Origin: Promethearchaeota archaeon | GTDB lineage: Archaea > Asgardarchaeota > Lokiarchaeia > Sigyniarchaeales > SOKP01 | Reading direction: 5' to 3' | Assembly: GCA_048937405.1 (NCBI GenBank) | Contig: JBHLNF010000004.1 | Span: forward strand, 160,001-224,000 | Length of the DNA stretch: 64,000 nt | Part shown: in pieces, positions 1-64,000 of the stretch | How the letters are laid out: each line of letters starts with the position of its first letter | Numbering within the stretch: the first letter of the stretch is position 1 | Position numbers and translations under genes: made by a program | Notes under the pieces: generated by a model | Told to the model about the DNA's origin: nothing | Databases searched by the model: none | What the model saw: only the letters and a program-made list of their open reading frames with translations

Positions 1-399
1 AAGCCTAAAACATTGTTTTTAAGTTATAAAACAACTGATTCAGAATTCTTTAATATTCCAGAAATTTCAAAACGCCTTGAAGCATATCCAGAAATAGATA
101 AAGTACTTTATTGGGAGACATATAGTAAAGAAAATATTGTCGAATATATGGAGAAGGCTTTAAATATTTCTGACGTATTTATCCTTTTTTGTACTAAAAG
201 TTCTCTAGAATCAGATGCAGTACGAGATGAATGGCAAGCCGCGTTTCAAAGAAGAAAAAAGGGATTATTGAAATTTATCCCCGTTTATGAAATAGAAGAG
301 GATATCCCATCAATTTTGGGGCATTTATTAAATGTTAAATTCGATAAAAAGAATTTTGATAAATTCATTGAGGATCTTTTCCGAGAAATTATTAGATAA
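1..399 (+). CDS. TIR domain-containing protein (5'-truncated by window edge)
   Basis: Frame is open from base 1; FLSY start, 'SDVFILFCTKSSLESDAVRDEW' (conserved Glu) and 'FIPVY' match a TIR_2 pattern. Confidence 0.8.
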   Translation, partial: KPKTLFLSYKTTDSEFFNIPEISKRLEAYPEIDKVLYWETYSKENIVEYMEKALNISDVFILFCTKSSLESDAVRDEWQAAFQRRKKGLLKFIPVYEIEEDIPSILGHLLNVKFDKKNFDKFIEDLFREIIR

Positions 400-726
400 T
401 ATCTCCCAATTTGAATTTTAATAAATAATAAAGGAAAAAGATGCGATTAATTTAATACTAAAAAAAATTGTTTTTTAATCAACTCTAGCAGATATTTTTC
501 TTGAATTTTTTTTATCATCTTACATCCCTTCCCTCTGGTATGTCATGTTAAAATTGTTTTTAGAATTTAAAGATGAAATTTTATCATAATAAAACTTAGT
601 CATTGTTATTCTTAGAATATAATATGAATTAACCTAATTAAATTTCTATGCACAACATAAGTGAATTTTTTTGTTAAATAGAGATAAATAATTTGAGTTA
701 ATAATTAAATCGAAACTCCAAAAATT

Positions 727-775
727 GAGTTCATAGTTCAATCATACTTCGAACTCCATTTGAACTATATGGAAC
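727..775. promoter_or_regulatory. Imperfect inverted repeat, possible operator upstream of the small ORF/MFS unit
   Basis: ATAGTTCAA (733-741) and TTGAACTAT (760-768), plus GAGTTC/GAACTC. Confidence 0.3.
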
Positions 776-852
776 AAAACTATAATTAAACTGAATTCTT
801 CATTTAAAATAAGAAAAAAAAAGTTGAATAAAAAAATTGGTGTGAAAAAAAT

Positions 853-1101
853 ATGGCTCAAGTAAAAAGAAATAAGGATATAAGAAAAAATTGTGTTGAT
901 GTTGAAAGAGTTATTATAGAGTGTTTAGAATGTTCCAAGAGAGAAGATATCATAGAGATTATGGAACCTAGTCAATCTAACAAACTGAACAAAAAGCTGT
1001 TAAAATCTTATTCAAAGCATAATGCAAAATTCCATCAAGAATTAATTCCCATTGAACAGATTAAATATAAATTTATTTACAGGAACTTTCCAATTTATTA
1101 A
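853..1101 (+). CDS. Small hypothetical protein with CxxC
   Basis: 82 aa ORF with ATG after a GGTGTGA SD-like sequence; 34 nt upstream of the MFS gene. Confidence 0.55.
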   Translation: MAQVKRNKDIRKNCVDVERVIIECLECSKREDIIEIMEPSQSNKLNKKLLKSYSKHNAKFHQELIPIEQIKYKFIYRNFPIY

Positions 1102-1135
1102 ATAGTTGAACTTAAAGAAAGCTTGTTAATATAGG

Positions 1136-2473
1136 TTGAAAAAGATGGAATATAGTCCAACAAAAAAAAATTTTAGACATTATATGTATTTTTTATTTGG
1201 ACAAAATTTTTCAATGTTAGGTTCATTGATAGTTAGTTTTACAATTACCTGGTGGCTTACGATTGAGACAGGAAGTGCAATTATACTTTCAATATCAACT
1301 TTTCTTATGTTTATACCACAAATAGTTGTAACACCTTTCTCTGGAGTAATTACAGATAGGTGGAATAAGAAGGCTATTATTGCTATATCTGATTCATTTC
1401 AGGCATTTGTTACTTTTATTTTATTTCTATTTTTTTTGGTCGATTTTCAAGCCGTTTGGCTTATTTTAGCAATTAATACATTTAGAGCAGCCTTATTTGC
1501 ATTTCAATTACCTGCAGTTCAATCTCTTATCCCAACTATGGTCCCAAAAAAAAATTTAAGTAGAATTAATGGGTTTAATTTCTTTTTTTCAGGATTAATT
1601 TATAGTATAGGCCCAATTATTGCAGCAACATTATTAGAATTTTTTCCAGTAAATCAAATCTTTCTAATTGATATTATAACATTTATAATTTCTCTCGTTC
1701 CATTGGTGCTTATTAAGATACCACAAATACATCATGAAACAGAAGAAGCATTAGAAAAGTCAATGATTAAAGATTTCAAAACTGGTTTAATGACGATTAA
1801 AATGGTTCCCGGATTATTTGCTATGATAGCGTTTGCCATGATATGGAATTTTATAAGTAGACCTTGGACAGTGTTATTGCCTTATTTTGTTAAATATACT
1901 CATGATGGTACTGCTCTGAACTTAGCATTATTAATGACAATATCTCAAGTTGGAAATATTCTTGGATCTCTGATTTGTTTAATCAAGAAGAACTGGAAAC
2001 ATAAAATTAAGATAAATATAATTGGGGGTGTGATGTTTTTCTTATGTATGATTCCAGCGATTTTAGCACCTAAAGGGAATTTTTTACTTATGATGATCGT
2101 TTTATTTCCTGCATGGGTAATATTACCTATCACGATTTCCACATATTTAGCAATTTTGCAGACCGTTGTTTCCAAAGATAAAATTGGTCGAATAATGTCA
2201 ATTGATCATATGATTTCGATGGCAATTGCTCCTATAGGAGCACTTATTGCAGGCCCTTTAGCAGAAATATTCGGAATAGTGCACTTATTTATGACTTTTG
2301 CTATTTTAGGATTAATTCATCCTTTCTTTATTTGGTTTTTCACAAAGATTAGGCAACTTGAGATTATTGAGCAAGATATACTCTTAGAACAAAAAAAAGT
2401 TGAAGAAGTTCAAGAAGTAATAAAAATTGAAGAAAGTGCAAATATTCGTGAAGTTATTGAACCCATAGAATAA
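1136..2473 (+). CDS. MFS transporter (DHA3/MefA-like)
   Basis: About 12 hydrophobic segments; 'GQNFSMLGS' and motif A-like 'GVITDRWNKK'. Confidence 0.9.
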   Translation: MKKMEYSPTKKNFRHYMYFLFGQNFSMLGSLIVSFTITWWLTIETGSAIILSISTFLMFIPQIVVTPFSGVITDRWNKKAIIAISDSFQAFVTFILFLFFLVDFQAVWLILAINTFRAALFAFQLPAVQSLIPTMVPKKNLSRINGFNFFFSGLIYSIGPIIAATLLEFFPVNQIFLIDIITFIISLVPLVLIKIPQIHHETEEALEKSMIKDFKTGLMTIKMVPGLFAMIAFAMIWNFISRPWTVLLPYFVKYTHDGTALNLALLMTISQVGNILGSLICLIKKNWKHKIKINIIGGVMFFLCMIPAILAPKGNFLLMMIVLFPAWVILPITISTYLAILQTVVSKDKIGRIMSIDHMISMAIAPIGALIAGPLAEIFGIVHLFMTFAILGLIHPFFIWFFTKIRQLEIIEQDILLEQKKVEEVQEVIKIEESANIREVIEPIE

Positions 2474-2573
2474 TGCTTATTCTTTTCCATTTCCTTTTTT
2501 TTTTAAATTGATACTAGAAAGATGGTATTAGAATAGATATTATCATTATAAAAAAAATTAATAAATTTTGATT

Positions 2574-3338
2574 TTAATTTATTGAATTAAAATACATTTG
2601 CGTTAGGTTATAGAAAGCATCATCAACTTTTTCACCTGTTTTAGCAGAGGTTAAAAAATAGTCTAAATGTAATCTTTCAGCTTCAGATTTAATATCGTCT
2701 TCACTTACTAATACTTCCTCGGTTAAATCCGACTTATTTCCTATGAGAATGAATGGTATATCATGTGATATTGTACTTAAAGTTTCACTAATCCATTTTT
2801 CAACATTTTTCAATGATTGTTTTCGAGTTCTATCTATTAACACCATTCCTAATTGAGCACCTTGATAAAATTGATTCTTAAAAGGTGCCATTTGAATAAC
2901 TTGTCCCCCAGTATCCCAAATTACTAGTGTTATATCGGATTCATCAATTATTATATGCTTTTTTGAAACTTTTAAATGAAGGGTTGGTAAATAGCTCTCA
3001 TCAAAAGAATTTTCTATAAATTGTTGTGTAATAGCTGTTTTCCCTACTTTATAATCTCCAATAACAATTACTTTTAGTGCATATTTTCCTTTAGGAATTT
3101 TTTTCTTAATATTTAGTTCATAATCGACCTTTTGATAGCCTCGTACAATAAAATTCTTATCCACAAATGCTTGGAAATGATGTTCGCATATTTGATCTTT
3201 TTGTATTGATATTGTTGATAAACCCTTTGCTTTATTGATTATTGATGTAGAGATCTTAATTTCTTTTGTAGCTTTACATGTTGGACATGTCAATTTTATT
3301 AATTTTTCATTAAAGTTATCATTTTCCTTATCTGAAAT
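2574..3338 (-). CDS. Rab-like small GTPase with N-terminal CPxC...CxH zinc-binding domain
   Basis: GDYKVGKT, WDTGGQ, GNKSD, SAK motifs; frame is open upstream of the TTG at 3293 to an ATT at 3338 preceded by GGAGGCGA. Confidence 0.9.
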   Translation of the reverse strand: MSDKENDNFNEKLIKLTCPTCKATKEIKISTSIINKAKGLSTISIQKDQICEHHFQAFVDKNFIVRGYQKVDYELNIKKKIPKGKYALKVIVIGDYKVGKTAITQQFIENSFDESYLPTLHLKVSKKHIIIDESDITLVIWDTGGQVIQMAPFKNQFYQGAQLGMVLIDRTRKQSLKNVEKWISETLSTISHDIPFILIGNKSDLTEEVLVSEDDIKSEAERLHLDYFLTSAKTGEKVDDAFYNLTQMYFNSIN

Positions 3339-3718
3339 AAGATATTTTCGCCTCCTTTAATTATCCAAAAATATTGAAATAGCATTTAAAAATGATTTTA
3401 AAATTCCAAATGCATTTTAGCGATTTTAGATTTTTGTATAATTTATAAAACAATTGATATTTAAAATTTCCATTTTCGAAATTTCTTATCTACATTAAAA
3501 CAATTTTTTAGCAAAGTAAAGAAAAAAAATCTAATTTAATAGTTCAAATCATAAAATGAAATAAAATTATAGAAATAACCTAAAGAAAGTAGTGAATTTT
3601 TTTGCACTATAATCACGTTTAAATAGCCCATTGAATACTTTATACTTAAGAAGTTGTGAAAAAAAAATTCACAAAAAGATAAATAAATCAAAATTAATAT
3701 AGAACTCGTGAAAATTGA

Positions 3719-4126
3719 ATGCAAGAAGTAGATGAGAATTTGGAAAAATTAAGAATGAAAAAAGCGGAAGCTTTACTAAAACACCAATCGATGCCAACAA
3801 ATATTATCGAGATAAAATCTGTTGACGAATTTAATTCTCTTATGAAAAATTATCCAGATAAAACAATTATTGTGGACTTTTGGGCAGTATGGTGTGGACC
3901 ATGCATGTTCTTCGCCCCAATATTCAAAAAACTTCAGGAAGAATATCACAAAGATTTTATCTTTGTTAAAGTGAATGTTGATGAAATACCTCCATTAGCG
4001 ATGAAGTATCAAATCACAGGTATTCCTACTACATTATTACTTAAAAATAATGAAATTGTGAATAAGATTGTTGGTTCTATGAATTATGATGGGATGAAAA
4101 AAGTATTAGATAAACTAAAACAATAA
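3719..4126 (+). CDS. trxA: Thioredoxin
   Basis: VDFWAVWCGPC active site and GIPT cis-Pro motif. Confidence 0.95.
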   Translation: MQEVDENLEKLRMKKAEALLKHQSMPTNIIEIKSVDEFNSLMKNYPDKTIIVDFWAVWCGPCMFFAPIFKKLQEEYHKDFIFVKVNVDEIPPLAMKYQITGIPTTLLLKNNEIVNKIVGSMNYDGMKKVLDKLKQ

Positions 4127-4185
4127 AATAGTCTAATTTTTTTTTTTCTTCATTTTTTTTATTTAGTTTTTTAGGGTGATAAAAA

Positions 4186-4650
4186 TTGGGAATAATAGAT
4201 AAGCAATTAAAAGAATTTGAAGATATTGATAAATTATTAAGTGAAAAAGGAACTTTTTCAAGTGAACAATTATTTAAATGTATTTTAGGATTAAATAAAA
4301 CAGAGTCTAAAGTACTTGGATATATGCTTAATAATAGGGACATAAGAATATCTGAAATTGCTAAAGTTTTAGAAATGGATAGAACTTCTATTCAAAAGGC
4401 AGTTCATAATTTAATTAAATTGAAATTTATTGAACGCAAATCAATATCAATGAAGGATTTTACTAGAGAGAACGGACTTAAAAATGTGAAAAAGCAAGGG
4501 TATCTTTATGTTTATAATGCGAACAATATAGAGTCAATAAAGAAACAATTCAAAAAATTATTGGACAAATGGTATAATTCTATGTTAAAGTACATTGAAA
4601 ATCTTGAAAATCTCTGTGAATGTTGCGGTTTTAAATTTCTCCCCTGTTAG
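4186..4650 (+). CDS. TrmB/MarR-like winged-HTH transcription regulator
   Basis: 'CILGLNKTESKVL...ISEIAKVLEMDRTSIQKAVHNL...GYLYVY'; C-terminal CECC. Confidence 0.8.
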   Translation: MGIIDKQLKEFEDIDKLLSEKGTFSSEQLFKCILGLNKTESKVLGYMLNNRDIRISEIAKVLEMDRTSIQKAVHNLIKLKFIERKSISMKDFTRENGLKNVKKQGYLYVYNANNIESIKKQFKKLLDKWYNSMLKYIENLENLCECCGFKFLPC

Positions 4651-4878
4651 ATTTTAACAAAAGGATGAAAAACTATTATATACGAATATATAGTTTTTAT
4701 AATTTTCTATATAAAATTAATTATTTTAATGACATTACATCAACACGAACAGATCTTTTCTTACTTAAAATTTTAATATTTAAATTTTTATTATATTACT
4801 TGAGTAAGGGATATTTATTTTAAATTTAAGGTATCAGGAAAAAAAAAACCAAATAATAAATTTCGAGAACAGAGACAA

Positions 4879-5592
4879 ATGAATACTATACTTGAATTAA
4901 AAAGAATTTATCATTATTATGGGAGTGCTAGAGTACTAGCAGAGCTTAATTTTAGAGTCGAGGAAAAAACATTATCTGCAATTATAGGACCAAATGGGGC
5001 TGGAAAATCAACAATCCTTAGATTGATATCAGGTTTAGAAAAACCTGGTAGAGGAACAATAGAATTTTTTGGGGAAAGAATCGATGGTATGAAAGCTCAC
5101 AAAATCGCAAAAAAAGGAATATCTCAAAGCCCAGATCGCCGTAAACTATTTTATGGTTTGAGTGTTTCGGATAATATCAGAATGGGTGCATATCGAATAA
5201 ATAATAAGGAAAAATATAAAGAATTGAAGGCATTTGTCTATGAAATATTCCCTCGATTAAGAGAGAGACGAAAACAACGAGCAGGAACATTGAGTGGTGG
5301 TGAACAGCAAATGGTTGCAATAGCACGAGCACTAATGGCAGATCCAAAACTACTTTTACTAGATGAACCTTCAGTAGGATTAGCTCCAAAAGTTAAAAAA
5401 ACCATATTTAAGGCAATTGAAAAAATAAGAGAAGCAGGAACCACAACAGTATTAGTCGAACAAGACAGAGCATTAGCAATGCAAGTTTCAGATATTATTC
5501 ATATACTTGAAGATGGAAGAATTGATTTGAAAGGAACCAGTGAAGAATTAAGAAGAGAACCTCGAGTAAAAAAAATATATTTGGGAATTTAA
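4879..5592 (+). CDS. livF: ABC transporter ATP-binding subunit, LivF-like
   Basis: GPNGAGKS, LSGGEQQM, LLLLDEPSVGLAP. Confidence 0.9.
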   Translation: MNTILELKRIYHYYGSARVLAELNFRVEEKTLSAIIGPNGAGKSTILRLISGLEKPGRGTIEFFGERIDGMKAHKIAKKGISQSPDRRKLFYGLSVSDNIRMGAYRINNKEKYKELKAFVYEIFPRLRERRKQRAGTLSGGEQQMVAIARALMADPKLLLLDEPSVGLAPKVKKTIFKAIEKIREAGTTTVLVEQDRALAMQVSDIIHILEDGRIDLKGTSEELRREPRVKKIYLGI

Positions 5593-5700
5593 ATATCTTA
5601 AAATATCTTCTCCTTTTGAATCTTAAAAATATATTTTAAATTCTTATTTAACATATAAATTCAATATTTTAAACTAAAATAATATAGAAAAGAGAATTAA

Positions 5701-7614
5701 TTAAATATTTAACTTACTTCTCCAAAAACTAATCTTTTTTTTCAATTCTTCTTGTTCAGCGTTAGTTAATAGATTTCTGTTATTTTTAAGAGGTGAAATA
5801 CCCATTCGGATTTGTCTTAATACTCCACTGAATCCCTTTTTTTCAAGGATATCATCTTGTAGTTTTTCTAACAGTAATCCTATATTTTCACCAGAAAAAG
5901 TATCAATTTTACTTAAAATATTATTAAATTGAGTTGATAAATAAGCATCTGAAGGCATCGTAGATTCCATTACAGGTTCAACTGGCGGAGGTGATACTGA
6001 TTTAATATCAACCCCAGGAAGTATCTCTGAAGTTGGAACTGATCCAGACGTTATATCTTTAGATAACTCGGGTTCTGAAGGCATAATTTGTTCTTTAGGT
6101 TGAGCTGGTAAAGGACTCACTTTAGGGGGTTTTTTAACAGTTCCTATATGTTCTACTTGATCCATTTTTTTACTTTGAATCCATACATCTTCTAATACAC
6201 CCGCAAACAATTTTACATGTTCTTCTATTACTGAACCCATTCCAGCAATTTCAATGTTTCCATCAGCTGATTTTGACACAACACACACAATAACTTCTTC
6301 AAAATCTTTATTTATTGACCACATATTTTCTACAGGATAATGTCTAATTGTTATATTTGGATAGCCTGCTATTTGATTGAGGCTTTTTTGATCATCAGGA
6401 TTATTCAATTCGAAATTTGTAGAAATTCTAATATTAATATGTTTTTTTAATCTTGTTATTGGAATGAGGTCAATATTTTCTAATTTAGGTGCTATAATAT
6501 GAACTCGCATTTTTACTCGAGATAATATCTCATTAATTTGAGCTATAATTCCTTCAACTGATCTAACAAACCATACATCCTTAAAGCTTAGCATAGAAGC
6601 TTTTTTCGAACGATCCCAAAATTCATTCATCGTTAGTTCAGCGCTTTCCAGTTGTTGAATAATGTTATGAATAATGTCGTCTTGCAATGTTTCAAATATT
6701 TCTTTTCGGAATAAGCCCTTTAATTCATTTATTCCGGTTATAATATCATCATAAACACCTGTGACTCTTTCTTCTAAATCCTCTAAAGTAGTTATAATTC
6801 CATTTTCTATGTCTGCTACAATAGAACCTAAATCAGTACTTACTTCACCAGCTGTATCGGAAATACTACCTAATTGATTTATAACTTGATCTAGCATATT
6901 TTGAGTCGTTTGTACAAACTTATTTTTAAAGGTTTTAGTTATTTGTTCAAATTGCTCTGAAATCACCTTAGATACAATTTTTTCAGCCATATTACTTAAA
7001 GCTCCAATTCTAAATTGTTTTTCGAATCTTGTTGCTATCTCTGATTTTACAGTTTGTAAGCTTTCTTCCATAGATTCAAATTCTTTAGTGATATCAGAAG
7101 GGACAATTTCTTTTAAGTTAAAAATAAATTTTTTAACATCTTGAAATCTTTTAACTTGATCAAGTTCTTTATCAAACCGCTCAAACTGAGTTTTAATTTG
7201 AGCTGGTAATTTAGTCCTCATGACTTGTAAATAAGTCTTATAGTCATCTAATTTTCGAAGCTTATCAGAGTGCTGCTCTAATGAATCGAACTTATTTTGA
7301 ATGTTTTGCGGAGCAGTTTGCTCAAAACTCTGAATTATCTCTTTAAACTGATGGATTTGGCGGACCAATGCAGCATATGGTGGTAATGCCTCATATATTG
7401 GATTCTTTCCAGGAATTTGTTTAAGTAGACCTTTTTCAAATAAATTGTTAGCTATTTCAGCAGCTCTTTCTTCTGAAAGATCAGAAATTAAAGCAATCTC
7501 CCCAATCATTACAGGCCCTCTTCCTGTGATTTTATAATAAGTATTTACTTCATCCTGAACTAATCCAATAAGTTCTAAAGCTTGTTTAGTCGCAGAATCT
7601 TCTTCTTCTGACAT
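5701..7614 (-). CDS. TrmB-like HTH protein with long helical/coiled-coil middle and TrmB/PLD-like C-terminal region
   Basis: N-terminal 'LIGLVQDEVNTY...IGEIALISDLS...LFEKGLL...YEALPP'; probable start MSEEED at 7614 avoids overlap with the upstream gene. Confidence 0.65.
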   Translation of the reverse strand: MSEEEDSATKQALELIGLVQDEVNTYYKITGRGPVMIGEIALISDLSEERAAEIANNLFEKGLLKQIPGKNPIYEALPPYAALVRQIHQFKEIIQSFEQTAPQNIQNKFDSLEQHSDKLRKLDDYKTYLQVMRTKLPAQIKTQFERFDKELDQVKRFQDVKKFIFNLKEIVPSDITKEFESMEESLQTVKSEIATRFEKQFRIGALSNMAEKIVSKVISEQFEQITKTFKNKFVQTTQNMLDQVINQLGSISDTAGEVSTDLGSIVADIENGIITTLEDLEERVTGVYDDIITGINELKGLFRKEIFETLQDDIIHNIIQQLESAELTMNEFWDRSKKASMLSFKDVWFVRSVEGIIAQINEILSRVKMRVHIIAPKLENIDLIPITRLKKHINIRISTNFELNNPDDQKSLNQIAGYPNITIRHYPVENMWSINKDFEEVIVCVVSKSADGNIEIAGMGSVIEEHVKLFAGVLEDVWIQSKKMDQVEHIGTVKKPPKVSPLPAQPKEQIMPSEPELSKDITSGSVPTSEILPGVDIKSVSPPPVEPVMESTMPSDAYLSTQFNNILSKIDTFSGENIGLLLEKLQDDILEKKGFSGVLRQIRMGISPLKNNRNLLTNAEQEELKKKISFWRSKLNI

Positions 7615-7633
7615 ACTATATATATCCTCATTC

Positions 7634-8761
7634 TTATTTTTTATATGCTTTTTCAAGGAATTCTAAATGAGAAATAGCTACATTTTTATCTATTGTTCCT
7701 TCTATACGTTTCTTTCGTATGTTTTCAATCATATATTCTGGATAAAATGTATGAACTACAATATCAGTTAGTAAGAATACCCATAAAGTATCCTTATTAT
7801 CACTTATTAATGTAATAATCTTATCTTTTTCTAGATCTTTTAAAAAACTCCCTATTTCATCTATTGATTGCCCAGGAGCTTTTGGAATCTTATTAAGAGG
7901 ATATGCTCTTTCTCTAAATAATGTGATAAAATCATAATTATCTGGATTCATGATAATTTGAGCAATTTTTAGATTATCTTCTGGAGTTGGTTTATAATCC
8001 TTAAAATAGTTTTTGACTTCATCAAGATATTTATACGCGAGTTCTGAAGTAGGAATATTTTTCTTTGCATCCTCAACTAATTTTATAGAAGGTGTTCTAA
8101 AAATTGTAAAATCAGAAAGAAGAAAAAGAGTTATATCAGTATTACCCTCAACCCAATCCTGAGTAATTAAGCCTGTTTTAACAAAAGGATCCAAAATAAA
8201 TTCAATATTGGTTACAATTTTATTTAGTTTATCTTCTATAGCTCCTTGTAGTTCTCTTCTAGATAATGGTCGTTCTTGTAAAGCTTCTAAAATAGTCCGA
8301 GCTTTTTCACTAGTATATATTTGTGCTAATCTCTGTTCTTTTGATAAATTTTTCAATCGATCTAATAATACTAATGTATTTTTAAGGTAAAGCCTTATCT
8401 TTTTTACAATCTCATAACTTTGCGATATATTGGTACTCAATTGCCTTAAGTAATTTAAGATATCGTTATTAATCTCCTTTATTACAGTTTCACCAAACAT
8501 CTCTGGATCCTCACCTAAGTCTAACATTAAATTTATCATTACGGGCATATCAGAGTCTAATCCTGTAAAATAACTTGAAACATTTGAGCGAGACTTTTCT
8601 AATCGGACTAATACATTCCCTGCGGCTCCCGCACCTGTAATGTGAGCATAGAAGATCCGCATCATATCATCTAAATCAATATTAAGATTTTCTGGATGAC
8701 TTAATTTAACTATTAATCCTTGATCCTCAGTCCATTCAGTTATAATAAATCCATGAGGCAC
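7634..8761 (-). CDS. Hypothetical protein with longin/uDENN-like N-terminus and winged-helix region
   Basis: 'GFIITEWTEDQGLIVKLSHP' N-terminal pattern; 'ARTILEALQERPLSRRELQ' wHTH-like; abuts the upstream gene. Confidence 0.55.
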   Translation of the reverse strand: MPHGFIITEWTEDQGLIVKLSHPENLNIDLDDMMRIFYAHITGAGAAGNVLVRLEKSRSNVSSYFTGLDSDMPVMINLMLDLGEDPEMFGETVIKEINNDILNYLRQLSTNISQSYEIVKKIRLYLKNTLVLLDRLKNLSKEQRLAQIYTSEKARTILEALQERPLSRRELQGAIEDKLNKIVTNIEFILDPFVKTGLITQDWVEGNTDITLFLLSDFTIFRTPSIKLVEDAKKNIPTSELAYKYLDEVKNYFKDYKPTPEDNLKIAQIIMNPDNYDFITLFRERAYPLNKIPKAPGQSIDEIGSFLKDLEKDKIITLISDNKDTLWVFLLTDIVVHTFYPEYMIENIRKKRIEGTIDKNVAISHLEFLEKAYKK

Positions 8762-11700
8762 TTAATTTTCACCTCCGTCCTTCGTTATTACTTTTTCAAT
8801 CTTATCCACTTGTTCAGGTTGAATCATTTCATATTCTACAGTTTTTATTTGTTTCTGAATCTCTTTACTGATAATCTCATCCCTTTTGTCTACTATTATA
8901 GGTTTAATCCGTTTTGATTTTTTTACTTTTTTCTTTAATTTTCTAATTTTTCTAACCATTGGAGGATATTTAAAATGTGTTTGATAGAGTGTAAAAAGCA
9001 CTACCAAACTGCCAATGGCTCCTATTAATGTATATACTAGCCAAGTTAAATCAGGACCAGGTTCAGTTGTAGGTTTAGTCACAATTAAAGTGATTTCCTT
9101 GGTTTCAAAATCATATTTTTCAATTCCAAAAGCAGTTATTATAATAGAATAAGTACCTTCAGGAACATTTTCTAAAATTCCTATATACGTACCATTATTG
9201 TAAAGATCAACTAGTTCTCCTTGACCAAATGCCCATTTATAAGTAACTGTTGTATTTAATATAGTACCTCCAAAGTCAATATCGATTAAAGTTATTTCTA
9301 ATATAGCATCATCTCCAGGTTTAGCACTTATTTGTGAAGTTACATTGATTAATGTGTGTATTTTGTTAATGGTAATAATTGGTTTTATTGTTTGAATTTT
9401 GAAATTAATGGAACGAGCTATAATTGAAAACAAATTTACCCCAAATTTTAACTCTGTGGTATCAATTTCGATATAATGTTGATGCAAAACATCATCTCTA
9501 GTTAAATTTACTGATATATCATCCCCTAATAATTGTACTACTGCATTTGGAACATATAATTCTGCTTGTGTCAAATATTTTACTGTTATATTTAATTTCT
9601 CACCTATTGTAAGATTAAAAACAGGATCAAGGGTTTTTTCTTCACTATTTAAAAACAATTGTAAGATAGTGTTTCTTTCAGTTACTTCAATAAAAAATTG
9701 AATTGATTTGGGTTGATAATTAGCTTTTTGCGCAAAAATGGTTAAACTAGAAATTCCTTGATTTAAATCTAATGCATCAATTGTTATGTTGTAATATTGA
9801 TTGTTTGTTTCATTAAGGGTATCCCAATTTATTAAACTGACTGTTGCATTAGGAAGGTGTACCTTGGTATTATTATCTCTGTAAAATATGGTGATATTAA
9901 TTTGATCATCAATCTCAACTTGTATTGTATCGCCATCACTCTTCAGATCACCATTTAAAAATAATAATAATTCTGTTTCTCTCTCAATTACTTCAATATA
10001 AAATCGAATTATTTGTGATTTATAATTATCTTTTTGAGCAAAAATGGTTAAAATAGTAATTGTTTGATCTAAATCTTTTGCATCAATTGTTATGTTGTAA
10101 TATTTATTGTTTGTTTCATTAAGGGTATCCCAATTTAGCAAATTGACTGTTGCATTAGGAAGATGTTGTTTTGTAATATTGTCTCTATAATAAACAGTAA
10201 TATTAATAGAATCAACAATTTCAACTTCTATTGAGTCTCCGTCGTTTTTCGGATCACCATTTAATAATAATAGTAATTCTGTTTCTCTGTCAAATATTTC
10301 AATGAAAAAGTTAATTGAATTAGTTGTATAATTTATCAACTGGGCAAATATAGTAAAAGGATTAATTCCTTGATCTAAGTCGTTAGTATTAATAGTTATG
10401 TTATAATATTGACCGTTCGTTTCATTTAATTGATCCCATCCCACTAAATCTACTGTTGCATCAGGAAGGTGTTGCTTTGTTTCATTATCTCGAAAATATA
10501 CTGTAACATTGACAGATTCATCAACCTGAGCATTGAATATTTCACCATCATCTGTTGGATTACCATTTAATAGTAATAATAGTTCTGTTTCTCTCTCAGT
10601 TACTTCAACAAAAAATTGAGTCTGATTAGTATCATAGAAAGTTTTTTGCGCCATTACAGATAAAACAGTTACACCAATTCCTAATTCATCTGTATTAATA
10701 GTAATATTATATTGTTCTAAAGAAGGATCTGGGTCAAATACACCACTCACTTTTCCTTCTAAATCAATATTTGCCGAAGGTATATAATCTCCTGTTAAAT
10801 TAGTATATTTTACTGTAATATTTAATTTTTCTCCTAAAGGTATACTAATAATGGGATCAGGATAATTAGACATATCCATACCATCTAAGAATAGTTTTAA
10901 CCTAGTCTCCATATTAGTTACATCCTCTATGTAAGTAATATTTAGATAAATATCATCTATTGAAAACTTTATAGTTCGGTTTAATCCAAAATTATCAGCT
11001 ATATAAAGTTCAATTGAAACATTAATATTCTCATCATTGTCAACTAAACGAATTAAACCTGTGACATCAAATCCATTATCAGATGCATTCTGAGGAGTGG
11101 TTTCTGCTGTCCATAATTTAACTGTTTCAGTGTGTTGAAATTCATTAATCCAAATTCTTATTTCTGAATTTGGGGATAACGATTTAGGGAAAGTATCATT
11201 CACTTGATATGTGAAATTAAGTTTTGCTTCGTTAATAACTAATGGATTAGTCGTAATATCACTAAATTTATCTCCTTTTTGATTCCAAGATACACTAGTA
11301 AGTTGATCTATTTTTTTCTCGTAAGTAAATGTTAAATTAATTGAATTAATAACTGCTCTGTCAAAATCATCATAATCAAAATCTGCGGCAATATTATCTT
11401 CACAGTTAAATCTAATACCAACAATTAATGTAAAATTTCTATAGTCTGTATCTAATACAGAAGATAGATAATAAATTAAATCTGCTTGGGAAACAGTAGA
11501 CATTAGCTGTTGAGCTAGAGTATCAGTACTTCCAGCATTTCCATAGCCTAAGGTATCTGATTGAGTGTATGCAATCTCATATGTTTTAGTTTTCTGGAGG
11601 TTTGAAATTGAGACGTAAAATCGAATATAATCTCCCACACTATAGGTATCAACAGCAGGACCACCACTTCTTGCAGTATTACTATCAATACCATCTCCAA

Positions 11701-12283
11701 CCGTATCAATATTAGTATCTACAGATGCATTTACTCCTGCTGAAACAGATGCGGATGTAATACTGTAATCTGACATATTTACTGATAATGAAAAATTGAG
11801 TTCCCACTGCACACTTGGCACTTGATTTGCATTATGATCATCCCAGGAATGTTCTGCTCTAAAACCTTCACCAGCAACATTGTTACTATAAGTGGGATAA
11901 ACTGGAAAATCTGGATGATTTGATTTTACCCAACTAGAATCCATATGATATTTTTCCTCAAATGTAAATCGATCCTCATAACCTAATAATTCATAATTTG
12001 CTTGTCCCCCACCTATATATGCATTAACATCATTTGGATCTCCTGATGTACCTTTTGATGAACTCCAATTTTCAGTAGAAGAAAAATCACCATTTGCAAT
12101 CCAATCTTTTGTATGTGTTACTTCACTTACTCCTGAATTATGTAGATCGGTAGTAGTATAATTCTTAACCAAAGCATTGTTTTTTAAATTCATTAAAGGA
12201 GTTTGCACAAATAAAGAACAAAACGTTAAAATAATAAGAATTAAACTTAATTTAGCTTTTTTCCATTTCATTTTAATGACCAT
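8762..12283 (-). CDS. Large surface glycoprotein with signal peptide, tandem Ig-like repeats, C-terminal TM and basic cytoplasmic tail
   Basis: Signal peptide, many NxT/S sequons, about 101 aa repeats, TM 'WLVYTLIGAIGSLVVLFTLY' followed by 'HFKYPPMVRKIRKLKKK'. Confidence 0.85.
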   Translation of the reverse strand: MVIKMKWKKAKLSLILIILTFCSLFVQTPLMNLKNNALVKNYTTTDLHNSGVSEVTHTKDWIANGDFSSTENWSSSKGTSGDPNDVNAYIGGGQANYELLGYEDRFTFEEKYHMDSSWVKSNHPDFPVYPTYSNNVAGEGFRAEHSWDDHNANQVPSVQWELNFSLSVNMSDYSITSASVSAGVNASVDTNIDTVGDGIDSNTARSGGPAVDTYSVGDYIRFYVSISNLQKTKTYEIAYTQSDTLGYGNAGSTDTLAQQLMSTVSQADLIYYLSSVLDTDYRNFTLIVGIRFNCEDNIAADFDYDDFDRAVINSINLTFTYEKKIDQLTSVSWNQKGDKFSDITTNPLVINEAKLNFTYQVNDTFPKSLSPNSEIRIWINEFQHTETVKLWTAETTPQNASDNGFDVTGLIRLVDNDENINVSIELYIADNFGLNRTIKFSIDDIYLNITYIEDVTNMETRLKLFLDGMDMSNYPDPIISIPLGEKLNITVKYTNLTGDYIPSANIDLEGKVSGVFDPDPSLEQYNITINTDELGIGVTVLSVMAQKTFYDTNQTQFFVEVTERETELLLLLNGNPTDDGEIFNAQVDESVNVTVYFRDNETKQHLPDATVDLVGWDQLNETNGQYYNITINTNDLDQGINPFTIFAQLINYTTNSINFFIEIFDRETELLLLLNGDPKNDGDSIEVEIVDSINITVYYRDNITKQHLPNATVNLLNWDTLNETNNKYYNITIDAKDLDQTITILTIFAQKDNYKSQIIRFYIEVIERETELLLFLNGDLKSDGDTIQVEIDDQINITIFYRDNNTKVHLPNATVSLINWDTLNETNNQYYNITIDALDLNQGISSLTIFAQKANYQPKSIQFFIEVTERNTILQLFLNSEEKTLDPVFNLTIGEKLNITVKYLTQAELYVPNAVVQLLGDDISVNLTRDDVLHQHYIEIDTTELKFGVNLFSIIARSINFKIQTIKPIITINKIHTLINVTSQISAKPGDDAILEITLIDIDFGGTILNTTVTYKWAFGQGELVDLYNNGTYIGILENVPEGTYSIIITAFGIEKYDFETKEITLIVTKPTTEPGPDLTWLVYTLIGAIGSLVVLFTLYQTHFKYPPMVRKIRKLKKKVKKSKRIKPIIVDKRDEIISKEIQKQIKTVEYEMIQPEQVDKIEKVITKDGGEN
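9380..10900 (-). repeat. Intragenic tandem repeats of about 303 nt/101 aa (about 5 copies, the middle three most similar)
   Basis: Recurring 'RETELLL.LNG...INITVYYRDN.TK.HLP.ATV.L..WD.LNETN..YYNITI'; near-identical DNA at about 9775-9860 and 10080-10165. Confidence 0.85.
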
Positions 12284-12433
12284 ATAAATTAATATTTAGT
12301 TTTATAAATTAAGAATATAGAATATAGCTTCGATAAATACAGAATAATAATAGTAATTCTTTAATATAAAATATTATATTTTTAAAAAATAAATATCTGA
12401 AATACTCAAGTGATATAAAGGAGATTTTTTTTT

Positions 12434-13237
12434 TTAAAAGATAGATTTTGAAAAACCGCCATCTACTTGGATAACAGTTCCCGTTATATAACTAGCCTTT
12501 TCTGAGGATAGAAATACTACTAAATTAGCAAATTCCTCTGGTTTCCCTAATCGTCCTAGTGGAATAGGCTCTATCCAAGTTTTCTCAACTTCTGAATAAG
12601 TCTGTCCAGTATCTTTAACTGTTGTAGTGATTAACTCTTTCATACGATCTGTAAGTGTTGGACCAGGACAGACAACATTCACTAAAATATTATCCTTTCC
12701 ATATTCATTAGCAAGAGTTTTTGCAAACCCTACAACACCCAATCTTGTTGTATTTGATAAAACTAGATTATTTAAAGGTTCTTTAACGGAAACTGAAGTA
12801 ATTGCGATAATCCTACCCCCATTTTGTTTCTTCATTATTGGAATGACCATATAAGTTATATAAATAAAAGAACGGAGGTTTAAATCAATCGAATTTGACC
12901 ATTCATCTTTAGAAATTATATCAATGGGTCCTGAAGGAGGACCACCAGCATTGTGTACTAAAATATCAATTCTCCCAAATTCTTCTAATGTTTTATCTAC
13001 AAGAATTTTTATCTGATCTTCATACATTAAATCAGTAACAATGTAATAAACTTTATTATTCAAGGCAACTGAATAAGAATTTTCTATTTTTTCCTTTGCA
13101 ATCTTTAAATTTTCTTCAGAACGACTACAAATTACCACATTAGCGCCTTCTTGATATAATCCTTTAGCACATGCAAAACCTAATCCTTTACTCGACGCTA
13201 AAACAAGAGCTACTTTTTTTTCTAACCCTAAATTCAT
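12434..13237 (-). CDS. SDR family oxidoreductase (FabG-like)
   Basis: ASSKGLG Rossmann motif, NAGGPP, VNVVCPG, SYITGTVIQVDGG; catalytic YxxxK replaced by SNTTR. Confidence 0.9.
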   Translation of the reverse strand: MNLGLEKKVALVLASSKGLGFACAKGLYQEGANVVICSRSEENLKIAKEKIENSYSVALNNKVYYIVTDLMYEDQIKILVDKTLEEFGRIDILVHNAGGPPSGPIDIISKDEWSNSIDLNLRSFIYITYMVIPIMKKQNGGRIIAITSVSVKEPLNNLVLSNTTRLGVVGFAKTLANEYGKDNILVNVVCPGPTLTDRMKELITTTVKDTGQTYSEVEKTWIEPIPLGRLGKPEEFANLVVFLSSEKASYITGTVIQVDGGFSKSIF

Positions 13238-13255
13238 AATTATTGTCCCTTTTAT

Positions 13256-13423
13256 TTACTTGATTTTCAAATTATTACTGAACAAACCACATTTACGAAA
13301 ATAGTGATTACATCTAATACAATTTTCCGCGTCCAAGCAGTCTTTCGCTATTGGACAAATTATATTATTTTTGTCTAATTTTATCATTACTCGGTGTAAT
13401 CGTTTTTCTATATTATTTCGCAT
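13256..13423 (-). CDS. Small Cys-rich protein (55 aa), not in the ORF track
   Basis: MRNNIEKRLHRVMIKLDKNNIICPIAKDCLDAENCIRCNHYFRKCGLFSNNLKIK; five Cys; stop 18 nt upstream of the SDR start. Confidence 0.55.
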   Translation of the reverse strand: MRNNIEKRLHRVMIKLDKNNIICPIAKDCLDAENCIRCNHYFRKCGLFSNNLKIK

Positions 13424-13611
13424 TGAAATAAACCTTTCTTAAAATTCACTAATTATAATTATTCATACAAAAAATAATAATTTCCTTATTTTCCTATGAA
13501 AGATTTTAAAAGGATAATTTTATAAATTCAAATAGTTATAATAGTTTTAAAGATTGAAGAATATATTATTAAATAAAGAAATAAAATTCTAAAATTTTAT
13601 AGAAAAGGTGT

Positions 13612-14073
13612 ATGAGCATTAGTATTGACACAAAAAGTTTCGACAATATTCTCAGCAAGATTATAAAGAGCGAAAGTGGTATTAAAAAAGTTATTTTGGT
13701 TGATAGAACAGGATTAACTATTGCTAGTGTCTCGAAGTTTTCCTATTTCCCCGCTGATGTAGATGGTATTGGAGCAATTGCCAGTGCAGTATTTTGTGCA
13801 TCAGAAGAACAAGGAAAAAATCTAGAACTTGGAAATTTAGAGATTGTAACTTCCGAATTTAGTGGGGGAAAAATCTTTGCTTCAAGCTGTGGACCTAAAG
13901 GAGTACTCACACTCATCTCAGATCCTGACATCAACATTGGTTTAATTAGACTCATATTGAAAAGGTCGGGAGATGAATTAAAGGATATATTGGATGAATT
14001 CCTATCAGAAACTGTAGAAGTTATGGATAGTGGTTTGGATCTATCTGATCTTGACTCTTTGACACCTGATTAG
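13612..14073 (+). CDS. Roadblock/LC7 (MglB/LAMTOR-like) protein
   Basis: 'ILVDRTGLTIAS...IGAIASAVF...EFSGGKIF...GVLTLISDPDINIGLIRL'; acidic tail. Confidence 0.9.
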   Translation: MSISIDTKSFDNILSKIIKSESGIKKVILVDRTGLTIASVSKFSYFPADVDGIGAIASAVFCASEEQGKNLELGNLEIVTSEFSGGKIFASSCGPKGVLTLISDPDINIGLIRLILKRSGDELKDILDEFLSETVEVMDSGLDLSDLDSLTPD

Positions 14074-14354
14074 GAAGTACAAAAATTTAATTTTTCTTTA
14101 CTAATCTTCTTTAAAGAATTTAGATTCATCCTTAAATCATATTTATCGAAAAACAATATTTATCATTTTTTAGTATAATTCATTTAAATCATTAAGCAAA
14201 AGTTGAATATATAAAAAGTTCAGTTTTAAATCTTAAAAAAATTTAAATATATATTTATCTGTTTAAAAATTAAATTAGAATTTCTAATATATAGCGAGAT
14301 CACATACAAAAATAACTCTATTGTTATATATAAGAAAAATGGGATGAAATTCAA

Positions 14355-15314
14355 TTGGAAGAATCTCAGATCTTTTATAAAAAGAAGAAAGAGTCTAAAT
14401 ATGGACCATATAAGATTTTATTTACAGGATTAGATGGGGCGGGAAAAACAAGCATAATTTTAACTCTTGGAAGACAATTATCAAAAATAAGTAAAATTGA
14501 ACCAACTAAAGGGGCGCAAAGAACAAGTTTTAACTTATTAGGAAGAGAAATAAGTGAATGGGACTTAGGAGGGCAAAAGAGTTATCTTATTTCATACTTA
14601 AAAAGACCTAGTAAATTCTTTGATAAAACAGAAATTGCGATATATGTGATAGATATATTAGATGATTCTCGAATAATTGAATCTATAAGCTATTTATATG
14701 ATGTTATTAAGAAGTTTAAAGAATTGAAAATCTCTCCTCCCCTCAATATATTTTTCCATAAATATGATCCTCAATTAATAAATAACCTAACACTCAAAAA
14801 TCAAATCGACGAAGTAATGAAAGAAATACAGGAAACCGTAGAATATAAAAACATTTTTTTCTTTCACACATCTATATATGATCCTTATACACTAATGAGT
14901 ACTTTCTCTAAAATTTTATTAGAATTATATCCAAAATCAGAGTTAATTCAAAATACTATTGAAGAATTTGCAAAAAAATTAGATTGTGATGGATTAATTA
15001 TAATAGATAAAAATTCAATTATTTTGGGTTCCCATTTTAAAGATGATGATTCCAAAGAAATATTAAGTAAAACTATTGCTTATTTTCTAACTCTAAATGA
15101 TGTATTTGTTGAGATGAATTTAGAAGAACAGAAAGATCAGATAATAGTTAGAAAATCACAAAATCACTTTTTATTCAAACCAATTATATTCCAAGAAGAT
15201 AAGATATCATATTATATGCTTATCCTGAAAAGACATAATGCCTTCGATCTTTATTTCATGAATAAAGATTTTTCTGCATTTGCTAATGTTTTCAAGGATA
15301 TCATTTTAAATTGA
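14355..15314 (+). CDS. Arf/Rag-like small GTPase with C-terminal roadblock-like domain
   Basis: GLDGAGKTS, PTKG, WDLGGQ, HKYD (Rag-type G4), TSIYD; C-terminal 'GLIIIDKNSIILGS'. Confidence 0.85.
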   Translation: MEESQIFYKKKKESKYGPYKILFTGLDGAGKTSIILTLGRQLSKISKIEPTKGAQRTSFNLLGREISEWDLGGQKSYLISYLKRPSKFFDKTEIAIYVIDILDDSRIIESISYLYDVIKKFKELKISPPLNIFFHKYDPQLINNLTLKNQIDEVMKEIQETVEYKNIFFFHTSIYDPYTLMSTFSKILLELYPKSELIQNTIEEFAKKLDCDGLIIIDKNSIILGSHFKDDDSKEILSKTIAYFLTLNDVFVEMNLEEQKDQIIVRKSQNHFLFKPIIFQEDKISYYMLILKRHNAFDLYFMNKDFSAFANVFKDIILN

Positions 15315-15377
15315 AATTTTGAGTTTGAAATATAAATATTAATAAAATTTATCAACAACTACAATCTAAAGAAATTT

Positions 15378-16328
15378 ATGTCATTTGATTTTGTAAAAAA
15401 ATTAGATTTTGAATCGGAATTTTTCAATCTTTATAAAATTTCAGAAAGTGCATATGCTGCAATTTGTAAAGATTTCAATTCTCCTATGAGATCGAATGCG
15501 GGTTTTATAGATATCGAAGATTACTTGATAATTGTTGATACTACTTTAAGTGTAGAAGCAGCTAAAGATCTTATAAAAGCAGCTACTCAATTTACTCAAA
15601 AAGAACCGAATTTTATTGTTATAACTCATTTTCATTTAGATCATATAATGGGAAATTCGCTATTTAATGTATCAACACAAATAATGACATCAGATCGAAC
15701 TCTCAAAAATCTTCAAACAGAAGGCAGAAAAAGAGTCGAAGATATAAAGAAGATGGATCTTCAAAAACTTGAATCCTCTCTTAATAAAATTACAGATGAG
15801 TTACAAAGAAGAAGGGCGGAATTTGAATTATCTATTGCAAAAACTATTCAGTCAGAGGGTTTTTGGATTCGAGAACCAAATATAACTTTTAAAACAGGTT
15901 GTGTTATTCATGGAAATAATAAGAATGTTCACTTAAGAACGTATCAGAAAGCACATACAGATGGAGATGTTATAGTATATATTCCTGAGGAAAAAGTACT
16001 TTTTACTGGAGATCTTTTGTTTGCGAGGTCTGATCCTTGGCTAGGTTCCGGAGATCCTGAAGGGTGGATTTCCTTAATTGAGGAGTTACTCGAAATAGAT
16101 TTTAAGATTGCTGTACCCGGACATGGAGATTTAGCAACCAAGGAAGAATTTTCTCTTCAAAGTAAGTACATTAGGGAGATCCTTGATTTAGTGAAAAAAA
16201 AGATTGATGCTGGAGAAGATCCAACTAAGATAAAAAAAGAGGATTTCTCTGAGGAAATACGACCATTGGTAAGCCCAATGTTTGGACGGAATATCGATTT
16301 CCTTGCGGAATTTTTAAAAAAATCCTAG
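15378..16328 (+). CDS. MBL-fold metallo-hydrolase
   Basis: THFHLDHIMGN, AHTDGD, FTGDLLF, VPGHG. Confidence 0.9.
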   Translation: MSFDFVKKLDFESEFFNLYKISESAYAAICKDFNSPMRSNAGFIDIEDYLIIVDTTLSVEAAKDLIKAATQFTQKEPNFIVITHFHLDHIMGNSLFNVSTQIMTSDRTLKNLQTEGRKRVEDIKKMDLQKLESSLNKITDELQRRRAEFELSIAKTIQSEGFWIREPNITFKTGCVIHGNNKNVHLRTYQKAHTDGDVIVYIPEEKVLFTGDLLFARSDPWLGSGDPEGWISLIEELLEIDFKIAVPGHGDLATKEEFSLQSKYIREILDLVKKKIDAGEDPTKIKKEDFSEEIRPLVSPMFGRNIDFLAEFLKKS

Positions 16329-16357
16329 TTTTTATTAATGTTAAATTGGAATTTCTG

Positions 16358-17404
16358 TTAAAAGGGTTTAGTTCCCTTTACAATTTTATAATAGCGATCT
16401 CGTTCTTCTCGTATAATCTTAAGATTATTTTGCAAATCTGTTAATAATTGTTTCATATTATCTTTTTCGTTAGTTAATCCCAATATTTTATCATTTAATC
16501 TTTTTATCTCAAGTTCTAATTCTGGAATTGTTCCACTCTCTCTTTTTGCTTTTAATTCTTGGAATTTTAAATTTTTATTAGTTTCCTTTAAATTTTCAAT
16601 TTCTTGCTTTAAAATCTCATTTTCCATTTTTATCCGTTGAATTTCCGATAATAATTGCTCAGCGCCTTTTTCAATTTCTATTGTATCACCTAATTTCGCT
16701 TTTAAATTATTGATTCTTTCATCTTTTTGTTCTAACGCCATTTTTTGTACATTTGTTAATCTAGTTAATTCTCTGTTTTTTGAAGTTAAGGTTGCATTAT
16801 ACTCATTTAAATCTGACATTTGGGTACTCCAATTTTCTAGTTTTGAGTATAATTCGGTAACTTCGCTTTTTAAAGCTTCTACATTTCGAAGATGCTCTGT
16901 TCTATCAGACACTAATAAAGATACTTTTTGAGCAAGATCATTTATTCTTTCTTTCTTTTCTCCTATATCTTGTTCAAGTTCTTCTCTTTCTTGCCAGTAT
17001 GCGTCGAGTTCACCTTTCTCTAATAATTCGAAGGATCTGCCAAATAACTCCTTAAATTTTTTTTCTTTTCTTTTAGGTAATAGTTCAAAAGCTATCCTTC
17101 TTACTTGTCCCTCAAAATTTCTTGGAAGGACATCTTCATCAGAAAGAAATACTGTAATTACATGATCCCCTTTCCCAATAAAATGTTTAGAGGAATGACC
17201 TGTAAAAAAACTCGCAACACTAAGATCACGTTTGATTTGCATTTCAAGATAATTTGGACCTGTTCTAACTCTTTTATGCTCATCAAAAACAGTTTCTAAC
17301 ATTGATTCTGTTACTCCTAATTCTTCACTTATATTTGGGGGATATTCAATATCTATGAAGAGCTCTGATTTTTTATCAAGATTTAGAATCACAATTCCTT
17401 TCAA
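16358..17404 (-). CDS. Longin/uDENN-like N-terminal domain plus long coiled coil
   Basis: 'MKGIVILNLDKKSELFIDIEYP' resembles the N-terminus of 7634-8761; C-terminal half has heptad repeats. Confidence 0.6.
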   Translation of the reverse strand: MKGIVILNLDKKSELFIDIEYPPNISEELGVTESMLETVFDEHKRVRTGPNYLEMQIKRDLSVASFFTGHSSKHFIGKGDHVITVFLSDEDVLPRNFEGQVRRIAFELLPKRKEKKFKELFGRSFELLEKGELDAYWQEREELEQDIGEKKERINDLAQKVSLLVSDRTEHLRNVEALKSEVTELYSKLENWSTQMSDLNEYNATLTSKNRELTRLTNVQKMALEQKDERINNLKAKLGDTIEIEKGAEQLLSEIQRIKMENEILKQEIENLKETNKNLKFQELKAKRESGTIPELELEIKRLNDKILGLTNEKDNMKQLLTDLQNNLKIIREERDRYYKIVKGTKPF

Positions 17405-17518
17405 GGTGTAAACCTATGATCTATTACTTTATTTTAATAGATATTTACAATAATAATATGTTCTTTTATATTATTTAAGATTAAAGATGGGATAACATCT
17501 TCAGTAATTATTCAAAAT

Positions 17519-19066
17519 CTAATTATAAATATGTGAAAACGTATCTATCGTCTTTAAAACGTCACTTGTTAAATAATTTTGCTTAAATGCTGAAGCAAAA
17601 AAAGCGCGATCTCCTGGATTGAAATAATTATAACCAAATTTATTCCAATCATGATTTGGTTGTAATGGTGCGAAAACACAGATTTGATCTTTTACTAAGG
17701 TCATTAATAATATATTTCGTTCCATTTTAGTGTTATTGGATAATGTGGTTATTAATATATCATCACTAAATTCATCCCAAGAATCTTTAAACTGAATGCA
17801 AAATTGTTTAATGTCGAATTTATTGTCTACTATAAGTTTTGCTAGGGATATTATGGATATATCATAAGTGCTTTCTTTATTTTGTTGATATAAGGGATTA
17901 GAAACAATTATACTTGGCATTGTTTTTTTTTCCTTCTGATTTTGAGGGGTACTATATTCCGGTAAAATTTTTAATTGATTAAGTCCAAGGATATTTCTGA
18001 CGTCATGAATATTCCCCCCAGTATCGAAAAATTGTTTATTAATTATATATTTAATGAGCTTTTGAGCATGCATATCTCCAAAATATGGATAATCAGAAGC
18101 ATAAAGGAGATATTCTGACCAAGTACGATTATCTACATTCTTCTTATTTTTAGATTGAAACCATCTTCGAAAACTCTCAAAAAAATTCCCAGCACCAGCT
18201 CCGTGCAACATTGAGAGATCACCATAAGTATTTGGTTGAACAATAGTATCATATACTTCATAGTCATCAATATTCCCTTGAGCAAAATGGGCAATTATAA
18301 CTTTAAAATGAGGTAATAAATCCGGAAAATTAGACTTAATTACATTTCTGGCGGATCTAATTAATTTTCCAATTTCTAAAATTGATCCCCTTCCTCGAGT
18401 ATCAAAAATAACGGGCAATGAATAACTAGCGGCTTCAATAAGAACATTTATAACTTTTTCAGATGTTATTTTATCAATATATCCTTCTGATCTTGGATGT
18501 AATTTTAATCCCCTTAATCCTAACTGTTCTCTAATATACTTTACTTCATTTACTGCTTTTTCCCCTTCCATTGGATCACAGCGACCATATCCTATTAATT
18601 TCATTGAAAAAGGAAATCTTGTTGTAAATCGAGAAATATTTATATTGCTTGCTCTATATAAAGCTTCTGGACGTTTATCTCTAAACACATCTTGGAAAGG
18701 AAAACAAACACCTTGATCTATAAATGAATAGAACTTAGATTTTTCTTTTAAATCAGAATGTCTTTTTCCTAGTCTTTCAAGTTCACCATAAAGTCTATCA
18801 GTGAACGGAAAAGGTGTAAAAGACCAAGATATTTTAGTAAATTTTCCATCCATAGTGGTTGTAAAAGATTGTTCACCAGTTTTTTCCCAATCTGCTTTAA
18901 TTCTACCTTGAACGTTCCCCCAAAAATCAAATGTTCCTGCACCCGGAGCTAATGGATTCATCATAGTCGCTCCGTCCACATCTTGACCTAAATGAGAATG
19001 GGCATCAATAACAATTAGATTCTCTTTCCATTTTTTACCATCTTGCTCTATTATACACGTCAGCAT
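17519..19066 (-). CDS. Amidohydrolase family protein (Amidohydro_2-like)
   Basis: IDAHSHLG, GLRGLKLHP, IIAHFA, LLYASDYPY. Confidence 0.85.
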   Translation of the reverse strand: MLTCIIEQDGKKWKENLIVIDAHSHLGQDVDGATMMNPLAPGAGTFDFWGNVQGRIKADWEKTGEQSFTTTMDGKFTKISWSFTPFPFTDRLYGELERLGKRHSDLKEKSKFYSFIDQGVCFPFQDVFRDKRPEALYRASNINISRFTTRFPFSMKLIGYGRCDPMEGEKAVNEVKYIREQLGLRGLKLHPRSEGYIDKITSEKVINVLIEAASYSLPVIFDTRGRGSILEIGKLIRSARNVIKSNFPDLLPHFKVIIAHFAQGNIDDYEVYDTIVQPNTYGDLSMLHGAGAGNFFESFRRWFQSKNKKNVDNRTWSEYLLYASDYPYFGDMHAQKLIKYIINKQFFDTGGNIHDVRNILGLNQLKILPEYSTPQNQKEKKTMPSIIVSNPLYQQNKESTYDISIISLAKLIVDNKFDIKQFCIQFKDSWDEFSDDILITTLSNNTKMERNILLMTLVKDQICVFAPLQPNHDWNKFGYNYFNPGDRAFFASAFKQNYLTSDVLKTIDTFSHIYN

Positions 19067-19303
19067 CTTGTTTTCTAAAATTTTTGTTTTTTTTTATTTT
19101 CTTATTTATACCAATAATTGTTTTTAAAACTAAAAAATGTAATAGATAAAAGGATATTTAAAATAATTCCTTGATCTTAAAAGTTATAAGAATTGTGCTT
19201 TAAAATGATAAATTCTTCCATAATTTTAATTTAATCTAAAATATTTTCTGGTGGTCGAATCAAAACAATCCTTTTTAAAATAAAAACCATTTCTTTTTAT
19301 TAA

Positions 19304-20599
19304 ATGAACGTCCCTGCAATAATATTTATCTTGTTTTTATTTGCACTTTTGATGGCTTTTTTTTCTCAAGATAAATTTGACTATTTTCCTGTTGCATTGA
19401 TTATAGGAACCATCGCAGTAATTTCAATGCTAGCGTTTACTGATGTTGAAGAGGCAGAAATTATTGGATTTGTCAATTTCAATACTCTTATTTTTATTTT
19501 TGCTATGCAAATAATCATATATTTTGCAGTTAATGACCGAGTTTTAGAATATACTGCAATTAAATTGGTTCATATTACGAAAGGTAACAATCGGTTATTT
19601 TTTTATATGATTTGCCTATTTACAGGTACAATAGTTGCTTTTATAGAGGATTTAACTCTTTCATTAATAATGGTTCCCTTAATCTACAGGACATGTCGAG
19701 TTTTAGAGATACCTGCTGGGACTTATATGATGGGGATGACCATTACTATAAATATTGGCGCAATTCTCACACCTATCTCAAGCCTCAAAAATTTAATTAT
19801 TAGTAAAGAATTCGGATGGGGATTTGGTAAATATCTTGCTAATATGGGCATTTTATTTATAATTACGTTAGTATCTACCATCTTTCTGATAGATAGGTTG
19901 ATCTTAAGGAAAGAAGAAAAACCAACTGAACGAAATAAGGTGATATTATTGGAAATATTAGAACCTGAAATTGTTATTGAAAATAAAAAGTACTTTTTGA
20001 CAACAATTATTATTGTTCTAATAACATTTGTGTTTATGATCATTGGTTTCGAACCTGCTCTTGTAGCAATTATATCTGCTGCTGTGCTGTTGATTTTTCA
20101 CTCCAAGAATATTAAATTTTCAGATCTTAATAATGAAATCTCTTGGCGAATCATCATTATTTTTGCTATTTTGTTTATTCTTGCCAATTCTTTATCAAGA
20201 TTTGGCTTTTCTGATTTGATCGCTACAGGATTAGTAAATATGTCTAATAATAACATTTATCTTGCTGTGTTAATTGTATTAAGCCTATCAACTCTTTTAT
20301 CAGCATTTCTAGCAGGTACACCTGTTACCATCATTCTACTCCCGATTTTTTCAGCGATCATAGGGACAGGTTTTTTTCCTAATCCCATTATTATTGCTTT
20401 CATAGGGGGTGTTAATTTAGCAGGTAACTTTTTACCTCAAGGTTCTGCATGTGATCTTCTCACCCTTAACTTAGCTAAAAAATACAATGTTGCAAATTTG
20501 GATTACAAGCGTTTACTAATAAATGGTGCCTTTTTTGCAACGATACATTTCTTTATTATTTTAGGATATACAATGCTTTACACTTTATTATTAAGCTAA
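19304..20599 (+). CDS. ArsB/NhaD/SLC13 (IT superfamily) permease
   Basis: Multi-TM; 'NIGAILTPISSLKNLII' and 'NLAGNFLPQGSACDL'. Confidence 0.8.
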   Translation: MNVPAIIFILFLFALLMAFFSQDKFDYFPVALIIGTIAVISMLAFTDVEEAEIIGFVNFNTLIFIFAMQIIIYFAVNDRVLEYTAIKLVHITKGNNRLFFYMICLFTGTIVAFIEDLTLSLIMVPLIYRTCRVLEIPAGTYMMGMTITINIGAILTPISSLKNLIISKEFGWGFGKYLANMGILFIITLVSTIFLIDRLILRKEEKPTERNKVILLEILEPEIVIENKKYFLTTIIIVLITFVFMIIGFEPALVAIISAAVLLIFHSKNIKFSDLNNEISWRIIIIFAILFILANSLSRFGFSDLIATGLVNMSNNNIYLAVLIVLSLSTLLSAFLAGTPVTIILLPIFSAIIGTGFFPNPIIIAFIGGVNLAGNFLPQGSACDLLTLNLAKKYNVANLDYKRLLINGAFFATIHFFIILGYTMLYTLLLS

Positions 20600-20803
20600 A
20601 ACAACAGAGTGTAAACATTCTGATCTTTATATCTATTATGAGGATAAGGATCTATTTACTCTTATTAGATTTATAACAAAATTTAAACTACCATTATTTA
20701 AATTGAATCCAAGAAAAGATTTATAAATAAAAGTTAGTTATGACATAAATGATAAATCCAAAAAATTTACAAACTATAATTGAAATTAAAAGGAGGAATT
20801 GTA

Positions 20804-21433
20804 TTGTCTGAGGAATTAATAGATCTTATAATAGATTTATGTGAGAAAGAAGCTATAGACCTAGTTCAGAAAAAAATTGATGCTGGAGAAGATCCTTTAA
20901 AAATTCTAGAACAAATTAGAATTGCTATGGCTAAAGTTGGAGAAAAATTTGAGAGTAAGGAGTTCTTCCTACCAGATTTGATAATGTCTGGAGAAATTTT
21001 AAGACAAATCACAGAAATTTTGGAACCCAAGCTTAAAGCAGATATTAAGACCCAAAGTTTAGGAAAAATTGTATTGGGTACTGTTTTTGGTGATATACAC
21101 GACATTGGCAAAGATATTGTTAAATTTATGTTAGAATCTAATGGGTTTGAAGTTCATGATCTAGGTGTTAATGTTCCCAAAGAAAAATTTGTAGAAAAAA
21201 TAAAGGAATTGGATGCAAAAATAGTAGGTTTGAGTGGGTTCCTAACCCTAGCATATGATGCCATGAAAGAAACTATAGAAGAAATCAAAAATGCAGGTCT
21301 AAGAGAAAAAACAAAAATAATGATTGGCGGAGGACAAATAAATGAAGATGTAAAAAAATATGTGGGAGCAGATTCCTTTGGAAAAGATGCAATTGAAGCA
21401 GTAGCTTTAGCTAAAGAATGGATAAGTGAATAG
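20804..21433 (+). CDS. Corrinoid (B12-binding) protein, MtbC/MttC-like
   Basis: GDIHDIGKDIV B12 motif, cap domain 'FFLPDLIMSGE', IMIGGG; TTG start after GGAGG. Confidence 0.95.
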   Translation: MSEELIDLIIDLCEKEAIDLVQKKIDAGEDPLKILEQIRIAMAKVGEKFESKEFFLPDLIMSGEILRQITEILEPKLKADIKTQSLGKIVLGTVFGDIHDIGKDIVKFMLESNGFEVHDLGVNVPKEKFVEKIKELDAKIVGLSGFLTLAYDAMKETIEEIKNAGLREKTKIMIGGGQINEDVKKYVGADSFGKDAIEAVALAKEWISE

Positions 21434-21472
21434 TATTAGTCCTCAGTAGAGAATTTTAAGGAGGTAAAAATA

Positions 21473-22810
21473 ATGGAAAAGAATTGGGAAAATTTATCAC
21501 GGGATGAAAGACAGGAGGAACTGTTTGAAAGGTGGCTTTCACCCCAGGATATTGAATTTGTCAGCTCTGAAGCTGAGAAAGCGTATAAAGAAAGAGTAAT
21601 AAGAATAAAAAATATTATTCAATTGAAAAAAAAGCCTGATAGAATTCCAGTTGTTCTGATGCTTGGATTTTTTCCAGCATATTATAGTGGTATAACTCCT
21701 AAAGATGCAATGTATGATTATGATAAATTATTTGTGGCATGGAAAAAAACTATTATAGATTTTGAGCCAGATGCTCATATAGGATGTTTTGTACCTGGTC
21801 CGGGAAAGATGTTTGATATTCTTGACTATAAGTTATATGCCTGGCCAGGTCATGGAGTCTCTCCTAATCATTCATACCAATGCGTTGAGAGTGAATACAT
21901 GAAAGCAGATGAGTATGATGCTTTTATTCAAGATCCCTCTGGTTTTTTTAGAAGTGTCTATTTACCTCGTGTATTTGGAACCTTAGATCCCCTTAAGCAA
22001 TTAGCACCTCTCACCAATATAATCGAATTACCATTTACAGGTGGCAATATCTTACCATACGGCCTTCCAGATGTTCAGGAGGCACTTAAAGCGCTCATGG
22101 AAGCAGGAAGTGAAGCCTTAAAATGGGCAGGAACTCTCGGAGTGTTCAATAAGGAGATGTCAGAAAATGGATTTCCAGACTTCTTTGGTGGTGCTACAAA
22201 AGCCCCTTATGATACTATTGGTGATACTCTCCGAGGAACTAAAGGAATCATGCTTGATATATACCAGCGACCTGAGAAGCTACTTAAGGCTCTTGAGGTA
22301 GCAACTCCTTTGATGGTAAATATGGGAGTATCTATGGCTAAGATGAATGGAATACCTATTGTTTTTATACCTTTACATAAAGGAGCTGATGGTTTTCTTT
22401 CTGATGATCAATTTAAGACTTTTTACTGGCCTTCCTTTAGAAGTCTTCTTATGGGCTTAATCGAGGAGGGATGTGTACCATTCTCTTATGTTGAAGGTGG
22501 GTTTAATTCCCGTTTAGAGGTTATTAAGGATTTACCTAAAGGTAAGGTTATATGGGCATTTGATTTAACAGATATGGAGAAGGCAAAAGAGATTTTAGGC
22601 GACACTGCTTGCATAGGTGGTAACATGCCGATTTCTCTATTAAATTTAGGAACACCACACGATATAAAAGAATATGCAAAGAACTTAATAGATACTATTG
22701 GGAAAGATGGTGGTTATTTAATGATGAACGGAGCTGTAATTGATGAGGCAAAACCAGAAAATGTTAAAGCCATGATTGACTTCACCAAAGAATACGGTGT
22801 ATATAAATAA
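21473..22810 (+). CDS. Uroporphyrinogen decarboxylase-family (MtaA/CmuA-like) methyltransferase
   Basis: PDRIPV, 'FLSDDQFKTFYWP', 'CIGGNMP', 'GKDGGYLM...KPENVKAM'; follows the corrinoid protein. Confidence 0.85.
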   Translation: MEKNWENLSRDERQEELFERWLSPQDIEFVSSEAEKAYKERVIRIKNIIQLKKKPDRIPVVLMLGFFPAYYSGITPKDAMYDYDKLFVAWKKTIIDFEPDAHIGCFVPGPGKMFDILDYKLYAWPGHGVSPNHSYQCVESEYMKADEYDAFIQDPSGFFRSVYLPRVFGTLDPLKQLAPLTNIIELPFTGGNILPYGLPDVQEALKALMEAGSEALKWAGTLGVFNKEMSENGFPDFFGGATKAPYDTIGDTLRGTKGIMLDIYQRPEKLLKALEVATPLMVNMGVSMAKMNGIPIVFIPLHKGADGFLSDDQFKTFYWPSFRSLLMGLIEEGCVPFSYVEGGFNSRLEVIKDLPKGKVIWAFDLTDMEKAKEILGDTACIGGNMPISLLNLGTPHDIKEYAKNLIDTIGKDGGYLMMNGAVIDEAKPENVKAMIDFTKEYGVYK

Positions 22811-22880
22811 AACAATTTCAAAATTTTTTTTTTTTTCACTAAGATTTTTTAAAACTCAAAATTATTCAAAATATTAAAGA

Positions 22881-24533
22881 TTAATCTCTCATTTCTTTTG
22901 GAAGTGTTAATACGCCTGTAAGAGGATTATTTAACGGATCTTGGCAATACTGAATGGTAAAATATATTAAATCATATAAAATGCTTGGATCCTCTCCATT
23001 TTTTAGTTTATAATCATATAAGCTTAATTGATATTCTGCTTCTGTTATGGGGGGCTCAGCATAAGATATACTTCCAAATACCGACTGTAATAGAGGTTTC
23101 ATAAATGGAGAATATAAGAATCCCAATTCTTTTAATTCATCTTTTAAATAGAAGAACATACGTTGTACAGCTTGCATCATATACCGGACAGGTTGATTTT
23201 TTGGGCCTAAATACTGTTCTGCAAAGTTAGGGTCATATTGGGCAAGTTTTTCTTGTGAAATATTCATAGGACGAAATAACGAGATTAATCCTCTTTCAAT
23301 CGCTGCTGCACGGTTTGTTGCGATGGTTTCACTCCCAGCATCGGGTACCCATACTCCCCTTTCTAACAATTTCCTTGCTTTATAACACATAGTTTGAATC
23401 AACATTCCAATACCAATTCGACGACAAATAGAAATCTGGGCATCACTAATTCGAACTTCAATGGTACCCCAATCAGTTAAAGGAAAGACATCCTGAAAAC
23501 GCCCATCTTCTAGGCTTGCTTTTTGGACAGTTTGAAGGAAAAAATTCACGGAATTTTCACTAATATCTGTTAAATAAGGGATATAATATTTTGGGTCATT
23601 TCCACTCAACATAGTAGTGTTATTCTTTAATCGTAATGATCTAGTGCAGTTTGGTGCAGTAATTCGTCCATTTATAATCTTTACCACATCTGTAGGCTTA
23701 TTATTAATAATAGGTGAATTACACGATAGAGCGATAAGATGAGGGATAAAATTTCGTATCATACAATAAGCTTGAACTTTTTCTAAATCAGACCTAAAAG
23801 AACCTATGTGAGAATGATCAGCTTGAGAAACTCCACGCATGTATTCTCTTGTTGCAGGATTTATGGCAGAAGCTATGATATGTAAATCCTTTGGTAATGT
23901 GGTTTTTGCTAGTAAGAATAGAGTACTCGCCCAATAAGCTAATTCTTCAACATAAGCACATGGAGGTGTTACAAGCTCTAATATATAAGTAATTGCGGTT
24001 ACATTGCCATCTCGAGCAAAAGTATCAATATCTACGTATGAATCTCCTAAAGCGTATCGAATATCCATAGCATACCCTTTTTCTAAATCATCTTTTCCCC
24101 ATGGTCTAGCTAAGACTTTTTGCCTAATGTATTCAGGAACTGGAAGAAAATCTTCTCTTCCTTCATATAACATCTCATCCATGATTTTAATGGCATCTTT
24201 AACAATTTCTTTCATCCGGAATACCATTTCTTCTCCAGGGGGATATTCACCACTATCATCTGCGATAATTAATTCCATTTCAATACCATGAGTAAAAGGT
24301 AAAGGCGTCCAATGTCCAGTGTCCATTAACATTTCGGACCATAGTCTTTCAGGAATTAGAACTTCTCTATAATCAGATCCAAGAAATAATTTATCTCCAG
24401 ATCGATCAATACGTCCTCCTAATGAAACAGCTGAAGTTGCCCCAACTTTTCCTTTTTTAGCATATAATTGTGAAAAAGTATCCCCTCGTTGATCTGCTTT
24501 TTTTCTCTTTTTTTTCTTTTTATCTTTTGCCAT
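22881..24533 (-). CDS. Glutamate-cysteine ligase family 2 (GCS2)-like carboxylate-amine ligase
   Basis: THGIEMEL, LELVTPP, HSHIG, LIALSCNSP, GTIEVRISD. Confidence 0.8.
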   Translation of the reverse strand: MAKDKKKKKRKKADQRGDTFSQLYAKKGKVGATSAVSLGGRIDRSGDKLFLGSDYREVLIPERLWSEMLMDTGHWTPLPFTHGIEMELIIADDSGEYPPGEEMVFRMKEIVKDAIKIMDEMLYEGREDFLPVPEYIRQKVLARPWGKDDLEKGYAMDIRYALGDSYVDIDTFARDGNVTAITYILELVTPPCAYVEELAYWASTLFLLAKTTLPKDLHIIASAINPATREYMRGVSQADHSHIGSFRSDLEKVQAYCMIRNFIPHLIALSCNSPIINNKPTDVVKIINGRITAPNCTRSLRLKNNTTMLSGNDPKYYIPYLTDISENSVNFFLQTVQKASLEDGRFQDVFPLTDWGTIEVRISDAQISICRRIGIGMLIQTMCYKARKLLERGVWVPDAGSETIATNRAAAIERGLISLFRPMNISQEKLAQYDPNFAEQYLGPKNQPVRYMMQAVQRMFFYLKDELKELGFLYSPFMKPLLQSVFGSISYAEPPITEAEYQLSLYDYKLKNGEDPSILYDLIYFTIQYCQDPLNNPLTGVLTLPKEMRD

Positions 24534-24648
24534 GGAATCTTTACCTTTTTATTACTTTACTGTATCCAATAATATAAAAAAATGATTTTTTTATTTACGA
24601 TATATATTAATACTTCAAATTTTATAATTTTAGGTTTATAACTTCAAT

Positions 24649-26487
24649 TTATAATAAAGATTGAATAAATGTCTTGAAAATATTATAATCATTGATAAAT
24701 TCATAGGAAAGCACTAAGTTAATAATTTTACATTTGTTCAGTGGAAATATATCTTTTAGATAATCAACAATTTTACCACCTTTGAAAAAAGAATCGTCTG
24801 TAATCAAATTAACAGAATCTCCAATTTTCCTAACTTTAGAGTGAAGGATTGTTTCTATCCCCATTTCATCCGACACAATAATGGTAGGCCTTCCTAAGTA
24901 TGGAATAAAATCTAAATTAAAAATTATCACTTGACCTGGAGCATTATTAATGTTTTTGAAAAATTGTTTTAATGAAGTTTGGACAGTCCTAACCTCATTT
25001 TCATTATAATTCTTTTTGATTGGATAAATAAAATAGGCGATTGATTTTTTTGAGGAATATTTGATATCATTATAGACTCGATCAATGATAGGAAAAATAC
25101 TAAAATCAAAACCGAATAATGATAAAAATGCAATTGTAAAATTAAAATCATTAACTAGGAGATTGTTACTTACATTTCCTCCAATTAGTGAGAAATTTCT
25201 AATTTCATTATTGACATCAGAACTGTATATATTTAATAAATAATACTGAGAAAAAACTAATTGTGATTCTGTTTTTGTTCTGATTTCATCAACCATCATA
25301 TAAACAACATTAAAAATATCTTTGCTAATTTTTTCCTTAAGTTCTGGAATATTCAGATTTTCAATAACAGCATGAGCTTTCGCAGGGCTTTCAATTTCAG
25401 CAAGACTGATGATTGCATCCTTAAAAATTTTATAATCTTGCTTTTTATAATCTGTTTTGAGTAATTTCAATATTTTTTCTATGATCAAATTTAGTACAAC
25501 AATTAATTCAGATCTTATATCTTGTTCTTTCAATTTTTTCGCAATATTGAATAAAATCTGTATTTTTTTAATATCACTTTCAATATAACCAATCAACTTT
25601 AGAGCCAATAGTGGATTAGATTCAATAATTTTGCTATATACTTTGAGTAATAAATTCTCCTTTGATGAGGGATCTTGAATTAGATTTCCAATTTTTAATG
25701 CTTGTTCTGGATTAATTACGACATGATCTTGAGCTAAAAATTCTAATATGTGTAGTTTAACATTTGCATCAGTTATATTATTAATGAATTGTAAAGAGGA
25801 CTCAATATTTTTAATACCGTATGCTCTAATCAAACTATAATATAAGTCAGTTTGATCTTTTTTTTTAGACAGCATTAATGCTAATTCTAAAGCACGTGAG
25901 AGATTGTTAACAGAAAGATATCCTTTTGCTAGATTTTCTAAATATTTATCGATTTCTTCCAAAAGTTTTGAAATTTTTGACCCTGTTGCTTGTAGTGAAT
26001 TATAATCTTCTTTTAATTTTTTCAATTGTTGTTCTGCTTTTTTTATTACATCCTTCTTCATATCTATAATATAATCATCTGGATTAAACAAATCTGAAAT
26101 CTTTTTTTCAAGGAATGAATAATTCTCTAATATTTTTTTAAATTTTCTTTCTTGAATTTCATCTCTTACTTTCTGTACTTTTACAGTATATTCTGTAATC
26201 TTTAACCAATGAGCCTTTATAGTTAATTTTCCAGAACCATCAGAATTAGGTTCTAATTTTAACTCAAGATTTTTTGTTTCTCCAGGACCAAACTCGGTAA
26301 TCTCAGTTAATTCGATGGGATTAACATCTATAGTTAAATTTTCACCCTCGAATTCTAATTTAAAGTTTTCCTTTCTATTCGAATAATTTATTGCTTGAAT
26401 TGAAACAATATTATCAATCCCGGGAATCAATAGATTTTGAGGGAATTTTGTAATGTTTAAAGATATAATTTGATTAGCATTTGACAT
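24649..26487 (-). CDS. Hypothetical protein (beta-rich N-terminus, helical-repeat middle)
   Basis: 612 aa ORF with an alpha-solenoid-like pattern in the centre. Confidence 0.6.
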   Translation of the reverse strand: MSNANQIISLNITKFPQNLLIPGIDNIVSIQAINYSNRKENFKLEFEGENLTIDVNPIELTEITEFGPGETKNLELKLEPNSDGSGKLTIKAHWLKITEYTVKVQKVRDEIQERKFKKILENYSFLEKKISDLFNPDDYIIDMKKDVIKKAEQQLKKLKEDYNSLQATGSKISKLLEEIDKYLENLAKGYLSVNNLSRALELALMLSKKKDQTDLYYSLIRAYGIKNIESSLQFINNITDANVKLHILEFLAQDHVVINPEQALKIGNLIQDPSSKENLLLKVYSKIIESNPLLALKLIGYIESDIKKIQILFNIAKKLKEQDIRSELIVVLNLIIEKILKLLKTDYKKQDYKIFKDAIISLAEIESPAKAHAVIENLNIPELKEKISKDIFNVVYMMVDEIRTKTESQLVFSQYYLLNIYSSDVNNEIRNFSLIGGNVSNNLLVNDFNFTIAFLSLFGFDFSIFPIIDRVYNDIKYSSKKSIAYFIYPIKKNYNENEVRTVQTSLKQFFKNINNAPGQVIIFNLDFIPYLGRPTIIVSDEMGIETILHSKVRKIGDSVNLITDDSFFKGGKIVDYLKDIFPLNKCKIINLVLSYEFINDYNIFKTFIQSLL

Positions 26488-26614
26488 AATTCAATTATTT
26501 TTTTACTCTCTTTAATAATACTAAATCAGAATTTCTCATCATTTTTTAGGTTTAATAATTAACAATTCTTAAATTTTTTATTGTTAGATCCAAATTATAT
26601 TAAAAACAGCTCTT

Positions 26615-27382
26615 TTATTTACCCATTCGGCGATCTCTAGCAATAAAGTCCTTAAGATCCTCAACAACCATTTCTTTATTATAGTCCGGCCAAAATTCTT
26701 TTCGGAATTTAAATTCTGCATAAGAAGCATCCCATAACAAGAATCCTGAGATTCTAGCTCCATCATTCATGCCAGTTCTAATAATATAATCTAAAGGAGG
26801 AAAGTCTTTTGAATAGAGGTGTGATTCAATTAAATCTTTATTAACCTGTTCTGGTTTAATTCCATTACTCACAATTTCCTTCACAGCATCAACAATTTCT
26901 TCATGACCATCATACATAACGCAAAGATTAATGAAATTTTGGTCGTTATCTTTAGTAAGCTCCATTAAATCTTGAAATTTCTCCTTAACATCATTTGGTA
27001 ACATTGAAATCTTTCCAATAATATTAAATTTAACTTTTTCCTCTTTAACGATTGATTCATTTATAATGGTATCGATAGCTTTGATCATTAACTTATAAAT
27101 ATACTCAATTTCTACAGGTTTACGTTTCCTAACATTCTCTAATGATAATATATATAAACTCAAATAATGAATTCCCGCATCAAAAAAATCGAATAATCGC
27201 TTTTTAAGGTTTTCGTAGCCAATTAAATGCCCTAAATTGATTTCGAGATTCCTCTTCTTGGCCCATCTTCTGTTAATGTCTAGAAGTGGAAATCTCTTCT
27301 AAGTACCATCAATGATGAGGCCAATATGTTTGGGTAACCTTTCTTTTTCTCTTAATTTAAGTTCTTCTAGAATAGTTTGCAT
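26615..27382 (-). CDS. uppS: cis-prenyltransferase (undecaprenyl/polyprenyl diphosphate synthase) interrupted by a 30-nt candidate intron; 245 aa when spliced
   Basis: ATG at 27382: MQTILEE...LPKHIGLIIDG[insert with TAG]NRRWAKK...GH...LSLENVRKR...DYIIRTG...RISGFLLW. Confidence 0.9.
27274..27303 (-). other. Candidate BHB-type mRNA intron in uppS (30 nt)
   Basis: CTTAGAAGAGATTTCCACTTCTAGACATTA; 7-bp hairpin; removal restores GAT GGT AAC AGA AGA TGG (DGNRRW). Confidence 0.8.
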
Positions 27383-27797
27383 GAAGTTTTAAAAAAAAAT
27401 TTTACTTTCAATATTAATATGAATATTAAAGGTATTAAATTTTTCTTAAAATTTAAAAATAGCTATATTATTCAAATTTATATTGGATTTTAGTTTTTAA
27501 TTTGTAGAATGATACTTTTCAAGCTTAAATTACTCTTCAAAATAAACTTTTACTTTTTCTTACAGTCTTTTACCGATAGTAAGAATTTGAGTAATTCAAA
27601 CTTCTTACCTTTATTTAAACTGAAATTATATAAAGAAATTCTTATATATAAAATTAAAATAGTATTTTGATAATCAATATAAAAAATTATAAAATCGAAA
27701 AAAAAAGAAATTTGGGATTAAAATTTCCTAATACTACTTAACATGTAATTGACATCACCTTTCAAAATACTGTTAGTATTAACCTAAAATCCTCTAT

Positions 27798-29048
27798 TTA
27801 TTCTAAATTATTATCATCCTGATTGGTGGAGGAATAAATATAAATGCCATCAGTCTTGATATCCTCTGCAATATTCCCTATAATAATATTATAGTTAGCT
27901 TGTGAATTTAAATAAATTCCATAACCATCTCCAATAGGATAAATCTGCTGTATCAAGTTTCCATATATAGTATTATTATTAGTATTTAAATAAATCCCAT
28001 AAGCATCAGAAATATCAGAATAAATGTTAATGATCTTATTACCACTAATCACACTAAAATTTCCAGTAAATATAAAAATCCCATATGTTTCTGATAAATT
28101 AGAATAAATGTTAGTAATTGTATTGCTATTTATAGTATTGAATTCAGAATTATAGCTCATAATCCCATAGCTTCCATTATATCCAAAAATATCATGAATA
28201 ATATTATTACTTAGCGTATTGTTATTTGCATAAGCCAATCCAATTCCTTCAACTAAATCAGAAATAGAATAAAGACCATCAATTATATTATCACTTAACG
28301 TATTAAAATTTGATAAGTACAAATGAATCGCTAATTGGGGGCCTACTCCAATCTGATTTTTGATGATATTTCCATTTAGCGTATTAAAATTGGTATGACT
28401 CAATGTAATACCAGCATAATACATTGATACTATCAAATTATCAAGAATGTGACAAGAATCACTATTTTCTCTTAAAGAAATCCCTATATTCAAATCAGAA
28501 AGGTAACAGTTTTGTATCCAGACATTAGAAGAATTAACTTTAATTCCAAAACCTATCTCTGCACCATTAATCTGAATATTTTTAATATAGACAGGATTAT
28601 CTTTTATATCAGCAATATATATTGCATAATCTAAATCAGATAAAAAATCAGTTGTATCTATTTTTAGATCTTGAATAGTGCACGTTTCAACATTTGTTAT
28701 TCTGAATGCTGTTCTATTACCACCACAATCGACCGTAATGGAACCATTCCCTTGAATAGTGTAAGCACCTCCTTGATCAATATCGATTGTAGCGTTAATA
28801 GTAATATCTTCAGTTATTACAATTATACCTGAGCCAGAACTAATTAAATTAATAGCATTTTGTACTTCTGCACTTGTATTACAATAATAACCAGGAGCAT
28901 CTTCACCATCTAATCCGTCTTGCCCAGGAGGACCTTGATTACCATCTCCAAATAAATCACTAATAAACATAAATGATCCTAGACCAAGTCCCGCTGTTCC
29001 AATAATAATTCCAATAATTCCTATTAATAAACCTTTGTTTTCACCCAT
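27798..29048 (-). CDS. Membrane-anchored right-handed beta-helix (NosD/CASH) protein with a short collagen-like linker
   Basis: N-terminal TM, GNQGPPGQDGLDG triplets, repeated 'GIxL...NTLSxNII' units. Confidence 0.8.
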   Translation of the reverse strand: MGENKGLLIGIIGIIIGTAGLGLGSFMFISDLFGDGNQGPPGQDGLDGEDAPGYYCNTSAEVQNAINLISSGSGIIVITEDITINATIDIDQGGAYTIQGNGSITVDCGGNRTAFRITNVETCTIQDLKIDTTDFLSDLDYAIYIADIKDNPVYIKNIQINGAEIGFGIKVNSSNVWIQNCYLSDLNIGISLRENSDSCHILDNLIVSMYYAGITLSHTNFNTLNGNIIKNQIGVGPQLAIHLYLSNFNTLSDNIIDGLYSISDLVEGIGLAYANNNTLSNNIIHDIFGYNGSYGIMSYNSEFNTINSNTITNIYSNLSETYGIFIFTGNFSVISGNKIINIYSDISDAYGIYLNTNNNTIYGNLIQQIYPIGDGYGIYLNSQANYNIIIGNIAEDIKTDGIYIYSSTNQDDNNLE

Positions 29049-29530
29049 AAATTCATACCTTTATTTAGTAAATTAAAGTAATTATGATTTAGAAGACTCT
29101 ATAATATATAAACATAATAAGAAAATAACTTACATATTTGCAATAGACTTAAATATGTTTTTTTTTAATTTTCTTTAATCATGAGAGAGAGTGTATTCTT
29201 ATATTCAAGTAAATATTAGAAAATAGGTTATAGTTTAGAAAAAATCATATTTTTAGATAGATAGAAATATTAATCTTTTTTAGCAGTTTTCTGCAAATTT
29301 AATTCTTTAATGGAATGAGAGTTATAGAATTAAATTAACTTTTTTTATTAAAAAAAAAGGTTTTTTTATTACTTTTCATATTCGTATAATTCGAAAATAT
29401 GATTCATATCGTTAAGCTTAAATAGCTGTTTACAATAAAATGGTTTAATTAGATAAATAATTAAACAAATAAACATTTATTTTTTTTAACCGTTACCACA
29501 GAAAAATTACTTTACTGGGAAAAACTTATT

Positions 29531-31165
29531 ATGCTTTCAGACGATTACTTATTTTCTGATATTGGAATTGATTCAATTGGTTTTTACGCGCCTAGACATT
29601 ATGTAGCTTTAAAAGACCTAGCATTAAAAAGGAGTGTAGACCCTGAAAAATATGCGAAAGGACTTCTATCAAAAGAGATGCGAGTTGCTGAAGTTGATGA
29701 GGACATTATTTCTTTAGGATTAAAGGCGGGATATAATGCTATATTAAGAGGGGGTATTTCACCAAAGAGTATAGATGCATTATTTGTGGGTACAGAAACA
29801 GAAGTATATGCAGCAAAATCAATTTCAAATATTTTTGCGGAGATGTTAGAAATCTCACCAAATGCGTTAACCCAAGATGTTTACAATGCATGTGCAGGTG
29901 GGACTTTAGCAATTCTTAATGCTATTGCGATGATTGAAAAGGAAATCATCAATAAAGCTCTTGTTATTAGTGCCGACATTTCCTCATATAATTTAGGATC
30001 TCCTGGAGAACCTACTCAAGGTTCGGGAGCAGTGGGACTTGTTATTTCAAAAGATCCCCGCATTGCTACTTTCTCTAAACGATTTGGAAAAGTATCCGGT
30101 AATGTTAACGACTTCTTTAGACCTCCAAATGACAAAAATGCAAGAGCATTTGGAAGTTATTCTCAAGAAACCTATATTGATTTTCAATTAAAAGCGTATG
30201 ATAACCTACTTGAAAATGCAGGAGATTTTCATGCTGATTTTTATACATTTCACGCTCCTTTTTCAAAATTGCCATTAAAAATAATGCAACAAATCATATT
30301 AAAGCGATGGATAAAGCATATAAGTGATTTACCTAAATTTGAAAAAAATAGATTTAGATCCTCCATTCTTAAAAAATTGGATTCATTCTTACATGATGTT
30401 ACCGTATTACCAGAATATCTTTATCTAAAATTAAATGAAAGAGGATTTTCCTCAGCAACACTAGAACGTCTTTCAAATTGGGTGAATACAAATATAAAAG
30501 CAAGAGTTCTTCCTCAATTAAGAGTACCAATGCATTTCGGCAATATGTATAATGCCAGTATCTGGGCACAGATTATTTTACTTCTTGAGAATTATGCTCA
30601 TGCTGGTGATACATTTTATTTTGGATCTTATGGTTCAGGTGCAACTTGTATTTCTGGACTTTTAAAAGTTAAAGAGAGTTTTAATGAAATAGTTCAAAAT
30701 GGACCTTTTATAAATGATTTTATTCATTTGAAGAAAAAGAAATCTGTATTAGAGTATGAGTTAGCAAAAAACGGTGATGTAAAACCGATAGTTTTATTAG
30801 GTCGTATTAGAGAGCATGAACAAAACAATGATAGAGGTTTTACCTTACATTTTTGTGATGAGGGATGTATCATACCAAACATAAAGGGATTAGATCATTG
30901 TCCTAAAGGTCACTCTGGATATCATGAACGATTCTTCCCTCTTTTTGCTAAATTGGCATCTGAACCTGTTGCTCATAATAACATTACTGATTTGAGGTAT
31001 CTGAATAAAGGATTAGTAAGAGTGGCAAACAATGTAAGTAAGGGGAATTCTTTAGAATATGAAATTAGGAGAGTTGAACTGGAATATGAGGAAAATCTCA
31101 ATGCAAAAGGTCTTTTAAACTGGACGCCTTTCTATATTAATCTCCCAAATCACCACGTTTATTGA
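29531..31165 (+). CDS. HMG-CoA synthase with internal insertion and C-terminal extension
   Basis: VGTET, NACAGGT (catalytic Cys), GEPTQGSGAV, FHAPF, GNMYNAS, SYGSG. Confidence 0.92.
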   Translation: MLSDDYLFSDIGIDSIGFYAPRHYVALKDLALKRSVDPEKYAKGLLSKEMRVAEVDEDIISLGLKAGYNAILRGGISPKSIDALFVGTETEVYAAKSISNIFAEMLEISPNALTQDVYNACAGGTLAILNAIAMIEKEIINKALVISADISSYNLGSPGEPTQGSGAVGLVISKDPRIATFSKRFGKVSGNVNDFFRPPNDKNARAFGSYSQETYIDFQLKAYDNLLENAGDFHADFYTFHAPFSKLPLKIMQQIILKRWIKHISDLPKFEKNRFRSSILKKLDSFLHDVTVLPEYLYLKLNERGFSSATLERLSNWVNTNIKARVLPQLRVPMHFGNMYNASIWAQIILLLENYAHAGDTFYFGSYGSGATCISGLLKVKESFNEIVQNGPFINDFIHLKKKKSVLEYELAKNGDVKPIVLLGRIREHEQNNDRGFTLHFCDEGCIIPNIKGLDHCPKGHSGYHERFFPLFAKLASEPVAHNNITDLRYLNKGLVRVANNVSKGNSLEYEIRRVELEYEENLNAKGLLNWTPFYINLPNHHVY

Positions 31166-31347
31166 TTTTTTAAATTAAAAGTGAATTTTCATTTAAAAAC
31201 TTAGAATTCTCCTAAAAATTGTTTTATAAAAATCGCATACTAACTTCTATACTTAAAATAACTAAAAACTAAGAAAATAAAATAGAATATGGATAAACTT
31301 TTTAATTTTTATAAAAATGAATAAAATAATTCAAACAATTAAAAATC

Positions 31348-32559
31348 ATGATGGAAAAACCAATATCATATGCTCTAGAGAGCAAATTAAAAGAAGATTA
31401 CAATGAAATTTTACAATATTTGTTAGATAAGGATTATATTATACAAAATCTTCCTTCTGATTTATCTGCTAAGAAAAATCAAGGTGAAACCTATACTTTA
31501 GCATATCCAATTCAAGGCATATTAAAATATCATGGAATCGCAAATGAAGAACACCGAATTTCTTATTTTCCAAGTATTTCTTTAAATAATGATTGTTCAT
31601 ATACAATTACGTATTTAAAATTTGATGAAAATTTAAAAGAGGATCTAGCTTTTATAAATGGAAAACCAACTTTTGGGGAAGTTCTTGAAAGAATTAAATT
31701 CTCTTTAAGTGCAATTCGTAGATATTCTAAAATAAAGACTAAAGCAATTCTAATATCTCGAAACTTTCTAAATACCAGTAAAGAAGGTCCAATGGGTAAA
31801 GGACTTGGAACTTCAGCTTCAGGTTCATCTGCCTTAGCTTTAGCAGCTATATCTGTCTTATACAATAATGATCCCCTTTTTTTAAAAAACAAACGATTAT
31901 TAAGTATTTATTCTCGTTATTTATCAGGTTCTGGTTGTCGTAGTGCTTCGGGAGGATTTGCTTTATGGTTGAGTTATCCTGACATTAATTCACTCGATAG
32001 TTTCGCAATTAGATTAGATAGAAAAGAACATCGTGATTTTATTAACAATATTTCCCTTATTACAATCCCTATACAATCTGATTTAAGGACGAATCAAGTT
32101 CATAAAATCGCCCCAAAATCTCCTTTTTTTCCAGTATGGTTAGAACAAAGAAAAAAATTAGTATTTGAATTTTTTGAAGCTTTAAATGAACACGATTTAA
32201 ATAGAATAGGAGAATTAGCAGAATATGATACTATGTGTTTACATTCAGTTACAATGACAGCACAAAATAAACACAATATCATTGCTTGGGAGCCTGATAC
32301 ATTAAAAATCATGCAGAAGATCCAAGAATTACGAATGAATGATGGTTATAACGTCTATTATTCAATTGATACGGGCCCATCTTTAGTTTTATTAACTTTA
32401 GAAAACGAAAAAAAAGAAATTATTAATGAATTAAAATCCTTTATTCCAAAATATGATTTTATAGAGGGGAAAATAGGAGGATCTCCTATGATAGTTAGTC
32501 CAAAATCATTTGAAGCAAAAAAATTAAAATCAGATATAGAAAAGTTTAATAGAATTTAA
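31348..32559 (+). CDS. mvaD: Phosphomevalonate/diphosphomevalonate decarboxylase (GHMP), haloarchaeal-type
   Basis: AYPIQGILKYHG, GLGTSASG, SGSGCRS, YSIDTGPS. Confidence 0.85.
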   Translation: MMEKPISYALESKLKEDYNEILQYLLDKDYIIQNLPSDLSAKKNQGETYTLAYPIQGILKYHGIANEEHRISYFPSISLNNDCSYTITYLKFDENLKEDLAFINGKPTFGEVLERIKFSLSAIRRYSKIKTKAILISRNFLNTSKEGPMGKGLGTSASGSSALALAAISVLYNNDPLFLKNKRLLSIYSRYLSGSGCRSASGGFALWLSYPDINSLDSFAIRLDRKEHRDFINNISLITIPIQSDLRTNQVHKIAPKSPFFPVWLEQRKKLVFEFFEALNEHDLNRIGELAEYDTMCLHSVTMTAQNKHNIIAWEPDTLKIMQKIQELRMNDGYNVYYSIDTGPSLVLLTLENEKKEIINELKSFIPKYDFIEGKIGGSPMIVSPKSFEAKKLKSDIEKFNRI

Positions 32560-32575
32560 AAGAGTGGTTTAAATT

Positions 32576-33856
32576 ATGGAAGAATTCCATTCAGATATTT
32601 CTGGTTTTTATAAATTATCATTTGAAGAACGTCAACAAACTATATCTAAATTAGTAAATCTTACTCAAGATGAAATTAACATTTTACAAAATTTAGGATA
32701 TTTTACCTCAAGTCAAATTGATAATTTCATTGAAAATGTTATTGGGAGTTATCAATTACCATTTGGTTTAGCTTTCAACTTTAAAATAAATAATAAAGAT
32801 TATATTATACCTATGGTTATTGAAGAACCTTCAGTTGTAGCAGCTGCATCAAATGCTGCTAAATTTGCTAGAAAATGTGGAGGTTTTCATTCAGAAGAGG
32901 TGAAATCTATAATGATTTCACAAATTCAGATTACTCAATTACGTGAAATCAATATTGCAAAGAAAAATATTATTGATCATAAGGATCAAATTTTAAAAAT
33001 TGCTAATGAACAAGATCCATTTCTGAATGAATTAGGTGGGGGTGCAATTGATCTTGAAATTAGAGAATTGGAGACTCGTAAGGGGAAAATGTTGATTTTG
33101 CATTTATTAGTTGATGTATTAGATGCCATGGGTGCTAATGTTGTAAATACAATGGCAGAGGCAATTAGTCCTTATATTGAAGAACTTGTTGATGGAAAAA
33201 TTTATCTACGGATAGTTTCTAACCTTGCTTCACACAGAATAGCAAAAAGCAAGGCTATATTTGATAAGGATTTATTAGGTGGAGAACAAGTTGTTGAGGG
33301 TATAATGAACGCATTTGAATTTGCTGCTGCAGATCCATTTAGAGCAACAACACACAATAAAGGAATTATGAACGGAATTGTAGCATTAACGTTAGCCACT
33401 GGAAATGATACACGTGCTATTGAAGCAGGAGCACATGCATATGCGTCATTGAAGGGAAAGTATTCACCATTAACTAACTTTCGAGTTGATTCAGATGGTA
33501 ATTTAGTTGGAGAGATAGAAATTCCACTAGCACTTGGTATCATTGGAGGGATGACGAAGATTCACCCGATGGCACAATTGGCATTGAAAATTTTAAATGC
33601 TAAAAGTGCTAACGAACTCTCTCAAGTTGGTGCGGCTCTCGGATTAGCACAAAATGTTGCGGCATTAAGAGCACTTGCAGCAGAAGGTATCCAAAAAGGA
33701 CATATGAACCTTCATTCTCGAAATATAGCTAAAGCAGCAGGTGTGCCTGATGAGTTAATAGAGCTAGTTGCTAAGAAAATGGTGGAAGAAAGAAAAATCA
33801 GAATTGATTATGCAAAAGAAATTTTAAAAAAAATAAATGAGGGTAAAAACCTTTAG
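32576..33856 (+). CDS. mvaA: HMG-CoA reductase, class II
   Basis: IENVIG, EEPSVVAA, DAMGANVVN, RATTHNKG, GIQKGHMNLH. Confidence 0.95.
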   Translation: MEEFHSDISGFYKLSFEERQQTISKLVNLTQDEINILQNLGYFTSSQIDNFIENVIGSYQLPFGLAFNFKINNKDYIIPMVIEEPSVVAAASNAAKFARKCGGFHSEEVKSIMISQIQITQLREINIAKKNIIDHKDQILKIANEQDPFLNELGGGAIDLEIRELETRKGKMLILHLLVDVLDAMGANVVNTMAEAISPYIEELVDGKIYLRIVSNLASHRIAKSKAIFDKDLLGGEQVVEGIMNAFEFAAADPFRATTHNKGIMNGIVALTLATGNDTRAIEAGAHAYASLKGKYSPLTNFRVDSDGNLVGEIEIPLALGIIGGMTKIHPMAQLALKILNAKSANELSQVGAALGLAQNVAALRALAAEGIQKGHMNLHSRNIAKAAGVPDELIELVAKKMVEERKIRIDYAKEILKKINEGKNL

Positions 33857-33946
33857 TTTTATATTAAGTGGTTCTGTAACTCCTCTAAGAAAAACTACAA
33901 ATGTTATTCAAATGTTTGAGATAAATATTAAAGGAAGATAAATATT

Positions 33947-35248
33947 ATGGGATTTAGAGAATATATCGATAAAATTGATAAGAATGGATTACTCAAAAAG
34001 GTAGATATTGAAGTTTCAAAAAGATTGGAAATAGCTGGGATCTTAAAAGAGATGGAACCAACTCCAATACTATTTAATAATATTAAAGAATCTGAATATC
34101 GTGTTGTTGGCAATGTATTTTGTACTAAAGATGTAATTGCCTCTTATTTTGGTGTGACTCCCGCAGATCTTATACCAATGCTATCGAAAGCTATTAATAA
34201 TTATTTAGAACCAGAAATAATATCTGATGCACCATGTCAGGAAATTATTGAGTCTAATGTGGATTTAGATAAACTTCCTATCTTATTTCATTGTGAGCGG
34301 GATGGCGGAAATTACATTAGTTCTGCTGTAGTAGTTACAAGAGATCCAGATTATGGTCAAAACTTAGATTTTCATAGAGCAATGCAATTTTCAAAAGATA
34401 AATTTGCCACTCGAATAGTGAAGGGACGTCATTTTTCCAAATTTTTAGAAAAAAATGGAGAATTAGATACTGCCTTTTGCATAGGAAACACTCCCAATAT
34501 TTTAATTGCTGGAGCAACTTCCGTAGACATTGGTGTTAATGAATTACATATTGCTAATGCTCTAGAGCCAATCAAAGTAGTAAAAGCAAACTCAGTTGAC
34601 CTATTAATACCTGCTGAATCAGAATTTGTATTAGAGGGACGTGTATATTTGGAAGAGAGACATTCAGAAGGTCCGTTTGTCGATCTTACTGAGACTTATG
34701 ATGTAATACGAGAAGAACCTATTTTTGAAATAAAAAGAATTACTCATAGAAAAGATGCGATTTGGCAGGCGCTCCTCCCAGGTGCTCTTGAACATAAAAT
34801 CTTAATGGGAATGCCTAGAGAACCCACTATTTTTAATAAAGTAAATGAACAGGGGGTTAAATGTTTAGACGTAAACATTAGTCCAGGTGGATCTTCTTGG
34901 CTTCATGCTATAGTACAAATTGATAAGAAATCAGAAGAGGATGGAAAAAAAGCTATAGAAGGCACTTTTACGGGTCATACTAGCTGTAAGCACGCTTTTA
35001 TTGTTGATAAAGACATTAATATATATGATCCCTTATCTGTCGAATGGGCGATGGCAACTCGTTTTCAAGGAGATACAAGAATGATAATTAAAGATAAAGA
35101 ACCTGGGAGTAGTTTAGATCCTAGCGCCGAACCAGGAACAAAAATGACAACGAAAATAGGGTTTGATTTAACCAAACCACTTGTAGTAAAAGGAAAGAGT
35201 TTTGAGATTGCTGAATTTCCAAAAGTAGATATTAAAAAATATTTTTAA
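33947..35248 (+). CDS. UbiD-family decarboxylase; probable anhydromevalonate phosphate decarboxylase
   Basis: EGPFVDLTETYD, VEWAMATRFQ, GSSLDPS; abuts the AcnX genes within the MVA cluster. Confidence 0.88.
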   Translation: MGFREYIDKIDKNGLLKKVDIEVSKRLEIAGILKEMEPTPILFNNIKESEYRVVGNVFCTKDVIASYFGVTPADLIPMLSKAINNYLEPEIISDAPCQEIIESNVDLDKLPILFHCERDGGNYISSAVVVTRDPDYGQNLDFHRAMQFSKDKFATRIVKGRHFSKFLEKNGELDTAFCIGNTPNILIAGATSVDIGVNELHIANALEPIKVVKANSVDLLIPAESEFVLEGRVYLEERHSEGPFVDLTETYDVIREEPIFEIKRITHRKDAIWQALLPGALEHKILMGMPREPTIFNKVNEQGVKCLDVNISPGGSSWLHAIVQIDKKSEEDGKKAIEGTFTGHTSCKHAFIVDKDINIYDPLSVEWAMATRFQGDTRMIIKDKEPGSSLDPSAEPGTKMTTKIGFDLTKPLVVKGKSFEIAEFPKVDIKKYF

Positions 35249-35249
35249 A

Positions 35250-36458
35250 ATGAGGAAAGAAAAAATGAAATTAACTTCAGAAGAACAAAACATATTAGAT
35301 GGTAAATTTGGAAAAGCTGCCAAAAAGTCAATGGAAATATTAGTAACATTAGGAGACATATTCGATGCTGAATCAATGGTTGATGTATTTGGCGTTCAAA
35401 TAGCAGGAGTTTCATATGCAAATCTAGATGAGGCAGGTTTGGAATTTTTAAGTGAAATGGCTGAAGATGGCAAGGTTCGAGTCCTAACTACTTTAAATCC
35501 TGCTGGAATGGATCGAGAGAATTGGCAGGCTTTAGGTATTTCTGAAGAATTTGCTAAAAATCAAAATCGAGCTATTGATGCATTTGCTAAAATGGGTATA
35601 ATTACTACTTGTTCTTGTACACCTTACTTAATTGGTAATACTCCACACTATGGTCAACATCTTGCGTGGGCTGAAAGTAGTGCCGTATGTTATGCTAATT
35701 CAGTAATTGGTGCACGAACCAACCGTGAAGGAGGTCCAAGCGCTTTAGCATCAGCTATTACAGGAAAAACTCCTAGATATGGTTATCATTTAGATGAAAA
35801 TCGTCATGGGGAAGTTTTATTTGAAGTTAATGCTAAAGTTAAAGGAACAGATGAATTTGGTGTTTTAGGAAAAATAATTGGGGATAAATTGGTAGAATTA
35901 GGAAAGAAAATTCCTTATATAGAAGGTATTCCTGAAGCGACAGTTGAGGAACTCAAATCGTTTTGTGCTTCTGTTGCAACATATGGCGGAACTGCTTTAT
36001 TCCATATGGAGGGAGTTACGCCAGAGTATAATGATTATCCTAAACCGACTGATATCACATTTGAAATCAACCAAAACGACCTAGATAAAACACGCTTAGA
36101 ACTTATTGATGATGATCTTGAGATAGATTTTGTAAGTATAGGATGTCCACATGCTTCAATTCACGAAATTGAAAGAATTGCCAGGCTATTAAAAGGAAAG
36201 AAAGTGAAAAAAGAATTTTGGATTACTACTGCCCGTCCTACAAAAAGAATCGCTGATGAAGCTGGTTATTCAAAAATAATTGAAGAAGCAGGAGCGAAAT
36301 TTGCAGCAGATACATGTTGTGTTGTTGCTCCAATTAAGGGTCGGTTTAAAGGAATAATGGTAGATTCAGCGAAAGCTTGTTATTATGGGCGCGCAAAAAA
36401 CCAATTTAAAGTAAAAATAGGATCAATTGAGGAATGTATTGAGGAGGCAATAAAATGA
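35250..36458 (+). CDS. Aconitase X catalytic subunit; probable phosphomevalonate dehydratase large subunit
   Basis: TTLNPAG, CSCTPY, WAESSAV..ANSVIGARTNREGG, IGCPHAS, DTC, SAKACYY. Confidence 0.9.
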   Translation: MRKEKMKLTSEEQNILDGKFGKAAKKSMEILVTLGDIFDAESMVDVFGVQIAGVSYANLDEAGLEFLSEMAEDGKVRVLTTLNPAGMDRENWQALGISEEFAKNQNRAIDAFAKMGIITTCSCTPYLIGNTPHYGQHLAWAESSAVCYANSVIGARTNREGGPSALASAITGKTPRYGYHLDENRHGEVLFEVNAKVKGTDEFGVLGKIIGDKLVELGKKIPYIEGIPEATVEELKSFCASVATYGGTALFHMEGVTPEYNDYPKPTDITFEINQNDLDKTRLELIDDDLEIDFVSIGCPHASIHEIERIARLLKGKKVKKEFWITTARPTKRIADEAGYSKIIEEAGAKFAADTCCVVAPIKGRFKGIMVDSAKACYYGRAKNQFKVKIGSIEECIEEAIK

Positions 36459-36847
36459 AGTTAAAAGGAAGAAAAATCTATAAAGGAACTGTTGAAGCAG
36501 AGGCGATTGTCACCAAAGATGGAATTTCTTTTTATGGAGGGGTAGATCCCGATACAGGAAAAGTAGTGGAAGTTGGACATGAGCTAGAAGGGCAATCAAT
36601 AACAGGAAAAGTTTTGGTTTTTCCAACAGGGAAAGGATCAACAGTAGGATCATATACTATGTATCGGATGAAAAAAAATAATACAGCTCCCGCAGCAATT
36701 ATAAATAAACAAATTGATACAATTATAGCAGTAGGTTGTATTATTAGTGAAATTCCTTGTGTCGATAAAATTAATATAGATGAGATAAAGACTGGTCAAA
36801 AACTAATTGTTAATGGAACAGAAGGAACAATAGAATTAATCGATTAA
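36455..36847 (+). CDS. Aconitase X swivel subunit (DUF126); phosphomevalonate dehydratase small subunit
   Basis: ISFYGGVDP.TG, GKGSTVGSY; ATGA overlap with the large subunit. Confidence 0.92.
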   Translation: MKLKGRKIYKGTVEAEAIVTKDGISFYGGVDPDTGKVVEVGHELEGQSITGKVLVFPTGKGSTVGSYTMYRMKKNNTAPAAIINKQIDTIIAVGCIISEIPCVDKINIDEIKTGQKLIVNGTEGTIELID

Positions 36848-37167
36848 TTTAATATACATTCTAATTAAATCATTAGCAATAAGCCACTCAGATATTACGT
36901 TCTACACATCTTAAGTTTATAGATATTAAATATCCTCAAAATTAAATATAATTTTAGATTCCATTGAAAATACTGAAAACACAAATCTTATAAAACTGTA
37001 AATGATACTTACATAACAATTGAGAGTTTTTTATAATCCCACTCTAAAATGTTTTATTTCTTCTCCTACTTTTTAAATAAAGTAAAATTTGATCAAATTA
37101 AGTTATTTAAATAATTTTGAATATTTTCAAATTTTAATAAATCAAACGACTTTAATTGGTGAAAAAA

Positions 37168-38134
37168 TTGGGTATTGGAAAAGGATATGGAAAGACCATA
37201 CTTTTTGGCGAAATTTAATTCTTAATTCAAGAATAAACGCAATCATTTTGTAGTTTATGGTCTTCCTGCGATAGCATCAGCATTAGGCTCTTATACAACG
37301 GCAGAAGTTAATATAGTTAAAGGTAATGGTTGGACAGTTGATGATCAAAGAATAGCAACACCGGGTTACAAAAAACAGAAATATAGTGAGGCTATAGGGT
37401 CAATTAAAAATGTTATTGAATTTTTAAAAATTGATACTACTAATCAAAAACTTGAAATAACATTTTCAGGCGATCTAATTGCCGCAAGTGGAGTAGGTGC
37501 ATCAGCAGCTCAAAGTACATCACTTTCCCGCGCAATAAATGATGCATTTAATCTTAATTTAAATGATGAGAAGATTAATGAAGCGGCTTATGAAGGAGAG
37601 AAAGCTTATCATGGTACACCATCTGGAATTGACAATACAGCTTCAACTTATGGAGGTTTAATTTGGTTTGTTAAGAATTTAACTGGAGGAAAAAATACTA
37701 TGGAACTATTGCAATCACCAAAGAAGATGCCCTTGGTAATTTTAAATACAGGAATAACAGCCTCTACAACAGAAGTAGTAACTGATGTTAGACGCTTAAA
37801 AGAGGAATCTCCTAAAAAGTATGAAAAAATCTTTAATCAATATGAAAATCTAGCTATAAAAGCGAAAAATGCTTTACTTGAGGGAGATATTGTCAAGATA
37901 GGTGAATTAATGAATCAAAATCATAAAATGTTACAAGACATAACAGTTTCTGGAGAAATTAATGATAAACTTGTCGAAATCGCACTTCAAAATGGAGCAC
38001 TAGGTGCTAAAATGACTGGAACGGGAAGAGGGGGATTAGTAATTGCTTTAGTAGAAACTGAAAATATACAAGAAAAAATTGCGGAAGCTGTTGAAAAAGA
38101 AGGATACAATGCCTGGAAAACCATGATAGGATGA
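37168..38134 (+). CDS. mvk: Mevalonate kinase interrupted by a 31-nt candidate intron; 311 aa when spliced
   Basis: TTG after GGTGA: MGIGKGYGKTILFGE[insert]HFVVYGLPAIA...ASGVGASAA...HGTPSGIDN...GAKMTGTGRGG; frame is open from 37244 to 38134. Confidence 0.9.
37213..37243 (+). other. Candidate BHB-type mRNA intron in mvk (31 nt)
   Basis: ATTTAATTCTTAATTCAAGAATAAACGCAAT; hairpin; removal gives GGC GAA CAT TTT (GEHF) and repairs the frame. Confidence 0.82.
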
Positions 38135-38147
38135 GTATGAGGAAAAA

Positions 38148-40040
38148 TTGAAAAAGAACAATGAAATAATTCTGCTTAAATTAGGTGGAAGTTTACTAAC
38201 TGATAAGAATAAGCCATTTTCACTTAGAGAAGAAATTTTAGAAAAATGTCTCAATCAGATAATTGACAGTAAGAAATCAATAATTTTGATTCATGGTGGC
38301 GGGTCATTTGGTCACCCTCTTGCTAAAAAATATAAAATTTCGCAGGGTTTGAATAAGTCTATTGAAAACCAAATAATAGGGCTTTCAAAAACTCATGATG
38401 CCATGAATCAATTAAATTCCGTTATTATAAAAAAATTTCTTGAAAAGGAATATCCTGCAATTTCAATCCAACCTTCAAGCATTTTTATGCAAGGTTTTAA
38501 TGAAATTAATATTAAATCAATAGAACCTATTGAAAAATTGCTTGATCTTGGAGTAATACCCGTCCTTTATGGAGATATTCTTCTCAGTCAAGATTATTCT
38601 TTTTCAATTTTATCTGGAGATTACATTATTTTGAAATTATGTGAGAATATTCAAAATTTTAATATTTCAAAAGTAATATTTGCGATTGAGGAAGATGGAA
38701 TATTTATTAATGAGAATGGTAATAAAAAATTAGCTTTAAAATTGACACTTAGCGATTTATCTACTATAAAATTAGCGAAATTAGGACAAAAGATTGATGT
38801 AACAGGGGGAATAAGAGGAAAATTAAAACAAATTGAAGAAATCTTAAAATTAAATATACCTGTTCAAATTATTAATGGTATCAAAAATAAAAATATATTG
38901 AAAGCATTAACAAACCAATATATCGAATGTACGAATATTGAAATATCATCAAATAAATTAGCTGAAAGTCAAATATATAATAGAAAAATTGAACATATTA
39001 AGATACCTTTAGAACACAACGTTCAACATGCAATTAATTATTTTGATGATATTACTTTAATTCATCATCCTCTCCCAGAATTTGAATTAGAGGAGACTAA
39101 TATATCTGTAGATTTCTTTAAAAAACAAATATCTGCTCCAATTTGTATTTCAGCAATCACCGGTGGTCATCAGATTTCTAAAGCTATCAACAATATTTTA
39201 GCAAATGCTGCCAAAACAGAAAATATAGTACTGGGAGTCGGTAGTCAGAGAATAGGATTAGAAGATCCTTCCACAATTGAATCATTCAGCGTAATCCGCG
39301 ATGTAGCACCCAATATTCCTGTAATAGGAAATTTAGGGATAGGGCAAGTATGTGATCCCAATTTTGATATTGATAATTTCAATAAATGCATTGATATGAT
39401 TGAAGCGGATGCTATGGCCATACACTTTAATGCTTTACATGAACTTGTTCAAAAAGAAGGCAACATTTCCTTTAAAAATTTTGAAGAAAGATTCAAAGAA
39501 ATCAGAAAAAAAATAAGTATTCCAATTATAGCTAAAGAAGTTGGATCAGGATTTAATAAAGAATTAGCTATAAAGCTTGATTTATTGGGATTTGATGGAT
39601 TTGATGTTGGCGGAGCAGGTGGTACAAGTTTTGCGGCAATTGAGTCGATACGAGATGATTATAGCTTTGAAGTATTTACTAGAAAGATTGCAGATACTTT
39701 TCGTGAATGGGGAATTCCTACTCCTGTAAGTATATCAAATGTAAGAGACGTATCTAAGAAATTAATAATTGCAACGGGAGGGTTACGGTCTGGAGTTGAT
39801 ATCGCCAAATCAATTGTGTTAGGTGCTGATATTGGAGGTTTTGCCTATAAGTTCTTAAAGACGGCATGGCAAGATTATAAAAATAATTCTTTCATTCACA
39901 CAATTAAAGAAATCAAAACTCTAAAACATGAATTAAGATCCTCTATGTGGTTGATGAATGTTAAGAATATTAACAGTCTCAGTTGTAATAGTGATAAAAG
40001 AATCTTGGTTGGTAAATTATATCAGTGGTTAAATCAATGA
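38148..40040 (+). CDS. Isopentenyl phosphate kinase / type 2 isopentenyl-diphosphate isomerase fusion
   Basis: N-terminal LKLGGS, HGGGSFGH, SGD, DVTGGI (IPK); C-terminal RKIEH, SAITGG, GVGSQR, KEVGSG, GAGGTS, WGIPT (IDI-2). Confidence 0.93.
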   Translation: MKKNNEIILLKLGGSLLTDKNKPFSLREEILEKCLNQIIDSKKSIILIHGGGSFGHPLAKKYKISQGLNKSIENQIIGLSKTHDAMNQLNSVIIKKFLEKEYPAISIQPSSIFMQGFNEINIKSIEPIEKLLDLGVIPVLYGDILLSQDYSFSILSGDYIILKLCENIQNFNISKVIFAIEEDGIFINENGNKKLALKLTLSDLSTIKLAKLGQKIDVTGGIRGKLKQIEEILKLNIPVQIINGIKNKNILKALTNQYIECTNIEISSNKLAESQIYNRKIEHIKIPLEHNVQHAINYFDDITLIHHPLPEFELEETNISVDFFKKQISAPICISAITGGHQISKAINNILANAAKTENIVLGVGSQRIGLEDPSTIESFSVIRDVAPNIPVIGNLGIGQVCDPNFDIDNFNKCIDMIEADAMAIHFNALHELVQKEGNISFKNFEERFKEIRKKISIPIIAKEVGSGFNKELAIKLDLLGFDGFDVGGAGGTSFAAIESIRDDYSFEVFTRKIADTFREWGIPTPVSISNVRDVSKKLIIATGGLRSGVDIAKSIVLGADIGGFAYKFLKTAWQDYKNNSFIHTIKEIKTLKHELRSSMWLMNVKNINSLSCNSDKRILVGKLYQWLNQ

Positions 40041-40324
40041 TTATTTAATATAATCTCCTCATTCTTTAATATTTCTCATCATAAATCTTATTTGATAGAT
40101 AACAACCTCGATTATTCTCTTCTCCAAAAATGCATCTATGTTTAATGTCATTCTTTTTTTTTGAATATTTCATATAACCCCCACATTGTCCTTTTGTTAA
40201 ACTAATTTTTTTTTATTGTTCCGTTCCCTGACTTCTTCACATAGCTAGAAGGTTATTTCTACGGGGATTGGCTTTTTTGAGGTCATATTTTAAAGTTAGA
40301 CTTGAACTAATACTAGGATATTTA

Positions 40325-40720
40325 TTATGCAGATTTTGAAGATTTTTCTTCTAAAAAATCTTGAATTTCATTTACAAAATTAGAAAATCTTCCTATTTGC
40401 CCTTTAAAGTTCTTTATCTCTTCACCATAAAGATTAATAAATTTATCTGATACTTTTTTTAATTCTTTATTTACTTTTTTCTGCTTGTATTTATTTGAGG
40501 ATATTGCTACAAATATTAAATCATGTTGCTTAATAATGGTAAACCTTGAATTTTGTAATTCGAAATTGGACATACCTCCTTCAGCCAATTCTTCAGAAAA
40601 CATATTCAAGGCACTCATCATTGCCCCAAAAAGTTGGGGAGATACTGCTTTATCAAATTCCCGATGAAAAATTACAATACCAGATTTCTCAACAATCCAA
40701 ATATCTTGAAGTATTTTCAA
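40325..40720 (-). CDS. Small longin-like domain protein
   Basis: 'DIWIVEKSGIVIFHR...QLFGAMMSALNMFSEEL...F...F' pattern. Confidence 0.7.
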   Translation of the reverse strand: MKILQDIWIVEKSGIVIFHREFDKAVSPQLFGAMMSALNMFSEELAEGGMSNFELQNSRFTIIKQHDLIFVAISSNKYKQKKVNKELKKVSDKFINLYGEEIKNFKGQIGRFSNFVNEIQDFLEEKSSKSA

Positions 40721-40887
40721 TTAGATTCCTCTTTAAAGAGCTTTAAAACTAATTTTTTTATTGATTTATTAATATTTATACAATTAAATTTTTGGTTACT
40801 CTTTTCTCTGAAATATTTATATTAATATTTAGATTTTAATGTTTTTAAGCTTACAGTCATGTGATCTAGTCATTAAATTGAACAATA

Positions 40888-41436
40888 TTATGAATTTTCC
40901 CACCTCTTAATATTACTCTCAAGGCCAATCTGATCCAAAATTCTCCCAATTGTAAACTCAATAAGTTCATCTATATTTTTTGGTTTGGTATAATATGAAG
41001 GAATTGGAGGAAATATTACAACACCTAATTTTGCTAATTTATACATATTTTTCAAATGAATTGGACTGAAGGGTGTCTCTCTTACGACAAGAATAAGTTT
41101 CCTTTTTTCTTTTATTGCTACATCTGCAGCTCTAGTGATTAGATTATTTGCATAACCATTCGCAATTGCAGAGAGAGATTTCATTGAACAGGGAATTATA
41201 ATCATCGAATCTAATATATAAGATCCACTTGCGGGAGGTGCTAATAAATCATTTACATCATAATTCTTATCAGCTAATTTACGGATCTCTGATATATTAT
41301 AATCTGTTTCAATGGAAACAATCTTTTCAGCATTTTCTGAAATAATTAACTCTGTTTTAATATTCTTTTGTTTAAGTATTTCCAGAAATTTAATTGCCAA
41401 ATGAATTCCAGTGGCACCAGTGACCGCAACTAACAT
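40888..41436 (-). CDS. ubiX: Flavin prenyltransferase UbiX
   Basis: VTGATG, APPASGS, IIPCSMKSLSAIANG, RAADV.IKE.R.L.L..RETP. Confidence 0.95.
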   Translation of the reverse strand: MLVAVTGATGIHLAIKFLEILKQKNIKTELIISENAEKIVSIETDYNISEIRKLADKNYDVNDLLAPPASGSYILDSMIIIPCSMKSLSAIANGYANNLITRAADVAIKEKRKLILVVRETPFSPIHLKNMYKLAKLGVVIFPPIPSYYTKPKNIDELIEFTIGRILDQIGLESNIKRWENS

Positions 41437-41616
41437 TTTTCAAGTTCTTATTATTTTTAAATAAACATCAATTTTATTTAATCAATTATGATTTCTAGTT
41501 CTTATTCTTTTTTGAAATGATAGATAAAAGAAAAGCACTTTTGATTAGTGTTAATTATATTAGATAATCATCAAATCCCATAAAAAAAAATATGAGATAA
41601 TAATTTAAATTAATAA

Positions 41617-42000
41617 TTATGCTGTATTAGCGTGTTTTATATGTTCGAAAATTTCATTCAAATCATTCAAATCAAAAGGTTTTATTAAATAGCCATCTGC
41701 TTTTGATTCAAGTGCTTTTATCGCTACTTCTGCCTCTGAAAGTCCTGTAAAAAAATAAATTAATATTTCTCTGAATTTCTTTTTTTTCTTGAGAAGTTTG
41801 CAAAATTCAAATCCATTTGAATCTGGTAGATTGACATCTAAAAATATTAATTTAGGTTTATGGCTACATAATTCTTCTTTTGCTGCTGAAATGCTTTCAA
41901 CAGCTTTACAAGTAAATCCTTTTAACTTTAAAATTTGTTGTAAGAGATTTATTATGAATCTACTATCATCTACAATTAAAATCTCATATTCAGAAGAAAT
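41617..42000 (-). CDS. Stand-alone response regulator receiver (CheY-like), apparent ATT start; not in the ORF track
   Basis: ISSEYEILIVDDSRF...PKLIFLDVNLPDSNGFEFC...FFTG...ADGYLIKPFD; 127 aa; in-frame TAG three codons upstream of the ATT. Confidence 0.85.
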   Translation of the reverse strand: MSSEYEILIVDDSRFIINLLQQILKLKGFTCKAVESISAAKEELCSHKPKLIFLDVNLPDSNGFEFCKLLKKKKKFREILIYFFTGLSEAEVAIKALESKADGYLIKPFDLNDLNEIFEHIKHANTA

Positions 42001-42172
42001 AGGTGCCTATCAACCCCGGAATTTTTGCCTTATTAATTAGAGTATTATATTTCTTATTAATTTCATATATCCAAAGAAAAAAAGATTATTTAAAGGTGGG
42101 TTTGCTGAACAAATTACGTAATAATGTCATGTAATAGTAAAAACTGAAAAGAAATATAATATATTTTTAAAG

Positions 42173-43249
42173 TCAAAATTTTCTCTCAATTACAAAATTT
42201 AAAAGGTTTTCATAGAATTCCAACTCAGATTCATTGATAACTTTGCTTAACCGATCTAGAGATGATTTTGCCTCATTAAAATATGACTTTGCCAATCCTC
42301 TGCATGAATTGATAACTCCTGCTTCCTGAAATAAATTTTTAATCTCTTGAACATCATCAGGTGTCATATCTGGCTTTTCTATTAATTGATTAAGTTTGTT
42401 TTTCTTACTTCCATCTAATTTATTTAACGCTTCAATTAATAAACAAGTCTTTTTACCTTCTCTGATGTCGCCATCAGTTGGTTTTCCAGTTACTTTTTCA
42501 TCTCCAAATGTTCCCAAGATATCATCTATTATTTGAAAAATAACACCAAGATTGATTCCATAAATTGAAAGATCTTTTAAAGAGCCCTCATTAACCTTTG
42601 CATAATTTGCACCAATTAAAACTGATTTTTCAATTAATGCTCCAGTTTTTAATGAGATCATTTTGATGTAATCTGCCATTGTAAGATTTTTCTTATTAAC
42701 CATATCTGTTTCAATTAATACTCCATTTGCAATTTCGATGAAAGCTTGTTTATAGTAATCAATTGCTTTTAAATTAAGATCTTTCTCGAACTCATTCAAA
42801 AGATATGATTCTAATCCTAAAAAGTACGCAGAATCACCACCTATAATGCCTATTGAATATCCAAAATCAAAATCAATCATTTTTTTTAATTTATATTTTC
42901 GATGATAATTTCGGAATCTGAAGTGGAAAGAAGGTTTTCCTCGTCTAAAATCATCTTTATCAATTATATCATCATGAATAAGGGAAGCATTGTGAAGAAA
43001 TTCTACCCCCACACTTGGTAAAACAATCTTCTCATCATTTTTTTCATTGAAAGCATTATAAGTAGCAATACATAACAATGGTCTGATTCTTTTTCCGCCT
43101 GAAAGAAAATAATTTTTTAATTCAGAATAATAATCTTTCAAAAAAGCATTTTCCACACTATTTAATTTCCTATCATAAATAAATTTTATAGCATCATTAA
43201 TTTTAGGAATAAATTGTTTTGAATACTCAATAAATTTCATATTAATCAC
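42173..43249 (-). CDS. Polyprenyl (geranylgeranyl) diphosphate synthase
   Basis: GGKRIRP, LIHDDIIDKDDFRRG, KTGAL, FQIIDDILG, DIREGKKT. Confidence 0.95.
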   Translation of the reverse strand: MINMKFIEYSKQFIPKINDAIKFIYDRKLNSVENAFLKDYYSELKNYFLSGGKRIRPLLCIATYNAFNEKNDEKIVLPSVGVEFLHNASLIHDDIIDKDDFRRGKPSFHFRFRNYHRKYKLKKMIDFDFGYSIGIIGGDSAYFLGLESYLLNEFEKDLNLKAIDYYKQAFIEIANGVLIETDMVNKKNLTMADYIKMISLKTGALIEKSVLIGANYAKVNEGSLKDLSIYGINLGVIFQIIDDILGTFGDEKVTGKPTDGDIREGKKTCLLIEALNKLDGSKKNKLNQLIEKPDMTPDDVQEIKNLFQEAGVINSCRGLAKSYFNEAKSSLDRLSKVINESELEFYENLLNFVIERKF

Positions 43250-43588
43250 ATTCTTTTCAAATTATGATATTTCATTAAAGATTGATTATCAATTTTATTA
43301 AAATAATTAAGTTTTTCAATTAAGTTAATATAACGCTTGTTTCAATAAAGATTTTGGCTACTTAACTTAATTTCAAGGATCAAAACTAGTTATTTTTATT
43401 GAGTAGGTGTCAACTTCAGCTCAAAATACTTTAGAATTCTGAAAATCAACCAAATTATCTAAATCATAGAGATAATTTTTGAATTTTCTATAAAAATGTC
43501 AGGGACTCTTTGCTTATTTTTATAAATATTAAATTTTTAATTTGATTAGTTAATTAATTAATTATAAAATTGTCATAGAATTGTTATA

Positions 43589-45271
43589 TTGAAGATAACT
43601 CACAAAAAATTAGGGAAAAAAAAAACCGGATTATTAATAAGTATAGTTATAAGTATCATAGGCTTAATTCCTCTTCTAATTATAACTTTTAATCCAGAAA
43701 TGAAACAATCATACAATATAGAACACTTATTACTTAAATCTGAAGATGGAATATATATTAGTGCTTTTAAATATGCACCTAAAGGAGAGAAAAGTCATGG
43801 CGGGGTAGTTGTTAGTCATAGCTTATTAGGGAACAAAATCCATATGCAAGCTTTATGTATAGAGCTTGCGAGATATGGATTTACAGTTATTAATTTAGAT
43901 TTTAGGGGTCATGGGGCTTCTACAGGTTATTATTCACCAAGTGAATTAGTAAATGATATCAGAGTTGCTGTTGAATATCTCGAATCGGAATTACCTTATA
44001 TTACTGAAATTGGACTTATTGGGCATTCACTAGGTGCGGTAGTAGCATTAGATTTTATAAAAGAGTATCCAAATAGAATTAATGCAACTGTATCAATTGG
44101 ACATGTCCCTCTTTGTGCTCAATCCATTCCGAATCTTTTAATAGCTGTAGGATCTTTCGAGCCAGGATTCTCAGAGGAATTCCTTCTAAGAGCATTAAGA
44201 TGTAATTCAGGACTTGAAAATGTGAGTATAGGAGTCACATATGGGGATTTTGCTCATGGAAATGCAACAAAAGTCTTTATAGGGTCATTCTCCGAACATC
44301 TTTTTACTGTTAAAGATCCTGTAATTATTTCCCAAATAATTCAGTGGTTAAGACACTCTTTTAATGAAGAAGAAATTAATAAAGTCAATATTATTTCACC
44401 AATTTTTGAAGTGTTTTCATATATTTTTCTATTTGGATTAACCTCACTTAATTTTGTAATAATAGTATATTTTAGCAATTATCTCTTTGATCGTAAGGTA
44501 TTTTTTTCTAAAAAAGAGGTTGTAAATGAAATAACAGATATATCCCTTAAAAAATTAATAGAATATTATACTTTTCCAATTGCTATAATTCAATTTGCTA
44601 TTTTTATTTTTATATGGAATGGTCTATCTGATAATATTCCAATCTCTACAGTTAATATAACTTTTATACTTCTTGCCAGTTCTGGACTTGGAATTATTTT
44701 TATATACTTTTTTTTTGTATTTGCGAAGCAAAAGAATCGAAATAACATGAAATTATTTTTAACAATAAAGAAATGGCTCTTATTCAATATTAACCGTTCA
44801 ATAATATACGGGATCTTTTCAGCTTTGTTATTAATATTAACTATATCAACAGTATGGTATTGGAATGTTCAATATATTTTACCTACTAACATAAATTTTG
44901 TAATAATAATCATATTAATACTAATAACAGTTCCCTTTTTTCTAATTAGAGAATTTTATTTCAGGACAGTCCAAGAAAAATTAAATTATACAAATAAAAT
45001 TAAAGAATATTTTATTATGGTGGGAATTGGAATTTTCATGGATAATTTGATTTTGGTTACAATGAAGTTTTTTAGTTGGATGAATTTTGTTTATATACCA
45101 TTAGGTGGAGATTATCTTTTAGTTTGGATATTAATGTCGATTATTCAACAGATTATGGTTACGTGGATTTATATATATTCAGGGAGAAATATTGTAAGTT
45201 CTGCAATATTCCTTAGCATTATCTATGCGTGGATTACAGTAATCTTTCTCCCTTCTTATGGGTTCATGTAA
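43589..45271 (+). CDS. Alpha/beta hydrolase with C-terminal multi-TM domain
   Basis: DFRGHG, GHSLG nucleophile elbow, EH; several C-terminal TM segments. Confidence 0.85.
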   Translation: MKITHKKLGKKKTGLLISIVISIIGLIPLLIITFNPEMKQSYNIEHLLLKSEDGIYISAFKYAPKGEKSHGGVVVSHSLLGNKIHMQALCIELARYGFTVINLDFRGHGASTGYYSPSELVNDIRVAVEYLESELPYITEIGLIGHSLGAVVALDFIKEYPNRINATVSIGHVPLCAQSIPNLLIAVGSFEPGFSEEFLLRALRCNSGLENVSIGVTYGDFAHGNATKVFIGSFSEHLFTVKDPVIISQIIQWLRHSFNEEEINKVNIISPIFEVFSYIFLFGLTSLNFVIIVYFSNYLFDRKVFFSKKEVVNEITDISLKKLIEYYTFPIAIIQFAIFIFIWNGLSDNIPISTVNITFILLASSGLGIIFIYFFFVFAKQKNRNNMKLFLTIKKWLLFNINRSIIYGIFSALLLILTISTVWYWNVQYILPTNINFVIIIILILITVPFFLIREFYFRTVQEKLNYTNKIKEYFIMVGIGIFMDNLILVTMKFFSWMNFVYIPLGGDYLLVWILMSIIQQIMVTWIYIYSGRNIVSSAIFLSIIYAWITVIFLPSYGFM

Positions 45272-45352
45272 ATTAATTCTTTTAATATAATTTCTAGAAA
45301 CGAAAAGAATTACGATAGTATAATAAAGATGAAAAAAAGTATATAGATTAAT

Positions 45353-46471
45353 TCATAGTAGTCTTTTCATAACTATTTCAGAACTACGATACTTTTCCCA
45401 TAAAGAAAGAAATTTTTTTAAACTCTCATCATTTTTGAATATTTGATTACGAGCTATTCTTTTAGCTTTAAGAACTCGAAGAAATTTTCTATCCAAATTT
45501 TTTTCATAAAATATTCCAAGTTTATCCAATTTATCCCTTTTTTCACAAGTATTAATAGTTTCAATTGCTATTTGCCCACTCATCATTGCATAAGGAATTC
45601 CTTTTCCGCTAATTGGGTCTACAATTCCCCCTGCATCACCTACAGCAAATACGTTATTCTCATAAAGTTTTGATCTTAATCCCACTGGAATTAGATGGGC
45701 TTTGTAGATGTTCAAGTTAGAGTTGATAAGAGAATTTTTGACAAAAGGTAGGTTTTCAAACTTTTTAAATTCCTCCCTAGAATTCTTAACTAAATTAATT
45801 TGATTTCCCCATCCTACTGTAATTGTTTCTGATTTTGGAAATAACCAAGCATAACCAATTGGAATAAAACTTTTTATTCCAAAAAATGCATGAATTGCAT
45901 CATCACCTAATTTAGTTTTAATATTTTCTTTAGAAGTTTTCATTTCTTTAGTAATTGTCAAAATTACATTCTCTTTTGTGAAATAAGGCCATCCTAGTAA
46001 TTTTAGGGTTGTAGAGGTGGCACCATCAGAAGCAATAATATATTTAGCAGTATATTTTCCTTTGGTGGTAATAAGACTATAAAATCCATTATTCTTTTCA
46101 ATATGAGTTAAAGATTCATTTTCTTTCAAAGTTGCTCCACTATCAATAGCCATATCACTTAGAAATTTATCAAATACATTTCTCCAAACAGTTATACCTT
46201 TTCCTTTTTTAGAACATCTATCGCCATCTACGTGATGAAGTTCCAAGGATTCAAAATTACGGCTAATTTTATCCTCTGGATAATCTATCTCTTCAACTAA
46301 CTCCCACCCTATTGCACCTCCACATGCTTTATATCGTCCATTGTCTCCAATTACCTCCTTTTCAATAATACAGGTTTTATAACCACTTTCAGCAGCTACC
46401 TTACCCGCTATAGAACCTCCTGGACCTGCTCCTATAATAAAAATATCATAATCAATGTTAGAATCTTCCAT
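45353..46471 (-). CDS. Geranylgeranyl reductase-family FAD oxidoreductase
   Basis: GAGPGGS, KACGG, GYAWLFPK, VGDAGGIVDPISGKGI. Confidence 0.88.
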   Translation of the reverse strand: MEDSNIDYDIFIIGAGPGGSIAGKVAAESGYKTCIIEKEVIGDNGRYKACGGAIGWELVEEIDYPEDKISRNFESLELHHVDGDRCSKKGKGITVWRNVFDKFLSDMAIDSGATLKENESLTHIEKNNGFYSLITTKGKYTAKYIIASDGATSTTLKLLGWPYFTKENVILTITKEMKTSKENIKTKLGDDAIHAFFGIKSFIPIGYAWLFPKSETITVGWGNQINLVKNSREEFKKFENLPFVKNSLINSNLNIYKAHLIPVGLRSKLYENNVFAVGDAGGIVDPISGKGIPYAMMSGQIAIETINTCEKRDKLDKLGIFYEKNLDRKFLRVLKAKRIARNQIFKNDESLKKFLSLWEKYRSSEIVMKRLL

Positions 46472-46609
46472 AAAAAATCATTCTTAAAATATTACTATTA
46501 AAATTATAAAATTTACAACTCCTTTTAAGGCATTTCAAATATCTAAGAATAGTATTATTTTTAATTAAAGATAGAATCAAAAATAGACTTAAATAAAAAT
46601 ATTACACTA

Positions 46610-48139
46610 TTAATTCAATATAGATCTTCCAATTACACTTGAATGTGGATTAATTCCTAATAAATCTAACAGAGTAGGAACTATATCTGTTGTTTTACAA
46701 TATGCTAATTCCATTTCAGGAATATTCGATGATCCACCAATGATGAATGGAACAATCATTGACTCTCTAAGTCCGTTATCATGAGAATATAGTGAAGTAC
46801 CTGTAGTTTTTCCATGTTCATAATTGAAATTGTATTCACCTAATGTTGAGATCATAATATCACATGACCTAGGATTTTTAAAATAACGAGGGATCTGATC
46901 TATAATCATTGGAAATTCAGAATTATTTGTAGCTTCCAACCATTCTTCAATAGTATGAAACTTGCCATCTAATATTTTTGTTGATTTTTCATTTTCATTA
47001 TATCCATAAAATTCCTTTTCACTAAATAGATATTTAGTTCTTTGTTGTTGGCCAAAACCCTGAAATTCGATTCTCCCTTTAATTATTTTTCCAGATCTTT
47101 TTTCTCGATACTCAATATTAATCGATCCTTTCTCAGGTTTATTATCATCCTCTCTATAATACATGTAATTTACACCAGGAATTTTCCATAATAACTCAAT
47201 AAGATTTAAATTTGTTTTCCCACTTCCACTTATCTTAAAATTATGTAACTGCTGAATTGTGGGGTGATGATGCCAGGTGTCTCCTGGAAAATTGAAAAAG
47301 CCAACTGAACCAAAATTACAATCGAAATCTCCAGTTCCCTTTTGAGGGATATATGGTCTCAATCCATTTTGTTGAAAAAACGGTTCAAGATCAAGATATT
47401 TTTTTGCTTTAAAATTACCATGATCGGAAATTATACCAATTGCAGTAGAATCGTAATATCCTGTTTTTTTTAATACATCTATTAAAGAACCAATATATTT
47501 ATCACAGTCAATTAATAAATTGAGATACTCAGGATCATTATATCCCTTTTTATGTACAATATCATCAGTTTGGAAAACATAACTTACACTTATTGAAGGG
47601 ATTTCATTATCTGGAAAAAATTTTTTTGGATGTATAAATGCATCAGATATATTTTTAAATATACCTTCTACATCAAATACGCTTTTTCCAACAAGAAAAT
47701 AAGCTCCACGAAATAAAAAACAACTAGAACTTAAATTGTTTCGTTGAGGAGCTTGTTCAAAAATAGTTTTCACATTTTTTCCAATATCTTTATTAATTTT
47801 TAGTGTTTGAGATCTATCCCCATAATTACGAATGAAAGGAGGTTTTTTACTTTCTGATGGAGGATCATCCCTATTTAACCAATGATATAACGGAACAGCA
47901 CTTCCTTCTTTGGGAAAATATCCTGAATATGCTCCAGTAACTATATTACCATAGCAAGGAAAAGTAATAGCAGGATATGAAGTAATACAATTTGAGCATT
48001 TTATACCATTATTTGCTATTTGAGTTATATTAGGGAGTTTACCCTTACTTATCAAACCATATAAATATTCAGCACGGATATTATCAAGAATAATTAGAAT
48101 AATTTGATTAACTTTAGATTTCCTAACCATTATAATCAA
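46610..48139 (-). CDS. Alkaline phosphatase superfamily / nucleotide pyrophosphatase
   Basis: LIILDNIR, YPAITFP, DDIVH, ISDHG, SHDNG, DIVPT. Confidence 0.82.
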   Translation of the reverse strand: MIIMVRKSKVNQIILIILDNIRAEYLYGLISKGKLPNITQIANNGIKCSNCITSYPAITFPCYGNIVTGAYSGYFPKEGSAVPLYHWLNRDDPPSESKKPPFIRNYGDRSQTLKINKDIGKNVKTIFEQAPQRNNLSSSCFLFRGAYFLVGKSVFDVEGIFKNISDAFIHPKKFFPDNEIPSISVSYVFQTDDIVHKKGYNDPEYLNLLIDCDKYIGSLIDVLKKTGYYDSTAIGIISDHGNFKAKKYLDLEPFFQQNGLRPYIPQKGTGDFDCNFGSVGFFNFPGDTWHHHPTIQQLHNFKISGSGKTNLNLIELLWKIPGVNYMYYREDDNKPEKGSINIEYREKRSGKIIKGRIEFQGFGQQQRTKYLFSEKEFYGYNENEKSTKILDGKFHTIEEWLEATNNSEFPMIIDQIPRYFKNPRSCDIMISTLGEYNFNYEHGKTTGTSLYSHDNGLRESMIVPFIIGGSSNIPEMELAYCKTTDIVPTLLDLLGINPHSSVIGRSILN

Positions 48140-48254
48140 AAAACATCCAAATATATATTTTAAATTTAGATAATATACATAAAATATGATTCTATAAACT
48201 AGTAAATCTCATAGGTATTTAGATATATATATTCACTTTTTTTATAAAATTATT

Positions 48255-48453
48255 ATGAAATCGTCAGATGCATGTAAATTACTATAAGTTACAAAGCCTA
48301 CAATATATAGATATAAAAAAAATGGATTCATAAAAACAAGTCGTTTACCTAATGGAAGAGATTATTTTTTTAATGCATTACTTTGCCATGAAAATGTATA
48401 ATAAACGAAAAAAAGCTATAATTCAACAATTAATATCAAAAGATGATGCTTAA
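48255..48453 (+). pseudogene. tnpA: IS607 serine-recombinase TnpA remnant (nonsense codon plus internal deletion)
   Basis: MKSSDACKLL*VTKPTIYRYKKNGFIKTSRLPNGR (MerR-like HTH) joined out of frame to EIIFLMHYFAMKMYNKRKK (C-terminal helix); catalytic domain absent. Confidence 0.75.
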
Positions 48454-49644
48454 CTGAAATTAACTGAGATCATCCAGATAAAGAAATCAAAGGAGCTATC
48501 TAAGCTGTGTCACTTAGCTAAGAATTTATATAATTTATCTAATTGGTATTATAGACAAGAGTTCTTCAATTTGGGTAACTTTCTCAGTTATTACGATCTG
48601 GATTTCATTTTAAAACATCATGAATGCTATAAAAACTTGCCAGCTCAAACTTCTCAGCAAATATTAAAGTTAGTAATCCAGAATTGGAAATCTTACTTTA
48701 GAGCTAAGAGAGAATGGAATATAAACAAGTTCAAGTTTAAGCGTGTTCCTAAGATACCAAAATATAAGAGAAAAGACGGAGAGTTCATTGTCATTTTCAC
48801 GAATCAGAATGCAAGGATAAAAGATGATGGATGTCTTCATTTTCCCAAGAAATGTGATTTAAAACCTGTTAAGACTCGCATTATGAAATTTCAACAGGTT
48901 AGGGTAATACCATTTGGGGATAGATATAAAATAGAAATAATATACGAGAGAGAACCAAAAGATTTAGGTTTGAATAAGGATGCTGTATTAAGTATTGATT
49001 TGGGTTTGAACAATCTCATAACTGCTGTAAATAATATTGGTTTAAAACCTTTTATTGTTAAAGGTGGGAATGTCAAATCTGTAAATCACTATTATAACAA
49101 GCAATTAGCACATTATAGAAGCATTGAAAGTAAGAAGGGTAATCTTGTAGATACTAAAAGAATTAGAAGATTACACCTGAAGAGAAATATAAAGATTATG
49201 GATCACTTCCATAAGATCTCTAAGAAGGTGATTACATATTGTAATGAAAATGATATAGGGACAGTAGTAATTGGATATAACGAAGGGTGGAAGCAGAAAT
49301 GCACTATAGGGAGGGTAAATAATCAAAAATTTGTTCAAATTCCTTTTAATAAATTAATTAAACAAATTGCATATAAAGGAGAGTTGATTGGTATTGATGT
49401 AGTGTCAATAGATGAGAGCTATACGAGTAAATGCTCGTTTTTAGATGGAGAAGAAATCAAGAAACATTCCAAGTATACAGGGAAGAGAGTTAAACGAGGA
49501 TTATTCAAATCTCACATTGGAATAATTATTAATGCCGATGTGAATGCAGGATATAACATCATGAAGAAAGCATTCCCAAATTCCATAAATGAAGATGGGA
49601 TACAGGGTTTGGTGTTAAACCCACAAATTATCAAGATTTCTTGA
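48454..49644 (+). CDS. tnpB: RNA-guided endonuclease TnpB
   Basis: Frame is open from CTG at 48454 (KLTEIIQIKKSKELSKLCHLAKNLYN); SIDLGLNN, DESYTSKC, INADVNAGYNI. Confidence 0.92.
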   Translation: MKLTEIIQIKKSKELSKLCHLAKNLYNLSNWYYRQEFFNLGNFLSYYDLDFILKHHECYKNLPAQTSQQILKLVIQNWKSYFRAKREWNINKFKFKRVPKIPKYKRKDGEFIVIFTNQNARIKDDGCLHFPKKCDLKPVKTRIMKFQQVRVIPFGDRYKIEIIYEREPKDLGLNKDAVLSIDLGLNNLITAVNNIGLKPFIVKGGNVKSVNHYYNKQLAHYRSIESKKGNLVDTKRIRRLHLKRNIKIMDHFHKISKKVITYCNENDIGTVVIGYNEGWKQKCTIGRVNNQKFVQIPFNKLIKQIAYKGELIGIDVVSIDESYTSKCSFLDGEEIKKHSKYTGKRVKRGLFKSHIGIIINADVNAGYNIMKKAFPNSINEDGIQGLVLNPQIIKIS

Positions 49645-49773
49645 TAATTTTAAATAAGATTAGGTAAGTGTTACTAGTTTTGATAACATTAAAAATCAGA
49701 GGTTATATTTGAAATTTAAACTTTTCCTTTTTAAAGATAAAATTTTTGTTTAATAGAATATTTAAAATATTTA

Positions 49774-50874
49774 ATGAGTGAATCTTTTGAACATAATTTC
49801 CTTATAGGAATTTTTGGGGAAAATTTAGATTATAATAAACTTATTGGACAAGCATTAGGAGCTCCTGGTACATCGTCAGATATTCAATTTTTTAATCGAC
49901 TTGATGCTGAATTAAATCAAGTATTTTGTGCTTTAACTCCTCTGAACTATCCTGATAAAATTAAGCCTTTTTTACAAACATTAGTTTTAACTAATATTCA
50001 TATCTTAAATCTTGATATAAATATTGACTTGAATGCTATTATTGGAGAATTAATTGTAGGAATAGACCTATTCCATCAATTATTTGACACTAAAGTTGTA
50101 ATAGTTATTTCTGGAATTACATCAAATAATGAATGGAAGGTATCAGATTTTAGGATAAAAATTAAAAAAATTCTTGATGCTACAAGTCTAAGGGATACAG
50201 AAATTTTTAGTTTAAATAATAAAGAAGCTTATAATAATCTTAAAAAAAAAATTGTTGAACTTGGAATTACTCATCAAGACACAAATGTAGAAACAGAGGG
50301 AATTACCAAAATATTAATAGATCATGCCTTCTCTGTAAAAGGTATTGGTACTGTTATTTTAGGAATTGTCAAGGAAGGTACAGTTAATACAGGTCAGATG
50401 TTGGAATTAATAGGATATAATAATTCTACAAAAAAGGTGATTATACGAAGTATTCAGAAACATGATAGAAATTTTAAAACTGCAATTATGGGTGATCGAG
50501 TCGGACTTGCGTTAAAAGGAAATATTTCGGTAGATGAGATAAGCAGAGATATTACATTAACTAGTCAAGGTATATATAAGCAGGAAGTTTTTATTAAAGC
50601 AAGAGTTTTTATCAATCAATTTTTTAAACCTAAGAATAATAAAATTATACCCGGAGATGGTATTCAATATAGTGTAATGGTAGACTTAAGGACGGCACCA
50701 TGCAAATTTGTTGATGGTGAAGAAATATCTCCAGGAAATAGTGGAGTAGTCAATTTAAAATTTCATAAACCACTTTATCATGATGGTTCTGGATTAAAAG
50801 GTATTATTACAAACCTCTCACGTTTTGAAAATAAATTAAGAATAATTGGATATTTTATTCAAATTTTAAATTAA
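49774..50874 (+). CDS. SelB-like / EF-Tu-like protein with degenerate G domain
   Basis: IDHAFSVKGIGTVILG, IRSIQKHD, GDRVGLALK; no intact P-loop. Confidence 0.8.
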   Translation: MSESFEHNFLIGIFGENLDYNKLIGQALGAPGTSSDIQFFNRLDAELNQVFCALTPLNYPDKIKPFLQTLVLTNIHILNLDINIDLNAIIGELIVGIDLFHQLFDTKVVIVISGITSNNEWKVSDFRIKIKKILDATSLRDTEIFSLNNKEAYNNLKKKIVELGITHQDTNVETEGITKILIDHAFSVKGIGTVILGIVKEGTVNTGQMLELIGYNNSTKKVIIRSIQKHDRNFKTAIMGDRVGLALKGNISVDEISRDITLTSQGIYKQEVFIKARVFINQFFKPKNNKIIPGDGIQYSVMVDLRTAPCKFVDGEEISPGNSGVVNLKFHKPLYHDGSGLKGIITNLSRFENKLRIIGYFIQILN

Positions 50875-51092
50875 GAATTTAAATTTCCTTATTCGCCAAG
50901 TTAAATAATTGTTCAGCATGATTATTATCAAGACTAATTAATGTAATTTAGATAACTTCTACGTTAAAACATATTTTTATCTTAAATTTAAGATTAATTA
51001 ATATAAATCCTAAACTAAATATTGTCGTATAGAATTTGAATTTATAATTATTAAACATTTATAAGAATAATAGATTAAAGTATAAAGTAATA

Positions 51093-52160
51093 ATGGAAAC
51101 AGTACATAAGGTCTTTTTCAAAAATTCAAATGACATGAGAGAGATTGAGCCAAACTCTATTGATTTAATGGTAACTTCTCCACCATATCCTATGATTGAA
51201 ATGTGGGATCAATTATTTTCTTTATTAAATGAGGATATTAAACAAACTCTCCAAACAGGGGATTCTAAAGAGACATTTAATTTGATGCATCAAGAGCTAG
51301 AAAATGTATGGAGAGAGGTTACTCGTGTATTAAAACCTGGAGGAATTGCCTGTATAAATATTGGGGATGCTACTAGAAAAATTGGGGGATATTTCCAATT
51401 ATTTCCTAATCATATTAAAGTTTCTGGCTATTTTAATGAAAATGATTTTGTAGAATTACCGTGCATATTGTGGAGAAAACCAACAAATAGCCCTAATAAA
51501 TTCTTAGGGTCTGGGATGATACCCCCAAATGCGTATGTTTCACTTGAGCATGAATATATTCTAATTTTTAGAAAAGGGATTAATAAACGAAAATTTTCTC
51601 CGAAATCAGAAAGAAGATATAAAAGCGCATTTTTCTGGGAAGAAAGGAATAAATGGTTTTCTGATATTTGGTATGATATTAAAGGAACTTCTCAAATTCT
51701 GAATAATAGAAGCAAAAATCAAAATAAACTGAGAGAAAGATCTGGAGCTTATCCATTAGAATTACCCTATCGTTTAATAAATATGTTTTCTTTGTATGGA
51801 GATTCAATTTTGGATCCTTTCTGGGGAACAGGAACAACATCACTCGCTTCTATGATCTGCGCTCGAAATTCAATTGGATATGAAATTAACTCTGAATTCA
51901 TAGATATATTTAAGAAAAATTTAAAAAATCTTACACAATTGAATGATGATTTTAATAAAGATAGACTTAATCATCATATTAAAAACATGAAAAATTTTAG
52001 AAATCTCCAAAAAGAAATTAAATATAGATCTACATATTATAAATTTCCAGTAATTACAAATCAAGAAAGAGAGATCTTATTATATAAAATTACAAACTAT
52101 ACAGAAGAAGAAAATAAATTCATTGTAAAACATCAAAAATATGATATTATTGATAATTAA
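51093..52160 (+). CDS. DNA methyltransferase, N4/N6 family, beta class
   Basis: VTSPPY precedes ILDPFWGTGTT. Confidence 0.92.
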   Translation: METVHKVFFKNSNDMREIEPNSIDLMVTSPPYPMIEMWDQLFSLLNEDIKQTLQTGDSKETFNLMHQELENVWREVTRVLKPGGIACINIGDATRKIGGYFQLFPNHIKVSGYFNENDFVELPCILWRKPTNSPNKFLGSGMIPPNAYVSLEHEYILIFRKGINKRKFSPKSERRYKSAFFWEERNKWFSDIWYDIKGTSQILNNRSKNQNKLRERSGAYPLELPYRLINMFSLYGDSILDPFWGTGTTSLASMICARNSIGYEINSEFIDIFKKNLKNLTQLNDDFNKDRLNHHIKNMKNFRNLQKEIKYRSTYYKFPVITNQEREILLYKITNYTEEENKFIVKHQKYDIIDN

Positions 52161-52252
52161 AAAATTTTTTAAAATCCAATCTCGTGCAGAGTTTTCATCA
52201 AATAACTTCCTTTTAAAGGTTTTTTTATTTGAATCCTTATTTTGGATTTATA

Positions 52253-53113
52253 TCACTTACAATCTTCAGAATGCTGGAGATTAATTTTTATAAATGCTTC
52301 TTCCTGAGTATTCCGTTGTTTAGATTTTACGGATCGATTTACTTGATGTAGATGTTTCATCGCGTTATTTTTTCCTTCCTTTATGTTTTCAATTAATTCT
52401 TCCTTACTAAATCCACCAGATATAACTAGTGCTGTTTGAAAAGTATGATTGGGTTCTAATGTCATAAATTTTATTTGTAATGCTGATAAAAGTTCGCCTT
52501 GTCCTTTATATAACGTATTGGAAAGGCTCATACTATTCTGATTGATTGCGAAATCTTTTGTTAAGCATGACTCGTAGTTTGTAGATTTTGAAATTGGTGA
52601 AAATCCTCCATATAAGCCTGTTTCATCATATTGGTAAATTATATCATTTTCTTGATCATAACCAGACATATCATTATCATAACCAGCAAGGCCATTAATA
52701 TCAAAATCAAAGACAAAATAAATTGAAAAATCTTTTAGAGAATAATCAGAAATATTTTTTATCGTAAAAAAAGTATTAATATAGGGAATATGAGGTGGAT
52801 TGAAGATGTCTTTGTAGACTCGAACAAATTGCTTTTCTTCATTAGGTATTGATTTTAATTTGTGTTCCCTAACCAATTTCTTGAGATACTCTGTAATATT
52901 AAAATCTAAAGTTATTCTACTTAAAGCAATCCCAGTACGGGTATTAACTAAATTATAAATTGGTGTTGATTCAATACTTTTTAAAATCACTGGAATTATT
53001 CCGATTTTCGCTCCCTTTAGTTTAAAACTGAACCAAGGACCAGTTAATTCTTGTTCACTAAGATAAATCAAATATTTTCCCTTATATGTAAGTTCTTTAA
53101 TTGAAAATCCCAT
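52253..53113 (-). CDS. Hypothetical protein
   Basis: 286 aa ORF; beta-rich 'FDFDING' region. Confidence 0.6.
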   Translation of the reverse strand: MGFSIKELTYKGKYLIYLSEQELTGPWFSFKLKGAKIGIIPVILKSIESTPIYNLVNTRTGIALSRITLDFNITEYLKKLVREHKLKSIPNEEKQFVRVYKDIFNPPHIPYINTFFTIKNISDYSLKDFSIYFVFDFDINGLAGYDNDMSGYDQENDIIYQYDETGLYGGFSPISKSTNYESCLTKDFAINQNSMSLSNTLYKGQGELLSALQIKFMTLEPNHTFQTALVISGGFSKEELIENIKEGKNNAMKHLHQVNRSVKSKQRNTQEEAFIKINLQHSEDCK

Positions 53114-53280
53114 GATATATCCAGCAACGTTTCATGTGGCAAAAATTTCATTGAATAATACTTTTAAGACTATTTTCTGTAAACCTCCTTATTTTAATTT
53201 TATTTCCCAAATAATTTTTCAGATAATTTATCATTTATTTAATAGAATTATAATTTATAAAAGAGTTTGAAATAAAAAGA

Positions 53281-54264
53281 TTAAAGAGATTCAATAACTC
53301 TGTATGCAATATATAAAAAAGAATCATTAACATTTTCACCTGTTAAAGCTGACGTTAAAATATAGTGGAATCCATATTGTTTAGCAACATTCTTCAAATC
53401 TTCTTCAGTTACCACAAGTTCATCAACCAAATCGGATTTATTTCCAACTATTACAATAGGAATATTTCTTGGAACAGATTTCTTGATATCATAATACCAT
53501 GTTTCGATACTTTTTAAAGCATCTGATCGAGTTCTATCTAGTACGATCAATGCAGCATTAGCACCATTGTAGAAATTTGCTCTATAAGGTGCCATTTGTT
53601 GAACTTGACCTCCTATATCCCAAATTATAAAATTAAATTTAGTTTGTTCACTAAGGTTCACTGTTTTTTTACTAATTTGAACTCCTATAGTAGAAATGTA
53701 ATCATGGTCAAATTTATTTTCCACATATCGTCTAATTAATGATGTTTTGCCCACTTGATTATCTCCACATAGTATTAGTTTATTTGAATATTCTCTCTTC
53801 ATATTAGGGAGTTGACCTCCACGTGTTTTTGCCAATGCTTTAATAATTTCGGGAATTTTTGGTGAAACCTCCTCATTTGTCGAAAGTATCAATTCTATCT
53901 TCGAAGCAATATGTTCAGAATATACTTTTAATTCTATATCGGTAGTTTCCTGATCTGCTACTGTAGATACAATTGAATTTGGCCCCATTGAACTAAAGAC
54001 AAACTTTTTATTACCTGTAGACGTGATATTGAAAAAATTATCAGAAGCACCAAATTCTGATTGAATCCTGTCAATATATGAATCAAGCATAGCAGAAAGA
54101 GCACCAATGATTTCATCGGATTCATCTTCATTTTCTTGTTTCGATTTTGATGCTATTATAAAGCCATTCCTGTCACAGATTGCTACCCCCAAAAGTCCTT
54201 CTATTTCTTCAAAATAATTTTCTAAAATTTCTTTTAGTAGGTGAGAACTTGGAAGTCGTTCCAT
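53281..54264 (-). CDS. Roadblock domain fused to a Rab-like GTPase
   Basis: N-terminal 'VAICDRNGFIIAS...IIGALSA'; GDNQVGKTS, STIG, WDIGGQ, GNKSD, TSAL. Confidence 0.92.
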   Translation of the reverse strand: MERLPSSHLLKEILENYFEEIEGLLGVAICDRNGFIIASKSKQENEDESDEIIGALSAMLDSYIDRIQSEFGASDNFFNITSTGNKKFVFSSMGPNSIVSTVADQETTDIELKVYSEHIASKIELILSTNEEVSPKIPEIIKALAKTRGGQLPNMKREYSNKLILCGDNQVGKTSLIRRYVENKFDHDYISTIGVQISKKTVNLSEQTKFNFIIWDIGGQVQQMAPYRANFYNGANAALIVLDRTRSDALKSIETWYYDIKKSVPRNIPIVIVGNKSDLVDELVVTEEDLKNVAKQYGFHYILTSALTGENVNDSFLYIAYRVIESL

Positions 54265-54386
54265 AATTAATCAAACTTCGAGTTTATTATATTAAGAATA
54301 TAAGATCTCTAAATAATAAATATATTCATTTAGATATTATTTTAGTCATATTTCTGAAGATATCACCATAGTATATCATTTTTTAT

Positions 54387-54578
54387 TTGAAATTTCAACT
54401 AATTTTAAGTATGATAGAAAATGTATCAAATGAGTCAGAAATTATAGATTATGAGGAAAGTATTGCTGAAATCTTAGACCGAGCAGTCAATTTGTTTAGA
54501 AAAACAAATCTCACAGAATTAGCAGATAAATGGGATCGAATCTTAAAAACCTATAATTTAAGAAAAAGAAATCAATAG
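54387..54578 (+). CDS. Small hypothetical protein
   Basis: 63 aa ORF (probable ATG at 54411) filling the gap between genes. Confidence 0.4.
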   Translation: MKFQLILSMIENVSNESEIIDYEESIAEILDRAVNLFRKTNLTELADKWDRILKTYNLRKRNQ

Positions 54579-54593
54579 AGCAACGCTTTTAAA

Positions 54594-56510
54594 TCAGTTA
54601 TTTAGAGCGTCCATATAATTCAGAATATATTTTCGGTTACTTTCAGATATTTCATATAGATCAAAAACTAAATCGTCAAGTTTCTTCTGAAGAAGTTTCA
54701 TATTATTAAAATTATTAAGAATTTTTTTAACCAATTCTACTATTTTTTTTGCCTTTTGCCTACATTTATCAGAAATTGGAATTTTAATTGGAAATTCCTC
54801 AATTTTTTCAATTAATATTCTTGGGAATAATTTTTTATAAGTACCGAATGATTTTATGAAGAAATATGATAAAAGCATGGAATTTATTATTCCCAGTAAG
54901 TAAAAATGATTAAATTCAGAAATGGGGGATTTCTTGATTTTTAAATTGTAAAATGACTGAGATGTGAAAGATAATTTTTCCACATATGTAGCGCATATCA
55001 TATTTTCTTGGTTTAACTGTCTAATAACTATTCTATCTTCATATAGACTTAATTTTTTATAATTTATTCCAATTTTAGATATATCAATATATTTATATTT
55101 AATTTGCTGATATCGTCTAATTGAGTATAAAAATGGTTTATATTTATCAATAAATGAATCTTTTGGAAGTTTGTCGTAAATAATTTTTTCAGTTTTTTCC
55201 TTCTTCAAAAGTGAATTACATTCGCGACACTTTAATAAATCTTTAGGAACTGGTAAATATTTTTTACATTTTTCACAGTATATTATTTCTCCTGTTTTAG
55301 TTAACTCAACTCCTCGACTTAATAAAAATATATAATCATTTTTAGTGTTTAATTCCTTCAATTTAATGAAATTTGTTGCTAAATACTCTTTTATTGAGAT
55401 ATCTACCTTGTTTAAATGAATTAAAAATTTAAAGTTCCATTTTTCAATTTCTACCTGCGGGATTGTCTTTTCTCTCTCATTAGTATCTTTAATGATAATA
55501 TGGTTTCTGTTTCTTTCCATTAAATTACATTCTTTCTCTAAAATAATAATGATATTTGAAACTACAGGATCACTAAATTTTGGACCGGAATGATAAATTT
55601 CTTTAATTTTAGTATTATTATATATAAATTTACGAATGATAGATCGATTTGATAAAGCTAAGAGTGAATCTGGAACTATATAACCTAATATACCATGAGG
55701 TTTAAGTAATCTTACTCCAAGTTCTATAAAAATCTGATAATAATCATACTGACCTTCATTGGTCCTGAAATCTTGATTTTCAATAATCTGTCTTTGATCA
55801 CGGGGAATATCCCTAATAAATAAATAAGGAGGATTTCCCACCACAAAGTCATACTTTTCGGAGTGATCTATTGCTAAAGCATTATTGTTTTCAATATTGA
55901 ATTTAGGTAAACAATAGTTTGAATCGGTTTTTCTTATCACTTTTAAAACATTAAATAATTCAAAATGAAGATTAATTTGACAAAGAATACATGCAATTTG
56001 ATTAATATCTATACCAAATACATTATTTCTAATTACTAAAATTACATTCTTAGCTTCTTTCGATGATAATTCACTAACTTCCCTCTTGTCATAAATTTCA
56101 AGGTATTTTCTAACTAGCCGTCTTACCACTTGAATGATAAAGCTTCCAGAACCACAACTAATATCAATAACTTTTTTAGTTTCAATATTATTTAGACTAT
56201 TATAACCAGAAGCATCTAATATATATTCTACAACTGAAATGGGTGTGTAGAATTCACCAAATTTTTTCTTTTTTTTATCATTTCGCTGTTTTTCATATAA
56301 ATTACTAATAATATCAATTTCTGAATATTTAATATCATCAGAATTTCCTTTTTTTTTTAATCCTACTTTATTCTTTTTTGATAAAATAAGATTTTTATAA
56401 ATCTCATCAAAAAATAATTGCTCAGATTTGTCTCTGTAGTTATATTTATAATATTTTTTTACTTTTTCTATGATGTTTTCCTTTTTCAGATATTGAACAA
56501 AATTTAACAT
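54594..56510 (-). CDS. N6-adenine DNA methyltransferase, gamma class (TaqI/Eco57I-like) with C-terminal specificity domain
   Basis: GEFYTP, DISCGSGSF, VVGNPPY; CxxC...CxxC insert; 'YLLGIINS' TaqI_C-like region. Confidence 0.9.
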   Translation of the reverse strand: MLNFVQYLKKENIIEKVKKYYKYNYRDKSEQLFFDEIYKNLILSKKNKVGLKKKGNSDDIKYSEIDIISNLYEKQRNDKKKKKFGEFYTPISVVEYILDASGYNSLNNIETKKVIDISCGSGSFIIQVVRRLVRKYLEIYDKREVSELSSKEAKNVILVIRNNVFGIDINQIACILCQINLHFELFNVLKVIRKTDSNYCLPKFNIENNNALAIDHSEKYDFVVGNPPYLFIRDIPRDQRQIIENQDFRTNEGQYDYYQIFIELGVRLLKPHGILGYIVPDSLLALSNRSIIRKFIYNNTKIKEIYHSGPKFSDPVVSNIIIILEKECNLMERNRNHIIIKDTNEREKTIPQVEIEKWNFKFLIHLNKVDISIKEYLATNFIKLKELNTKNDYIFLLSRGVELTKTGEIIYCEKCKKYLPVPKDLLKCRECNSLLKKEKTEKIIYDKLPKDSFIDKYKPFLYSIRRYQQIKYKYIDISKIGINYKKLSLYEDRIVIRQLNQENMICATYVEKLSFTSQSFYNLKIKKSPISEFNHFYLLGIINSMLLSYFFIKSFGTYKKLFPRILIEKIEEFPIKIPISDKCRQKAKKIVELVKKILNNFNNMKLLQKKLDDLVFDLYEISESNRKYILNYMDALNN

Positions 56511-56725
56511 TCGAAATCATAGGTTAAATCCTATTTTTTTAAAATAAAACACAAGAGTTTATTTTCTTTTTTATTTGTAATTTAATATATTTTAATAAAT
56601 AATGTATTAACATAGGTTAATTGAAGAAATGAGAATTTTAATTTAAATAAATGAAATAATAACAAACTTAGATAAATATAAATTATAATTTTTTTGTTAG
56701 TTAATCAGGGATTCATGAATAAACT

Positions 56726-57823
56726 ATGATAGTAAATATCTTCATAATTATTATATCAACTATAATTTCATTAATTGGAATATTTTATGTCTGTCTTAAT
56801 CGAGCGAATTTCGGTAATTCACTCACTTTTTTTTTAACTAACACTGTATTCCTATTTATGGAAATTTTTTTTCTGGGATCGTTTCTCTTCTCTTCTAATA
56901 TTAATCTTAATGAGAATATCGCCCTAGGTTTATGGAATTTTTCAATCATTTTTTGGGTATTCTCTATTGGTATCTTTAGTGTCTTACAGAAAATAATTAT
57001 TAGATTTGAAGAAAAAACAATTCTATATACACTCTTTTATTCATTAATTATTGGTATGATTGCAGGATTAGTTTTTTTTTCCAATTCAACTATAATAATT
57101 TCTGATAATGTATATTACAAATTCAGATTTGATAACTTATTGCTATTAAGTCTTCTTTTAATTTATAATCTAATCATAATACTTGTAATGTGTTATAATC
57201 TCATCAAGTATTTTTCCAGCATTCGCAACATTAAATCTCAACGAATAATTAGTATGATCACTATTCATTTTTCTTCTCTTATTTTCATATACTCAATGAA
57301 TATTATTACTCAAAATATTATATTCGTTTATATATATGCTATTGTATCTCTTGTAAATGAGATTTTAGCAGTGTATTACATAATTAAAAAATCCTTTCTT
57401 TTCATCGAATTTACTAATAAGATCCATGATTTCATTATATTCCACCGAAGTGGAATTCTATTATATTCCTATAATTTTGAAACTGGAGAAGAAACAGATG
57501 AGGCTCTCTTAAAAGGGTCAATACTCATTGGGATTAATCATATACTCTCCAATTTTATAGACAGAAAAGATCAACTTAATCTTATCAAAATGAAAAATAG
57601 AGATATTATCCTTGAATATGACAATATTCATGGGTATGCTCTTTTATTAACTACTAATCATAAAAATGCTTTTATTAATAAAGCGGTTAATAGTTTTATG
57701 ACAAAATTTTCTTCTATTAATGGGGAGATATTGAAAAATTTAACTGGCTTAATCGATGTTTCAGAATTTCGGAATGCAAAAGAAATTTTATTAGAAATTT
57801 TTGAACCTTTTTTAACAAAATAA
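56726..57823 (+). CDS. Multi-pass (about 7 TM) membrane protein with C-terminal longin-like domain
   Basis: Hydrophobic N-terminal about 220 aa, then 'IIFHRSGILLYSYNF...GSILIGINHILSNF'. Confidence 0.75.
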   Translation: MIVNIFIIIISTIISLIGIFYVCLNRANFGNSLTFFLTNTVFLFMEIFFLGSFLFSSNINLNENIALGLWNFSIIFWVFSIGIFSVLQKIIIRFEEKTILYTLFYSLIIGMIAGLVFFSNSTIIISDNVYYKFRFDNLLLLSLLLIYNLIIILVMCYNLIKYFSSIRNIKSQRIISMITIHFSSLIFIYSMNIITQNIIFVYIYAIVSLVNEILAVYYIIKKSFLFIEFTNKIHDFIIFHRSGILLYSYNFETGEETDEALLKGSILIGINHILSNFIDRKDQLNLIKMKNRDIILEYDNIHGYALLLTTNHKNAFINKAVNSFMTKFSSINGEILKNLTGLIDVSEFRNAKEILLEIFEPFLTK

Positions 57824-58019
57824 TCATTTAATTAAAATTATAACTCAAAGTATAAATATCCTTAATATCATTTGTGTAATTCTGTTTTTCTAATATTAAA
57901 ATGATTAGAAAAAAATTTTTTTTAAATGCATATGTTTTTATTCAATAAGATTACATTATTTTTAATGGAAATCATATCAATTATAGATTAATAGAAAATA
58001 TTCTTAATTGAATTAAAAT

Positions 58020-59165
58020 ATGTCTGAAATTTTATATATAATACCTTTAATCATGAGTTTTATCATCCTGCAAAATGTTAGCATTTATACAATAATTTTT
58101 TTTTTTACTCATCATGAAAAATTTGGAATAAAGTTTAATGCAATATTAAATTCAATATCCATTTTTCATGCATGTATCATTTATTCAGGATTATATTTCA
58201 TTTCTGTAATCTTCTTCTTTTCTGAAGTTATTAATATTATTCTATGGAAAATTTCTCTTATATTTGGTTTTATTAGCTTAATGTGGATAGCTTTAATGTA
58301 TGCTTTCCTTAAGGAATTTAAAAAGATTCCATATTTTCCCTTTTTATATTTTATGATAGTCTTTGGGCTTTTATTAAGTTCCTTTATGATGCCTGATTCC
58401 ATTCAAGTTTCTGTAAATTATTCCAATTCGACTCCGTTTTTAATTATAGATGGTTCAAAAATAAATTATAAATTCAATTATATAACTGGATTACTCACTG
58501 GAATTTATCAAATATCTTTTGTGTTATACTTTATATATTTATCCTATGCAATTTTTAAAGAAGCAAGAAATAGAGCAGCTTTAAAAGGATTAATCCTCAT
58601 TTCATTTACCTTTATCTTCCCAATTCTAATGTTTATTTTTTATATTGCATTCCAATCATGGATTTTTAGAGAACTCTTTATTTTTTTATTATGGATTGAT
58701 TTAATCTCACTATGTTTAGTAATCATAAAGAAACCCGAAGTTTTTTCGGAATTAACAAATAAAATATATTATATCAATATTTATCATAAATCAGGTATCT
58801 TACTTTTCTCTTATAAATTTAAGAACATAAAAAATGAAGTTGATTCATCCATATGGGGAAATATTCTAATAGGGATTAATCACATATTATCTGAATTTGT
58901 ATATACTAAAGATCATATAGATGTGCTTCAAACTAAGAATTCAGATATAATTGTTAATTATGATAACTTAGGATTTGCTGTAGTTCTAATAACTAACCAT
59001 AAAAATGATATTATAAAAAAATTAATGGATAACTTCTCAAAAGAATTTCGTAATAAATTTAAAAGTGAGTTAACTGAAATTCAAGATCTTAATAAATTAA
59101 TTAATGTCTCCGAATTTAAAGAAACTAAGGATATCATAGAAAAAAACTTTCAAATATTTCTATGA
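58020..59165 (+). CDS. Paralogous multi-pass membrane protein with C-terminal longin-like domain
   Basis: 'IYHKSGILLFSYKF...GNILIGINHILSEF...LINVSEFK' closely matches the upstream gene. Confidence 0.75.
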   Translation: MSEILYIIPLIMSFIILQNVSIYTIIFFFTHHEKFGIKFNAILNSISIFHACIIYSGLYFISVIFFFSEVINIILWKISLIFGFISLMWIALMYAFLKEFKKIPYFPFLYFMIVFGLLLSSFMMPDSIQVSVNYSNSTPFLIIDGSKINYKFNYITGLLTGIYQISFVLYFIYLSYAIFKEARNRAALKGLILISFTFIFPILMFIFYIAFQSWIFRELFIFLLWIDLISLCLVIIKKPEVFSELTNKIYYINIYHKSGILLFSYKFKNIKNEVDSSIWGNILIGINHILSEFVYTKDHIDVLQTKNSDIIVNYDNLGFAVVLITNHKNDIIKKLMDNFSKEFRNKFKSELTEIQDLNKLINVSEFKETKDIIEKNFQIFL

Positions 59166-59375
59166 GAAAAAAGATTCTTTAAATCAGCATTATATTAAGA
59201 ATTTAATATAGAATTTATAAAATATTATAAAAAAAAAGAACTTGTTTTATTTTCATTCTTTTAATTGATCAGAAAACTATTACTATCTAAACATTTAAAA
59301 AGTCAAATTTTTATGGATAAGCTCAGAGAATATAATAATAATCTTTATTAATAATTTGAGGAGTGTTTTTTTAAA

Positions 59376-59576
59376 ATGGAAGTAATTCAGGACCTTGAAT
59401 GGTCAAATGATTGGAAAGTAATTGTAGGTATTTTTGAAACTATTGATCTGCTTAAATCCTTATTTAAAAAATTAGATGTGCCATATTTAAGAGAATTACA
59501 ACAAAAAATGCTTATTTTAAATCTTGAAAAATATGCTTGGTCTTTGCAAAATTATATTATTGAGAAGTATTCTTAA
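59376..59576 (+). CDS. Small hypothetical protein
   Basis: 66 aa ORF with ATG and an upstream GAGGAG. Confidence 0.6.
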   Translation: MEVIQDLEWSNDWKVIVGIFETIDLLKSLFKKLDVPYLRELQQKMLILNLEKYAWSLQNYIIEKYS

Positions 59577-59742
59577 TCAGATATATATTTATAATTCTTT
59601 CTATAGAAAATATATAGGATAGTTGTTTCTATTTTTAAGCTCTGGCTAATATACTAGTATTTATTAAACCCTAGATAGATTTAATATCAATTTAATAAAT
59701 TAATAAAAATCAAAAAGAAAAAGTGTTAATTTTAAAAGGAGT

Positions 59743-59892
59743 AAAGAACAGCACTTTGGTTTTAGTAAACGTCAAAAATGGAGTTTTGGAATTGGGTCTT
59801 TTGTTCAGTGGTTTATAAATACAGCATTTAATATATATGTTTTTGCCTAATATTTCATTGTCGTGGGATTGAATATTAACTAGTATATGCTT
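59743..59892 (+). pseudogene. N-terminal fragment of a GPH/MFS_2-type transporter
   Basis: KEQHFGFSKRQKWSFGIGSFVQWFINTAFNIYVFA*YFIVVGLNIN*YML; two stops, then truncated. Confidence 0.45.
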
Positions 59893-59902
59893 GATATCGA
59901 AG

Positions 59903-60640
59903 TTAAAGATGATTAATATCTGCTAATTTTTTCTTAAAATTTTTAAAAAGTTCTATAAAATTAATTTTTATCATCAGATATGCCATAATAACAATGAAAT
60001 ATAGCGTAAGTATACTGATTACCCAATTTTCTCCTCCTAGCAGATTACATATGTCAAACAAGTTATAAGCAAATATTAACATTAATCCAAGTTTACCAAA
60101 CCATATCCAAAATATTGTTTTTTTCATGTCATATTTTATTAGACCTAAAGGAACGGTTATCACATCATCATTTAAGGGAGTAAGTCCAAAAAAATATATA
60201 AGAAGTGGAGCTATTTTTGGGTGATTTACTAAAAATTGTTGATATTGTTTCAAATTTTCATTTCTTTCAGTTGAAATCAATTCAGAAGTCCCCCTACCAA
60301 TTAAATATCCTCCCATTTCTCCAACTAAACTGCCTAATGAAGCTATAAATCCAATTAATAGAGGTATAAATATATTCATTTCTCGAAATGGTTTAGTACT
60401 AAAGCAAACTACAAAAGTATATGGTGTAGGAACTGGAATTAAATTCCCAATCAGACAAACCAAAAAAGTGATAATAAGACCAGAACCTAAATCTTGAAAT
60501 TGAGGATATCTTGAAATATTTTCTATAATTTCTCGATGAGAAGCATTAATTAGGAGATCAAAAGAAATAATTGTTAAAATTATTAAAAAAATTATAAAAA
60601 TAAAATCAATCTTTTTCAGCTTAATTTTAGGATTCACCAT
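59903..60640 (-). CDS. VTT/DedA (SNARE-associated) membrane protein
   Basis: GNLIPVPTPY, 'GSLVGEMGGYLIGRG', 'LTPLNDDVITVPLG', GK. Confidence 0.82.
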   Translation of the reverse strand: MVNPKIKLKKIDFIFIIFLIILTIISFDLLINASHREIIENISRYPQFQDLGSGLIITFLVCLIGNLIPVPTPYTFVVCFSTKPFREMNIFIPLLIGFIASLGSLVGEMGGYLIGRGTSELISTERNENLKQYQQFLVNHPKIAPLLIYFFGLTPLNDDVITVPLGLIKYDMKKTIFWIWFGKLGLMLIFAYNLFDICNLLGGENWVISILTLYFIVIMAYLMIKINFIELFKNFKKKLADINHL

Positions 60641-60697
60641 TTTTATGATATGTTAGGTAATAGATTTTAGAATAAATAAATAATATTTCAATTATAT

Positions 60698-60850
60698 TTA
60701 GGACATTGACGATAAGACAATAACAACACCAACGAATACATTAACAAAAAACGTTAGAACAATAAAAATAGTAAGGTTTCTTTTTCTTTTCTGTTTTTTC
60801 TTTAAAACTTCTTTATATTGCCGAGATGTTTTTCGCTTAACATGAGACAT
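60698..60850 (-). CDS. Small tail-anchored membrane protein (50 aa), not in the ORF track
   Basis: MSHVKRKTSRQYKEVLKKKQKRKRNLTIFIVLTFFVNVFVGVVIVLSSMS; co-oriented between the gelsolin and DedA genes. Confidence 0.55.
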   Translation of the reverse strand: MSHVKRKTSRQYKEVLKKKQKRKRNLTIFIVLTFFVNVFVGVVIVLSSMS

Positions 60851-60882
60851 AGTATTCTATTTTAAATAATATAATTCTAGGA

Positions 60883-61578
60883 TTAATTGTTATTATTTTC
60901 AATTTTTTTTAAGAGTTCGGTCAGTACTACATTATTATATGAAAAAAGCATACGGGGAATATAATTTTCAGCTAAATAAGGACCATCCTCAACTTCCTCT
61001 TTTAATGGAAAAAGCTGTTTCTCCTTTATAACAGATCCTAAATAATTTCTATCATACTCTTTATAACCAAATATTTGATTTTTAACGATAACCATTTTTC
61101 TTTCATATCCTTCTGGAATACCCGCCTTCTCTAATAGTAAAAGTATTTTTTCTCTGGACAGAGATTCAAGTAATTCTAAATCTTCTTCAGTTCCTTCATA
61201 AGCAGGTCCTGTTTGAGCTTCAGTATTATCAATCTCCTTTTCAATACCCGCTAATATCTTAAATCCTAAAGTTTCATTACCCTCATCAACTGCAGCGATT
61301 TTAAAACCAATACCATATCTATCCCTAACGCTAGGCGCTAATTTAGCTGCTATAAACTTCATTCTTGTAGTTGTATTACTTCCATGCCAAATCCATACTC
61401 TATACCTGGTGGGATCAACAAAAAGTAAGATAAAATCAGGATCTAGTAATTCATATATTTCAATATCATCCGTTAACTCTAGTTCTTGAAAATCATTTAA
61501 TTGATCATTATATTGAAATACAATAATTTTTTCTTTATCCAATTCAAGTACAGTATCATCTGACATAATGGTGGCCAA
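60883..61578 (-). CDS. Gelsolin-like domain protein with C-terminal extension
   Basis: 'LLDPDFILLFVD...VWIWHGSNTTTRMKFIAAKLA...VDEGNET..F' gelsolin-repeat pattern. Confidence 0.8.
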   Translation of the reverse strand: MATIMSDDTVLELDKEKIIVFQYNDQLNDFQELELTDDIEIYELLDPDFILLFVDPTRYRVWIWHGSNTTTRMKFIAAKLAPSVRDRYGIGFKIAAVDEGNETLGFKILAGIEKEIDNTEAQTGPAYEGTEEDLELLESLSREKILLLLEKAGIPEGYERKMVIVKNQIFGYKEYDRNYLGSVIKEKQLFPLKEEVEDGPYLAENYIPRMLFSYNNVVLTELLKKIENNNN

Positions 61579-61722
61579 AAATTGTTCAATATATATTACT
61601 AAATAATTTTACTAATATATTATTCTTTGTAATTTAAATATAAAAGATTCTGTTATACTTAAAGTATTGGCTGATCTATGCGGGAAGGGAGATTTGAACT
61701 CCCGAACTCCTACGAGAATGGG

Positions 61723-61745
61723 TTTCAGGTCAGGGAAATTGACAT
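61723..61745 (-). other. Anticodon-loop tRNA intron (22 nt; 37/38 or 38/39, ambiguous by one A)
   Basis: TCAG/CTGA central helix and GTCA/TGAC intron stem. Confidence 0.85.
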
Positions 61746-61761
61746 TCTGAGCCCATCGCCT

Positions 61762-61794
61762 ATAATCGGCTTTTGGATAGAAACATATCCACCT
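61762..61794 (-). other. Non-canonical D-loop tRNA intron (33 nt)
   Basis: GGTC-AA^A...GATT-AT^A BHB geometry; internal GGATA/TATCC hairpin. Confidence 0.85.
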
Positions 61795-61952
61795 TTGACC
61801 AAACTTGGCAATTCCCGCAAAGTTTTTGTTTTTATTCTTAGTTCTTTATATAGTTAACTATTGATTATTCAAAATTGTTAATAATTTTAACGATTTTTAC
61901 TTATATTCATAAGGAATGTAGTATAAAAATAATCCTTCATTCTTATGAGAAA

Positions 61953-62579
61953 ATGGATTCATTAATAGATGCTATCAGAGACCTTCAAAACAGTGAAATA
62001 AAGGATTTGGTAAATAATAGAATTAAAGAGTTTAAAGAGCTGGGGAAAAAACCCATAGAAAGAATATTTAAGGAGCTGTGTTTTTGCATTATGACAGCAA
62101 ACTGCAGTGCTGAGAAATGTATTAAGGTACAAGATAAAATAGGAAATGGTTTCCTTACATTATCCGAAACACAATTACCATTAAGAATGAAAACTGAAAA
62201 ATATAGATTCTATAACATTCGGTCTAAATTTATTATTGAAGCCAGAGAAAAAATGAATCAACTAGAAGATATTATGAAATCCGAGAGTAATGCAAGAAAA
62301 CTAAGGGAATGGATCGTAAGAAATATAAAAGGTATTGGATATAAGGAAGCGAGCCATTTCTTAAGAAATATAGGATATGAGGAATTTGCAATAGTAGATT
62401 TTCACATTGCTGATATTTTAGCAAAACATAATATTGTTGAAAAACCAAAAACAATGACAAAAACAAAGTATCTCGAAATTGAGGAAAGCTTGAAAATTAT
62501 AGGTAATGAAGTAAATTTAAATATGGCCGAATTAGATCTTTATTTATGGTATTTAGAAACAGGAAGGATACTTAAATAA
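61953..62579 (+). CDS. ogg: 8-oxoguanine DNA glycosylase / AP lyase
   Basis: ELCFCIMTAN, RFYNIR, IKGIGYKEASHFLRNIG, AIVDFHI, LDLYLWY..TG.ILK. Confidence 0.93.
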   Translation: MDSLIDAIRDLQNSEIKDLVNNRIKEFKELGKKPIERIFKELCFCIMTANCSAEKCIKVQDKIGNGFLTLSETQLPLRMKTEKYRFYNIRSKFIIEAREKMNQLEDIMKSESNARKLREWIVRNIKGIGYKEASHFLRNIGYEEFAIVDFHIADILAKHNIVEKPKTMTKTKYLEIEESLKIIGNEVNLNMAELDLYLWYLETGRILK

Positions 62580-62682
62580 GAAAATTAACGTTTTAAGGGA
62601 GTGGGGGATTATCTTCAGGTTATTCTCCTTAAGAAAACTTTTAGTTAACAATTTTAAAATATTGGTAAAAAAAAGGATGTTT

Positions 62683-63366
62683 TTAGCTTTTTAAATCATA
62701 TCCACAGCCAGGACAAAATTGAGCTGCAGCATGAGGTATTTTTTCACCACAAGCAGGACAAAACTTAACACTATGAGTCTCTTCAATTGGAGTTGGTTGA
62801 GAGATTGGTTCACTTACCTTAGGTTCTTCTTTACTGATGGGTTTAGTTGCTATTTCCTCGGTACTAGTAATTTTACCGATAATAAATGCTAAAATTGAGA
62901 GTCCACCAGTTATAAATGGAGCAATTACCGCGTAGCTAGGATTAAAAATCCCCCAAAAATTACGAGGGTCATCATAACGGATTAAAAAGTACATCATGTA
63001 CCCTACTTGTGCTCCAACGATATAGTAAATAGTAGCTCCAATAGTTATAATACCTAGTGCTATCCAAGAGCCAGGAGGATCTTTATTTCTATGGGTGAGG
63101 GAGGAGATGAATATAATGATCGTACATATTAATAGAATTATAAAAGATATAGTTCCAACTATTATCAAGATTGGTATATTAGTAAATCCAAATGTGGGAC
63201 CCATCCCTCCTCCAAATACTACATAAAAACCAATCATATACAGAAAAGCTTGACCTGGTCCAGAAAGATTAACAGCCGCAGGAGTGCAAAAGCTAATTGC
63301 TGTAAGGATACTACCAATTAAAGGTAAAATCCAGAGATAATTTCTAACATTTGCCATATCATTCAA
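62683..63366 (-). CDS. Membrane protein with C-terminal double zinc ribbon
   Basis: Several TM segments, then FCPACG...FCPGCG. Confidence 0.8.
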   Translation of the reverse strand: MNDMANVRNYLWILPLIGSILTAISFCTPAAVNLSGPGQAFLYMIGFYVVFGGGMGPTFGFTNIPILIIVGTISFIILLICTIIIFISSLTHRNKDPPGSWIALGIITIGATIYYIVGAQVGYMMYFLIRYDDPRNFWGIFNPSYAVIAPFITGGLSILAFIIGKITSTEEIATKPISKEEPKVSEPISQPTPIEETHSVKFCPACGEKIPHAAAQFCPGCGYDLKS

Positions 63367-63607
63367 CTTATTTATTTAATTTTAATATATTGGAATTAGT
63401 TTTCATATATTATTTATGTGCTGATTTATGTTTATCTTCTTTCTTATTTAATACTTTACTTTCTAGTTTAATATAGGAACAAGTAAAATCCTAATAAATT
63501 TAGATTATACTTGAGGTTTTCAAACACGAGAAAAATTAATAAATGAATGAGTAATTTAGAGTTCCAATGGACATTGTATATAGAAAAATATTATAATAAT
63601 GAATAAA

Positions 63608-64000
63608 ATGAATCCAACTTGTCATAAATGTAATAGTATTAATTTTTGTACCAGAGGAAAGTCAAATCATAATATTAAAAACTGTCCTATGGAAGTAAAC
63701 TCTGAAATTGAGGAAGAAGCGTTAAATCTTTATAAGTCTAATGAATTCATAAAAAAAGCAACAAAAGAGGCTTCTATAGTTGAAGCAACAGGATACATTT
63801 TGTGGCCTCGATTAAAAGATACTATAGAATTTGCTAAAGGAATGAATTTTAGAAAAATAGGTTTAGCCTTTTGTGTTGGATTACAAAGAGAGGCAAAAAG
63901 AACAGCAGAAATCATAGAAAAATATGGTTTTGAGGTATTCTCTGTGTGTTGCAAAACAGGGTCAATGAAAAAAACAGATGTAGGTGTTCCAGAAGAGTAT
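63608..64000 (+). CDS. DUF1847 metal-binding protein (3'-truncated by window edge)
   Basis: CHKC...C...CP, WPRLKDTIEFA, KIGLAFCVGL, SVCCKTG. Confidence 0.85.
   Translation, partial: MNPTCHKCNSINFCTRGKSNHNIKNCPMEVNSEIEEEALNLYKSNEFIKKATKEASIVEATGYILWPRLKDTIEFAKGMNFRKIGLAFCVGLQREAKRTAEIIEKYGFEVFSVCCKTGSMKKTDVGVPEEY

What the first reader, a model, noticed from the sequence alone, without database searches (positions are those of the whole stretch)
26615..27382. uppS carries a second 30-nt BHB-type intron splitting the catalytic DG|NRR motif
Seen: HIGLIIDG and NRRWAK are separated by 30 nt containing an in-frame TAG. The fold is CAUUG-AUGG-UA^C-[UUAGAAG-AGAUUUCCA-CUUCUAG]-ACAU-UA^A-CAG: a central helix of 3 Watson-Crick pairs plus G.A, 3-nt bulges, a 7-bp intron stem and an exon stem UUG/CAG. 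Canonical cuts give GAT GGT AAC AGA (DGNR) and a 245 aa protein with no other lesion. Established: DGNRR is the diphosphate-binding catalytic loop of cis-prenyltransferases and is not expected to tolerate a 10 aa insertion. Inference: a second, independent mRNA intron in the same window makes chance or a sequencing error unlikely.
Basis: partly seen in the sequence, partly recalled or inferred. Interest (0 to 1): 0.92.

Follow-up and report, generated by a model that had tools for sequence, protein, structure and literature searches.

The report
tRNA-type mini-intron in Asgard uppS
The only gene for the lipid-carrier enzyme UppS in this Loki-type Asgard archaeon is broken inside its catalytic motif by a 30-base insert shaped like a tRNA intron, and comparison of 27 related copies indicates it is cut out of the messenger RNA, which in the papers I searched is confirmed inside a coding sequence for only one archaeal gene (cbf5).

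Summary

- **The insert.** uppS (minus strand, 27382..26615) reads HIGLIIDG, then 30 nt with an in-frame TAG, then NRRWAK.
- **The gene is live.** It is the only cis-prenyltransferase found in a 100%-complete genome. dN/dS is 0.055-0.08 in exon 2.
- **Conservation.** A 30-nt insert sits at the identical site in 23 genomes of three genera of one Promethearchaeota (Lokiarchaeia) family. Five further contigs carry it too (four at 30 nt, one at 31 nt). Most relatives read DG|NRR with no insert.
- **Structure.** All copies keep an exon-exon helix and an intron stem separated by exactly 7 nt on each strand, the bulge-helix-bulge (BHB) geometry.
- **Covariation.** It includes an exon-intron pair (U-A/C-G) and an exon-exon pair (U-A/G-C), never broken.
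- **Cut sites.** Across 21 tested copies, only the canonical cuts (after the 2nd nt of each 3-nt bulge) restore DGNRRW in all.
- **Machinery.** EndA alpha, a beta-like EndA and RtcB are present.
- **Weak point.** The central helix has only 2-4 standard pairs.
- **Context.** Mevalonate kinase in the same window has a 31-nt intron in 20 of 30 relatives. This scan has noted the same class on other DNA in many Asgard genomes.

The parts
26615..27382 (-). uppS (cis-prenyltransferase, archaeal undecaprenyl/dolichyl-diphosphate synthase type) gene including intron and stop codon
   Evidence: PF01255, E = 6e-55. It is the only match in the genome.
27304..27382 (-). Exon 1: 26 codons (M...HIGLIIDG) plus the first base (A) of the Asn codon
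   Evidence: The boundary comes from the BHB register and the register test. dN/dS between intron-bearing species is 0.04-0.36 over the 20 codons measured.
27274..27303 (-). 30-nt BHB intron (CUUAGAAG...CUUCUAGACAUUA) with in-frame UAG at 27301..27299
   Evidence: The length is 30 nt in 27 aligned copies and 31 nt in one (L143).
26615..27273 (-). Exon 2: last two bases of the Asn codon, then RRWAK... to the stop (219 codons counting Asn)
   Evidence: dN/dS is 0.055-0.08.
27310..27312 (-). Helix h, 5' strand (UUG, in exon 1); pairs with CAG 27272..27270. In this genome it extends outward (CAUC/GAUG, UUGGCC/GGCCAA)
   Evidence: The helix is 100% paired in 26 distinct sequences; pair 18-58 is U-A in 12 and G-C in 14.
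27306..27309 (-). Central helix H, 5' strand (AUGG, exon 1); pairs with ACAU 27279..27276
   Evidence: The two central pairs always form (U-A/C-G covary; G-C is invariant). The outer pairs are often A.A or G.A.
27303..27305 (-). Bulge 1 (U A ^ C); predicted 5' cut between 27304 and 27303
   Evidence: Geometry; register test.
27280..27302 (-). Intron stem-loop h' (UUAGAAG / 9-nt loop / CUUCUAG)
   Evidence: The helix is 91.5% paired, and 5 of its 9 pairs show changes on both sides.
27276..27279 (-). Central helix H, 3' strand (ACAU, intron)
27273..27275 (-). Bulge 2 (U A ^ A); predicted 3' cut between 27274 and 27273
27270..27272 (-). Helix h, 3' strand (CAG, exon 2: last base of Asn AAC plus AG of Arg AGA)
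   Evidence: Intron-bearing copies use AAC for Asn in 20 of 21, against AAT in 39 of 51 intronless copies.

Best explanation
The 30 nt at window 27274..27303 (minus strand) are an archaeal bulge-helix-bulge (tRNA-type) intron inside the uppS coding sequence. The proposed mechanism is inferred from the known biochemistry of this enzyme system; it is not shown here. The pre-mRNA folds so that exon 1 pairs with exon 2 (helix h) and with the 3' part of the intron (central helix H). The intron also forms its own stem-loop (h'). This leaves two 3-nt bulges on opposite strands, 4 nt apart. The heterotetrameric (alpha-beta)2 splicing endonuclease EndA cuts after the second base of each bulge, and RtcB joins the exons and circularises the intron. 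The spliced mRNA reads GAT GGT AAC AGA and encodes a 245-aa UppS with an intact DGNRRW diphosphate-binding loop. Unspliced RNA ends translation at UAG after 27 codons and cannot give an active enzyme. The intron is old: it is shared by three genera. Its presence is patchy on the gene tree, needing at least 4-5 gains or losses within this genus. Several precise losses of one shared intron are my preferred reading, but the unrooted tree cannot tell loss from gain. Whether splicing also regulates UppS output is unknown.
For: (1) The gene is needed and alive. It is the single cis-prenyltransferase match in a 4.47-Mb, 100%-complete genome. dN/dS among intron-bearing species is 0.055-0.08 for exon 2 and 0.04-0.36 for the exon 1 codons measured.
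(2) The insert is real and conserved. It occupies the same site in independent assemblies: 10 genomes of the genus, 12 of genus g28 and 1 of g18, plus 5 further contigs from NCBI, ENA and JGI records. The length is 30 nt in all of these except one copy of 31 nt.
(3) The geometry is that of a BHB. RNAalifold on its own finds helix h and stem h' separated by exactly 7 nt on each strand.
(4) Covariation on 26 distinct sequences: 87% of cells are paired, 7 pairs have changes on both sides (40 cells), and the score is 0.307 against 0.176 +/- 0.014 in shuffles (0 of 500 reach it) and at most 0.135 with slid partners. Exon-intron pair 21-52 is C-G 14, U-A 11, U-G 1, never broken. Exon-exon pair 18-58 is G-C 14, U-A 12, never broken.
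(5) Cut sites. Of all registers tried, only removal starting at the base after the second bulge nucleotide restores DGNRRW in all 21 copies tested. Two copies read GAC in the genome and yield Asn only with that register, and the 31-nt copy allows no other register.
(6) Exon codons are shaped by the helix. All three h pairs form in 21 of 21 intron-bearing copies against 7 of 51 intronless ones. Asn is AAC in 20 of 21 against AAT in 39 of 51.
(7) The machinery is present. One EndA is closest to the A. pernix catalytic alpha subunit (3p1z_B, E = 2e-33), and its Lys in NKPR aligns to the Lys of VEKPR in the crenarchaeal-specific loop. A second EndA lacks the catalytic His. RtcB is present. Asgard archaea are reported to have (alpha-beta)2 EndA with the L1 loop (PMC5829648).
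(8) Context. aragorn finds only 14 tRNAs, 9 of them with introns, in this complete genome. MVK in the same window carries a 31-nt, frame-breaking intron in 20 of 30 relatives, with covariation.
(9) Precedent. In cbf5 the predicted cuts lie between the 2nd and 3rd bulge residues and the intron disrupts the catalytic Asp codon (PMC2738675).
Against: No transcript, circular intron or peptide was examined, so splicing itself is inferred. The central helix is relaxed: its outer pairs are mismatched in 14 and 20 of 26 sequences, which leaves only 2 standard pairs in some species. The nearest-neighbour model prefers a different core pairing in this genome (-21 against -17.2 kcal/mol for the BHB fold). 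One species (G036) has TGG instead of TAG and an open 255-aa read-through frame. The substrate range of a Lokiarchaeial EndA has never been measured. The sequences compared are related, so shuffle-based statistics overstate independence. The two key double changes may reflect as few as two events.
Confidence: 0.85

Rival explanations
1. The 30 nt are removed from the RNA, but by something other than EndA and RtcB, for example another structure-specific endonuclease and ligase or an unknown self-processing activity.
For: Nothing here shows which enzyme acts. The central helix is weaker than in canonical EndA substrates.
Against: The 7/7-nt spacing, the 3-nt bulges and the unique cut register match EndA rules exactly. 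EndA alpha, a beta-like EndA and RtcB are present. A 30-nt RNA is far too small for known self-splicing introns.
Confidence: 0.05
2. Translational bypass: ribosomes hop over the 30 nt, as in phage T4 gene 60 or the mitochondrial byp elements, so no RNA cutting is needed.
For: A stop codon lies one codon after the Gly codon and inside a stem-loop, as in gene 60. In 9 of 27 copies the last in-frame triplet of the insert is GGA or GGT, matching the take-off Gly codon.
Against: 18 of 27 copies, including this genome, have no landing triplet that matches the take-off codon. Exon-exon and exon-intron covariation with fixed 7/7 spacing is not expected for hopping. Copies that read GAC in the genome would give DGDRRW after a hop to the preceding triplet.
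Confidence: 0.04
3. The gene is a pseudogene, or a split gene carrying an inert insertion (a relic of a small mobile element), and another enzyme or the C-terminal fragment does the work.
For: There is an in-frame stop. Public annotation calls truncated 220-227-aa products.
Against: It is the only cis-prenyltransferase in the genome. Both exons are under strong purifying selection across species that all carry the insert. The start codon and exon 1 are intact in all copies. The first start codon of the exon 2 frame (a TTG; the first Met codon lies further downstream still) comes after the catalytic DGNRRW loop and gives only a 182-aa ORF. The insert itself evolves under structural constraint.
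Confidence: 0.03
4. The insert is translated: stop-codon read-through gives a 255-aa enzyme with 10 extra residues in the P-loop.
For: G036 has no stop in the insert, and its public protein record is a 255-aa read-through (P0002).
Against: 25 of 27 aligned copies have an in-frame stop, at varying positions (G036 and G112 do not). One further copy is 31 nt long and shifts the frame. Substitutions preserve base pairs, not amino acids. The insert splits the conserved DG|N of the active-site loop.
Confidence: 0.02
5. Assembly or sequencing artefact.
For: None beyond the fact that this is a metagenome-assembled genome.
Against: The same insert appears in at least 27 independent assemblies from different studies, including closed chromosomes CP070831.
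Confidence: 0.01

Closest known systems
BHB intron in the cbf5 (pseudouridine synthase) pre-mRNA of Crenarchaeota (Watanabe 2002; Yoshinari 2006; Yokobori 2009, PMC2738675)
   Same: Both are short introns inside a coding sequence, placed at the catalytic-residue codon region, with a relaxed BHB. Predicted cuts fall between the 2nd and 3rd bulge bases. The host has a heteromeric (alpha-beta)2 EndA. Distribution is patchy, with gain or loss among relatives.
   Different: The gene differs (a lipid-carrier synthase, not an RNA-modification enzyme), as does the phylum (Asgard/Promethearchaeota). The length is fixed at 30 nt. It is one of at least two interrupted genes in a 64-kb window. Splicing here is inferred, whereas cbf5 splicing was shown by cDNA and in vitro cleavage.
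Archaeal tRNA and rRNA BHB introns cut by EndA and joined by RtcB
   Same: Same motif (h-B-H-B-h'), same predicted cut positions and same enzymes. Asgard tRNA genes are reported to be heavily interrupted (bioRxiv 10.64898/2026.10.13.758758), and aragorn recovers few tRNAs in this genome.
   Different: The host RNA is an mRNA. Helix h and half of helix H are built from codons, so synonymous sites and the choice of Arg and Asn codons carry the structure.
BHB intron in the 5' UTR of Haloferax volcanii HVO_1309 (Schwarz 2020, PMC7714728)
   Same: An mRNA substrate of EndA, confirmed there by circRNA-seq and in vitro cleavage.
   Different: That 46-nt intron lies in the untranslated leader and does not interrupt the reading frame. 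The host EndA is the homodimeric alpha'2 type (own knowledge).
Unconventional HAC1/XBP1 mRNA splicing in eukaryotes (Ire1 cleavage, RtcB or Trl1 ligation; XBP1 intron 26 nt; own knowledge, RtcB role noted in PMC8718801)
   Same: A very short intron is removed from a coding sequence by a protein endonuclease acting on RNA structure, followed by tRNA-ligase joining. Removal is required to make the functional protein.
   Different: The endonuclease (Ire1) and the recognition motif (two stem-loops) differ. That event is stress-regulated, and no regulation is shown here.

Membership tests
Archaeal bulge-helix-bulge (EndA-type) intron | Two 3-nt bulges on opposite strands, separated by a 4-nt segment on each strand (7 nt between helix h and helix h' on both strands) | tested here: met
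   RNAalifold finds h and h' with 7 unpaired or weakly paired nt on each side. There are no indels in this core in the 27 aligned copies. The one 31-nt copy carries its extra base inside the stem-loop.
Archaeal bulge-helix-bulge (EndA-type) intron | Central helix H of 4 base pairs | tested here: inconclusive
   The two central pairs always form and covary (21-52: C-G 14, U-A 11, U-G 1; 22-51: G-C 25, G-U 1). The outer pairs are A.A, A.G or G.A in 14 and 20 of 26 sequences. That leaves 2-4 standard pairs, a relaxed BHB of the kind described for cbf5 (PMC2738675).
Archaeal bulge-helix-bulge (EndA-type) intron | Flanking helices h (exon-exon) and h' (intron) | tested here: met
   Helix h is 100% paired and h' is 91.5% paired, with 1 and 5 pairs changed on both sides.
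Archaeal bulge-helix-bulge (EndA-type) intron | Cleavage after the 2nd nt of each bulge gives the functional product | tested here: met
   This register is the only one that restores DGNRRW in all 21 copies tested.
Archaeal bulge-helix-bulge (EndA-type) intron | Host encodes a splicing endonuclease able to accept relaxed motifs, and an RtcB ligase | tested here: met
   Two PF01974 genes are present. The alpha-like one is closest to A. pernix alpha, with its loop Lys aligned. The second lacks the catalytic His. RtcB scores E = 1.8e-169. The actual substrate range is not tested.
Archaeal bulge-helix-bulge (EndA-type) intron | Spliced RNA and excised (circular) intron exist in vivo | not testable with these tools
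No same-species spliced form was found in the protein database or in metagenome contigs.
cis-Prenyltransferase / UppS (Pfam PF01255) | Full-length match to the family profile | tested here: met
   Exon 2 matches model positions 5-219 of 219 at E = 6e-55. Intronless orthologues of 245 aa carry PF01255.
cis-Prenyltransferase / UppS (Pfam PF01255) | Contiguous DGN(R/G)RWA diphosphate-binding loop with the catalytic Asp | tested here: met
   The loop is present only after removal of the 30 nt. It is contiguous in the genome in 51 distinct intronless relatives.
Programmed translational bypass (T4 gene 60 / byp type) | Matching take-off and landing codons flanking the gap | tested here: not met
   The take-off codon is GGN. 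The last triplet of the insert is GGA or GGT in only 9 of 27 copies, and is ATT in this genome.

The most novel reading that the evidence does not exclude
The uppS intron may be one member of a large, evolutionarily active population of ~30-nt EndA-type introns in protein-coding genes of Lokiarchaeia and other Asgard archaea. On this reading the introns insert at sites able to form a BHB, often in catalytic motifs near the 5' end, and are gained and lost between sister species. Production of enzymes such as UppS and mevalonate kinase would then depend on tRNA-splicing capacity, a possible post-transcriptional gate on isoprenoid and glycan-carrier synthesis. That would be a 'genes in pieces' architecture in the closest prokaryotic relatives of eukaryotes.
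Probability: 0.35. Interest if true: 0.9.

Novelty: new member of a known kind. Interest (0 to 1): 0.78.

Why it matters
- **Rarity in print.** In the papers I could search, splicing of an archaeal coding sequence by the tRNA-splicing enzymes is confirmed for one gene family only, cbf5 in Crenarchaeota. PMC7714728 says so explicitly and adds one 5'-UTR case.
- **What is new here.** The same mechanism is implied for an essential metabolic gene in Asgard archaea. It is conserved over three genera, with the RNA structure written partly into codon choice.
- **Annotation.** Public records of these genes are truncated (220-227 aa, lacking the catalytic Asp) or read through the insert (255 aa). Pathway reconstructions would wrongly score the gene as defective.
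- **Evolution.** Presence and absence among sister species offers a natural system for studying intron gain and precise loss in prokaryotes closely related to the eukaryotic ancestor.
- **Testability.** The exon-intron covariation gives ready-made compensatory mutants for a cleavage assay.

Tried and rejected
- **Spliced form in the protein database.** The nearest 245-aa proteins are at most 92.6% identical to any intron-bearing species, so they are intronless relatives and not transcripts of the same species.
- **Spliced junction in metagenome contigs.** The degenerate spliced-junction pattern hit 16 contigs. All are from other taxa (one is about 80% related), and none is a spliced copy.
- **Genome-wide scan for more such introns.** I combined a BHB descriptor (stem of 4-8 bp, at least 3 of 4 H pairs, 7/7 spacing) with an ORF-restoration filter. 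It gave as many hits as decoys with shifted cut sites (for example 39 against 42-59 at the strictest setting). The scan therefore cannot count introns and says nothing either way.
- **Sequence-motif search for relatives of the intron.** It gave 426 hits in this AT-rich genome and was non-specific.
- **Alternative readings.** Bypass, read-through, pseudogene and artefact were considered and are set out under rivals.
- **Size and type.** Group I or II and spliceosomal introns are excluded by size (30 nt) and by the lack of their boundary motifs. An intein is excluded by size (10 codons) and by the in-frame stop.

Full report
**Observation.** The minus strand from ATG 27382 reads MQTILEELKLREKERLPKHIGLIIDG. 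Ten codons follow that contain TAG (T*KRFPLLDI). The frame then reads NRRWAKKRNL... and stays open to the stop at 26617..26615. Removing 30 nt gives 26 + 219 = 245 residues. Exon 2 alone matches Pfam PF01255 at E = 6e-55, starting at model position 5 of 219. The first four model positions therefore fall on the IIDG that ends exon 1. In the 71-nt surrounding region the MFE is -21 kcal/mol, with z = -3.34 against shuffles. The explicit bulge-helix-bulge (BHB) fold evaluates at -17.2 kcal/mol.

**The gene is alive and single.** The window lies in a 4.47-Mb genome in 29 contigs, scored 100% complete. Its only match to the UppS query is this locus. Among species that all carry the insert, dN/dS is 0.055-0.08 for exon 2 and 0.04-0.36 for the 20 exon 1 codons measured. 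The start codon and the exon 1 reading frame are intact in every copy. The first start codon of the exon 2 frame (a TTG, 182-aa ORF) lies downstream of the catalytic loop. A separately translated C-terminal fragment would therefore lack the DGNRRW loop.

**Distribution.**
- Record titles identify the relatives as Promethearchaeota/Promethearchaeia (Lokiarchaeota) MAGs.
- In the genus (54 genomes held, 49 with a uppS match) the insert is present in 10: G000, G070, G036, G003, G009, G014, G016, G006, G010 and G028. Each of the other copies whose junction could be read has DG|NRR uninterrupted.
- In the family (134 genomes, 13 genera) it is also present in 12 genomes of genus g28 and one of g18.
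- Five further contigs from NCBI, ENA and JGI records carry it.
- The length is 30 nt in all but one copy. L143 has 31 nt, and its extra base lies in the stem-loop.
- Twenty-five of the 27 aligned copies have an in-frame stop, at varying positions; G036 and G112 have none.
- On a gene tree of 48 genus sequences, presence or absence needs 5 changes, and at least 4 are forced by starred branches. For example, G010 (intron) is sister to G020 (none) with 100/100 support.
- Site, length and sequence are shared across three genera. One old gain with several precise losses is therefore the simplest history, but the unrooted tree cannot prove it.

**Structure.** RNAalifold, given no hint, predicts an exon-exon helix and an intron stem-loop separated by exactly 7 nt on each strand. 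That is the BHB core: a 4-nt helix plus a 3-nt bulge on each strand. Results on 26 distinct sequences:
- 87% of cells are paired.
- 7 of 16 pairs have changes on both sides (40 cells).
- The covariation score is 0.307. Shuffles give 0.176 +/- 0.014 (0 of 500 reach the observed value), and partners slid by 1-3 columns give at most 0.135.

Two pairs are especially telling. The exon-intron pair in the central helix joins the third base of the Asp codon to intron position 28. It is C-G in 14, U-A in 11 and U-G in 1, and is never broken. The exon-exon pair joins the third base of the Ile/Val/Leu codon to the first base of the Arg codon (AGA against CGN). It is G-C in 14 and U-A in 12, and is never broken. 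These sequences are related, so the statistics overstate independence. G010 carries the g28-type pairs inside the g1 clade, so at least two events are implied.

The weak point is the central helix. Its outer pairs are mismatched in 14 and 20 of 26 sequences, leaving 2-4 standard pairs. Such relaxed motifs are described for the cbf5 introns (PMC2738675).

**Cut sites.** For 21 copies I asked which deletion registers restore DGNRRW. Each copy tolerates one to nine neighbouring registers because of short repeats at the borders. The intersection is a single register: the intron starts after the second base of bulge 1 and ends after the second base of bulge 2. Two copies read GAC (Asp) in the genome and become AAC (Asn) only under that register. 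The 31-nt copy allows no other register. This is the position at which EndA cuts (between the 2nd and 3rd bulge residues; PMC2738675).

**Codon choice.** All three pairs of the exon-exon helix form in 21 of 21 intron-bearing copies, against 7 of 51 distinct intronless junctions. Asn is AAC in 20 of 21 intron-bearing copies but AAT in 39 of 51 intronless ones. This comparison is descriptive only and is not phylogenetically corrected.

**Machinery and context.**
- The genome has two PF01974 genes.
- One (197 aa) is closest to the A. pernix catalytic alpha subunit (3p1z_B, E = 2e-33). It aligns without gaps through the crenarchaeal-specific loop, including its Lys. The importance of that Lys is from my own knowledge of Hirata 2011, PMC3241643.
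- The other (200 aa) lacks the catalytic His. This fits an (alpha-beta)2 enzyme, as reported for Asgard archaea (PMC5829648).
- RtcB is present.
- aragorn recovers only 14 tRNA genes, 9 of them with introns. This is in line with the heavy tRNA interruption reported for some Asgard lineages (bioRxiv 10.64898/2026.10.13.758758).
- In the same window mevalonate kinase carries a 31-nt, frame-breaking insert (37213..37243). It is present in 20 of 30 genus loci, with covariation that includes GGCG/CGC changing to GGUG/CAC.

**Rivals.**
- Bypass fails because 18 of 27 copies have no landing triplet that matches the Gly take-off codon.
- Read-through fails on the variable stops and the 31-nt copy, and because substitutions preserve pairs rather than residues.
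- Pseudogene status fails on selection and single-copy status.
- An artefact is excluded by recurrence in independent assemblies, including a closed chromosome.
- Removal by an enzyme other than EndA cannot be excluded, but nothing requires it.

**What is missing.** There is no RNA evidence. Searches for a same-species spliced form in the protein collection and in metagenome contigs found only intronless relatives. A homology-free genome-wide scan for more introns was no better than its decoys.

**Literature and earlier notes.** PMC7714728 states that cbf5 is the only reported additional BHB intron in an archaeal mRNA, and adds one 5'-UTR case. PMC2738675 notes that introns in other protein genes had only been predicted. 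My searches found no paper on BHB introns in Asgard coding sequences. Notes of this scan list many similar candidates in this genome (rpo10, PFK and others) and in at least 117 other genomes. Some follow-up reports claim RNA support in other genes. I treated these as leads. By eye, the rpo10 and PFK sequences of this genome fit the same architecture.

**Verdict.** This is a BHB intron in the uppS mRNA of a Lokiarchaeial archaeon, confidence 0.85. It is a new member of a kind published for a single gene.

Noticed in passing
window 37213-37243 (+), gene 37168-38134: Mevalonate kinase is interrupted by a 31-nt insert after GGC GAA, with an immediate TAA and a frameshift. The same insert is in 20 of 30 genus loci (L053-L081). 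Its stem shows compensatory changes, and its central helix covaries between exon and intron (GGCG/CGC against GGUG/CAC). The covariation score is 0.220 against 0.162 in shuffles (1 of 500 reach it). The exon-exon helix is nearly absent (HBh' type).
   Followed up: yes
G000 contig C7 (+), about 997405-997435 (outside the window): rpo10 (RNA polymerase subunit N) reads ...CCKRMIV, then stop codons, and the conserved HVDLIDELL resumes 31 nt later in another frame. By eye the region fits the same h-B-H-B-h' layout (UCGU/GCGU, bulges AAA and AUG). The canonical cuts give RMIVSHVDLIDELL.
   Followed up: partly
G000 contig C25 (+), about 149016-149046 (outside the window): Phosphofructokinase: VGILTGGG, then 31 nt, then (D)CPGLN. 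Central helix GCGG/CCGU. The canonical cuts restore GGGDCPGLN.
   Followed up: partly
whole genome G000: aragorn finds only 14 tRNA genes (9 with introns) in a genome scored 100% complete. Most tRNA genes are probably hidden by multiple or non-canonical introns.
   Followed up: no
P0001, P0021, P0030, P0036, P0054, P0033 (truncated) and P0002 (read-through): Public gene calls for intron-bearing uppS start inside or after the intron (220-231 aa, no catalytic Asp). In G036 they read through it (255 aa). The intron is not recognised by annotation pipelines.
   Followed up: yes
G082 (genus g18): C1:488874-489530 and C7:104373-105029: One genome holds two uppS copies, one with the intron (at a contig end) and one without (245-aa open frame, 65% identity to the query).
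   Followed up: no
window 27274-27304 (-) and 37213-37243 (+); loci L009-L024, L053-L081: In most species the uppS and MVK introns share their ends: 5' A|UUUA... and ...UAAAC at the base of the intron stem. This hints at a common origin or an enzyme preference.
   Followed up: no
genus genomes G018, G027, G035, G074, G031: No uppS match at all, although four of these genomes are 89-98% complete and the fifth, G031, is 58% complete. This could be assembly gaps or something else.
   Followed up: no

What the first reader, a model, noticed from the sequence alone, without database searches (positions are those of the whole stretch)
26615..38134. Candidate system: splicing-gated isoprenoid/lipid biosynthesis using tRNA-splicing machinery
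Seen: both mRNA inserts occur in one pathway (the kinase step of the MVA route and the lipid-carrier synthase). Both lie in the first conserved motif within 30 codons of the start and put a stop one sense codon into the insert, giving unspliced products of 16 and 27 aa. Both have an imperfect central helix with one terminal G.A. Established: eukaryotic HAC1/XBP1 mRNAs are switched on by non-spliceosomal cleavage and tRNA-ligase joining, and they regulate membrane biogenesis. Inference (speculative): sub-optimal BHB introns could couple lipid synthesis to EndA/RtcB activity in an Asgard archaeon. The alternative is neutral or selfish introns that persist in conserved motifs because imprecise loss is lethal.
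Basis: inference. Interest (0 to 1): 0.85.

Follow-up and report, generated by a model that had tools for sequence, protein, structure and literature searches.

The report
tRNA-type mini-introns in two isoprenoid genes
Two lipid-precursor genes of a Loki-type Asgard archaeon (mevalonate kinase and the polyprenyl carrier synthase) are each interrupted by a real ~30-base tRNA-style intron, but these belong to a wider set of such introns scattered over unrelated genes, and nothing I could test indicates a switch dedicated to lipid synthesis.

Summary
Observation confirmed. Mevalonate kinase (MVK) carries a 31-nt insert (37213-37243, +). The cis-prenyltransferase (UPPS) carries a 30-nt insert (27274-27303, -). 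Both fold as bulge-helix-bulge (BHB) motifs. Cutting after the second bulge nucleotide restores GE|HFVVYG and IIDG|NRRWA.

Within the genus the inserts are present in 13/19 (MVK) and 7/23 (UPPS) orthologues, and precisely absent from the rest. About 89-90% of helix cells pair, against 24-52% in slid controls, with 6 and 4 compensatory pairs. A sister strain differs by 1 of 30 intron bases while exon dS is 0.73 and dN/dS is 0.08. The genome encodes a catalytic EndA, a His-less EndA paralogue, RtcB and Archease.

The "lipid gate" reading is not supported:
- I verified ten more 29-31-nt BHB introns in this genome. Hosts include PFK, Elp3, methylmalonyl-CoA mutase, AMP/thymidine phosphorylase, a histone, Rpo10 and rubredoxin. 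A relative has one in aEF-2.
- The two introns are not co-inherited, and each was lost precisely in sister species.
- Eleven other isoprenoid/lipid genes are uninterrupted.
- A one-mismatch central helix occurs in 6 of the 12 introns.
- Nominal enrichment (P 0.001-0.004) disappears once the post-hoc choice of category is allowed for.

No RNA data were available, so regulated splicing is untested. The scan had already noted BHB mRNA introns elsewhere in this genome.

The parts
37168..37212 (+). Mevalonate kinase exon 1 (15 codons, MGIGKGYGKTILFGE, TTG start)
   Evidence: Sequence and translation. The start lines up with the ATG/TTG of 19 orthologues.
37213..37243 (+). MVK BHB intron, 31 nt, phase 0. 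It has stops in the exon-1 and exon-2 frames.
   Evidence: Precisely absent from 6 same-genus orthologues (gaa|cat contiguous) and present in 13. Covariation.
37207..37210 (+). MVK central-helix exon strand GGCG. It pairs with intron CGCA at 37238-37241. The 3-nt bulges are 37211-37213 (AA|A) and 37242-37244 (AU|C).
   Evidence: Hand geometry. In G003 the exon GGUG pairs with intron CACU, a compensatory change.
37214..37237 (+). MVK inner hairpin (UUU.AUUCUU / AAGAAUAAA)
   Evidence: Five of 9 pairs change on both sides across 12 distinct sequences.
37193..37200 (+). MVK distal exon-exon helix AGACCAUA, pairing with UAUGGUCU at 37256-37263
   Evidence: RNA fold. 94.8% of cells pair. These exon bases barely vary at synonymous sites in intron-bearing genomes but vary in intronless ones.
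37244..38134 (+). Mevalonate kinase exon 2 (296 codons plus stop)
   Evidence: GHMP_kinases_N and _C. 73-84% identical to same-genus orthologues, with no stops.
27304..27382 (-). UPPS (cis-prenyltransferase) exon 1, MQTILEELKLREKERLPKHIGLIIDG plus 1 nt
   Evidence: Aligns with intact orthologues.
27274..27303 (-). UPPS BHB intron, 30 nt by the cutting rule. The same product results from 27275-27304 or 27276-27305.
   Evidence: Precisely absent from 16 same-genus orthologues and from other families, present in 7. Covariation. It differs by 1 nt from a sister strain while exon dS is 0.73.
27306..27309 (-). UPPS central-helix exon strand AUGG. It pairs with intron ACAU at 27276-27279. The bulges are 27303-27305 (UA|C) and 27273-27275 (UA|A). 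The outer helix is UUG 27310-27312 with CAG 27270-27272.
   Evidence: In G010 the exon GAC pairs with an intron G, and an outer-helix U-A becomes G-C.
26615..27273 (-). UPPS exon 2 (NRRWAKK... to the stop)
   Evidence: PF01255 profile positions 5-219, E 6e-55. It is the only PF01255 gene in the genome. dN/dS is 0.08 against the sister strain.
29531..36847 (+). Context: uninterrupted mevalonate-pathway genes. HMG-CoA synthase 29531-31165, MVD-like 31348-32559, HMG-CoA reductase 32576-33856, UbiD-type decarboxylase 33947-35248, AcnX large subunit 35250-36458 and small subunit 36455-36847.
   Evidence: Pfam hits over whole ORFs.
38148..40040 (+). Context: uninterrupted fusion of isopentenyl-phosphate kinase with a type-2 IPP isomerase-like domain
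   Evidence: AA_kinase plus FMN_dh hits in one 630-aa ORF.

Best explanation
The two inserts are ordinary archaeal bulge-helix-bulge (BHB) introns sitting in mRNA.

Mechanism. After transcription, the exon and intron sequence around each insert folds into a 4-position helix flanked by two 3-nt bulges. The tRNA-splicing endonuclease, here apparently a two-subunit alpha-beta type, cuts after the second nucleotide of each bulge. RtcB, with Archease, joins the exons. This restores the GEH motif of mevalonate kinase and the DGNRRW motif of the prenyltransferase.

Context. They are two members of a genome-wide population of 29-31-nt micro-introns that also interrupt unrelated housekeeping genes and tRNAs in this Asgard genus. 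The population is polymorphic between species through precise loss. Their presence in two isoprenoid genes 10 kb apart is best read as coincidence helped by the clustering of isoprenoid genes, not as a lipid-specific gate.

Position. Their place in N-terminal glycine-rich motifs probably reflects RNA needs. In a 27-30% GC genome, conserved GGN-rich codons supply the G/C-rich exon half of the central helix.

Basis. Shown: the structure, the covariation, the precise absence in relatives, purifying selection on exon and intron, presence of the machinery, and the spread over genes. Inferred: that splicing happens, and that it is constitutive.
For: - Geometry and restored motifs.
- Precise presence/absence at the predicted junctions in 19 and 23 same-genus orthologues.
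- Compensatory changes and controls.
- Single-copy genes.
- Exon dN/dS 0.08 with dS 0.73, while the 30-nt intron differs at one base that keeps a G.U pair.
- EndA alpha-like and His-less paralogues, RtcB and Archease. Asgard EndA is reported as the (alpha-beta)2 type with the L1 loop (PMC5829648).
- Ten other BHB introns verified here, in methylmalonyl-CoA mutase, Elp3, PFK, AMP/thymidine phosphorylase, a histone, an MBL hydrolase, an Fe-S-like protein, rubredoxin, Rpo10 and a 92-aa protein. Relative G023 has one in aEF-2.
- No co-inheritance of the two introns, and nested losses on the gene trees.
- Other lipid genes are intact.
- The exon halves of the 12 central helices are 28/48 G+C, against about 0.27-0.30 for the window.
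Against: - There is no RNA evidence, so splicing and its constitutive nature are inferred.
- A motif-free census against one relative found 9 inserts in about 1660 orthologous segments, and 2 of them are in isoprenoid genes. That is nominally P 0.001-0.004, so a real bias cannot be fully excluded.
- Four of 8 hosts of at least 200 aa carry the intron within the first 30 codons (0.72 expected, P 0.003). This is a pattern that might have functional meaning.
- The MVK outer helix next to the bulge is weak (one pair). Efficient cleavage therefore depends on a broad-specificity enzyme, which has not been measured.
Confidence: 0.8

Rival explanations
1. Splicing-gated lipid synthesis. Deliberately sub-optimal BHB introns in MVK and UPPS make isoprenoid and carrier-lipid output depend on EndA/RtcB activity, in analogy to HAC1/XBP1.
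For: Both genes are single copy and cannot give active enzyme unspliced. Both introns lie within 30 codons of the start, and unspliced products are 16 and 27 aa. Enrichment among census inserts is nominal, P 0.001-0.004. CarS lies next to Archease and RtcB on contig C25.
Against: - The same kind of intron sits in at least ten unrelated genes.
- By chance, 0.2-0.37 same-category pairs are expected among 9 inserts.
- The introns are not co-inherited, and each was lost precisely in sister species that keep the same pathway.
- The rest of the pathway is intron-free.
- The G.A mismatch is replaced by G.U in 4 of 13 MVK orthologues, and half of all introns here have one mismatch.
- The early stop is lost in a sister strain.
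- EndA has no known sensor. No Ire1 RNase domain was found, though the control for that search was silent.
Confidence: 0.06
2. The inserts are inactivating lesions. MVK and UPPS are pseudogenes, or assembly errors, and are not spliced.
For: Each unspliced frame ends after 16 or 27 aa. Annotation pipelines call truncated proteins of 220-227 aa.
Against: - These are the only MVK and UPPS genes in a genome scored 100% complete.
- The same inserts recur in 13 and 7 independently assembled species, with intact downstream frames.
- dN/dS is 0.08.
- The insert itself is far more conserved than synonymous sites and keeps its helices by compensatory change.
Confidence: 0.02
3. The inserts are dealt with during translation (stop-codon read-through or pyrrolysine, frameshifting, or ribosome hopping) and not by RNA splicing.
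For: The UPPS insert is in frame, and in one sister strain it is open, giving a predicted 255-aa protein with a 10-residue insertion.
Against: - The stop is TAG, TAA or a later TGA in different species, so a single recoding rule does not fit.
- A 10-residue insertion would split the DGNRRW diphosphate-binding motif. That this motif binds diphosphate is established knowledge of cis-prenyltransferases.
- In MVK the exon-1 frame stops at intron codon 2, before the exon-2 frame opens downstream of its own stop, so a simple +1 shift cannot work.
- There are no matching take-off and landing codons.
- The covarying BHB geometry is left unexplained.
Confidence: 0.02

Closest known systems
BHB intron in the cbf5 pre-mRNA of Crenarchaeota (Watanabe et al. 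2002; Yoshinari et al. 2006; Yokobori et al. 2009, PMC2738675)
   Same: A tRNA-type BHB intron inside a protein-coding gene. It is removed by a hetero-oligomeric splicing endonuclease and shows gain and loss among related species.
   Different: The hosts are different genes (MVK, UPPS and at least ten others, against one gene), the lineage is different (Asgard/Promethearchaeota), and the length is uniformly tiny at 29-31 nt. Splicing here is inferred, not demonstrated.
Non-canonical BHB introns of Asgard tRNA genes (PMC11291895; bioRxiv 10.64898/2026.10.13.758758)
   Same: Same motif, same presumed enzyme, and the same lineage-level abundance and turnover. tRNA T-arm introns of about 30 nt are polymorphic between G000 and G023 as well.
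   Different: The host is an mRNA, so removal must be exact to the nucleotide to keep the reading frame, and unspliced RNA can be translated into truncated peptides.
HAC1/XBP1 unconventional mRNA splicing
   Same: Non-spliceosomal cleavage and tRNA-ligase (RtcB/Trl1) joining of an mRNA. Removal of the intron changes what is translated.
   Different: Cleavage there is by the stress sensor Ire1 at paired stem-loops, not by the tRNA endonuclease at a BHB, and regulation is the defining feature. Here no sensor, no Ire1-type RNase and no evidence of regulation was found.
EndA cleavage of a BHB in an mRNA 5' UTR in Haloferax volcanii (PMC7714728)
   Same: Archaeal splicing endonuclease acting on an mRNA.
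   Different: That site is in an untranslated region. I saw only the title and abstract of this paper, so the detail comes from my own knowledge.

Membership tests
Archaeal BHB (tRNA-type) intron | [quoted passage not shown] | tested here: met
   MVK: GGCG-AA|A...CGCA-AU|C. UPPS: AUGG-UA|C...ACAU-UA|A. Each has three standard pairs plus one G.A. The register is kept in 13 and 7 orthologues.
Archaeal BHB (tRNA-type) intron | Cutting after the second bulge nucleotide on both sides gives a functional product | tested here: met
   It restores ...ILFGE|HFVVYG... and ...IIDG|NRRWAKK..., identical in register to intronless orthologues.
Archaeal BHB (tRNA-type) intron | Flanking helices (h and h') that hold the motif | tested here: met
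   UPPS: a 3-bp outer helix plus further exon-exon pairs, and a 7-bp inner helix. MVK: a 9-pair inner hairpin, only one pair next to the bulge, and an 8-bp distal exon-exon helix, so a relaxed form.
Archaeal BHB (tRNA-type) intron | Structure maintained by selection (covariation) | tested here: met
   Six and 4 pairs change on both sides. 0 of 500 shuffles reach the covariation score. Slid controls pair at 24-52%, against 89-90% observed.
Archaeal BHB (tRNA-type) intron | Splicing endonuclease and RNA ligase encoded by the host | tested here: met
   EndA paralogue with Tyr/His/Lys (C27). EndA paralogue with His replaced by Ser (C8). RtcB and Archease.
Archaeal BHB (tRNA-type) intron | Excision and exon ligation observed in RNA | not testable with these tools
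   No RNA run was listed for this sequence, so read laying could not be used.
HAC1/XBP1-type regulated unconventional splicing | Cleavage by an Ire1-type sensor kinase/RNase | tested here: inconclusive
   PF06479 gave no hit in G000, but the control genomes were also silent.
HAC1/XBP1-type regulated unconventional splicing | Splice sites in paired 7-nt stem-loops, not a BHB | tested here: not met
   Both junctions fit BHB geometry with 3-nt bulges.
HAC1/XBP1-type regulated unconventional splicing | Splicing is conditional on a cellular signal | not testable with these tools
   No transcriptome data.
   Two of 12 verified introns are in isoprenoid genes. The other ten hosts span glycolysis, tRNA modification, chromatin, transcription, nucleotide and carbon metabolism. 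The nominal P of 0.001-0.004 does not survive the look-elsewhere correction.
   Genomes with both introns: 6. MVK intron only: 7. UPPS intron only: 1. Neither: 5.

The most novel reading that the evidence does not exclude
The ~30-nt BHB micro-introns, which sit disproportionately in the first 30 codons of housekeeping genes, act as a general throttle. Ribosomes following the polymerase abort cheaply on unspliced mRNA, so output of MVK, UPPS, PFK and others tracks the free capacity of the EndA/RtcB tRNA-splicing system. In that way, isoprenoid and glycan-carrier synthesis would be tied to tRNA maturation in an Asgard archaeon.
Probability: 0.06. Interest if true: 0.85.

Novelty: new member of a known kind. 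Interest (0 to 1): 0.55.

Why it matters
In the papers I could search, BHB introns inside archaeal coding sequences are documented only for cbf5 of Crenarchaeota. Finding them in single-copy essential genes of an Asgard genus, as a polymorphic population with clean covariation and precise losses, gives a tractable natural system. The hosts here include MVK, UPPS, Rpo10 and a histone, and aEF-2 in a relative.

It lets one ask how protein-coding genes acquire, tolerate and lose introns in the closest prokaryotic relatives of eukaryotes, where transcription and translation are thought to be coupled.

There is also a practical consequence. Gene callers truncate these genes or read through them, so metabolic reconstructions of these MAGs can wrongly score MVK or UPPS as damaged. 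The specific idea of a lipid-synthesis gate would be important if true, but the evidence here speaks against it.

Tried and rejected
1. De novo genome-wide scan for BHB geometry plus ORF restoration, with an identity-pair decoy, later adding a 4th-order coding-potential filter. Real candidates never exceeded the decoys and showed no peak at 29-31 nt. I abandoned it as uninformative.

2. Matching BHB/ORF candidates between G000 and G023 by junction peptides. It gave 2338 groups, mostly off-frame noise conserved by descent. After strict filters only the MBL-hydrolase intron stood out.

3. Rfam and ARAGORN on the window: no hits.

4. RNA evidence: no RNA holder was listed for 36900-38400.

5. Search for a spliced-form UPPS protein in the 5.8-billion-protein set. 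The closest relatives are truncated calls of 220-227 aa or a read-through of 255 aa. No junction-spanning product of this lineage was seen.

6. Ire1 KEN-domain search. There was no hit, but the controls were silent, so it is inconclusive.

7. Pyrrolysine or read-through, +1 frameshift and ribosome hopping were considered and rejected on sequence grounds.

8. Common origin of the introns. Most pairs are no more alike than shuffles. MVK against the MBL-hydrolase intron scores 12 (null maximum 6), and two other pairs score 8-9. This may reflect the shared A/U-rich architecture as much as homology, and I did not pursue it.

9. Sites C7:233238, C7:453117, C7:314145 and C22:59961 from the DNA gap census have BHB-like folds but no convincing reading frame. 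I did not count them.

10. The rnhB lead from earlier notes was not re-checked.

Full report
**What is in the window.** The window has 27-30% GC. Between 29.5 and 40 kb on the + strand it carries a mevalonate-pathway cluster:
- HMG-CoA synthase
- an MVD-like gene
- HMG-CoA reductase
- a UbiD-type decarboxylase
- both AcnX subunits
- mevalonate kinase (MVK)
- a fusion of isopentenyl-phosphate kinase with an IDI2-like domain

The only cis-prenyltransferase (UPPS, PF01255) of the genome lies 10 kb upstream on the - strand. Names attached to close homologues place the organism in Promethearchaeota/Lokiarchaeia.

MVK starts at TTG 37168, the conserved start position in orthologues. It reads MGIGKGYGKTILFGE and then meets a 31-nt insert (37213-37243) whose second codon is TAA. 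It resumes in another frame at HFVVYG and stays open to 38134, with GHMP-kinase domains.

UPPS starts at ATG 27382 and reads ...HIGLIIDG. It then meets a 30-nt in-frame insert whose second codon is TAG, and resumes at NRRWAKK.

**Both junctions fit the archaeal BHB rule.**
- For MVK, exon GGCG (37207-37210) pairs with intron CGCA (37238-37241), with one G.A. The bulges are AA|A and AU|C, and an inner hairpin follows. An 8-bp exon-exon helix (37193-37200 with 37256-37263) closes the whole.
- For UPPS, exon AUGG pairs with intron ACAU, with one G.A. The bulges are UA|C and UA|A. There is a 7-bp inner helix and a 3-bp outer helix that continues into further exon-exon pairs.
- Cutting after the second bulge nucleotide gives exactly the conserved GE|H and DG|NRRW junctions.

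**Comparative evidence.**
- Among same-genus genomes, 13 of 19 MVK orthologues carry a 30-31-nt insert at this position. Six read ggNgaa|catttt without interruption.
- Seven of 23 UPPS orthologues carry the 30-nt insert. The rest, and all other families sampled, read gatggN|aatcgt.
- On the alignments, 89.7% (MVK) and 89.1% (UPPS) of helix cells form standard pairs, against 24-52% when partners are slid by 1-3 columns. Six and four pairs change on both sides. No shuffle of 500 reaches the covariation score.
- Examples include exon GGU-G with intron CACU in G003, and the synonymous exon change GAU to GAC matched by an intron A to G in G010.
- In a sister strain (GCA_019058245.1) the UPPS exon 2 has dS 0.73 and dN/dS 0.08. 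Its 30-nt insert differs at a single base, TAG to TGG, which keeps a G.U pair.
- The genes are therefore under purifying selection, the insert is constrained as RNA, and the early stop is not what is being kept.
- G000 has one MVK and one UPPS.

**Machinery.**
- One EndA-family protein (contig C27, 197 aa) keeps the Tyr/His/Lys triad and is closest to the Aeropyrum pernix enzyme chain 3p1z_B.
- A second (C8, 200 aa) is closest to the M. jannaschii enzyme but has Ser at the catalytic His.
- This is what an (alpha-beta)2 enzyme looks like. It agrees with the published assignment of Asgard EndA to that broad-specificity type (PMC5829648).
- RtcB and Archease are present and adjacent.

**Is it a lipid-specific system?** I fetched the whole genome of a same-genus relative that lacks both introns (G023, 2.27 Mb). 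I then ran a motif-free census. Its ORFs were aligned to G000 and re-aligned locally, looking for query-contiguous pieces separated by extra DNA. The census recovered MVK and UPPS as positive controls.

It found nine G000 inserts of 29-31 nt in about 1660 orthologous segments. A DNA-level gap census shows a peak at 28-31 nt in both directions.

With leads from earlier notes that I re-tested in the sequence, I verified twelve protein-coding BHB introns in G000:
- MVK and UPPS
- methylmalonyl-CoA mutase (RLFSGHG|TPEETN)
- Elp3 (GHKVD|KIELIIMGGTF)
- phosphofructokinase (GILTGGG|DCPGLN)
- an AMP/thymidine-phosphorylase-family protein (DKHS|TGGVPG)
- an archaeal histone
- an MBL-fold hydrolase (this one is shared with G023)
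- an Fe-S-like protein
- rubredoxin
- Rpo10
- a 92-aa protein

G023 in turn has a 30-nt BHB insert in aEF-2 that G000 lacks, and tRNA T-arm introns are polymorphic too.

**Further points against a gate.**
- The two introns are not co-inherited. Six genomes have both, seven have MVK only, one has UPPS only, and five have neither.
- On the gene trees, intronless MVK genes (G008, G010, G023) are nested inside the intron-bearing clade. This implies repeated precise loss. The UPPS intron is patchy in the same way.
- Species without the introns keep the same pathway.
- All other isoprenoid/lipid genes checked are uninterrupted.
- A one-mismatch central helix is found in six of the twelve introns.
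- The MVK G.A is G.U in four of thirteen orthologues.

**Statistics.** Two of nine census inserts fall in a class of 9-17 genes out of 1660, which is nominally P 0.001-0.004. But the category was chosen after seeing the pair. Among nine inserts, 0.2-0.37 same-category pairs are expected by chance for categories of that size.

Other close pairs exist and were also flagged as 'systems' by first-stage notes: rubredoxin with the Fe-S protein at 6 kb, and Elp3 with PFK at 33 kb. Isoprenoid genes are physically clustered here, so linkage is a sufficient explanation.

**Why conserved N-terminal motifs?** This part is inference. The exon half of the central helix is G/C-rich (28 of 48 bases) in a genome of about 28% GC. 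It usually lies on glycine or other constrained codons. Such motifs offer a stable docking sequence that cannot drift.

Four of eight hosts of at least 200 aa have the intron in the first 30 codons (0.72 expected, P 0.003, post hoc). This could reflect 3'-biased cDNA-mediated loss, or the lower cost of short abortive peptides. It is the one pattern that keeps a general, not lipid-specific, regulatory reading alive.

**Limits.**
- No RNA data could be obtained. Splicing itself and its constitutive nature are inferred.
- The census covers only genes shared with one relative, and ORFs of at least 70 aa.
- My de novo scans failed.

**Literature.** Papers searchable here report BHB mRNA introns only for cbf5, and report abundant tRNA introns in Asgard genomes. 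None reports BHB introns in Asgard protein-coding genes. This scan had already noted such introns elsewhere in this genome.

**Verdict.** These are real introns, new members of a known kind. The proposed lipid gate is unsupported.

Noticed in passing
window 38148-40040 (+): Isopentenyl-phosphate kinase (AA_kinase) fused in one 630-aa ORF to an FMN-dependent, type-2 IPP-isomerase-like domain.
   Followed up: no
window 31348-36847 (+): The cluster holds both an MVD-like (diphosphomevalonate-decarboxylase-family) gene and the AcnX plus UbiD pair of the archaeal anhydromevalonate route. Which route is used is unclear.
   Followed up: no
G000 contig C25:58428-61519 (L178, L179): CDP-archaeol synthase (CarS-like), Archease and RtcB are direct neighbours. 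It is a curious lipid/ligase adjacency. I did not check whether it is conserved.
   Followed up: no
G000 contig C23:696-944 (-) (L182): An archaeal histone gene (CBFD_NFYB_HMF) is interrupted by a 30-nt BHB intron with a 10-bp inner helix. The intron is absent from G023.
   Followed up: partly
G023 1381867-1384149 (+) (L131): The elongation factor 2 gene of the relative carries a 30-nt BHB insert (..QMTDSD|DEEQERGITI..) that G000 lacks.
   Followed up: partly
G000 C25:127289, C7:230533, C3:4899: Inserts of about 30-35 nt in tRNA T-arm-like sequence (GGTTCGAA...), present in G000 and absent in G023. tRNA introns turn over like the mRNA ones.
   Followed up: no
proteins P0003, P0023, P0038 (220-225 aa) and P0004 (255 aa): Public annotations of intron-bearing UPPS genes are either N-terminally truncated or read through the intron as a 10-residue insertion. 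This is a systematic annotation artefact for these MAGs.
   Followed up: yes
12 intron hosts in G000: All inserts are 29-31 nt. Four of 8 hosts of at least 200 aa carry theirs within the first 30 codons (0.72 expected). The exon half of the central helix is 58% G+C in a genome of about 28% GC.
   Followed up: partly
window 26615-27273 (-), UPPS tree: G000's UPPS sits on a long terminal branch (0.27, against a median of 0.07), although dN/dS to its sister strain is 0.08.
   Followed up: partly
window 24649-26487 (-): A 612-aa ORF lies just downstream of UPPS. A 612-residue gene with no Pfam hit on record sits in the same position in the sister strain (L188). I did not scan the window ORF against Pfam.
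   Followed up: no

What the first reader, a model, noticed from the sequence alone, without database searches (positions are those of the whole stretch)
37168..38134. Mevalonate kinase is split by a 31-nt tRNA-type (BHB) intron inside the GEH motif
Seen: the ORF track finds only the last 144 aa. The gene actually starts at TTG 37168 (GKTILFGE), meets a 31-nt insert with an immediate TAA and a frameshift, then resumes at HFVVYG and stays open to 38134 with all GHMP motifs intact. The RNA folds as GGCG-AA^A-[UUUAAUUCUU-AAUUC-AAGAAUAAA]-CGCA-AU^C: a central helix of 3 Watson-Crick pairs plus G.A, two 3-nt bulges and a weak exon stem. Established: archaeal splicing endonuclease (EndA) cuts after the second base of each bulge. 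Applying that rule gives exactly GGC GAA CAT TTT = GEHF. The archaeal mRNA intron I know as well established is in crenarchaeal cbf5. Inference: this is a spliced mRNA intron in an Asgard metabolic gene that pipelines would miscall as a pseudogene.
Basis: partly seen in the sequence, partly recalled or inferred. Interest (0 to 1): 0.95.

Follow-up and report, generated by a model that had tools for sequence, protein, structure and literature searches.

The report
tRNA-type mini-intron in Asgard mevalonate kinase
The only mevalonate kinase gene of this Loki-type Asgard archaeon is interrupted inside its active-site motif by a 31-base insert shaped like a tRNA intron. Comparison of 62 related copies indicates it is cut out of the messenger RNA, which the papers I could search report for only one archaeal protein gene (cbf5).

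Summary
Observation confirmed to the base. Exon 1 is 37168-37212 (LGIGKGYGKTILFGE). The insert is 37213-37243 (31 nt, in-frame TAA at 37216). Exon 2 is 37244-38134 (296 aa, TIGR00549 212 bits against a cut-off of 163).

The same insert sits at the same site in 16 genomes and 46 metagenome contigs (62 distinct sequences; 31, 30 or 28 nt). Fifteen close relatives lack it exactly and read GGN-GAR|CAY-TTY, the product the bulge-helix-bulge cutting rule predicts.

- Structure: a 4-bp helix, two 3-nt bulges and an inner hairpin are kept by compensatory changes (9 pairs; 0 of 500 shuffles reach the observed score). Length changes fall only in the hairpin.
- Selection: the gene is under purifying selection (dN/dS 0.12, as in insert-free copies).
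- Need: it is the only mvk in a complete genome and lies in a mevalonate operon.
- Machinery: two EndA paralogues and RtcB are encoded.

No RNA data could be obtained, so splicing is inferred, not seen (confidence 0.85).

Public gene calls do not flag a pseudogene. They give wrong N-termini.

The scan has noted such mini-introns before on other DNA. These include this same mvk intron in another genome and other genes of this genome. I re-read uppS, pfk and rnhB myself.

The parts
33947..35248 (+). UbiD-family decarboxylase gene, first gene of the mevalonate-pathway cluster (context)
   Evidence: Pfam UbiD, UbiD_N and UbiD_C
35250..36847 (+). Aconitase X large subunit (35250-36458) and swivel subunit (36455-36847). 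This is the phosphomevalonate dehydratase type of the archaeal mevalonate pathway (context).
   Evidence: Pfam AcnX 503 bits and AcnX_swivel 124 bits. The pathway role comes from established knowledge.
37158..37162 (+). Shine-Dalgarno-like GGTGA, 5 nt before the TTG start
   Evidence: Read. Relatives with an ATG start carry GGAGGT at the same distance.
37168..37212 (+). Exon 1: 15 codons, LGIGKGYGKTILFGE. It supplies the N-terminal GKxILFGE half of GHMP motif I.
   Evidence: It aligns codon for codon with the uninterrupted N-termini of insert-free orthologues. It is 15 codons in all 16 insert-bearing genomes.
37192..37200 (+). 5' arm of the distal exon-exon stem (AAGACCAUA)
   Evidence: MFE fold, RNAalifold. 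92.5% of cells paired in 62 sequences. 8.4 of 9 pairs form in insert-bearing genes against 5.4 of 9 in insert-free genes.
37207..37210 (+). Central helix, exon strand (GGCG; Gly14 codon plus the first base of Glu15)
   Evidence: Pairs with 37238-37241. C-G changes to U-A in 4 sequences and to U.G in 3, and is never unpaired.
37211..37213 (+). 5' bulge AA|A. The predicted cut lies between 37212 and 37213.
   Evidence: AAA in 54 and AAU in 8 of 62 sequences. No indels occur here.
37213..37243 (+). 31-nt intron, with in-frame TAA at 37216-37218
   Evidence: Present at this site in 62 distinct sequences and precisely absent in 15 orthologues.
37214..37237 (+). Inner hairpin h': arms 37214-37223 and 37229-37237, loop AAUUC 37224-37228, A37218 bulged
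   Evidence: 7 of its 9 pairs show compensatory double changes. All length variation (28, 30, 31 nt) falls here.
37238..37241 (+). Central helix, intron strand (CGCA)
   Evidence: Variants CGCU, CACU, CGUU and CGCC all keep pairing with GGCG or GGUG.
37242..37244 (+). 3' bulge AU|C. The predicted cut lies between 37243 and 37244.
   Evidence: AUC 49, AAC 12, AGC 1 of 62
37244..38134 (+). Exon 2: 296 codons plus stop. HFVVYG... with GHMP motifs II (ASGVGASAAQ) and III (KMTGTGRGG).
   Evidence: P0001. TIGR00549 212 bits against a cut-off of 163, with the match starting at profile position 11. Pfam GHMP_kinases_N and _C.
37256..37264 (+). 3' arm of the distal exon-exon stem (UAUGGUCUU; codons Tyr-Gly-Leu)
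38148..40040 (+). Fused isopentenyl phosphate kinase and type-2 IDI gene, downstream in the same cluster (context)
   Evidence: Pfam AA_kinase plus FMN_dh

Best explanation
The 31 bases at 37213-37243 are an archaeal bulge-helix-bulge (BHB) intron in the mevalonate kinase pre-mRNA.

How the transcript folds:
- The last bases of exon 1 (GGCG) pair with CGCA near the 3' end of the insert, giving a 4-bp helix.
- This helix is flanked on opposite strands by two 3-nt bulges (AA|A and AU|C).
- A 9-bp hairpin inside the insert braces the helix on one side.
- A 9-bp exon-exon stem braces it farther out.

How it is processed (inferred): the splicing endonuclease, here two EndA paralogues and so probably an (alpha-beta)2 enzyme, cuts after the second base of each bulge. 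RtcB then joins GAA to CAT. That restores ...GKTILFGE|HFVVYG... and a 311-aa enzyme.

Unspliced RNA can yield only a 16-residue peptide.

Shown here: the anatomy, its conservation and covariation, the exact empty sites, purifying selection, sole-copy status and the presence of the enzymes.

Inferred: that cutting and ligation happen, and that EndA and RtcB do it.
For: 1. Exact boundaries. Insert-free orthologues read GGN GAR|CAY TTY without a gap. Shifting the 31-nt deletion by one base either way gives GEN or GDH instead of GEH. The BHB rule has no free parameter once the helix is set.

2. Recurrence. The insert is present in 16 independently assembled genomes and 46 JGI metagenome contigs, giving 62 distinct sequences and 54 distinct inserts.

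3. Covariation.
- 88.6% of cells are paired, against 35-45% when partners are slid.
- 9 pairs and 32 cells show double changes; 0 of 500 shuffles reach the covariation score.
- Central-helix pair 24-54 is CG 55, UA 4, UG 3 and never broken.
- RNAalifold finds the same fold unaided.

4. Geometry. Insert length varies (31, 30, 28 nt), but indels lie only in the hairpin. The 4-bp helix and both 3-nt bulges never change length.

5. All 62 inserts carry an in-frame stop, and all splice to GKTILFGEHFVVYG.

6. Selection. dN/dS of exon 2 among insert-bearing genes has median 0.118 and maximum 0.216 at dS about 1.3. Among insert-free genes it is 0.102. Exon 1 keeps 15 codons and G-x-G-K-G-Y/F-G-K-T-I-L-F-G-E, with synonymous variation in codons 2-8.

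7. Synonymous sites of the flanking exons are constrained only when the insert is present.
- Ile ATA: 15 of 16 against 0 of 15.
- Gly GGY: 16 of 16 against 4 of 15.
- Glu GAA: 16 of 16 against 7 of 15.

8. It is the only mvk in a genome scored 100% complete. The other GHMP genes are a sugar kinase, pantoate kinase and beta-RFA-P synthase. The gene lies in a mevalonate operon.

9. Machinery. Two EndA-domain genes of about 200 aa and one RtcB are present. Asgard EndA is reported as (alpha-beta)2 with the L1 loop that allows relaxed motifs (PMC5829648).

10. I read three more genes of this genome as broken the same way: uppS DG|NRRW, pfk GGG|DCPGLN and rnhB DEAGR|GSVLGP.
Against: No RNA evidence exists for this gene.

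The helix next to the 3' bulge (h) is only 1 bp. The motif is therefore the relaxed HBh' form, not the canonical hBHBh' form.

The outermost pair of the central helix is G.A in 38 of 62 sequences.

The single-sequence MFE fold of the window's own RNA prefers a slightly different pairing of GGCGAAAUU (z = -1.65).

Related sequences are not independent, so shuffle counts and Fisher tests overstate significance.

TTT, GGY, GAA and TAT were fixed by my search pattern in the 46 metagenome rows. For those codons only the 16 genome rows count.
Confidence: 0.85

Rival explanations
1. There is no splicing. The protein starts downstream or in another frame, as public gene calls have it, and works without the GKTILFGE segment. 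Examples are an ATG inside TAT-GGA read through the insert in the exon-2 frame, or a start within exon 2.
For: Database entries named mevalonate kinase have 293-325 aa with N-termini such as MERPYFLVKFFSYFRNKHY-HFVVYG, MKRN-HFVVYG or M-YGLPA. In several congeners the exon-2 frame stays open 20-27 codons upstream (open frames of 316-323 aa).
Against: In the window that frame is closed by TAA 37223-37225, six codons before HF, and the first in-frame start is ATG 37700.

The frame is also closed in G006, G009, G013 and G022 (open frames of 296-302 aa).

The read-through peptide changes freely with the hairpin's compensatory changes.

Exon 1 is conserved as protein, in frame with the 5' cut, in all 16 genomes.

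The TIGR00549 match lacks its first 10 positions without exon 1.

From established knowledge, the Lys, Glu and His of this motif line the MVK active site.
Confidence: 0.04
2. This is translational bypassing (hopping), as in phage T4 gene 60. The ribosome takes off at the end of exon 1 and lands before CAT, skipping the insert.
For: There is a stop codon soon after the take-off region and a stable hairpin within the gap, as in gene 60.
Against: No matched take-off and landing codons exist. GAA or AUU is followed, before CAT, by AAU, UAU, AAA, UAA or UAG in different species.

The position of the first stop varies from codon 2 to codon 9.

Covariation links exon bases GGCG to the 3' end of the insert with fixed 3-nt bulges. 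Bypassing does not require this.

The same architecture recurs in unrelated genes with other sequences.
Confidence: 0.03
3. The insert is removed from the RNA, but by something other than EndA and RtcB, for example another endonuclease-ligase pair.
For: The motif is relaxed: G.A in the helix and almost no adjacent exon helix. No enzyme assay was possible.
Against: The invariant spacing (4 bp between two 3-nt bulges) and the cut positions are those of the EndA ruler. The genome encodes the enzymes. Hetero-oligomeric EndA cleaves exactly such relaxed motifs in cbf5 pre-mRNA (PMC2738675).
Confidence: 0.05
4. The gene is a decaying pseudogene, or the insert is an assembly artefact.
For: The frame is broken, and the mechanical ORF list finds only 144 aa.
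Against: dN/dS is 0.12 over dS of about 1.3, and 296 codons stay open in all copies. The insert is seen in 62 distinct sequences from many assemblies. It is the sole mvk of a complete genome.
Confidence: 0.01

Closest known systems
BHB intron in cbf5 (pseudouridine synthase) pre-mRNA of Crenarchaeota (Watanabe 2002; Yoshinari 2006; Yokobori 2009, PMC2738675)
   Same: A short ORF-less insert (16-44 bp in cbf5) lies in a protein-coding gene. The BHB is unconventional (relaxed). Cuts fall between the 2nd and 3rd bulge residues. The host has hetero-oligomeric EndA. Presence and absence are lineage-specific at one fixed site.
   Different: The phylum differs (Asgard/Promethearchaeota, not Thermoproteota). 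The gene differs (a lipid-pathway kinase). The insert sits 45 nt from the start codon, inside a catalytic motif. There is an additional distal 9-bp exon-exon stem. It is one of several such genes in the same genome. Unlike cbf5, no cDNA has been seen here.
Archaeal tRNA introns at canonical and non-canonical positions (hBHBh' and relaxed HBh' motifs)
   Same: Same motif geometry, same cutting rule and same size range. Same enzymes: EndA (alpha-beta)2 with the L1 loop in Asgard and TACK (PMC5829648), and RtcB.
   Different: The substrate is an mRNA without a tRNA body. The exon halves of the motif are codons, so the structure is maintained through synonymous-site choice.
Unconventional splicing of HAC1/XBP1 mRNA (IRE1 endonuclease plus tRNA ligase/RtcB) in eukaryotes
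   Same: A small non-spliceosomal intron (26 nt in XBP1) is removed by an endonuclease and an RNA ligase, and removal changes the reading frame of a protein-coding message. This comparison rests on my own knowledge, not on a tool result.
   Different: IRE1 recognises paired stem-loops, not a BHB. That splicing is a stress-regulated switch. No regulation is shown here.
Translational bypass in phage T4 gene 60
   Same: A short untranslated gap with a stop and a hairpin lies inside an essential gene.
   Different: There are no matched take-off and landing codons. Covariation is of BHB type. Tested and not met.

Membership tests
Archaeal BHB (splicing-endonuclease) intron | Two 3-nt bulges on opposite strands, separated by a 4-bp helix | tested here: met
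   GGCG/CGCA with bulges AAA and AUC. No indel occurs in these columns in 62 sequences. The helix is 84.7% paired, and the three inner pairs are never broken. The outer pair is G.A in 38, G.U in 23 and G-C in 1.
Archaeal BHB (splicing-endonuclease) intron | Cutting after the 2nd base of each bulge yields the functional joined sequence | tested here: met
   The cuts give GAA|CAT = GEHF, identical to 15 uninterrupted orthologues. Shifts of one base either way do not.
Archaeal BHB (splicing-endonuclease) intron | Flanking helices h (exon-exon) and h' (intron) next to the bulges | tested here: inconclusive
   h' is a 9-bp hairpin with 7 covarying pairs. The adjacent h is only U37206-A37245. A 9-bp exon-exon stem lies 6 and 11 nt farther out. 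This fits the relaxed HBh' class.
Archaeal BHB (splicing-endonuclease) intron | Host encodes a splicing endonuclease able to take relaxed motifs, and the RtcB ligase | tested here: met
   Two EndA-domain ORFs: 197 aa (TIGR00324, 114 bits) and 200 aa (95 bits). RtcB scores 565 bits. The (alpha-beta)2 architecture and L1 loop are taken from PMC5829648 and were not verified in these two sequences.
Archaeal BHB (splicing-endonuclease) intron | Spliced RNA and/or excised (circular) intron observed | not testable with these tools
   No RNA run was listed. The spliced-junction pattern was absent from JGI contigs. The 311-aa database proteins I traced are insert-free genomic DNA.
Mevalonate kinase (TIGR00549, GHMP superfamily) | Score above the curated equivalog cut-off, with GHMP motifs I-III | tested here: met
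   Exon 2 alone scores 212 bits against 163. Motifs II and III are in P0001. Motif I is completed by exon 1, as in uninterrupted orthologues.
Pseudogene | Relaxed selection (dN/dS near 1, further frame breaks) | tested here: not met
   dN/dS 0.118. No further stop occurs in any of 16 genomes.
Programmed translational bypass (gene 60 type) | Matching take-off and landing codons that flank the gap | tested here: not met
   The triplet before CAT varies (AAU, UAU, AAA, UAA, UAG) and matches neither GAA nor AUU.

The most novel reading that the evidence does not exclude
The mvk intron may be one element of a genome-wide layer of EndA-spliced mini-introns of about 30 nt in this Asgard lineage. They sit preferentially on G-rich (glycine-codon) tetramers of catalytic motifs near the 5' ends of housekeeping genes (mvk, uppS, pfk, rnhB and others). 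They are not neutral passengers: they would make synthesis of essential enzymes depend on, and possibly be tuned by, the tRNA-splicing machinery. They would spread or be erased between strains by allelic recombination that co-converts the flanking exon codons.
Probability: 0.2. Interest if true: 0.92.

Novelty: new member of a known kind. Interest (0 to 1): 0.8.

Why it matters
In the papers I could search, endonuclease-type splicing inside an archaeal coding sequence is documented only for cbf5 of Crenarchaeota.

Here an essential lipid-pathway enzyme of an Asgard archaeon can apparently be made only after its mRNA is cut and re-joined. Asgard archaea are the closest known archaeal relatives of eukaryotes. 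At least three other housekeeping genes of the same genome are built the same way.

This bears on three questions:
- How a cell with coupled transcription and translation handles split genes.
- Whether protein-coding introns of a non-spliceosomal kind were common in the archaeal ancestors of eukaryotes.
- Annotation: public records give these proteins false N-termini that lack the active-site motif.

The many natural variants (62 sequences, three lengths, exact empty sites) provide a ready-made mutational series for testing EndA substrate rules on mRNA.

Tried and rejected
1. RNA evidence. No RNA holder was listed for window 33900-40100.

2. Spliced junction pattern. A pattern with insert-type exon codons found 0 JGI contigs.

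3. Search for spliced cDNA among 311-aa database proteins.
- The nearest ones are 95% identical to insert-bearing copies.
- P0007, P0008, P0040, P0072 and P0107 all lie on contigs that carry the upstream AcnX gene.
- Their flanking codons are of the insert-free type.
- They are therefore insert-free genomic alleles, not transcripts.

4. Genome-wide ab initio scan for BHB plus frame restoration.
- The background from AT-rich chance stems and gene boundaries was flat across lengths 12-100.
- No peak appeared at 29-31 nt.
- The filters missed mvk itself.
- The pfk and rnhB hairpins carry internal loops or mismatches, which the filter requiring at least 5 contiguous pairs would reject.
- The scan gives no count of introns and is not used as evidence.

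5. One scan candidate, a 29-nt insert in an AIR-synthase-related gene (C7 about 314150-314185, minus strand), stayed inconclusive. Exon 2 matches AIRS from profile position 43, but exon 1 gave no hit.

6. Rfam found no family anywhere in the window.

7. Pseudogene, artefact, bypass and alternative-start readings were rejected, as set out under the rival explanations.

Full report
**What is in the sequence**

From TTG 37168, preceded by GGTGA at 37158-62, the + strand reads LGIGKGYGKTILFGE and then ATT TAA. From CAT 37244, one frame over, 296 codons run open to 38134 (P0001). The gap is exactly 31 nt (37213-37243).

Exon 2 alone passes the mevalonate kinase equivalog model: TIGR00549, 212 bits against a cut-off of 163. 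The match begins at profile position 11, so the N-terminal motif is missing without exon 1. The mechanical ORF list sees only the last 144 aa.

The gene sits in a mevalonate cluster:
- UbiD-type decarboxylase
- aconitase-X large and small subunits
- mvk
- a fused isopentenyl-phosphate kinase and type-2 IDI

**Whose genome it is**

The window is C17:160001-224000 of a 4.47-Mb, 29-contig assembly with 29% G+C, scored 100% complete.

Relatives carry the labels Promethearchaeota, Promethearchaeia or Lokiarchaeota, and some carry older Bathyarchaeota labels. Promethearchaeia is a class of the Asgard phylum. The genome encodes five actin-family genes, the best scoring 441 bits over the full profile.

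The genome has two EndA-domain genes of about 200 aa and one RtcB. A published survey reports (alpha-beta)2 EndA with the broad-specificity L1 loop in Asgard archaea (PMC5829648).

**Comparative test of the boundaries**

A search of 40 relatives with exon 2, plus one scan of genome contigs, found 31 orthologues of 68-86% identity.
- Sixteen carry an insert of 31 nt (30 nt in one) at precisely this site.
- Fifteen have none and read ...GGN GAR|CAY TTY GTN... without a gap.

The empty site is, to the base, what the rule 'cut after the second base of each 3-nt bulge' predicts. Moving the deletion by one base gives GEN or GDH instead of GEH.

A pattern scan of JGI metagenomes added 58 contigs. Together these make 62 distinct sequences and 54 distinct inserts, of 31 nt (54 sequences), 30 nt (5) and 28 nt (3). 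All 62 have a stop inside the insert in the exon-1 frame. All give GKTILFGEHFVVYG when spliced.

**Structure**

RNAalifold on 13 sequences predicts three elements without guidance:
- a distal exon-exon stem
- the central helix
- the inner hairpin

On the 62-sequence alignment, the structure I wrote from the window's own sequence shows the following:
- 88.6% of cells are paired, against 35-45% when partners are slid by 1-3 columns.
- Nine pairs and 32 cells have changes on both sides.
- No shuffle out of 500 reaches the observed covariation score.

In the central helix:
- G25-C53 is invariant.
- G23-C55 is GC 60, GU 2.
- C24-G54 is CG 55, UA 4, UG 3 and is never broken.
- The outer G22-N56 is G.A 38, G.U 23, G-C 1.

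Seven of the nine hairpin pairs covary. Indels occur only within the hairpin. The helix and both bulges keep their lengths. This is what a ruler-type enzyme measuring the distance between two bulges would demand.

The helix expected next to the 3' bulge is only one U-A pair, so the motif belongs to the relaxed HBh' class. Farther out, AAGACCAUA (37192-37200) pairs perfectly with UAUGGUCUU (37256-37264).

**Codon choice in the exons**

The exon halves of the motif are codons, and their synonymous sites behave differently with and without the insert. The comparison uses 16 against 15 genomes, all found by protein homology:

| Codon | Insert-bearing | Insert-free |
|---|---|---|
| Ile11 = ATA | 15/16 | 0/15 |
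| Thr10 = ACY | 16/16 | 6/15 |
| Gly14 = GGY | 16/16 | 4/15 |
| Glu15 = GAA | 16/16 | 7/15 |
| Gly6 of exon 2 = GGT | 12/16 | 1/15 |
| Outer-stem pairs formed (of 9) | 8.4 | 5.4 |

These rows are related, and base composition differs between clades, so the P values are only indicative. The contrast does hold within sister pairs: L016 against L018, and L017 and L020 against L012.

**The gene is alive and needed**

Exon 2 of insert-bearing genes has dN/dS 0.118 (maximum 0.216) at dS about 1.3. Insert-free genes give 0.102. Exon 1 is always 15 codons and keeps G-x-G-K-G-Y/F-G-K-T-I-L-F-G-E. It shows synonymous variation in codons 2-8, and the same variable third residue as in insert-free genes.

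The other GHMP-fold genes of the genome are a heptose-phosphate-kinase-like protein, pantoate kinase and beta-RFA-P synthase. None reaches the mvk cut-off.

**Distribution**

On a maximum-likelihood tree of exon-2 proteins, presence is patchy. Well-supported branches force at least three changes.

A very close pair is informative. L075 (insert) and L119 (none) are 95.6% identical over exon 2. Nine of the 48 bases around the junction differ, against 3.7% elsewhere (binomial P = 6e-5). All nine are synonymous (exon 1 is identical in protein; the first eight codons of exon 2 translate alike). Among them, ACT>ACA, GGC>GGA, GGT>GGA and CTT>TTA fall in the exon strand of the central helix or in the distal stem.

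Two readings fit. The insert may be exchanged between alleles together with its flanks (co-conversion), or the leftover structure may be selected against after loss.

In L098 against L121, the divergence starts at the site and covers the whole upstream module: the spacer, the TTG start and exon 1.

**Rivals**

- Public gene calls give 293-325-aa 'mevalonate kinases' whose N-termini come from reading the insert in the exon-2 frame or from starting inside exon 2. That frame is closed in the window (TAA 37223) and in four other congeners (G006, G009, G013, G022). The extra peptide is not conserved, and the active-site motif would be lost.
- Bypassing lacks matched take-off and landing codons.
- Pseudogene and artefact readings are excluded.
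- Excision by an enzyme other than EndA cannot be excluded without an assay.

**Other genes of the same genome**

Earlier notes of this scan served as leads. I read three more cases myself.
- uppS, in this window on the minus strand: a 30-nt insert at 27275-27304 splits IIDG|NRRW. The Pfam Prenyltransf match of exon 2 starts at profile position 5.
- pfk: a 31-nt insert at C25:149016-149046 splits GGG|DCPGLN, and the profile match starts at position 11.
- rnhB: a 29-nt insert at C25:104583-104611 splits DEAGR|GSVLGP, and the profile match starts at position 8.

Their sequences differ from the mvk insert, but the architecture is the same: a 4-bp helix between two 3-nt bulges. The exon strand of the helix is a G-rich tetramer drawn mostly from glycine codons (GGCG, AUGG, GCGG, UGGC). 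All four inserts lie within the first 30 codons or so.

My inference is that, in a 29% G+C genome, invariant glycine codons are among the few places that offer a stable helix.

**What is missing**

No RNA run was listed. The spliced junction was not found in JGI contigs. The full-length database proteins I traced are insert-free genomic alleles. Splicing is therefore inferred.

The scan's notes report RNA-level support for other Asgard genes and the same mvk intron in another genome. I did not test those claims and do not count them as evidence.

**Literature**

Six full-text searches found no report of BHB introns in Asgard protein-coding genes. The precedent is cbf5 in Crenarchaeota (PMC2738675):
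- 16-44 bp
- unconventional BHB
- cuts between the second and third bulge residues
- hetero-oligomeric EndA
- lineage-specific loss

**Verdict**

This is a real, conserved, structure-constrained 31-nt BHB-type intron in the sole mvk gene. It is a new member of the cbf5 kind, in a new phylum and a new pathway. Confidence that it is spliced from the mRNA by the tRNA-splicing machinery is 0.85.

Noticed in passing
window 27275-27304 (minus strand); uppS exons 27305-27382 and 26615-27274: A second mini-intron in this window. A 30-nt insert splits the UppS motif IIDG|NRRW. It has helix AUGG/ACAU, bulges UA|C and UA|A, and a 7-bp hairpin. The Pfam Prenyltransf match of exon 2 starts at profile position 5. 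uppS, like mvk, is an isoprenoid-pathway gene.
   Followed up: partly
L117:1468-1498 (G000 C25:149016-149046) and L118:1474-1502 (C25:104583-104611): pfk carries a 31-nt insert and rnhB a 29-nt insert. Each is a BHB-shaped insert that splits an N-terminal catalytic motif (GGG|DCPGLN; DEAGR|GSVLGP). The profile matches start at positions 11 and 8.
   Followed up: partly
whole genome G000: ARAGORN finds only 21 tRNA genes, 15 of them with introns, in a genome scored 100% complete. Many tRNA genes are probably hidden by non-canonical or multiple introns.
   Followed up: no
window 36848-37167: A 320-nt AT-rich spacer lies before a TTG start. It is shared by about ten insert-bearing relatives. Other relatives, with or without the insert, have an ATG start that abuts the stop of the AcnX small subunit. 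In L098 against L121 (95% identical in exon 2), the whole module of spacer plus exon 1 differs, as if exchanged by recombination with a breakpoint at the intron site.
   Followed up: partly
L075 against L119, 24 nt on each side of the junction: In this pair of near-identical alleles, one with the insert and one without, 9 of 48 flanking bases differ against 3.7% elsewhere (P = 6e-5). All nine are synonymous, and several of them (ACT>ACA, GGC>GGA, GGT>GGA, CTT>TTA) fall in the exon strand of the central helix or in the distal stem. This points to co-conversion or to selection against the orphaned structure.
   Followed up: partly
window 38148-40040: Isopentenyl phosphate kinase and type-2 IDI are fused into one 630-aa ORF here, and a 637-aa product is called in L119. 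In L116 they are separate genes of 276 and 372 aa.
   Followed up: no
P0002, P0004, P0006, P0009, P0010, P0012 (public gene calls): Public annotations of insert-bearing mvk genes are named mevalonate kinase but carry spurious N-termini translated from the insert or from a +1-frame ATG in exon 1. They lack GKTILFGE.
   Followed up: yes
L004:690-727 region (G000 C7 about 314150-314185, minus strand): A candidate 29-nt BHB insert (helix ACGU/GCGU, bulges AA|G and AU|C, 9-bp hairpin) joins ...FLCGFHV|TRAALRDLYVKGAKP... in an AIR-synthase-related gene. Exon 2 matches the AIRS profile from position 43. Exon 1 gave no hit.
   Followed up: partly
G007, G011, G017, G018, G020, G021 (same genus): Some congeners lack this mvk type. 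Their best hits are only 33-34% identical (HAVVYG type, as in the neighbouring family) or partial. This suggests replacement of mvk within the genus.
   Followed up: no
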